From contig JAIZWK010000001.1 in the NCBI GenBank assembly GCA_021498095.1, positions 1,320,001 to 1,352,000 on the forward strand: a stretch of DNA of 32,000 bases. The letters run 5' to 3'. The notes below the pieces were generated by a model, which did not search any database, was not told the origin of the DNA, and saw nothing but the letters and a program-made list of their open reading frames with translations. The position numbers and the translations under genes are program-made. This stretch comes from Candidatus Harpocratesius repetitus. GTDB lineage: Archaea > Asgardarchaeota > Lokiarchaeia > Sigyniarchaeales > Promethearchaeaceae. This document shows, piece after piece, positions 1-32,000 of the stretch (its first letter is position 1; every line of letters starts with the position of its first letter).

Positions 1-150
1 CTGCAATTTCAACCCCGGTTGTTTACGATTTGCTCTGATATTATTAATTACTAGCGGTTTTTGAAGACAGCATGCCAAACCGGCTGCAACTCGTAATATG
101 GATCCACCACCTTCACCAATTGATCCATCCAATTCTATCGTTTTAATCAT
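1..150 (-). CDS. rtcA: RNA 3'-terminal phosphate cyclase, N-terminal 50 codons (runs off window edge)
   Basis: Manual translation of the minus strand from ATG at 150 gives [50 protein letters not shown]. This carries the RtcA N-terminal signature DGSxGEGGG...IRxxRxxPGL. Not in the ORF track. Confidence 0.9.
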
Positions 151-303
151 AAAAAATCTTCTACGAATTTTGTTAATAAAACATTTTTTTAAAAAGAATC
201 ATCTTAATAGGAACAATAACAATTTCACAGACAATTTTGATTTACAAGTTATATTATTATTTCTCGAAAAAATAAACTAATTTTAAAAATATCTTAAAAA
301 AAT

Positions 304-798
304 TTAGAAGTTTTCGATCTCTTCTAACAAAAATTCCAAAGTTCGTTTTACTGTTTGTTGTTTAATCTGTAATCGTGAACCATGAAATTGAGCTTCTTCA
401 ATTTTGTCGCAAGTTGGAGTTCCTAAACCAATATACATTAGACCTCGGGGTTTTCCATCCATTGTATAAGATCCTGCAACACCAGTAATAGCAATTCGAA
501 GATCAGTGCTAATTTGCTTTTTAAGACCATCTAATAATGCTTTTGTTGTCTCAGATGAAATTGCACCATAATCATTTATAATATCAAAATCTACTTGAAA
601 AATTGAATTTTTTACATATGCAGAATAGGCAACTACTCCCCCAACAAAAACTTTTGAACTGCCATCAACACTGGTTAAGATATGGCTTAAATATCCTCCA
701 GTTGCAGATTCTGCTACTGCTAAAGTCATGTGTTTCGAAGTTAATTCAGAAATTACTATTTTTACCAATTCTACAAGCTCATCGGTAAGATCCAGCAT
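304..798 (-). CDS. CinA C-terminal domain / NMN deamidase (PncC)-family protein
   Basis: LAVAESATGG, FVGGVVAYS, GAISSET and IAITGVAG match the CinA-C/PncC motifs (AESxTGG, G(A)VS, xTGxAG). Confidence 0.85.
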   Translation of the reverse strand: MLDLTDELVELVKIVISELTSKHMTLAVAESATGGYLSHILTSVDGSSKVFVGGVVAYSAYVKNSIFQVDFDIINDYGAISSETTKALLDGLKKQISTDLRIAITGVAGSYTMDGKPRGLMYIGLGTPTCDKIEEAQFHGSRLQIKQQTVKRTLEFLLEEIENF

Positions 799-1000
799 AT
801 TAATTACATAACTGAATGTAAGAATTAAAGTTTTTTTTCATTTTTTTCAACAATTTTAATGTATAATAATTGCTATTATATTCCCTAAGCATTGCTAGGA
901 ATTTATTATAAAATATGATTGAATAAATGATTTTACCAACAAACAATAGTCAAAATTCTAAAAAGAACTAATAAAAAAGAAATAAATCAAAAAATCAGAA

Positions 1001-2287
1001 TTATGGAAATATTCCACGTAATTTTGTTGCTTCTACAACTTTTTGAATTGCTAATATATGTGCAGCTGTCCGCATATCACATATTTTATTCAATGAATGA
1101 TATTTAGATAACACTTCATTGAATGCTTGAACCATAACTCTTTCAAGTTTTCTATTTACTTCAGTTTCTGACCAAGAAAAACGCTCAAGTCCCTGGACCC
1201 ATTCCAAATAACTAACTGTCACTCCTCCGGCATTACAAAGTATGTCTGGAATTAGAAAAACTCCTTCACTAAATAATATCTTATCTGCTTCAGGAGTTGT
1301 TGGCCCATTTGCACCTTCAGCAATTATTTTTGCTGAAATATTGTGTGCATTGTCTTCTGTAATTTGATTTTCAATCGCACACGGTGCTAATATATCAACA
1401 TTTAATTCTAATATATCTTTATTTGATATTGGACTTGAATTTGGGAAATCAACAACTTTTTTATTATTTTTTACATATTCGATTAATTTTGGGATATCTA
1501 TACCAGAATCATTACGAATACCTCCCCACATATCTGAAATTGCGACAATTTTTGCTCCATTTTCATACATTATTCGAGCAAAATTTGAACCTACATTACC
1601 AAAGCCTTGAATTGCAACAGTGCAATTCTTTAAAGACATTTTCTTATATTTGAGTGCCTCTAAGACAGAAAAATATACACCTCTTCCTGTTGCTTCAAGT
1701 CTTCCTCGAGAACCTCCTAATTGTATGGGTTTTCCAGTTACTACCTCTGGAATTGAATATCCCTTTATCATACTATATGTATCCATTATTTTTGCCATTG
1801 TGTCAGGATTTGTATTTACATCTGGTGCTGGAATGTCTCTTTCTGGACCAATCATATTTAGTATTGCATAGGTGAATCTTCGGGTAAGTCTACAAAGTTC
1901 CTTCTCACTCATTTTAGATGGATCACAACATACTCCTCCTTTGGCACCCCCAAATGGTAATCCTACGACAGCTGTTTTCCATGTCATCCACATTGATAGT
2001 GCCATAACTTCTTCAAGACTAACATATGGAGAGTACCTTATGCCCCCTTTGCTTGGTCCTCTTGCATCATTATGATGAACTCGATATCCTGTAAATACTT
2101 TGATTGAACCATCGTCCATATTTACTGGAAAATTTACAGTTAAAACTCTAGCTGGTTTTTTAAGAATCTCAAAGTAATCTTTTTCAAGATTCATAATTTT
2201 TGCTGCTTTTTTTAGCTGGGAAACAGCTACTTCGTAAGGTGAAATTAAATGTTGTTTTCTATGGTTGTTTGACATTATATTTTTCAT
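1001..2287 (-). CDS. gdhA: NAD(P)-dependent glutamate dehydrogenase
   Basis: Complete GDH motif set: GPSKGGIRY, MTWK, GGAKGG, PAPDVNT, VVTGKP, GRLEATGRG, GFGNVG, EGANGP, NAGGVTVSYLEW. Confidence 0.95.
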   Translation of the reverse strand: MKNIMSNNHRKQHLISPYEVAVSQLKKAAKIMNLEKDYFEILKKPARVLTVNFPVNMDDGSIKVFTGYRVHHNDARGPSKGGIRYSPYVSLEEVMALSMWMTWKTAVVGLPFGGAKGGVCCDPSKMSEKELCRLTRRFTYAILNMIGPERDIPAPDVNTNPDTMAKIMDTYSMIKGYSIPEVVTGKPIQLGGSRGRLEATGRGVYFSVLEALKYKKMSLKNCTVAIQGFGNVGSNFARIMYENGAKIVAISDMWGGIRNDSGIDIPKLIEYVKNNKKVVDFPNSSPISNKDILELNVDILAPCAIENQITEDNAHNISAKIIAEGANGPTTPEADKILFSEGVFLIPDILCNAGGVTVSYLEWVQGLERFSWSETEVNRKLERVMVQAFNEVLSKYHSLNKICDMRTAAHILAIQKVVEATKLRGIFP

Positions 2288-2298
2288 CCATTTTGTTT

Positions 2299-3099
2299 TT
2301 AGAAAAAAGATTTGATCAAATCCAGAATAACACTTAAATCTGAATTTAACTCATTAATAGAGAGATAATTATATTCATACTTCCATCCATTTTCGAAACA
2401 GAATCCTTTTTTTCCATATTTTAAGAAATTAGTCAAAAATGAAGGAATTATATGAAGTGAATATGATTGATTCGTCCATTTGGGCAAGTAAGCTTGAACA
2501 TTTGTCATTATTTTGGAAACTTGATATAGATTACTTGAATTAAATGAGTTAATATACCATTCTGGTGAAATACAATCTTCTAAAGGACCTTCAAAATATT
2601 CAAGATCAATAATTCTTGCGATCTTGTTTTCCCAAATTAATAGAACCCTTACAAATTGAGCTTCACGTTCATTAGAGTAGTCACCTATTACTTTAAGTGC
2701 TAGAGCGAAACATGGGATATCACTTGGAATTTGAGTTGAGTTCCAATTTTTTATTAAAGATTTATACAGATTAATTAATTCTGAGGAATTTTTTTTTATA
2801 TAGAATCTAGGTAATCTAATTAACCGTTGGTTAATCCATTGATTTTTCACATAGTTGTTTTTTTCAGGTGAAGAATTAAGTGTGGGAGAATGATTATTAG
2901 AACGACTTGAAAGATCAATTCTTGTTTGATTTTTTGGTAATTCAATATATATTTTCTGATATGAATGGATAGGAAATTCTCCATTTTCTGCCCCAATAAG
3001 CATAATTTCTACGGACTTTTCTAAATAATTGAAATCTACAATATTTCTTAATGTACCCCAAATTAAGGCAAGATGATGTGCAGAGATTTGTTCGGCCAT
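2299..3099 (-). CDS. Hypothetical protein in the dehydrogenase operon; weak resemblance to a TldD/PmbA C-terminal domain
   Basis: 266-aa ORF tightly packed between the two dehydrogenase genes (gaps of 11 and 25 bp). The family call is a visual resemblance only. Confidence 0.65.
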   Translation of the reverse strand: MAEQISAHHLALIWGTLRNIVDFNYLEKSVEIMLIGAENGEFPIHSYQKIYIELPKNQTRIDLSSRSNNHSPTLNSSPEKNNYVKNQWINQRLIRLPRFYIKKNSSELINLYKSLIKNWNSTQIPSDIPCFALALKVIGDYSNEREAQFVRVLLIWENKIARIIDLEYFEGPLEDCISPEWYINSFNSSNLYQVSKIMTNVQAYLPKWTNQSYSLHIIPSFLTNFLKYGKKGFCFENGWKYEYNYLSINELNSDLSVILDLIKSFF

Positions 3100-3124
3100 T
3101 TATTTTTCTCCAATTTTTTAAAAA

Positions 3125-4318
3125 CTAATTTAGTGTGTTTAAAATTCTTTCTTGGGCGATATTTTGAGCAATATCTCTTGGAATTAGATCATATTCTAAA
3201 GAACGTTTCAAGATCATATTAGAATTTTTTCGAATTGTTCGTTCAATTAAAGAAATAGTTTCAAATGGATCCAGCTTTTTATATTCTGCAAAAGAGCTAA
3301 TTACACTTCCCGCATTTACTAAAATATCTGGTAAAACCATTGTTTCTTGTTCAAAAAGTCTTTTTTCTGCTTTGGAAGTGATTGCATTATTTGCACATTC
3401 AAGGATTAACTTAGTTTCAAGTTGAAACCAATTTTTTTCATTTATTGCATAAGCATTAGCACACGGAATAAATATATCACATTTAATTTTGTAAATATCT
3501 TCTCTTTCAAGCATTTTACCATATTTATAATTCATTAAAGACGATTCTTTTGATTGTGCATTTGCATATTGTCGGATCTTCTTAATATCAATTCCATTGG
3601 GATTATATATTGTTCCCCATAGATCATTAATCGCAATGATCTTTGCACCTCTCTTTTGAAGAAATTTACTAATTGTAAAACCTATTTTTCCAAATCCTTG
3701 TATAACCACTGTAGTTTCTGATAGATCTTTTGGTAAATGATAATTTTCATGGAGAATTCTTAAAGCTGATTCTAAAGCAGTACCCATTCCAAAGCCTACA
3801 GCTGCATATTTATTTGGAAATCCTCCATTTATTTTCGGTTTTCCTGTTGCTCCTTGTAAATCACCAATGCTATCTACAAAAGCCTTCATTTCAGATTCTC
3901 CTACATTTAAATCTGGGCTAGCAATATAGCTATTTGGGACAAAAGGAGCGATTTTTTTTGCAAATATTTTGATTTGTTTTAATTTATTAATTTGGTAAGG
4001 ATCTGCTCGAATTGCTGCTTTTGCTCCACCAAAAGGTACTTCTGCTAAGGCACATTTCCAAGTCATTGCTCTCGCAAGCTTAAATACTTCGAATGGAGTA
4101 ATCGTTGGGGATATAACTAGTCCTCCGATTCCTGGGCCTTGTATCGTATTATCAATTACCAAAATACCTTGCAATTGAGTTTCAGGATCATAGACATGGA
4201 GGACTTCTTCTGGGCCCCATTTATCTGAAAAGGCAGATATATTGACTTTTTCTAAAATATCTAAAAGTGTTTTTGAATTAATCATCAGATTATTTGTTTG
4301 ACTAATAGATCGTGTCAT
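3125..4318 (-). CDS. Glu/Leu/Phe/Val dehydrogenase family protein, divergent paralog
   Basis: MTWK, GGAKA, ASPD, TGKP, GFGKIG, ECANN and PDILVNAG are present. GPSKGG is replaced by GPGIGG and GRxEATG by NKYAAVG. Confidence 0.9.
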   Translation of the reverse strand: MTRSISQTNNLMINSKTLLDILEKVNISAFSDKWGPEEVLHVYDPETQLQGILVIDNTIQGPGIGGLVISPTITPFEVFKLARAMTWKCALAEVPFGGAKAAIRADPYQINKLKQIKIFAKKIAPFVPNSYIASPDLNVGESEMKAFVDSIGDLQGATGKPKINGGFPNKYAAVGFGMGTALESALRILHENYHLPKDLSETTVVIQGFGKIGFTISKFLQKRGAKIIAINDLWGTIYNPNGIDIKKIRQYANAQSKESSLMNYKYGKMLEREDIYKIKCDIFIPCANAYAINEKNWFQLETKLILECANNAITSKAEKRLFEQETMVLPDILVNAGSVISSFAEYKKLDPFETISLIERTIRKNSNMILKRSLEYDLIPRDIAQNIAQERILNTLN

Positions 4319-4490
4319 CTAAGTATAATCATTGATTCAGATCATATAAACAATGTGCATAATTTCAATCAAAAAATATCAAATGCATCAATTTTTGGAT
4401 GATATTATATGACATGAAATATTAATTATGATAATTATATATATAAGAATATATCCACATTATCATATATATCAATTAATTTTTAATTAA

Positions 4491-5579
4491 GTGTCACAAA
4501 AAATGCATAATTATTTAGACCATTCCTTAGATGTTAATTTGCTAAAGAATATTTGTACCGGAGTTGGGGTTGAAATAAATATAAGTTTTCTTGCAGAGAA
4601 GTTTCATAAGCATAGAAATACCATAAAATCAAAAATTGACAATTTAATCAGAAATAAGGTTATTGAAAGACCATTATTCCCATTTAATGCTCTTCTTAAA
4701 GAATTTTCTCTTTTAGTTATCGAAAAAATTGATTTGCCTCGAGATCCTAAAACCAACAAATGGATTGAAGAAGATCCTCAGATTTGGGCTGCATATTTCG
4801 TAAAAGAAGAAGAATACAATACTTTATTAATTGAACTTCATCGTGATTTTTACAACTATCAAATCTGGAAAGAAAAGATTTTTGAAGATGAATTGATCAC
4901 TCTTGATAATGAACAAGTACATTACTATTATCCTATTTTTTCAAGTACAAATAGTATTCTTAAAAATAAACCTGAAGAGTCTCTAAAGATAATAAAAAGG
5001 AATTTTTGTAATGATGTAAATCTCCGTCTTGGAGATCAAAAAATTGATTCTTTAACTCTTGATATTTTAAAATTACTTTTGAATGGAAAAGGTATACGCA
5101 CAAACGAAAACCACTTATCTAAGGTTCTAAATGTCCATAGAAAAACAATTCAAAGAAGAATCGAATTATATTTAAAAGATAATATTATTGGAAATCCACG
5201 ATGCATCTTTCCAAGAATATGGTCTCCTCTTAGTTATTTTACTGTTCTTGCGTTATTGCAAATCAAACGATGTAAACAAAGAACCAGAGTAATTCAAAGC
5301 CTTATCAGAGATCCACACGTTACATTTATAACTAAAATAAATACAAGAAATTATGATTTTGCTATGTTAAGCAATTTTCACACTATTGCTTCTCATCTTG
5401 AATGGTTTGAATCATTTAACATTCGATTTCAAAATTGTATTGGAGCAATAAAGAATACATATATATCCCCTTCTATGGCATTTTCTATTGATTATAACTA
5501 TGTAACTCGTCTGTTTCTAGAAAAGCAACTTCAGAAAATTAAAGGGAAAGAACTTATTGAATCTATGAACTTTCCGTAA
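4491..5579 (+). CDS. Lrp/AsnC-like transcriptional regulator with two tandem wHTH + effector modules
   Basis: Two homologous HTH segments: INISFLAEKFHKHRNTIKSKIDNLIRNKVIERP and TNENHLSKVLNVHRKTIQRRIELYLKDNIIGNP. Each is followed by a ~100-aa alpha/beta region. Divergent from the dehydrogenase operon. The start may be the GTG at 4491 or the ATG at 4503. Confidence 0.7.
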   Translation: MSQKMHNYLDHSLDVNLLKNICTGVGVEINISFLAEKFHKHRNTIKSKIDNLIRNKVIERPLFPFNALLKEFSLLVIEKIDLPRDPKTNKWIEEDPQIWAAYFVKEEEYNTLLIELHRDFYNYQIWKEKIFEDELITLDNEQVHYYYPIFSSTNSILKNKPEESLKIIKRNFCNDVNLRLGDQKIDSLTLDILKLLLNGKGIRTNENHLSKVLNVHRKTIQRRIELYLKDNIIGNPRCIFPRIWSPLSYFTVLALLQIKRCKQRTRVIQSLIRDPHVTFITKINTRNYDFAMLSNFHTIASHLEWFESFNIRFQNCIGAIKNTYISPSMAFSIDYNYVTRLFLEKQLQKIKGKELIESMNFP

Positions 5580-5619
5580 GATGAAAGCGAATAAATGTTA
5601 AAAATCTGATGTTAAGTGT

Positions 5620-6906
5620 CTATTTCCTCATAAAAGAAAATCTTTTTGAAAAAATCTTAATGTTTGATTTAATATAGTTTTCTACTGCTGTAGGAACAAG
5701 ATTGGAAATTTGTTCTCCATTTTTAATACAATTTCGAATGAATGTTCCATTAAATTGTTCAAATTCATATTTCTGAAGCGGTGCAACTGCTTTTCCATGC
5801 TTTTGGAATAATTGGCGCGTCCAAGCACTGTTTGAAAAGAAAATATCAAAATTGCCCACAATATCAAAAACTGTCTGCACCCATAAATCAGCGTTATGTT
5901 TGTCAGGAATTGGAAAAACTTGAATATTTTGAGATGGAATATCTGCTTCTTCCAATGCTGCTTGAATCATTTGCAAGCGCTCATGATATGTAAATGGGTT
6001 TTGTGGGGTGGAGTGATATTGAGAAGATCCTATTCCAATTTTTAAGATTTTTACTTGAGTCAAAGCATTTTTGATAACCTGTAAATGTCCTAAATGGAAT
6101 GGTTGAAAACGACCGACAAATAAACCTATTTTATTGGTTGTATTTAATAATTTTATTGATTGATCTCTTCTATCTTTAGTTAATTGTTGATTTTTTTCTT
6201 TTTTTAGATCTATCTGTATTTTTTTTTTCTGAAATTGATTTTGTGCTTCAGATTCTCTTTGATATTCGCGCTGCAATGAATAAAAAATATTTTCATGTAT
6301 CATTTTCTGCCAATAGTATCTACAAATAGAATCAATTGGATGTTGATTGAAAAATTGTTCCGCCTCTTTAATTGGAATTATCTTAGCGGTTAGGTTTGTA
6401 ATCTTACTTGATTTTGAACTTAAATTAGAATTAAATTGCGTTAAATTTTCTTTAAGTAATGCAATAAAAGAATACACCGCTGCAACAACTCCATATTTAT
6501 CTTGTTCAATGTGGAAATCATATAAACGCCCATAAATTTTAGATGATTTTAAGCATTCGGAAAAATTCTGCCAAGCATCAGCTGCGATATTTTCAAATGA
6601 GATTGTTGGACTATATATTACATATCCATGAGCAGAATCTGTCATAATTGTCTGTTTTAAGCCTTCTTGCATGCTATTTTGAGAAATATTTGGAATGATA
6701 TATAAACTACCTTTAGTAGACCAAGCAAAAATTCTAAAATAAAGATGAGCGATATGATTATCTCTAATATCATTTAATGTTTTTCCAAAAACAAAGGAAG
6801 ATAATTTCCCCGTATGAAATTTTGGTAGATCTTTAGGATTAAAGCAAGCAAATAGCTTCTTTCTTTTGCAAGGTGGCTTTTGGCTAAAATTGGGGGATAA
6901 ATTCAT
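5620..6906 (-). CDS. nadM: NMN adenylyltransferase (archaeal NadM type) fused to an N-terminal domain of ~200 aa and a charged linker
   Basis: The C-terminal ~170 aa have GLFVGRFQPFHLGH, IGIGSSQ, NPFTYHER and NGTFIR. The start is placed at ATG 6906 because GGAGG lies at 6919-6915 on the minus strand (the ORF track gives 6921). Confidence 0.85.
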   Translation of the reverse strand: MNLSPNFSQKPPCKRKKLFACFNPKDLPKFHTGKLSSFVFGKTLNDIRDNHIAHLYFRIFAWSTKGSLYIIPNISQNSMQEGLKQTIMTDSAHGYVIYSPTISFENIAADAWQNFSECLKSSKIYGRLYDFHIEQDKYGVVAAVYSFIALLKENLTQFNSNLSSKSSKITNLTAKIIPIKEAEQFFNQHPIDSICRYYWQKMIHENIFYSLQREYQRESEAQNQFQKKKIQIDLKKEKNQQLTKDRRDQSIKLLNTTNKIGLFVGRFQPFHLGHLQVIKNALTQVKILKIGIGSSQYHSTPQNPFTYHERLQMIQAALEEADIPSQNIQVFPIPDKHNADLWVQTVFDIVGNFDIFFSNSAWTRQLFQKHGKAVAPLQKYEFEQFNGTFIRNCIKNGEQISNLVPTAVENYIKSNIKIFSKRFSFMRK

Positions 6907-7885
6907 TAAATAATCCTCCAAGTAATTCTATTTTTATTTCATCATCCAATTTTATTCCCAATTTTGCTTGAGCAGATGCTTGATTAATTGCAATTTCCAT
7001 AAATCCACTTGAACCTTCAACCAGTAATAGTTGATCTGGTGAATGATCTGCAAAAATCTGAGAAACTTCCATCTGGTATTCTTTATTTTTGAAATGAAGG
7101 TGGACAAAAGGTGCTGTGCGCTTTAATTGTGTAAAAAACCATGCACTTGGTATATTAGTAATTAAATTTCCGAATCCGTCGCAGTACTGAACTTTTCCCG
7201 TGATAAAACGACCATCTTTACTTAATTTTGGTTCTAAATCCTCTATTAGAATAATTTCTTCTTGAATACTTCCCACGCTGAATAATTCCAATCCTCCTGC
7301 CAAGTGCGCTGCAACAGGCATCATAATATCACGTCCATGAAATGTTCCTGCCCACAATTCTCTTTCCTGCTTCTTACTTAAGTCTACGTTAGGAACCACA
7401 GTAGATTCACCCATTTGTATACACTCGATATTTACTGCTTCTGGAACTTGCACTTCATTTTCTATATCTTTTACACTTTCTAAATGATTTCTCCGTTCTT
7501 TTATCATTTCTGCAAATGGAGGATAGAAGAATTCTTCTTCTTCAATTTTCAATATTACAGCAATTAGATTATGTGATTGAAAATAAGAAAAAATTCCATT
7601 ATCAGGTCCAATTAGAATGTAATCATCGATGGTTTGAATTGCCAAAAGATTTCTGCTTGATCCTACTCCAGGATCAACCACATTGACAAATATTGTTCCT
7701 TTAGGGAAAGTATCATAAACCGTACGCAAGACATAAGCAGCTTCACGAATAGAAAAAGGAGTGATTGCATGAGTAATGTCGATGATTTTTACATCTGGAT
7801 TTATTTGAAGCGCAATTCCTTTCATTTCTGCCACATAATGGGATCCGCGCGTTCCAAAATCTGTAATTAACCCGATTCTTTTCAT
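6884..7885 (-). CDS. SAM hydroxide adenosyltransferase (SAM-dependent chlorinase/fluorinase family, DUF62)
   Basis: LITDFG, YVAEMKG, VVDPGVGSSR, GPDNG, TFHGRDI, DGFGNLITN and GSSGFMEIAIN. Overlaps the nadM start. Confidence 0.92.
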   Translation of the reverse strand: MKRIGLITDFGTRGSHYVAEMKGIALQINPDVKIIDITHAITPFSIREAAYVLRTVYDTFPKGTIFVNVVDPGVGSSRNLLAIQTIDDYILIGPDNGIFSYFQSHNLIAVILKIEEEEFFYPPFAEMIKERRNHLESVKDIENEVQVPEAVNIECIQMGESTVVPNVDLSKKQERELWAGTFHGRDIMMPVAAHLAGGLELFSVGSIQEEIILIEDLEPKLSKDGRFITGKVQYCDGFGNLITNIPSAWFFTQLKRTAPFVHLHFKNKEYQMEVSQIFADHSPDQLLLVEGSSGFMEIAINQASAQAKLGIKLDDEIKIELLGGLFNEFIPQF

Positions 7886-8011
7886 TATCTTCCTCGTTTT
7901 TATTATTCATTTAATATTTATTTTTTTTAGAAAGAAAGATTGGGATTTCTGAAAGAAAAGTTGAAATCACAAAAATAATAAGTAATTTTAAAAAGTAAAT
8001 AGAATCTAGAA

Positions 8012-8884
8012 TCATGATGAAAATTGTCTATCCACATTAACATATTCTGCCAAAGCGCGAGCTTTTAATGCATATTCTTCAGCTCGACGTGCGTCCATTA
8101 ATTCTTCTGAAACTTCTGCTGCTTTCATAAAATTAATTTGTGCCTTTTTAAAATTATCCGTTCTAAGTCCTTTCATTGCTTTTTCTACCAATTCTTCTCG
8201 CTTTTTTAATAGAGCAGGGATTCTTTTTACAAAAGCTATTTTACTGGAATACATTTTGACCAATTCATCTTCATTCAGCTCTTTTGCATAGTTTTTGGCA
8301 TTTTCATATTCCTTTTGTGCTTTTTCAAAATCTTTTCGCTTTAAAGCATTTTCTGCTAAATCATGTGCTCGATAAAGTTTTTTAGGTATTTTCTTAATTT
8401 TATCCAACAATTTTGCTGCTTCATCAAATTTTCCTTGTCTATTTAATTCTTTAATCCTATTTGATAATCGTGCTTCAACTTCTTGCTTATCTAATATCAA
8501 TTCGGGTTGATCAAAGTATTTTGAAAATGCTTCTTGCATTAAGGGCTTGAGTACATCTTCATCTTCACTATATTTATCAACAAATTGTTCCATGCACATC
8601 TTTAAAGCTTCGCGATGAATTGCAGTATCTTCCTCTTTTCCAATTATGACCCCCGTAATCAATTGAATGGTAATACGCTTTTCACGGACTTCCTTCTTAT
8701 ATGAGTAAAATTGATAGTTTGGTAAAATTGTGAGCACAAATTGCTTATCTGAGTGTCCCATGCGAATTTTCAACAATTCATTATCATTTAAATATATATA
8801 TGGTGTATTCGGGGCGTTATACACGATCTTCTTACGTATCTTTGCATTTTGATCGACCACTAAAAAGAAAGCACCTAAAGTCAT
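8012..8884 (-). CDS. Hypothetical protein: N-terminal longin-like alpha/beta domain plus C-terminal helical (MIT/TPR-like) repeats
   Basis: The N-terminal ~125 aa show a beta-beta-alpha-beta-beta-beta-alpha-alpha pattern. The C-terminus has two A-x(3)-F-x(2)-A-x(3)-[YF]-x(2)-A...EL repeats. Domain calls are by eye. Confidence 0.6.
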   Translation of the reverse strand: MTLGAFFLVVDQNAKIRKKIVYNAPNTPYIYLNDNELLKIRMGHSDKQFVLTILPNYQFYSYKKEVREKRITIQLITGVIIGKEEDTAIHREALKMCMEQFVDKYSEDEDVLKPLMQEAFSKYFDQPELILDKQEVEARLSNRIKELNRQGKFDEAAKLLDKIKKIPKKLYRAHDLAENALKRKDFEKAQKEYENAKNYAKELNEDELVKMYSSKIAFVKRIPALLKKREELVEKAMKGLRTDNFKKAQINFMKAAEVSEELMDARRAEEYALKARALAEYVNVDRQFSS

Positions 8885-8986
8885 GATTTCTATTCAACTC
8901 ATGATAAGAATGGAATATGCCCTTAAAAAATATTCGTGAAAAAATCTTAATCACTCTTGAAAAAGGATGAAAAAAAATAAGTTTGA

Positions 8987-9424
8987 TTATTTACTTTTTT
9001 GAGCTTTAACTGTAAGTGCTCGACTGGTTATATCTTGCAAAGATTGAATTATTGTTAATAATTGGCTCATATATAAATTTTCACCTACAGATTTATTGAT
9101 ATCTTTTAATTTCTCAATTGCATCTAATTCTTCTTTGGTAATCGATTCCAATGACTTTTCATCCCATAATTTTTGAATTTCATTAGCAACTTGTGTATGA
9201 ATTTTTTCAAGATCCTCTTGAGTATTTGCCCGACCTTTCTTAATTACTTCGATTATTAAACGCATGTTTTCATTAACATTAGTAAGGCTTTCTGTTATAT
9301 TTTTGGAGTTTTGTTCAATTCGACGATTGAGTGCTTCGATTTGCGCAATTGTTCCATCCAAATTTTGGGTAATCTGGTTGATTTGGTTGGAAATTTGCTG
9401 TAAAATATCATTATTTTCTGCCAT
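8987..9424 (-). CDS. Coiled-coil hypothetical protein, paralog of 9457..10077
   Basis: Heptad-rich, Q/N-rich helical sequence, colinear with its neighbour (DILQQI/DLLQNI; EIQKL/EIAKF; KLKDINKS/RLKKITKT). Confidence 0.75.
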   Translation of the reverse strand: MAENNDILQQISNQINQITQNLDGTIAQIEALNRRIEQNSKNITESLTNVNENMRLIIEVIKKGRANTQEDLEKIHTQVANEIQKLWDEKSLESITKEELDAIEKLKDINKSVGENLYMSQLLTIIQSLQDITSRALTVKAQKSK

Positions 9425-9456
9425 TTTTTTTCACATCCAATTTAATATTTATTTTG

Positions 9457-10077
9457 CTATTTTGGAGGAGGATTCATTCCTGGTGGAGGATTGATCTTTG
9501 GTGGTTTCTTTTTTTCATTTGGTTTTGGTATCTTTAAATCTGGTGTTTGATTTTTAGAAAAATCGAATTTTGATTGAGGCATCGGTGTTTCATCTATTTT
9601 ACTTGAAGTGTTTTCAACTGGATTTGATAATGAAGAATCAACTTTTTCTAAAAGACTCTCAGAGGATTCCGTATCATCACTTTTTAAATTACTTTTCTTC
9701 AAACCCTTTACACCTTCTAAAACTTCTTTCAAAAGTATATCTACTGTTTCGGGTTTCAATGCTTCCTCAGATGTTTTTGTAATTTTCTTTAATCTCTGTA
9801 AAACTTCATCCAAATCCTTTAATCCTATCTTCTCTCTAAATTTGGCAATCTCCTGCACAATTGTATCTCCAATTTGCTGAAAGATTAAGTGTTGGGCTTC
9901 TCCTTCCCGTTCTACACTTTCTGTCATTGAATGGATCGAATTAACAAGCGAATCAACCCGATCAATCAAATTCTGGTTTAAATTGTCAATACTTACTTGT
10001 AAATTTTGAATTACTTTTCCTAATTGCGAAATCCGTGCATAAATATTCTGTAATAGGTCAGTTAACATTTCTGACAT
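9457..10077 (-). CDS. Coiled-coil hypothetical protein with S/E-rich linker and proline-rich tail
   Basis: The start is placed at ATG 10077 (MSEMLTDLLQ) by alignment with the paralog's N-terminus; the ORF track gives 10131. The protein ends PPKINPPPGMNPPPK. Confidence 0.75.
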   Translation of the reverse strand: MSEMLTDLLQNIYARISQLGKVIQNLQVSIDNLNQNLIDRVDSLVNSIHSMTESVEREGEAQHLIFQQIGDTIVQEIAKFREKIGLKDLDEVLQRLKKITKTSEEALKPETVDILLKEVLEGVKGLKKSNLKSDDTESSESLLEKVDSSLSNPVENTSSKIDETPMPQSKFDFSKNQTPDLKIPKPNEKKKPPKINPPPGMNPPPK

Positions 10078-10306
10078 GATTATCAATCCTTTTCTTTTTC
10101 CATACCCCGATTTTTTTTCTCTAATGAACATTTAATCATTACAGTTAAAATATTTTTATAATAAAAAACGATTTTTTTTTACAATCGGCAGTTAAGATAA
10201 TTCTATTTATATAACCAATTATTTAATTTTCCATTTCAGTTCCATAAAATTTTTAATTTTTTCTGTGCTTCTCATCTTAATACTCTTAAGAAATAATTTA
10301 ATTTTT

Positions 10307-10426
10307 GGGATTGTTGCTTAGCCCGGTCAAAGCGCTAGTCTTATATGAAATAAATGCATACAATGAAATAACCGCATTTATTACTAGGCTAACTAGAAAT
10401 CGAGAGTTCAAATCTCTCCAATCCCA
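10307..10426 (+). tRNA. tRNA-Ile(UAU) with a 45-nt intron at canonical position 37/38 (intron 10346..10390)
   Basis: Acceptor GGGATTG/CAATCCC + A73, D stem GCTT/AAGC, anticodon stem CTAGT/ACTAG, T arm GAGAG-TTCAAAT-CTCTC. BHB central helix CUUA(10340-43):UAGG(10385-88) and intron stem AATAAATGC(10349-57):GCATTTATT(10374-82). The anticodon is TAT at 10342-44. Confidence 0.9.
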
Positions 10427-10506
10427 TGGTTCTCTAAGATTTGCTAAATTTTGTAAAGATCGGATGAATTCAAAGGTATAATGAACAAAAAGGATTTGAC
10501 GCCTTA

Positions 10507-11337
10507 CTAAACCAAGAAAAACTCCGAATTTTTCAACTTTTTTTTGAATTTTAGAATGATAGCCTGAAGCACTGGATCTGACGGCGGCAGTTTCTGCTGC
10601 AAATATGCCATAATACGGGGTGTTGCGCATTTTATTAGCCATTCAATGTGCTCTTCGGTAAAGCCGTTGGGAAACCGCACATCTTCATGATTATAAGGAG
10701 AATCATCCACAAGTTTAAAAACAACCGTTTCAACGTAGTTTTCAAAAAAAGGTGCATACTTACCTTCGACGGGCGGTGGAAGATTAAAATCTGTGTTGCC
10801 GGTGGCTTGTGCAACATACATTTCGGCTAAATCTCCGAGCGTGGGGCAGTACAGCGGAATGTGGGCGCCGGGATGTTTTTTGCACCAATGCTCATACGTA
10901 TAAAATTCCGGCACTTTTACTTCATCATTGCAGGGAAAACAGTATTGAATTTCATGTTTAAATGTCGTCCATTTATGAGGCATGCGTATTCCTTTTTTGT
11001 ATAGTTTCAAAAATCTTTTTTTATCAAATCCATGATATGAATAGGCTTCATATCTTTCCTGTTCACTTTTTGATAATGGAATTCTTTTTAAATCATTTGG
11101 TGAAAATACCCGATATGGATTCTGTTTTCGCCATAAAAAGCGTAAAAACCAGTAGATATCGACCGGAAACCCTTCTGAATCGTATTTAATCCAATTGGGA
11201 AGTGGAATCGGGAGCCAAAATCTTTCTCCATCTCTATGTATTGGAATAGGCCTTAGATCGATGCCGTAGCGCCAGTAATAATCGCATAGAGTAAAATGAT
11301 AGCCTGTACAATTTGTAGAGAGGTAATGTCGTAGCAA
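10507..11337 (-). CDS. Hypothetical protein (W/Y/P-rich N-terminus) with a C-terminal domain shared with 26840..27532
   Basis: 276-aa ORF. Internal homology to the C-terminal ~98 aa of 26840..27532 supports it being a real gene. Confidence 0.75.
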   Translation of the reverse strand: MLRHYLSTNCTGYHFTLCDYYWRYGIDLRPIPIHRDGERFWLPIPLPNWIKYDSEGFPVDIYWFLRFLWRKQNPYRVFSPNDLKRIPLSKSEQERYEAYSYHGFDKKRFLKLYKKGIRMPHKWTTFKHEIQYCFPCNDEVKVPEFYTYEHWCKKHPGAHIPLYCPTLGDLAEMYVAQATGNTDFNLPPPVEGKYAPFFENYVETVVFKLVDDSPYNHEDVRFPNGFTEEHIEWLIKCATPRIMAYLQQKLPPSDPVLQAIILKFKKKLKNSEFFLV

Positions 11338-11451
11338 CTAAAGGTATTAAAAAAAAATTAGAATGGGGAACATTCAACCTTACTTCTTATAATCGCTTAA
11401 ACTATAATTTATATATAGGTAGGTGAAGGGATTATCAAATCGCATTTAGGT

Positions 11452-13983
11452 ATGATAAAGAGTTTTTTTATTATATTCTTGCTTAATATCATATTTTTAG
11501 GATTTTCAAATACTGCAGTTCTTCATGAACTCACATTACTTCAGGATGATTCTTCGAATTTTAGTCAGATGAAAGAAAATGAAAATTCTACTCCTTTTAC
11601 TTCAACTATTTCCTTCACCGATTTGTCGAATTCAAGTGGTATAATTGGGAATTCATTTTTTCATTATCAATGGGATAACTTCACTTTGGAATCAGAGAAT
11701 TTCACAGATATTTCTACCTATTCAGATTGGTTTTTATTAAATAATGGGACTTCAGACGTGTGGGTGGAGATACAAACAATCACTAATCTTTCTTATTCAT
11801 TTGGAGGAAATACAAAATATTTTACATTTGAAATCTTTGAAGATGCAGATAACAGTGTGCTAGACAACTGGAAATATAATATTTCTGAATTTGAATCGAT
11901 TTATTGGCAAGGTTATGAAGATTATTATTGGAATAATTATCAAGATGACTGGATGCAGTATGAAGATCCCAATTTAGAACAACCAGATTATGATCTTACA
12001 GGAGATTCTTCAAATGATAGTTATTATGATACTTTTTCCATGGAAGTTTCTGATTTTTATGAGAACTCAATTTGGGGAGATCAAGAAGATGGGATAAATA
12101 ATTGGGGATTTAGCGATCAATATGTGCAAAACTTGCAAGCTTATGAAATTATGCGCGATTCTCTTAGCGGTGATGAAAAATGGTGGTTCTTTAACGTATA
12201 TTTAGAAGATTGGACGGATGAAACAACAGGAACAATTGGATATAAATGGATAGATCTTGAATCTGGGCAACAAATCGACCCTACTTCAATAAATTGGAGT
12301 CCTGTGTCTGGTTATGAATATGATTGGGAGATTGCACAGTGGATGCAAACTAATGAAACTATTAATCAAACTTCAGAATGGGCTTGGTTTTCCTATGATT
12401 TGTCACAATGGGTGAGTTGGAATGATTTAGTCAGTGATTCAATTGATTTTCTCATTACGACAACTTCATTTACAGGAATGTCTCTTTATAATGATACAAA
12501 TCAAAATGGGATTGCTGAAGCATTTTATGATGTTGTAGATAGTGGAAGTGGCTCTTCAAATGGCCTTTATTATGATCGAGATCAGTCGGAGTATATTTCG
12601 TACATTACCATTGATTCATTTCAAGATGTAGTTTTTAATCTTGATTATTTGCCAGATTCAGAAAATTTGAATTTTTCTTTAACCTTTTCTGGTGTTACTT
12701 TAACATCGGAACCTTATGGTTATGATTACGAGTCGATTTTATATAATGAGGTTGATGAATGGGGGAATGAATCATGGTTCGATGATAATTCTACGAGTAC
12801 ATCACCTTCTCTTTACAATTCTTCAACATCATTTTATCTTGAGAATATGACCATTGCATGTTCTTTTCAAACTTCTGAATTAGATAATGTGAATAATGCT
12901 TCAACATTTGGTATTAAGCATCAATTAAGTGATTTCTTATATAGGACAAAACACAGTTTTGCAGGTGATATGTTATCTGGATTAGGGATTACTATGGATT
13001 ATTCCGTTTCTTCCCAGCAATTTTCAAATATTGTTTCACTAAGTGAACCTACTACTTCCTACAATCTTGCTTCAGTAGATGTTGATGGTGATGTCAATAT
13101 ACATGCAAATAATTCGACTATTATACAAATGGAATTACAACAGAAGTATTTTTGGGGAAAGAACAACAAAGAATATTGGAATACTGTTGCATTATCCCCT
13201 AGTTATGGCTTTTCAATTCACTATGGGGATTTAAATTTTGGTATGGCTAAAGATTATTCTGAGCAAATGGCTCCATATTTCTATAGTTTATGTTTTGGAA
13301 ATTGGGAAGGATATTCAATTATAATGGATCCTACATTCACTAGTTTTCTTACAGTTGAATCTGTAAATTCTGAATTTTCCCCGATTCCTGGTCAAAATAA
13401 TTGGCGAATATCAAATGTTTTAATAATTATTTTTCTTTCCTTTGCTGTTGTATTCGGAATTTTGATGTCTAAACAAGAATATCGCGCTTTTTTACTCAAT
13501 CGTGTGATGTTTCTGGATACAGGTGCCCACCGTTTAAGTATGGAGGATGTATTAGAAAATGAAAATCGATCAAAAGTGATCGATTTAATTGTAGAAAATC
13601 CCGGTATTCATTTCAGTGAACTTTTACGACAGACCCAACTTGCTCCTGGGAATTTAAATTGGCACCTTGAGATCTTGGAACGGTATAAAATCATAAAGAG
13701 CGAAATTGTTGGTAAATATGTTATGTATTTTCCTTATCATGGGAAAAATCCATTATCAAATATTGATTTAAAACTGCAGAAAAGTAAAACCACAATGGAA
13801 ATTTTAGAAATCATACAAACGACGCCAGGATTGAGCCAAAATCAAATTGCAAAAAAAATTGAAAAAAACCATAAAACTGTAAAATATCATTTGGACAAAC
13901 TTATCAAAGCAGATTTAATTAAAAAGCGACAAGAGGGTCGAAAATCCTTACTTTATCCTACAATTGAAGATCTTGACTCTTAG
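11452..13983 (+). CDS. Membrane-anchored transcriptional regulator: signal peptide, ~640-aa acidic ectodomain, one TM helix, cytoplasmic tandem wHTH (COG3398/ArsR-MarR-like)
   Basis: N-terminal hydrophobic signal and TM VLIIIFLSFAVVFGILM (~13417-13467). Two wHTH follow: NENRSKVIDLIVENPGIHFSELLRQTQLAPGNLNWHLEILE and KTTMEILEIIQTTPGLSQNQIAKKIEKNHKTVKYHLDKL. Confidence 0.85.
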   Translation: MIKSFFIIFLLNIIFLGFSNTAVLHELTLLQDDSSNFSQMKENENSTPFTSTISFTDLSNSSGIIGNSFFHYQWDNFTLESENFTDISTYSDWFLLNNGTSDVWVEIQTITNLSYSFGGNTKYFTFEIFEDADNSVLDNWKYNISEFESIYWQGYEDYYWNNYQDDWMQYEDPNLEQPDYDLTGDSSNDSYYDTFSMEVSDFYENSIWGDQEDGINNWGFSDQYVQNLQAYEIMRDSLSGDEKWWFFNVYLEDWTDETTGTIGYKWIDLESGQQIDPTSINWSPVSGYEYDWEIAQWMQTNETINQTSEWAWFSYDLSQWVSWNDLVSDSIDFLITTTSFTGMSLYNDTNQNGIAEAFYDVVDSGSGSSNGLYYDRDQSEYISYITIDSFQDVVFNLDYLPDSENLNFSLTFSGVTLTSEPYGYDYESILYNEVDEWGNESWFDDNSTSTSPSLYNSSTSFYLENMTIACSFQTSELDNVNNASTFGIKHQLSDFLYRTKHSFAGDMLSGLGITMDYSVSSQQFSNIVSLSEPTTSYNLASVDVDGDVNIHANNSTIIQMELQQKYFWGKNNKEYWNTVALSPSYGFSIHYGDLNFGMAKDYSEQMAPYFYSLCFGNWEGYSIIMDPTFTSFLTVESVNSEFSPIPGQNNWRISNVLIIIFLSFAVVFGILMSKQEYRAFLLNRVMFLDTGAHRLSMEDVLENENRSKVIDLIVENPGIHFSELLRQTQLAPGNLNWHLEILERYKIIKSEIVGKYVMYFPYHGKNPLSNIDLKLQKSKTTMEILEIIQTTPGLSQNQIAKKIEKNHKTVKYHLDKLIKADLIKKRQEGRKSLLYPTIEDLDS

Positions 13984-14270
13984 TTGAATTAAATCTTCAT
14001 TTCCTTTAATGAATAAAAATTGAATAAAAATTGTCTCAATAAAAGGCCCTATACTTTTTTATAGTGATTTTGGATGATAAAAATAGATTGATATCTTTTA
14101 AGATTTTAATGAAAATTGAATAATTTATTTAAAAGTATCAGAATCTACCTACTAAATTAGTAATGTTGAAAAGGATGCTAACTATAATCATTACTTTCTA
14201 TTCTTATTTCCACTTTTTTCATAGGATTAATCTTGTAAAGTATCGTGATATCTGGCAATTCTTTTTTTGA

Positions 14271-14335
14271 CTTCAAAAAATTGTATTTAGTAATTTGAAG
14301 GTGGTTGAATTAAGATGAGAAAAATAAATCTTGTT
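14271..14335 (+). repeat. Left copy of a 65-bp direct repeat (right copy at 19540..19604)
   Basis: cttcaaaaaattgtatttagtaatttgaaggtggttgaattaagatgagaaaaataaatcttgtt. It matches the right copy at 60/65 positions, with a 40-bp identical core (14290-14329 = 19559-19598). Confidence 0.95.
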
Positions 14336-14385
14336 GCTCGAAACCAATATGGGTTTAGGGGTTTACAGAATATACAATTAAGGCT

Positions 14386-14682
14386 TCAGAAGATATTAAA
14401 ATGCTCCTTTATTATATCCGAATCATTATTGAAAGTATAACAAAAAAAGGGAAAATTTAGTACAAAATCTATTAAGGTCGGATCATTGCCAATTAATTTT
14501 TTATCCGTTTTTTTTTTCTGTTGAAATAGTGCAGCCGCTTTTACGGTATTATTTGAATGTTTTATCAAATTTCTCTGCTCAAAATTCTTTCCGGCTATAT
14601 ATTCCGATAAAGATATTTCGTTAATATCCGAGGTTTTTATTTTAATTTTACTTGTTGACTTTTCTAAATGTGTTGTTCTCAT
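14386..14682 (-). CDS. Small hypothetical protein or gene remnant
   Basis: 98-aa ORF starting 12 bp after the LRR-like gene. No recognisable motif. Confidence 0.35.
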   Translation of the reverse strand: MRTTHLEKSTSKIKIKTSDINEISLSEYIAGKNFEQRNLIKHSNNTVKAAALFQQKKKTDKKLIGNDPTLIDFVLNFPFFCYTFNNDSDIIKEHFNIF

Positions 14683-14694
14683 TTATCAGAAGAT

Positions 14695-15585
14695 TTACAT
14701 TATCAATTCATAGCCGTTTTTTAATTTAAATTTAGGCCGAAAGTTTTTTGCCCACCTTATATATTCCTCTCGCAGTTCTTTTTCTGGAATTTGCTCTGCA
14801 GCAATTAATGCATAATCCATAAATTTAATCCGCTCTGCAGTCCATGTGGTTTCAAACCCGTATTCTTCAAAAAATAGTTTCTCCCACTCCTTATAACGCT
14901 CGATATTCTCCTGCTTTCGGGGATGGATGAACGAATCAAAAATCAGCATAAAATTTTCGCTGTTTTCAAACTGGGTGCAGTCCCAGAACTCAATCGGCAG
15001 AAAAGAAATATGAGGAATATGAGGAAGATTTGAAATGTTAATCCATAATTCAGGATTATGGGTGAATTCAATCGGAATCTCCTTAACTTCGCGCAAACTC
15101 CATAATTCCAATTTTTCTAATGAAATGCTGAATGCCCAATTGATGGGAACCTGCTTCATGCGGTGCTTTCCATCATTTTTGGACGGCAGCGTTATTTTTT
15201 CACCATCGAACATTTTTTCATGCCACTCGCAAAGAAAATCTTCATGAATAGAAATATTGCGTAGGCGATAGCAGTGGGCGAAATCTATGTTGTAGTCATC
15301 TAAAACTGCAGCAATTGTTCTGAATTTTTCCAAATATTGGTATTGATCGCATTTTAGGGGTATTTTCAGATTAGGATATTCAAAAATAAGAATTGATTCT
15401 ATTTTCGGCGGCCATTTAACCACCCGCAGCTGATTTTCTCCAGATATTTCAATTTCTCTGCAGTTGGTAAAAGCCGAAAAATCCGCTTCATTATTGGGAT
15501 AAATACATTCATATACTTCTAATCTGTAAATTTTATCCACATCTTTCAATTTTTTGATATCGAAAACTTCACCTGCAATTGTCAA
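14695..15585 (-). CDS. Leucine-rich-repeat-like protein; probable true start TTG at 15629 is one base out of frame across an A10 tract
   Basis: LRR-like segments (FTNCREIEIS, YLEKFRTI, CYRLRNISI, SLEKLELWSL). AGGAGG at 15646-15641 precedes TTG 15629, which is 44 nt upstream of the in-frame TTG at 15585. Confidence 0.6.
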   Translation of the reverse strand: MTIAGEVFDIKKLKDVDKIYRLEVYECIYPNNEADFSAFTNCREIEISGENQLRVVKWPPKIESILIFEYPNLKIPLKCDQYQYLEKFRTIAAVLDDYNIDFAHCYRLRNISIHEDFLCEWHEKMFDGEKITLPSKNDGKHRMKQVPINWAFSISLEKLELWSLREVKEIPIEFTHNPELWINISNLPHIPHISFLPIEFWDCTQFENSENFMLIFDSFIHPRKQENIERYKEWEKLFFEEYGFETTWTAERIKFMDYALIAAEQIPEKELREEYIRWAKNFRPKFKLKNGYELIM

Positions 15586-15766
15586 TACTTTTTTTTTTCA
15601 TCGTGATAATCGTATCTTGTATATGCCAAAGTATTAATTACCTCCTTAACCCTTCTGCTTTCATTAATTTTTCTTTTTTTCCTGCATACCTTTATTTTCT
15701 TATCCAATATATATAAAAAAAAAAACGATATTAAAAAATTAACCCCCTCTTCTGCGAACTTATTTT

Positions 15767-18700
15767 TTATCTGACAAATCCCTCAATCGCATCCAAATAT
15801 GCATCAAAATTGTTCATGGCACTTTCATCGCTATATTCTTCATAGTATAAGCGCATTTCGTTCTTGTATTTTAGATAGTATGCGAAACACTGCTTCAGCA
15901 TCATTAACTGCGAATTTGAATTGAATATGCTCACGGGATTTTCTATCTGGGCATACCACCGGTCGAGTCGGGAGTCAAATTGAATGTTGCCGTTCTCATC
16001 TAAAGTGGGAACGAAGTATTCAATTGATTTCTTCTTACTTATTTTAATTGTTATGGTTTCACCTTTTATGCCGAAGGCCTTAATGATGCCTTCAATTCGG
16101 TTCCATGTGGCAATGTATGCATTTCTAGTACTATCATGGCTTGATTCCATCATCAACTTAATATCGTTGTAAAACTTTTTCTTTTTTAAATATGAATCTT
16201 TCAAATCCTGCTCGGATGAATGCAGCGTATACTGCTCATAAACCCACTTTGCCAGCACGGATACTGAGTCTCGAATGCTCGAACCTTGGAAATCGACAAG
16301 ATTGCGGAGGTTGAAAAAGGCTCGACAGTCTTCAAGTTCAATCAACACCATTTTAGAGGCATCTCCACCAATTTCTGGACTTTTCATCATCTTCGTAAAT
16401 GTATTGATACCATCTTGATTTTCAAATATGTTTATCATGGATAAGCCGTTCTGGAAGGCGGTCCAAACCTTGCGCACCTTTTCTGTATAATATTCAATAT
16501 TAGTATCTTCTACTCCGTGCATTCCCACGCCGTAAATACCGGGATACCGCCAATTAACCGCACCGCCGTCCGCTCCGAGTAAGTTCAGCATATTCTCAAA
16601 TACCAGAAAATCCATAACGAAGCGCTCAATTCCATTATTTATATCGGGTCTATTGGTTTTATAATATTCTTCATTCACCGGGTCCCACATATCCATGGAA
16701 AACTGCGGAATTATCATAGAATAGGGCGAAAGCGTGGTAGGGACAATGTCTTTAACGGCATCTGAAATGGGGGTGCCGAGTTGGAAAAATTTAATTTTAT
16801 GTTCTTCGTCATTTTGAATTTGACCGACCATACTTCCGAACACCAGCACTTCTCTGCCGGAACCTATTACTTCGCTTTTAGCCATTCCGAATTGTATGAA
16901 ATTAGCAATAATGGCGTTTTTTTTGGCACCGATAATGATAACTGGGTCGGGAATGGCGCTGGGGGGCACGTAGTAGTGATGATCATCGACTACTTTTTCT
17001 TTTAAATATTTTTTAACATAATTATCATTTTTTTTAGCTTTTGCTATATTATTTTTAATCAGATAGTCAATTGTAGAACGGAGTGCCTCGATATTGGTAA
17101 AAAGGGATGCCAAAGAAATCCATGCTGCCTGAAGCAGTTCCCATTCATGAATTTGTGTGCCTGATTTTAAATTGTTGACATCTATTAATCTTATATCTTT
17201 AATGAATTGTAAATACTCACTGTATCCAAGTCTTTTCTGCAAAAATTGGGTTAAATAATCAGCGGCACCGCCTGGATTAACTGAAATTTTTTTCTTAGAA
17301 TAAGAAATCGTGGAAATATCGGGAACCGAATAATGCATACCGTGAATTTCATTTTGACTGTATCCCTGCGATTCCAAATCGGCGTAGTAATTTTCCCAAA
17401 AAGCAATCTGCTCTTCTTCGGTTAGATTGGCCGGAAGCTGCGGAGCGGTAAAGTTTACCCAGTAGTAGTCTGCATCCGACAACCATATGAAATCATAACT
17501 GTGGGTGTCGGGTGAGGGATAAAGATCGGAAGGAACATCAAGTCCGTAATAGGCTCTGGCTAAAGTTGTGCCGTTTCGATAAGGATCATTATGAATAAAT
17601 GCAATTCTGCTGTAGTAATCCTCTGCCCAGACGATGAAATCTGCATCTTCTACATCATCAAGGAAGTAAAGTGTGTCGCTTGTGTATCCCTGCTCGAATA
17701 AATTGTGAACCAGTTCAGCATGATTTTCCATAGGTTCGTGCAGATAATTTTTAATGTAAAATTCAAGTTCTTTCTGCTGAAGTGTATGCATTAAATACTC
17801 GAAACGGTATTCATCAAGCGTTTCGGGCAGATTCAGCATAGAGAACTTATATTCAGCCGATGCAGTTGGTGGTAGATATGGATAACCATCTGGTGAAAGA
17901 TCTATCCAAGGTGTAATCATCTGCCAGAAAGAAATATCTAAACCGATAACATTTCCTGAATAAAAATCGGGTCGAATTGAGGGGCCTTTTTCGAAATATG
18001 CTTCTTTTAGTTGATACCAACCTTTGGCAATGAAATTTTTTGATTCATAAGTGTAATCTGGAGAATTGCCCAACTGAGGCATTTTTTCAAACTCTTTTAC
18101 GCCTAATAGACCGAGAATATCTTGAATGGGTTCCCGCAGCCAAAATCGGTAAACTGTATCCATTGCAAAATATGAGATGAATCCGGCTACCGCTCCAGCC
18201 AGCGGTGCTACAGGGCCCAAAGGTGCAGCTATGGTAGTTACTGATGCTCCAACATATCCCGAGACCGTTGAAACATAAAACTGCTCGGTTAGATCAAGTA
18301 AATATGAAGCGGTAAATCCCGTCTTAAAACCTGGAATATTCTCAAGCTGCCACTCATATGCTTCACGGGCGTTTGCGAATGCATAATTGCTGATTTCTTT
18401 CCATCCGTATACCGAATACATCTAATAAAGCGGGAATAGTTCATCACCGGAGGCAGCATAATCAATTGCATTGATAAATGCTTTCTGTTGTCCGCTTCTG
18501 CTGGTATATATCGCAATCGCTAAATTATCTTCCATCGACTTTTCAGTAAAGATAAATCCCGTTTCATAAGTACTATCTCCATTCAAATCGGCCCAGTAAA
18601 TTGTGCCTTGTTCATATAAAAGTAATGGAGATTGAATCACACCCCTTTTGGAGGTGACCATTGTTGGAGAAATCGGAACTTGAACATTTTCCTGCACGAT

Positions 18701-19081
18701 CACTTTTAATGTAATATTTTCAAAATATGGAACAGGTATGCCGTTTTCATCTAAAATAAAGTCTCCCGTTGTTTCATTGATTTGAATCTGATCAGGACCG
18801 CACAAGAAGAAAGTCTTATTAACTGCCAGCATATTTTCATGTTCGGTATAATTTTGGTTAACGTATGTATAAGTCTCGTAAATCCATTCATCCATGTATG
18901 ATTGATCTAAACTGAGCATATCATTATCTCACAAATTTCTTCTCTCAATCCATTCTTCAAAAATACCGTCCTCATCCCTATCAATTGAGCGCTTTATTCC
19001 TGCGTTATAAGAATATGCAATATTTTTGGTAAAATATACAAGCTGACCGTTAGAAATATAAAACTGCTCAAAATCTGGCAT
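15767..19081 (-). pseudogene. Single ~1100-codon reading frame of a large acidic/aromatic protein, interrupted by in-frame TGA (18931-18929) and TAG (18424-18422), and probably 5'-truncated
   Basis: The ORFs 18422..18919 and 15767..18421 are in one frame (…ELFPLY*MYSVYGW…). The frame continues upstream as MPDFEQFYISNGQLVYFTKNIAYSYNAGIKRSIDRDEDGIFEEWIERRNL*DNDMLSLDQ. It has Dx[DN]xDG-like motifs (DRDEDG, DLNGDS). Confidence 0.7.
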
Positions 19082-19085
19082 AAAA

Positions 19086-19370
19086 ACCCTACACGACAAC
19101 GAGAATTATATCCGAGATCTTTATCGCCAAAAATGGTTAATAGAAATCGCATTTCGTGAAATGAATCGGTTAGGCATTGCACAAAAGGTACAAGATCGCA
19201 ATATCCGGCTGAATATTATGGGAGTTCGGTGTTTTTTGTATAATATATGGCAGACACAACGATTTCTGATAAAAAGAAACGATCCTACCGTAAAAGACTT
19301 AGAATTGAATGAATTTCTTGAAATGTGCTCAAATCATCGGTATCCATTATATTTTTCATCTGTGAATTGA
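19086..19370 (+). mobile_element. 3' fragment of a DDE transposase (IS4/ISH3-like)
   Basis: Extending ORF 19161..19370 upstream gives YIRDLYRQKWLIEIAFREMNRLG…CFLYNIW. This matches the Y-x(2-3)-[RK]W-x-IE-x2-FR signature around the catalytic Glu. The N-terminal part is absent, and the left boundary is approximate. Confidence 0.7.
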
Positions 19371-19539
19371 AAAAAGAAATATTATCATAGAGAAACGAAT
19401 AGATTAATTTTAAATAGAAGAAAAGGGATCAATTACATAGTGAATGCTATCTATTTTATTTAAGAGATAATGGAAAAAAAGGGGATGGGGAAAATCCGTC
19501 CTCATTCCTTTTTATACTGAATAACTATTTTTTTATTAT

Positions 19540-19604
19540 CTTCAAAAAACTGTTTTTGGTAATTTGAAGGTGGTTGAATTAAGATGAGAAAAATAAATTT
19601 AGTT
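19540..19604 (+). repeat. Right copy of the 65-bp direct repeat; contains the RBS (GAAGGTGG) and first 7 codons of 19584..21581
   Basis: cttcaaaaaactgtttttggtaatttgaaggtggttgaattaagatgagaaaaataaatttagtt. Confidence 0.95.
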
Positions 19605-21581
19605 CTTTTCTGCGGAATCAGTTTGTTATTGATTAACGCTACTATGAATGTAACTCTTGGTGTCGGTGATGGAGTTACAACTGATTTTAACAATTCTACC
19701 TATAAACAAGGTGAATTTGCTGGACAATATTATTATTCCTATTATTGGTATAACGAAACATTTCCAACTTGGGAATATCAAGATGACTATACCTATTGGG
19801 AGCTGCTGTGGTTAAATAACGGCACTGAAGACACATGGGTTGTCGTTGTGGTCGATTATAACATGACTATAAATGATTCAGGAAATCTTTCATATCTGAA
19901 CTTTAATATTTACGATGATCCTGATGGTTCTTTCTTAACAAATTATGATGACAATTGGAGCGAATTTGATGCTGTTGATTGGGAAGGATACGATGATTAT
20001 TACGTCGATGAAAATGCTGATGTTATAGGATGGGATGAAAATTGGACAGATTCAAACGATACCAATTGGGATGATTCTTGGCTTGATAATTGGGATATTT
20101 CAGATAATGGTGTAGTTAAATCAGAAAATGTTTCTGAAGGCTTTTCAGGTGATTTTTCTGATGAAGACCCTGGTGAGTCTGGTGAGTATTCAACAATGGA
20201 AGAATCCTTAACTGGTGATGAAGGATTATGGTTCATTGATATTTATTTTGAAGAATGGGCAACAACATACACTGGTAGCATTAATTATACTTGGTATAAT
20301 GTAGAATATTCCGATGATTATGAAATAATTTTAGGAAGTTTAATTGATCCTTCTAATTTAGGTCCTGCATCGACTTCCCCTTATTCAGATTCAGATGATG
20401 ATTATTGGTGGTACGATTGGGATTGGGAATGGGCTCAAATGATGATGATAAACGAAACCTATGATGATGAAACCTATTCATGGACTTGGTTTTCATATGA
20501 TATCGGCCAATGGGTGAGTTTTTATGATAATTTGACAAATCAATATACTTTCCTTTCTCAAGATGTTGCTTACATTGGTATGTCTCTATATGAAGACATA
20601 AATGGAAATGGTGTTGTTGATGTATCTTATGATCCTTATTATGAAAATGAAAGTTATTGGGATGATGAAGAATGGATGCTTAGCCAAGTAGAAGATGTAG
20701 ATGAAGGTTCTATAAGTGATCCCACTTATGATATGAACGTCAGCGATTCTGAAGAAAAATATTTGCTTACATTAAATTCAGTTGGGAATGTCGTTTGGGG
20801 GATTCCTGAAATTAGTGAAAATAGTGCTGAATTTTGGATATGCTTAGAAGATGTGGACTTTCTAGCTGTTCCTTATGCATCCAATTATGAATGGTTTATG
20901 GACGATTCTTCCGATGGAAGCTTAATTATAGCCAGCAATGTTGATCATCTTAATATTTCATTTGCATTTGAAAGTGGTGAAACTGGTTCTAGTGTTGCAG
21001 TAAAGCATGATATTGCTGATTTCACAGATCCAGAAACTCATAATTCCATCACTGCATTTGAAAATCTCTCCATGACAATTGATTACAGCATGTATATTGA
21101 TCAATATTCTGAATTAATGGCTTGCGATACAACTGAGGAAATTGTTGGTGAAACTGGTGAAGAATTCGACTCTGCAATGGCTTTTGATGGTGAAATCACA
21201 ATTGATTTGGAAAATCAGAGCAAAGAATTGATGTCTATGGATTTTACAATGCCATATACATGGGGAAAAGATGGAGTAGAGTATAATAATACCGTAGCAA
21301 TAAGTCCCATCTATGGTTATGAATATATGTACTCAGATGAGGAAGTTGGGCAGGCATCATCCTTTTCTTATATAAGTAATTCATATATTTATTCAATGTG
21401 CTTTAATTGGCAGGGATATTCCATAATCATGGATCCAACGTTTGTATCTTATTATGTAGATATTAAAAATGATGCAGGATTACCTGGAACTTCGTTATTT
21501 AAAGTCGGAGGAATTGTAGTTCTTTCGATATTAGCTGGAATTGGTTTAGTTGTTATATTAAAAAAAGCAAAATTTAGATAG
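19584..21581 (+). CDS. Acidic cell-surface protein with signal peptide and C-terminal TM anchor; paralog of the ectodomain of 11452..13983
   Basis: Shared blocks with 11452 along the whole length (LNNGT-D-WV, SL[ST]GDE, WFSYD-x-[SG]QWVS, GMSLY-D-N-NG, WGK…NTVA[LI]SP-YG, GYSIIMDPTF). Ends in a TM helix plus KKAKFR. Confidence 0.85.
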   Translation: MRKINLVLFCGISLLLINATMNVTLGVGDGVTTDFNNSTYKQGEFAGQYYYSYYWYNETFPTWEYQDDYTYWELLWLNNGTEDTWVVVVVDYNMTINDSGNLSYLNFNIYDDPDGSFLTNYDDNWSEFDAVDWEGYDDYYVDENADVIGWDENWTDSNDTNWDDSWLDNWDISDNGVVKSENVSEGFSGDFSDEDPGESGEYSTMEESLTGDEGLWFIDIYFEEWATTYTGSINYTWYNVEYSDDYEIILGSLIDPSNLGPASTSPYSDSDDDYWWYDWDWEWAQMMMINETYDDETYSWTWFSYDIGQWVSFYDNLTNQYTFLSQDVAYIGMSLYEDINGNGVVDVSYDPYYENESYWDDEEWMLSQVEDVDEGSISDPTYDMNVSDSEEKYLLTLNSVGNVVWGIPEISENSAEFWICLEDVDFLAVPYASNYEWFMDDSSDGSLIIASNVDHLNISFAFESGETGSSVAVKHDIADFTDPETHNSITAFENLSMTIDYSMYIDQYSELMACDTTEEIVGETGEEFDSAMAFDGEITIDLENQSKELMSMDFTMPYTWGKDGVEYNNTVAISPIYGYEYMYSDEEVGQASSFSYISNSYIYSMCFNWQGYSIIMDPTFVSYYVDIKNDAGLPGTSLFKVGGIVVLSILAGIGLVVILKKAKFR

Positions 21582-21636
21582 ATTATTTAAAATACTTTTT
21601 ATAACTTTGATCTTTTTTCTTTTTACAATTTACTTT

Positions 21637-22107
21637 TTACTTTTTTAATTTCCTTTCATGTTCCAATAACCATTTCTTTTTATCAATTCCCGCGCTGTAT
21701 CCTCCTAATTTTCCACTCGTTTGAATCACACGATGACAAGGAATTACGATTGCAATCGGGTTTTTTCCATTTGCATTTCCTACTGCACGCATCGCTTTTG
21801 AATTACCAATTCTTTCTGCAATTTCTTTATAAGTTGTTATCTTTCCATAAGGTATATTTTTTAATTCTGACCACACTTTTCGTTGAAAGATGGTTCCTTC
21901 CAGCGCCAATGGTAAATCAAATTTAGTAAGTTCGTGATTGAAATACTTCTTTAGTTGATTAATTGCATTATTTGTAATTTTATTTGGATTGGAAGGTGTT
22001 CTAGGTGATTTAGTAAACATGATTGAGGTAATCACCTTATTGTTTGCGCATATTTCAAGATAACCGATTGGGGTTTTAAAAGAATTAAAAAAAGGTGAAT
22101 TTTTCAC
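21637..22107 (-). CDS. ogt: Methylated-DNA-[protein]-cysteine S-methyltransferase
   Basis: GTIFQRKVW, IPYGKITTY, RAVGNANGKNP, IPCHRVI and GGYSAG. Confidence 0.95.
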   Translation of the reverse strand: MKNSPFFNSFKTPIGYLEICANNKVITSIMFTKSPRTPSNPNKITNNAINQLKKYFNHELTKFDLPLALEGTIFQRKVWSELKNIPYGKITTYKEIAERIGNSKAMRAVGNANGKNPIAIVIPCHRVIQTSGKLGGYSAGIDKKKWLLEHERKLKK

Positions 22108-22338
22108 GATTTTTCTCCATGGAAAATAAGATATTGTCTTATTTGAGTTTTTCTTTCATCATATCTACCAATTCAAAATAAAATTTTTTGTAGAGTGCTA
22201 ATTCACGTCTACATTCAGATAATTGAGAACGTAGTTCCATTTCCTCAATTATTTCTTGATAAAGATTCTGCAAAATAGTGTTAGAAAAGATTTATGCTAA
22301 AAAAAAGAAAAACGCTTTTTTTTGAGTTATTTGAAAAG

Positions 22339-25101
22339 TTATGATAAGAAATCTAATTGGAGTTCAAGTTGTTCTTTTTTCTCTTGATATTCTTCTAATT
22401 TTTCGCGTTCTTGCTGTACCAATTCTTTTGGAGCCCGTTCCGCAAAACTTCCTTGAAGTTTTTTATTGATCTTAGTAATCATATTTTCAACTTTTTTTAA
22501 TGCTTTTTGAATTCGGTTCTTTTCTTTCTCCAAGTCGATCATTCCGGCTAAAGGTAAAAAGGCTGTAATTCCATGTAAAATGATACGAGCTGATTGTTTG
22601 GGTTGTTCAATATTTTGCTCAATTTGTATTTTTTCTTTATCTAATCCAGCTAACTGCACCAATTCACGTTTCCATGAAGTAAATATCTCTGAATTCTCCG
22701 CTTTTATCATCATGGGTATTGCTTTATTGCTTGGAATGTTGAAATTGTGTTTAATATGGCGGATTTCACGAATGAATTCTGAAATTAGAGTAAATTCTTT
22801 TTCAATTTCAGAAGAAATCAATTTTTCATCTGGTTTTGGCCAAGATGCCACAATAATCGCTGGACTATCCTTGAGATATTCGGGAAGTACCTGCCATAAT
22901 TTCTCAGTCAGAAATGGCATTGATGGATGTAAAAGCCTGAAAAAGGTTTCTAATACGTGAATAAGAACTGCTTTTTGAATTTCTTTATGTAAATGTTCTT
23001 TATCATAAAGATATAATTTAGAGCATTCTAAATACCAATCGCAATAATCCGACCAGAAGAAGTTTTTAAGTTCACGAGTCATTCGAAGATAATCATATTT
23101 TTCCATATATGTATTCACTTGGCGAATTAACCTATTTAAACGGGAGAGAATCCATTTATCTGGAAGCTCCAATTGAGAGTAATTAATTTCAGCCATTGGG
23201 ATTATTTTCTCATTTTCATCAATATTTCCTAATACATATCTAGTAGCTTGCCATATTTTATTGCAAAATCGGTGCGCTGCTTCAACATTTCTAAGATCAA
23301 GGTTTTGATCCAATCCAGGTGTGCAGTTTGACAGTAGCGTATAACGTAAAGAATCTGCACCGTAATTTTCGATTATATTTAGAGGATCGTATTGTTCCAC
23401 ATTTTCCATTGATTTTGAGATTTTCTGACCCTTTTCATTTCGTATTAATCCATGTAAATAAACATGTTTAAATGGAGCCTTTCCAGTTAACTCTATTCCC
23501 ATCATCATTTCGCGTGCCACCCAGAAAAATAGAATATCATAACCAGTTTCACGTATGTCTGTGGGATAAAATTTTAGATAATCTGGACTTTCAACGTTTG
23601 GCCAACCTAAGGTTGAAAAAGACCATAATGCTGATGAAAACCAAGTATCTAAAACGTCTTCTTCTTGCTCAATTTTATTACTTCCACATTTTGGACATTT
23701 TTCCACCTTATTTATATGAGGTTCAGGACAAATTTCAGCTTCACAATCTTGACAATACCATATTGGAATTCGATGACCCCACCACAATTGGCGTGATATA
23801 CACCAATCTCGAATATTGCTCATCCAGTGGTAAAATCTTTGTTCTTCTCGTTCTGGTAAAATTGTTATTTCGCCTGATTTTACTGCATTCATGGCTGCTT
23901 CAGCAAGCGGCTTAGTTTTAACAAACCATTGAATTGAAACTCGTGGTTCAATTGCAGTATGACAGCGCTGGCAGTGTCCAACTGCATGTTGATATGGTTC
24001 GATTTTAACCATAAGGCCTTCTTTCTCGAGATCTTTTACGATCGCCTCTCTACATTCAAAACGATCCATTGATGCATAATGAGATGATATTTCAGGTAAT
24101 ATTCTGGCTTTTTCATCAAATATATTTATAAATTCTAAATGATTTCGTATACCAACTTCAAAATCATTTGGATCATGAGCTGGTGTGATTTTCACTGCTC
24201 CAGTTCCAAATTCTGGATCAACATGCTCATCTACAATGATTGGGATTTCTTTTCCTATTACTGGAAGAACAGCAAATTTGCCAATCAATTTGCCAAATTG
24301 ATGATGTTGTGGATGTGTGGCAATCGCAGTATCACCCATTAATGTTTCGGGTCGCGTGGTAGCAACTTCAATAAACTCTGTCGCACCTTCTGCCCATTTT
24401 CCAGAACCCCATTCATGAGTTGGACCTGACCATTTATCTGTTTTTATTGGATAACGGATATACCAAAGATTCGAGTTTTCATCAATAGCTTCCGTCTCTA
24501 AATCAGAAATTGCTGATTCACATCGACCAGGGCACCAATTTACCATATATTCTCCTCTATAGATTAATCCTTTTTGATATAGGCGATAAAATGCTTCTCG
24601 CACTGCATGGGATAGATCTTCATCTAAAGTAAAATGCTCTCTGGTCCAATCGCTACTGATTCCAATACTTTTAGATTGTTTGGTAATCCGTGCGTGGTAT
24701 TGTTCTTTCCATTCCCACACTTTTTGAACGAATTTTTCTCTTCCTATTTCTTTACGCGAAATTCCTTCTTTTGCTAATTCTCGCTCCACTACATTTTGAG
24801 TGGCAATACCCGCATGATCTGTTCCAGGAATAAAGAGTGTTTCTTTATGTTTCATACGCTCATATCGGGTCATAAGATCTTCAATAGATATGGTGATTGC
24901 GTGCCCTAAATGAAGTTGTCCAGTTACATTTGGGAGTGGAAGGGTGATGCAATATTTTTCAGTTTTATCATCAAAGAAACCTAATTCTTTTATTTTTTCA
25001 GGTCGAAAATATCCTTCTCTTTCCCACCATTCATATATTTCAGCTTCAAATTCATTATGATTATACACTTTTGGTAATTGTTCGCTTAGTTTTTCCACCA
25101 T
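22339..25101 (-). CDS. valS: Valyl-tRNA synthetase (bacterial/eukaryotic type)
   Basis: PNVTGQLHLGH, GTDHAGIATQ, ATTRPET, GTGAVKITPAHD, DWCISRQLWWGH, DVLDTWFSS, KISKS, and a C-terminal coiled-coil arm. Confidence 0.97.
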   Translation of the reverse strand: MVEKLSEQLPKVYNHNEFEAEIYEWWEREGYFRPEKIKELGFFDDKTEKYCITLPLPNVTGQLHLGHAITISIEDLMTRYERMKHKETLFIPGTDHAGIATQNVVERELAKEGISRKEIGREKFVQKVWEWKEQYHARITKQSKSIGISSDWTREHFTLDEDLSHAVREAFYRLYQKGLIYRGEYMVNWCPGRCESAISDLETEAIDENSNLWYIRYPIKTDKWSGPTHEWGSGKWAEGATEFIEVATTRPETLMGDTAIATHPQHHQFGKLIGKFAVLPVIGKEIPIIVDEHVDPEFGTGAVKITPAHDPNDFEVGIRNHLEFINIFDEKARILPEISSHYASMDRFECREAIVKDLEKEGLMVKIEPYQHAVGHCQRCHTAIEPRVSIQWFVKTKPLAEAAMNAVKSGEITILPEREEQRFYHWMSNIRDWCISRQLWWGHRIPIWYCQDCEAEICPEPHINKVEKCPKCGSNKIEQEEDVLDTWFSSALWSFSTLGWPNVESPDYLKFYPTDIRETGYDILFFWVAREMMMGIELTGKAPFKHVYLHGLIRNEKGQKISKSMENVEQYDPLNIIENYGADSLRYTLLSNCTPGLDQNLDLRNVEAAHRFCNKIWQATRYVLGNIDENEKIIPMAEINYSQLELPDKWILSRLNRLIRQVNTYMEKYDYLRMTRELKNFFWSDYCDWYLECSKLYLYDKEHLHKEIQKAVLIHVLETFFRLLHPSMPFLTEKLWQVLPEYLKDSPAIIVASWPKPDEKLISSEIEKEFTLISEFIREIRHIKHNFNIPSNKAIPMMIKAENSEIFTSWKRELVQLAGLDKEKIQIEQNIEQPKQSARIILHGITAFLPLAGMIDLEKEKNRIQKALKKVENMITKINKKLQGSFAERAPKELVQQEREKLEEYQEKKEQLELQLDFLS

Positions 25102-25258
25102 AATTCTTCTACTCCCAATGAAATTATATCTGGGTGTTAATCGGTTCTACTCAAGTTCAAATGAAAGAGATAAGGATAAAAGAAAAATTTTTAGATCAAT
25201 GTAAATTCCTTAAAAAACATAAAAAAAAAAGTTATTAATTAACAGTAATTAGAAACTC

Positions 25259-26110
25259 TTATGGTTGAATAGGATATGGAGGATACTCTGAATAAAGCCG
25301 CATGAAATCTATTCGAATTATATCCCCGCTATCTAAAAATGCAAAGTCAAGAACAAAATGCGTCGATCCTAAATTACTTACAGGAACACAATAAGTATAA
25401 GGGGAATCTGCTGCATGACTTTCAAGTCCACCTATGTCGGGTGTGTGTGTTGTGTAAAGATCTGTCCAAGTGTATGGGCCATTAACTATTTCTAATTCTA
25501 ATACAAGCCATAGAATACTTAAAGGATCTTGTACATCAAAATTAATTTGAACCCAAGTTGCTTTTGAACCATCTACTACAGTAAATTCTGCAAAATTGTT
25601 GTCATCTAAAGTGATAAGATTAAGAAAATCACCTTGAAAATCCAAATTTGGTGAAGATCCACAACTATCTGGATATTCCGGGCGGGGGATCGTTGGATAT
25701 ACAAAATAAACATTGCAGCTATCTGAAGCTGTAATAACTTCTTGAGAACCAAATTCGTCTGCATAAAAAACAATAGTTATTTTTCCTTCACCTTGATAAT
25801 CATGTAAATTAAAGGTAAGTTGAAGACCACTTTGCCATACTTTATTGGCAATTTGTACATTATTCAAATATATTAATGCATATGTTGGAGTACAATCTTC
25901 TGCAATTGCTGTCCAATGCAACGAGATATAATCTCCTTCATATTCTACACTTTTTATGATTTCTTCACTAGGTTTGGAAGTAATATTTATACTACCATCA
26001 TATCTTGGAAAAATTGGAACCCATCCGAAAACTGGTTGAAAACCTAGTGTTAAGAATAAAATAAAAAATGTACAACCAATAAATCTTGTTTTATTCTTTT
26101 TTATATTCAT
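25259..26110 (-). CDS. Secreted hypothetical protein, beta-rich
   Basis: Basic N-terminus followed by the hydrophobic stretch FIGCTFFILFLTLGFQPVFG. No second TM helix and no recognisable catalytic motif. Confidence 0.7.
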   Translation of the reverse strand: MNIKKNKTRFIGCTFFILFLTLGFQPVFGWVPIFPRYDGSINITSKPSEEIIKSVEYEGDYISLHWTAIAEDCTPTYALIYLNNVQIANKVWQSGLQLTFNLHDYQGEGKITIVFYADEFGSQEVITASDSCNVYFVYPTIPRPEYPDSCGSSPNLDFQGDFLNLITLDDNNFAEFTVVDGSKATWVQINFDVQDPLSILWLVLELEIVNGPYTWTDLYTTHTPDIGGLESHAADSPYTYCVPVSNLGSTHFVLDFAFLDSGDIIRIDFMRLYSEYPPYPIQP

Positions 26111-26839
26111 AATTCTTCACTTTTTAGTTAATAAATTACAGTTTTGAAACAAATCAAGACTTAAAAAAAATGAATGATATCAAATTTTAGTATTAAAATA
26201 TTTGGTATATTCATAACAAATAATTTGTATGAATGAATAAAAATCTTTATAGAAAATATATATTGTTATCAATATGTTATTATTTTTCTATATTAATACA
26301 TATGTCTCTTTAAACAGGGAAAATCATCCTAAATCTTAATTTGATAATCGATTTTAACTTTGTTTAATATAATGGGTTAAATAGAATTGTTTACGAATAT
26401 TTCTCAAGTGTAATCAAGAACAGAAATTCATGCATCCATCACAATTCTTATAACCCAAAAATTTTTTACAAAAAAATCTTGTTTACACGAAGAATTGCAG
26501 TCAATATTAAAAATCTCAAAAAAATAAAAATCCTGCATAGTTTACGCATTTGTCAATATTCCATCCAAATTTGAAAATTGTCGATCAGAAATTTAGACCT
26601 TTTATTCTCAAATTCTACTATTTTTTGACTAAAAATGATCAAAAATCGAATTTTAATCATATTTTCTAAAGCCTTTTTTTACGACTAACATATTTTAAGG
26701 CCAATTTTGAATATGTCGGAAAAAGATAGACAAATATTGTAATTTAATCAAAAATACAGAAGTTGCTAGAACCTCTAATAATGCAAAAAATGAAAAAAAT
26801 GAACATTAAAAAAAGTAGTAAATCAATATTAAAAATAAT

Positions 26840-27532
26840 ATGAAGTTTATTTCAAAATATGAAGCAGTTTGGACCTGTCTTTTAATTATTCCTATGTTTG
26901 TATCTTCATACATTTCTGCGATAACTTTTGTACAATTGGGATTGCCTCTTTTAGGAACAGAAGTGATAGGAATCTCTCCGTCTACTACATCAAATATTAT
27001 TTTACTCTTTGCAATTGCGGGAGGGATTGGAGTTCTTTTAGGAGGTGTTATCCTTCAAAAGATTGTGGGTAAATTAGAATGGAAAATTGGAATTGGAATA
27101 ATCATGAGTATTATTTCTTTTGGAATGATGGCACTAATTCCATTATTAAATTCAACAACAGATTTTCTCTTGTGGATGATATCTTTAGGATTTATTCTAA
27201 TCATTAATACTCCAATAAGTTATTCTCTTCTTCAAACATATGAACAAATTTGCACACGAGCTGCTTCACATTTCATTCCATTATTTACACCCACAGTTGC
27301 CGATTTAGCTATTGCTTATGTAACTCTCAAATACAATCCGTCTGCTGTTCTAGATAATACGCGCTTTCCTCATGGATTTACTGCAGAAAATCGACAATGG
27401 CTGATAACATGTGCTAATCCTACTATAATCGACTACCTTCAAGCCAATCTTCATCATGCTGATCCTTTAATAACTGAAATTCTCTTATTACAGAAAAAAA
27501 AGTTACAAAATTCCCCATTTTTCCTTATTTGA
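26840..27532 (+). CDS. Chimeric ORF: MFS-transporter fragment (~4 TM) fused to the domain shared with 10507..11337
   Basis: Residues 1-132 resemble an MFS C-terminal half (GIGVLLGG…NTPISYSLLQ). From residue 133 (27236) the sequence aligns with the C-terminus of 10507..11337. Confidence 0.7.
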   Translation: MKFISKYEAVWTCLLIIPMFVSSYISAITFVQLGLPLLGTEVIGISPSTTSNIILLFAIAGGIGVLLGGVILQKIVGKLEWKIGIGIIMSIISFGMMALIPLLNSTTDFLLWMISLGFILIINTPISYSLLQTYEQICTRAASHFIPLFTPTVADLAIAYVTLKYNPSAVLDNTRFPHGFTAENRQWLITCANPTIIDYLQANLHHADPLITEILLLQKKKLQNSPFFLI

Positions 27533-27606
27533 CCTTCATCGTTTTTCATTTTACACAAATAATTTTAGAAATTTCGCTATATTGTAAAGAATAATAAGAA
27601 AAAAAA

Positions 27607-27614
27607 TTTAAAGT
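27607..27614 (+). promoter_or_regulatory. Putative TATA box, with purine-rich BRE upstream, for tRNA-Ala
   Basis: TTTAAAGT preceded by AAGAAAAAAA, about 25-30 nt upstream of the tRNA start. Confidence 0.5.
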
Positions 27615-27637
27615 TGGCTTCATTTAGAGACATAAAA

Positions 27638-27710
27638 GGGCCCATGGCTTAGTTGGTAGAGCGTCTGATTCGCATTCAGAAGGTGGAGGATTCGATTTCC
27701 TCTGGGTCCA
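27638..27710 (+). tRNA. tRNA-Ala(CGC), no intron, CCA not encoded
   Basis: Acceptor GGGCCCA/TGGGTCC with the G3:U70 alanine identity pair, anticodon arm TCTGA-TTCGCAT-TCAGA, T arm GAGGA-TTCGATT-TCCTC. Confidence 0.97.
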
Positions 27711-27850
27711 TGCCTTTTTCATAAAAATTTTCTTCCCTTTTTGTAAATACGATTAATTATGATGACATCTACCATACTAAAGAAAAAATTGCCGATTTTT
27801 TTATTTAAAGCACAACACACAATTTTTCCTTATTTTTCCTTATCTTTTTT

Positions 27851-28912
27851 TTAGGATGGATTACTTAAGTTATTTTGAGTTAAAATGGAGACATGTAATT
27901 TTTCATCGACTTTTCGAAATTGTTTGCGCAGATATCTTTGAGTCTTACAGAACGAACAAATTTTTCCAAATGTTGGTCTTCCACATTGAGTGCATAAGTG
28001 TTCTGATTGTTCTGCCCTTATTTGGGATTGATATGCTTCATTTATTATAGGTTGAAGTTTTTTATAAAACCCACGTGTATACGCAATCATATTACCTTTC
28101 CTATATTCTTCAATTTCTAACAGAACTTCCTTTAATTTATTTACTGGTGATTGTCGGGCATAAGGGCATTCTGTGGGGAGATATGGTATGTTTTTATAAT
28201 AAGCATACATGGTAATTTCTAATTCACTTATGAAAAAGAGAGGTTTGACCCTGGGAACCAAGTATTTGGACTCGCTTTTCGATTTTGGACCTGGTCTACT
28301 TAAAAACATTAAATTTTGATTTAAAAAATTATTCAAAAGACTGGTCGCTTCATCGGTTAGATTATGGCCAGTTGCTACTGCTGTAAAACCACGCTCATAC
28401 GCAAATTTATTAATGTTATAGCGCTTAAATGAACCACAATAAGAACATTCTCCTCTAAATGCTTGTAAATCATATTGCCAATTTGATTTTTTATATATTT
28501 CTTTCAAGTTATGCAAATCATCAATGTTAATGCCGTAATCTTTCTTAACATTTATTGTATGAAATGGAATATCAAAATGTTTACACCAATCTTCTGCAAT
28601 TTTACCTGAGTCAAGTGAATAATTGTCTGTTTTAATTCCTAATTCAATGTATAAAGCTTCGATATCTAAATCTTTTGGATAGAGTGTCTTAATGATTGAT
28701 ATTAATACTTGTGAATCCTTTCCTCCACTCGCTGCAATCAGTAACTTTTCTCCTCGATTTGGGTGAAACATATGTTTTTTTTCTATTAGTTTTCTTACTC
28801 TCTTTTCGACATTTTCTAAGAAATGTTGTTTGCAGAGCGCCAAATTTGAATGGGGGATTTGAAACACAGCGGGTTGATGACACGTTTCAAAAAATTTACA
28901 CTTGCGACCCAT
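27851..28912 (-). CDS. ncsA: tRNA 2-thiolation protein, NcsA/Ctu1/TtuA family
   Basis: PP-loop SGGKDS, CSYC, ATGHN, CPY, N-terminal C…C…C-x2-HF and C-terminal CxxC…CxxC. The start is placed at ATG 28912 (MGRKCKFF) rather than the TTG at 28987. Confidence 0.85.
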   Translation of the reverse strand: MGRKCKFFETCHQPAVFQIPHSNLALCKQHFLENVEKRVRKLIEKKHMFHPNRGEKLLIAASGGKDSQVLISIIKTLYPKDLDIEALYIELGIKTDNYSLDSGKIAEDWCKHFDIPFHTINVKKDYGINIDDLHNLKEIYKKSNWQYDLQAFRGECSYCGSFKRYNINKFAYERGFTAVATGHNLTDEATSLLNNFLNQNLMFLSRPGPKSKSESKYLVPRVKPLFFISELEITMYAYYKNIPYLPTECPYARQSPVNKLKEVLLEIEEYRKGNMIAYTRGFYKKLQPIINEAYQSQIRAEQSEHLCTQCGRPTFGKICSFCKTQRYLRKQFRKVDEKLHVSILTQNNLSNPS

Positions 28913-29029
28913 GTTCCTTATGGATTCCAAGAATTCTTTCCATTTATCCCTTTTGCTTATGGTATAAAAAAGAGATGAAAATACCATTTTTCAATGAAAT
29001 TTTTATTTATGTAATTACATTGTAATTAT

Positions 29030-29284
29030 ATGGAGAAAATAAAAACGAAACTGATTCAGATTGGAAATTCTAAAGGGATTAGAATTCCAAAACATATTTT
29101 GGAAAGATTGAATCTCCATGATAAAATTGAACTTATAATTGATGATAAATTAGAACAAATCCTTATTAAATCAGATGATCCTCCACGGAAAAATTGGGAA
29201 AATTTATTCCAACAAATGCATGAAAAAGGAGAAGATAATTTATTGATCGATGATTCTTTAGATTTAGAAGAATGGGATTGGTGA
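29030..29284 (+). CDS. mazE: AbrB/MazE-family antitoxin
   Basis: IQIGNSKGIRIPK N-terminal motif and an acidic C-terminus ending LEEWDW. Confidence 0.9.
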   Translation: MEKIKTKLIQIGNSKGIRIPKHILERLNLHDKIELIIDDKLEQILIKSDDPPRKNWENLFQQMHEKGEDNLLIDDSLDLEEWDW

Positions 29285-29623
29285 TTTACAATTCCTAAAG
29301 TTAAAATTGAACAATATTCTGTTTATCTTCTAAATTTAGAACCAACAATTGGGCATGAAATTAGTAAAACTCGTCCTTGTGTGATAATTTCTCCAGATGA
29401 AATGAATAAATTTTTGCAAACAATTATTATCGCTCCGATGATTACGAAATCGCATAAATACCCTACCCGAGTCAAATTAAAGTTCGAAGGAAAAACAGGA
29501 TGGATTGTCCTTGATCAAATTCAAACTGTCGATAGAAGAAGGATTGTGAAAAAATTGGGAACAATAGATGCGCAATCAATAATGACAATCAAGGAAACAC
29601 TTAAAGAAATGCTAGTTGACTAA
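29285..29623 (+). CDS. mazF: PemK/MazF-family endoribonuclease toxin; start codon not identifiable
   Basis: The frame upstream of the ORF-track start reads IEQYSVYLLNLEPTIGHEISKTRPCVIISPDEMN…YPTRV…IVLDQIQTVD. There is no in-frame ATG/GTG/TTG between the mazE stop and this conserved N-terminus. Confidence 0.85.
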   Translation, partial: FTIPKVKIEQYSVYLLNLEPTIGHEISKTRPCVIISPDEMNKFLQTIIIAPMITKSHKYPTRVKLKFEGKTGWIVLDQIQTVDRRRIVKKLGTIDAQSIMTIKETLKEMLVD

Positions 29624-29932
29624 AAAATAGAAAATTTTTCCTGGATACAGATAGATCTCCCTTTTCTAATTAAGGGCAAGATACTACTTTCCAGTTTTTT
29701 AATAATAATATAGCAAAATTTTATTAACTTTACACTCTGTTTTATCTTACAACATAGAAGCAAGTATCACAATTCCAAAAGAAATGTTCATATTCGCTTT
29801 CTTTCATACTTGATGACGATCCAATCTTCAGTCGATCTTGGGGAAGTGCAGAAGGGTAGGAAGATCTTTTGTGAAGAACACAAACTTTTGATGAATTGCA
29901 TGCTGCTGTGCTTAATTAGGTGTTAATTTACA

Positions 29933-32000
<2,068 letters not shown>

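Follow-up and report, generated by a model that had tools for sequence, protein, structure and literature searches.

The window analyzed here, a stretch of 32,000 nucleotides from an Asgard archaeon, carries a single-copy tRNA-Ile gene with a UAU anticodon and one intron, and we consider it likely, with a probability of roughly 0.87, that this gene gives a functional tRNA that reads AUA codons and replaces TiaS and tRNA-Ile2(CAU) in a member of the family of Promethearchaeum syntrophicum MK-D1. In the usual archaeal route to AUA, TiaS turns C34 of tRNA-Ile2(CAU) into agmatidine. Replacement of that route by a UAU anticodon has precedents in a small number of other archaea; the Asgard case is an addition to these, in which the trait tracks TiaS loss across lineages. 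Its distribution among Asgard archaea appears to be unreported in print, and a search of the accessible literature for TiaS or agmatidine together with Asgard or Lokiarchaeota found no paper.

Several sequence analyses confirmed the gene, its anticodon and its single intron with predicted splice sites (Table 1). The Rfam tRNA model RF00005 matched it over its whole length (56.5 bits, E = 8e-10); the alignment opens a 46-nt insertion on the 3' side of CUUAUA, within the anticodon loop. ARAGORN with introns allowed (-i) returned tRNA-Ile(tat) with a 45-nt intron in the same place, and the default run without the intron option did not call the gene. The acceptor stem (GGGAUUG/CAAUCCC) is followed by discriminator A73, and directly 3' of this lies TGG, such that CCA is not encoded. 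A D arm is present, as are an anticodon stem (CUAGU/ACUAG) and a T arm (GAGAG-UUCAAAU-CUCUC). The loop reads C32-U33-U34-A35-U36-A37, then the intron, then A38 at 10391, giving a mature loop of CU-UAU-AA, and the spliced 75-nt tRNA is predicted to fold as a cloverleaf. A 114-aa open reading frame (window 10298-10642, minus strand) runs antisense over the full length of this gene. The frame, almost certainly spurious, presents a risk of miscalling.

The original prediction, made from the letters of the window, had drawn a bulge-helix-bulge (BHB) with a CUUA:UAGG central helix, two 3-nt bulges and a 9-bp intron stem, and had placed the splice sites at 10345/10346 and 10390/10391. The same geometry is found in the sequence, which has the 4-bp central helix, the two 3-nt bulges and the outer helices of an hBHBh' motif, and an intron-bearing tRNA-Ile(UAU) with these sites is supported. 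RNAfold predicts the 9-bp stem from 10349-10357 paired with 10374-10382. Energy supports the drawing as well: the precursor folded as cloverleaf plus hBHBh' has a predicted energy of -28.3 kcal/mol, within 2.3 kcal/mol of the minimum free energy of -30.6 kcal/mol.

Table 1. The tRNA-Ile(UAU) gene and its parts, in window positions
Feature	Position	Strand	Basis
Pre-tRNA-Ile(UAU) gene	10307..10426	+	Rfam; ARAGORN -i; own covariance model R1, 117.9 bits; covariation in 8 orthologues
5' exon, tRNA positions 1-37	10307..10345	+	Sequence; BHB register
BHB central helix, 5' strand CUUA (C32-A35), partner 10385-10388	10340..10343	+	100% of cells paired in 8 orthologues
Anticodon TAT (U34 A35 U36)	10342..10344	+	Sequence; Rfam; ARAGORN -i; invariant in orthologues
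5' three-nucleotide bulge, predicted cut 10345/10346	10344..10346	+	hBHBh' geometry from sequence; structure energy
Intron, 45 nt, canonical 37/38 position	10346..10390	+	Rfam; ARAGORN -i; structure energy
Intron hairpin: G-C pair (10347/10384), A.A mismatch, 9-bp stem, 16-nt loop	10347..10384	+	RNAfold (9-bp stem)
ACA, two nt into the apical loop of the intron	10360..10362	+	Position kept across Asgard families
BHB central helix, 3' strand UAGG (intron nt 40-43)	10385..10388	+	Covariation alignment of 8 orthologues
3' three-nucleotide bulge, predicted cut 10390/10391	10389..10391	+	hBHBh' geometry from sequence; structure energy
3' exon, tRNA positions 38-73	10391..10426	+	Sequence; Rfam

Covariation within the window's family (f1) indicates that this structure is maintained. 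The whole precursor was aligned for eight orthologues from eight genomes and five genera, all belonging to f1: 11 of 25 base pairs change on both sides while 98.5% of cells stay paired, a level reached by none of 500 shuffled controls, and the signal collapses when the partner columns are slid. The anticodon and the BHB central helix are kept in all eight, with U-A/U-G changes in the helix on the intron side, and the homologous introns of the family measure 45-59 nt. In the anticodon stem of this genome's gene, a G-C pair has become A-U through changes on both sides, and pairing is kept. The original prediction hung on T rather than C at 10342, and an independent contig from a hydrothermal-vent metagenome covers 10330-10480 with zero differences; this T is therefore not an assembly error.

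The closest paralogue in the genome is tRNA-Ile(GAU) at genome positions 656182-656311, the partner isoleucine tRNA, which scores 73.3 bits against 117.9 for the UAU gene in our covariance model. Pairwise identities among the mature tRNAs (52, 50 and 48 of 75) do not discriminate between an origin of the UAU tRNA from a GAU gene and one from a CAU gene. The neighborhood offered no functional link: ileS is not adjacent, and the gene for valyl-tRNA synthetase (window 22339-25101, minus strand) lies 12 kb off. Elsewhere in the window are two nearby paralogues of the glutamate dehydrogenase family (1001-2287 and 3125-4318, both minus strand), an 843-aa protein (11452-13983, plus strand) whose only recognizable parts are C-terminal helix-turn-helix domains (HVO_0163-type and winged helix), and an intron-less tRNA-Ala(CGC) (27638-27710, plus strand; Rfam 64.5 bits) in a genome many of whose tRNAs bear introns.

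By sequence comparison, the host is an Asgard archaeon (Promethearchaeota) of the MK-D1 family, in a genus other than that of MK-D1; another genome of f1 (G210) is identical to the chromosome of P. syntrophicum MK-D1 over the 1-kb stretch compared. The host genome is closed, a single contig of 4.36 Mb at 31% GC, and it was searched for the enzyme of the usual route, as the original prediction had proposed. The Pfam profile TiaS_FLD found no match above cut-off in the closed genome, while all four archaeal control genomes matched. A tblastn search with six full-length Asgard TiaS proteins likewise gave nothing at E <= 0.01, although genes neighboring tiaS in their source genomes did match. The prediction had allowed the UAU tRNA to work either alongside TiaS or instead of it, and with no tiaS homologue detected the first option falls away.

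The second option gains from the tRNAs themselves. Anticodon arms bearing CAU, interrupted by an intron or not, were sought in two independent scans, which recovered only the initiator (about 751,327-751,432) and the elongator tRNA-Met (4,073,112-4,073,235; acceptor stem GCCGGAG), and found no third CAU tRNA; these scans replaced earlier ones anchored on the T-arm/acceptor or T-loop, which were dropped after missing known genes such as the elongator tRNA-Met with its unusual T-loop. The genome is intron-rich and the inventory stands at about 40 genes, which is incomplete, with several expected isoacceptors missing; a whole-genome Rfam tRNA scan returned only 25 tRNAs. A CAU tRNA split up by introns of an unusual kind could thus have evaded the scans, and an agmatidine-like enzyme without relation to TiaS is conceivable. 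Both CAU genes have peculiarities of their own. In the elongator tRNA-Met, the 37/38 intron measures 50 nt and contains a GGGTCA-type motif, found again in families f1, f6, f7 and f13 (loci L036, L044, L045, L048 and L091); the T-loop of this tRNA, UCCAAUC, has C in the place expected for U55. The initiator gene (minus strand), with the anticodon arm GGGCUCAUAACCC, is interrupted upstream of the anticodon and is miscalled by ARAGORN as tRNA-Pyl(cta).

AUA occurs 22,252 times in 1698 long open reading frames, at 24.7 per 1000 codons compared to 20.8 for AUG. Across 1458 paralogue alignments, isoleucine or a second AUA accounted for 51% of the partners of a masked AUA and methionine for 2.6%, a profile that resembles those of AUU and AUC and not that of AUG, which faces methionine in 51%. 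AUA thus behaves as an isoleucine codon in this genome. Because TiaS is absent from the closed genome, no third CAU tRNA was detectable, and AUA is both common and isoleucine-like, tRNA-Ile(UAU) is most likely the only AUA reader, acting in place of TiaS rather than beside it.

Two other accounts of the gene can be weighed against these observations. It might be a decaying, non-functional copy, or AUA might have been reassigned, for example to methionine, with the tRNA not an isoleucine tRNA at all. Apart from the rarity of UAU anticodons in textbook archaea, nothing speaks for such an account, and its chances are close to negligible: compensatory changes keep all helices, including the gene's own anticodon stem, a single-copy gene faces a very common codon, AUA aligns like isoleucine and not like methionine, A73 and A37 are in place, and tRNA-Ile(GAU) is the closest paralogue. 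Alternatively, most AUA could be read by an undetected tRNA-Ile2(CAU) whose modifying enzyme bears no relation to TiaS, with the UAU tRNA as a supplement. The incomplete inventory, from which multi-intron tRNAs can escape detection, leaves some room for a hidden gene, but we consider this very unlikely given that both scans found only the two methionine tRNAs. Moreover, TiaS and the UAU gene exclude each other across the Asgard genomes surveyed, a pattern predicted by replacement and not by supplementation, and TiaS-positive relatives have Ile2-type CAU tRNAs where the window's lineage has UAU.

BLAST with the gene found orthologues only inside f1, and a covariance model and a pattern search were therefore needed to follow it further. 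The survey took in 332 Asgard genomes, with family counts drawn from those at least 80% complete (Table 2), and used the UAU pattern GCGCNGGYCTTATA, which spans position 26, the 5' strand of the anticodon stem and CUUAUA. By family, TiaS and the UAU gene are mutually exclusive; this division reflects a few ancient events and is not a statistic, related genomes not being independent of one another. TiaS is lacking in the window's whole class and in at least five other families; eight of the families without TiaS yielded the UAU gene. Judged from these searches, the TiaS system has been lost from the host's entire class and from several other Asgard families.

Table 2. TiaS and the UAU pattern in Asgard families (genomes with a match/genomes searched)
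Family	TiaS	UAU pattern
f1 (window's family)	0/3	8/10
f2	0/46	111/118
f3	0/4	4/4
f12	0/14	1/14
f13	0/3	1/3
f16	0/2	2/2
f20	0/2	1/2
f26-f30 (rest of window's class)	0/12	f30 1/2, real; f29 1/2, false; f27 and f28 none; f26 outside the pattern search
f5	21/24	0/27
f7	44/48	2/71, both false
f14	6/7	0/9
f18	6/6	0/6
f19	4/4	0/4
f21	12/12	0/19

Real UAU genes, often with multiple introns, were read in f12, f13, f20 and f30. The low count in f12 may be explained by an extra intron within the anticodon stem that breaks the exact pattern, as in the one case read (G011). Among the TiaS-less families f26 to f29, the narrow pattern found no real UAU gene, f26 not being part of that search; in f13, no UAU tRNA was among the covariance-model hits of one genome (G012), and its sister genome (G034) carries the gene. 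Neither the pattern search nor the covariance model turned up a real UAU gene in TiaS-positive families, where the best covariance-model matches were CAU, GAU or other tRNAs, never UAU. Pattern matches in three TiaS-positive genomes (G006 of f8; G120 and G135 of f7), in G239 and at a second place in G013 were rejected as not tRNA-like. Orthologous genes outside the window's class (L067 in G001, L065 in G020, L078 in G051, L069 in G011 and L100 in G034) have two to four introns, situated in the D-loop, anticodon stem, variable region or T-loop, compared to the single canonical intron of the window's gene. The family of Lokiarchaeum ossiferum also has the orthologous gene. One MAG of the genus Lokiarchaeum (G207; 85% complete, 1150 contigs) has two tRNA-Ile(UAU) copies (L109 and L013) with unrelated introns, only one of which contains the ACA listed in Table 1; this could reflect a true duplicate or mixed strains.

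In the pathway that we propose, the anticodon loop and intron of the precursor would fold into the hBHBh' motif, and a splicing endonuclease would cut at the two bulges, after 10345 and after 10390. The genome encodes two separate genes of the EndA family (tRNA_int_endo) and one RtcB (559.6 bits); RtcB would then ligate the exons, with CCA added afterwards. In the mature CU-UAU-AA loop, A37 probably carries t6A. Charged by IleRS, the tRNA would pair U34 with the A of AUA, taking over the task otherwise performed by TiaS-made agmatidine at C34 of tRNA-Ile2(CAU). Splicing, charging and the state of U34 and U36 are here inferred from the gene and the genome.

Such an arrangement had been framed in the original prediction as rare in prokaryotes and as a eukaryotic strategy. 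In that form the framing is not supported: the strategy is no rarity confined to this lineage or to eukaryotes, given its occurrence in ARMAN-2, -4 and -5 (PMC3239211), in Korarchaeum and Nanoarchaeum (PMC6000648) and in many DPANN MAGs. ARMAN-2 (Ca. Micrarchaeum acidiphilum), ARMAN-4 and ARMAN-5 have tRNA-Ile(UAU) and lack both TiaS and tRNA-Ile2(CAU), and the ARMAN-2 precursor carries at 37/38 an intron of 25 nt, set in a strict hBHBh' motif that the endonuclease of ARMAN-2 cut in vitro (Fujishima et al. 2011, PMC3239211). The Asgard gene shares the genomic UAU anticodon, the absence of TiaS and the canonical 37/38 intron in hBHBh'. It differs in belonging to an Asgard rather than a DPANN archaeon, in its longer intron (45 nt compared to 25 nt in ARMAN-2) and in the endonuclease, which is of the three-unit epsilon2 type in ARMAN and corresponds to two separate EndA-family genes here. 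A survey of 167 genomes recorded a UAU tRNA-Ile in just two archaea, Korarchaeum and Nanoarchaeum, and the intron-bearing Korarchaeum tRNA resembles the tRNA-Ile(GAU) of its own genome (PMC6000648), as the window's gene does. Whereas these two were treated as isolated, species-specific gains, the Asgard trait spans a whole class and several other families. In our scan of named genomes, many MAGs of Woese-, Micr-, Nano-, Pace- and Aenigmatarchaeota also proved to have the UAU anticodon arm. The archaeal-type pattern further appears at L145, L178, L212, L151, L154, L165 and L193, in MAGs labelled bacterium, Bacteroidota, Saccharibacteria and Methanosarcinales; these matches could be mis-binned DPANN contigs or chance.

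Other systems with a UAU anticodon, natural and artificial, allow further comparison. In Mycoplasma mobile, tRNA-Ile2(UAU) has an unmodified U34 (Taniguchi et al. 2013, PMC3575796); as in the host, UAU reads AUA after loss of the C34-modifying enzyme, but that tRNA is bacterial, intron-less and served by a bacterial-type IleRS. A Haloarcula tRNA-Ile mutated to U34 and expressed in Haloferax acquired cnm5U34, bound AUG and AUU too and served IleRS poorly as a substrate (Mandal et al. 2014, PMC3895270). This is likewise an archaeal tRNA-Ile body with UAU, though an artificial one, and since it misbehaved in these ways, a lineage with a natural UAU must have some adaptation. A 2022 review describes prokaryotes as generally not using UAU and eukaryotes as having "rescued" it (PMC8879553). 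In eukaryotes, nuclear tRNA-Ile(UAU) acquires Psi-A-Psi in an intron-dependent step (PMC9602550; PMC8879553). The Asgard gene resembles the eukaryotic one in its UAU anticodon, in a 37/38 intron that pairs with the anticodon region, in the absence of a lysidine or agmatidine route at C34 and in the relatedness of the host lineages. It is unlike it in having GAU rather than AAU/IAU as partner, in lacking a second TruA/Pus1 gene and in an intron that would be removed by archaeal BHB rules.

These likenesses raise the possibility that the Asgard tRNA follows the full eukaryote-like mechanism, in which U34, U36 or both would be pseudouridylated on the intron-bearing precursor and the intron kept because the enzyme needs it. 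Yeast Pus1 requires the intron of pre-tRNA-Ile(UAU) in this way. A 37/38 intron is present in every Asgard UAU gene read, across eight families, and the UAU tRNAs of Korarchaeum and ARMAN-2 are also intron-bearing. A further feature is the ACA two nucleotides into the apical loop. At least seven families share it: 27 of the 34 distinct Asgard introns have it, at intron nt 15 or 17, in a fixed register although the adjoining stems have diverged in sequence (loci L010, L012, L013, L065, L067, L078, L100, L101 and L105-L115, and the window). In TiaS-positive families, the CAU counterparts have introns without this ACA. In a mostly DPANN set, 16 of 76 introns have ACA at nt 15-17. The conserved ACA hints at an intron function beyond splicing.

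Nevertheless, we regard the full mechanism as rather unlikely. Introns are common among this genome's other tRNAs and widespread in Asgard tRNAs generally (PMC11291895), and therefore intron presence alone says little; in the named archaeal, mostly DPANN set, 6 of 80 UAU genes cleanly lack one. The intron of the elongator tRNA-Met, too, contains a motif conserved across families. Only one gene of the TruA/Pus1 family (PseudoU_synth_1) scored above cut-off in the genome, with no second synthase of Pus1 type, though this one TruA-family enzyme, or Cbf5, could still perform the pseudouridylation. With the E-value set permissively, an Rfam search of 10250-10480 gave nothing besides tRNA, and neither H/ACA nor C/D families matched. 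The M. mobile tRNA manages with a plain U34, and the GAU partner counts as against the mechanism or as neutral. We speculate, as an improbable extension, that the ACA, which 15 nt separate from U36, could be what an anticodon-modifying enzyme recognizes on the precursor, the enzyme being for instance a PUA-domain pseudouridine synthase like Cbf5, and that eukaryotes inherited their arrangement from an Asgard-type system. If so, the combination of an intron-bearing tRNA-Ile(UAU), intron-dependent Psi-A-Psi and no C34 route would be Asgard-type descent and not a eukaryotic invention.

To decode AUA while leaving AUG alone is a classic problem, and the reading that we prefer, replacement of TiaS by an intron-bearing tRNA-Ile(UAU), would extend one of its solutions to the class of the cultured P. 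syntrophicum MK-D1 and to several other Asgard families, in which TiaS and tRNA-Ile2(CAU) would have been swapped for this tRNA. Such genomes will be mislabeled wherever annotation presupposes a CAU Ile2 gene or overlooks intron-rich tRNAs. The same lineage would offer a culturable, eukaryote-related system for asking what keeps a natural UAU anticodon from reading AUG, how an IleRS of archaeal/eukaryotic type accepts UAU and whether the intron has a role.
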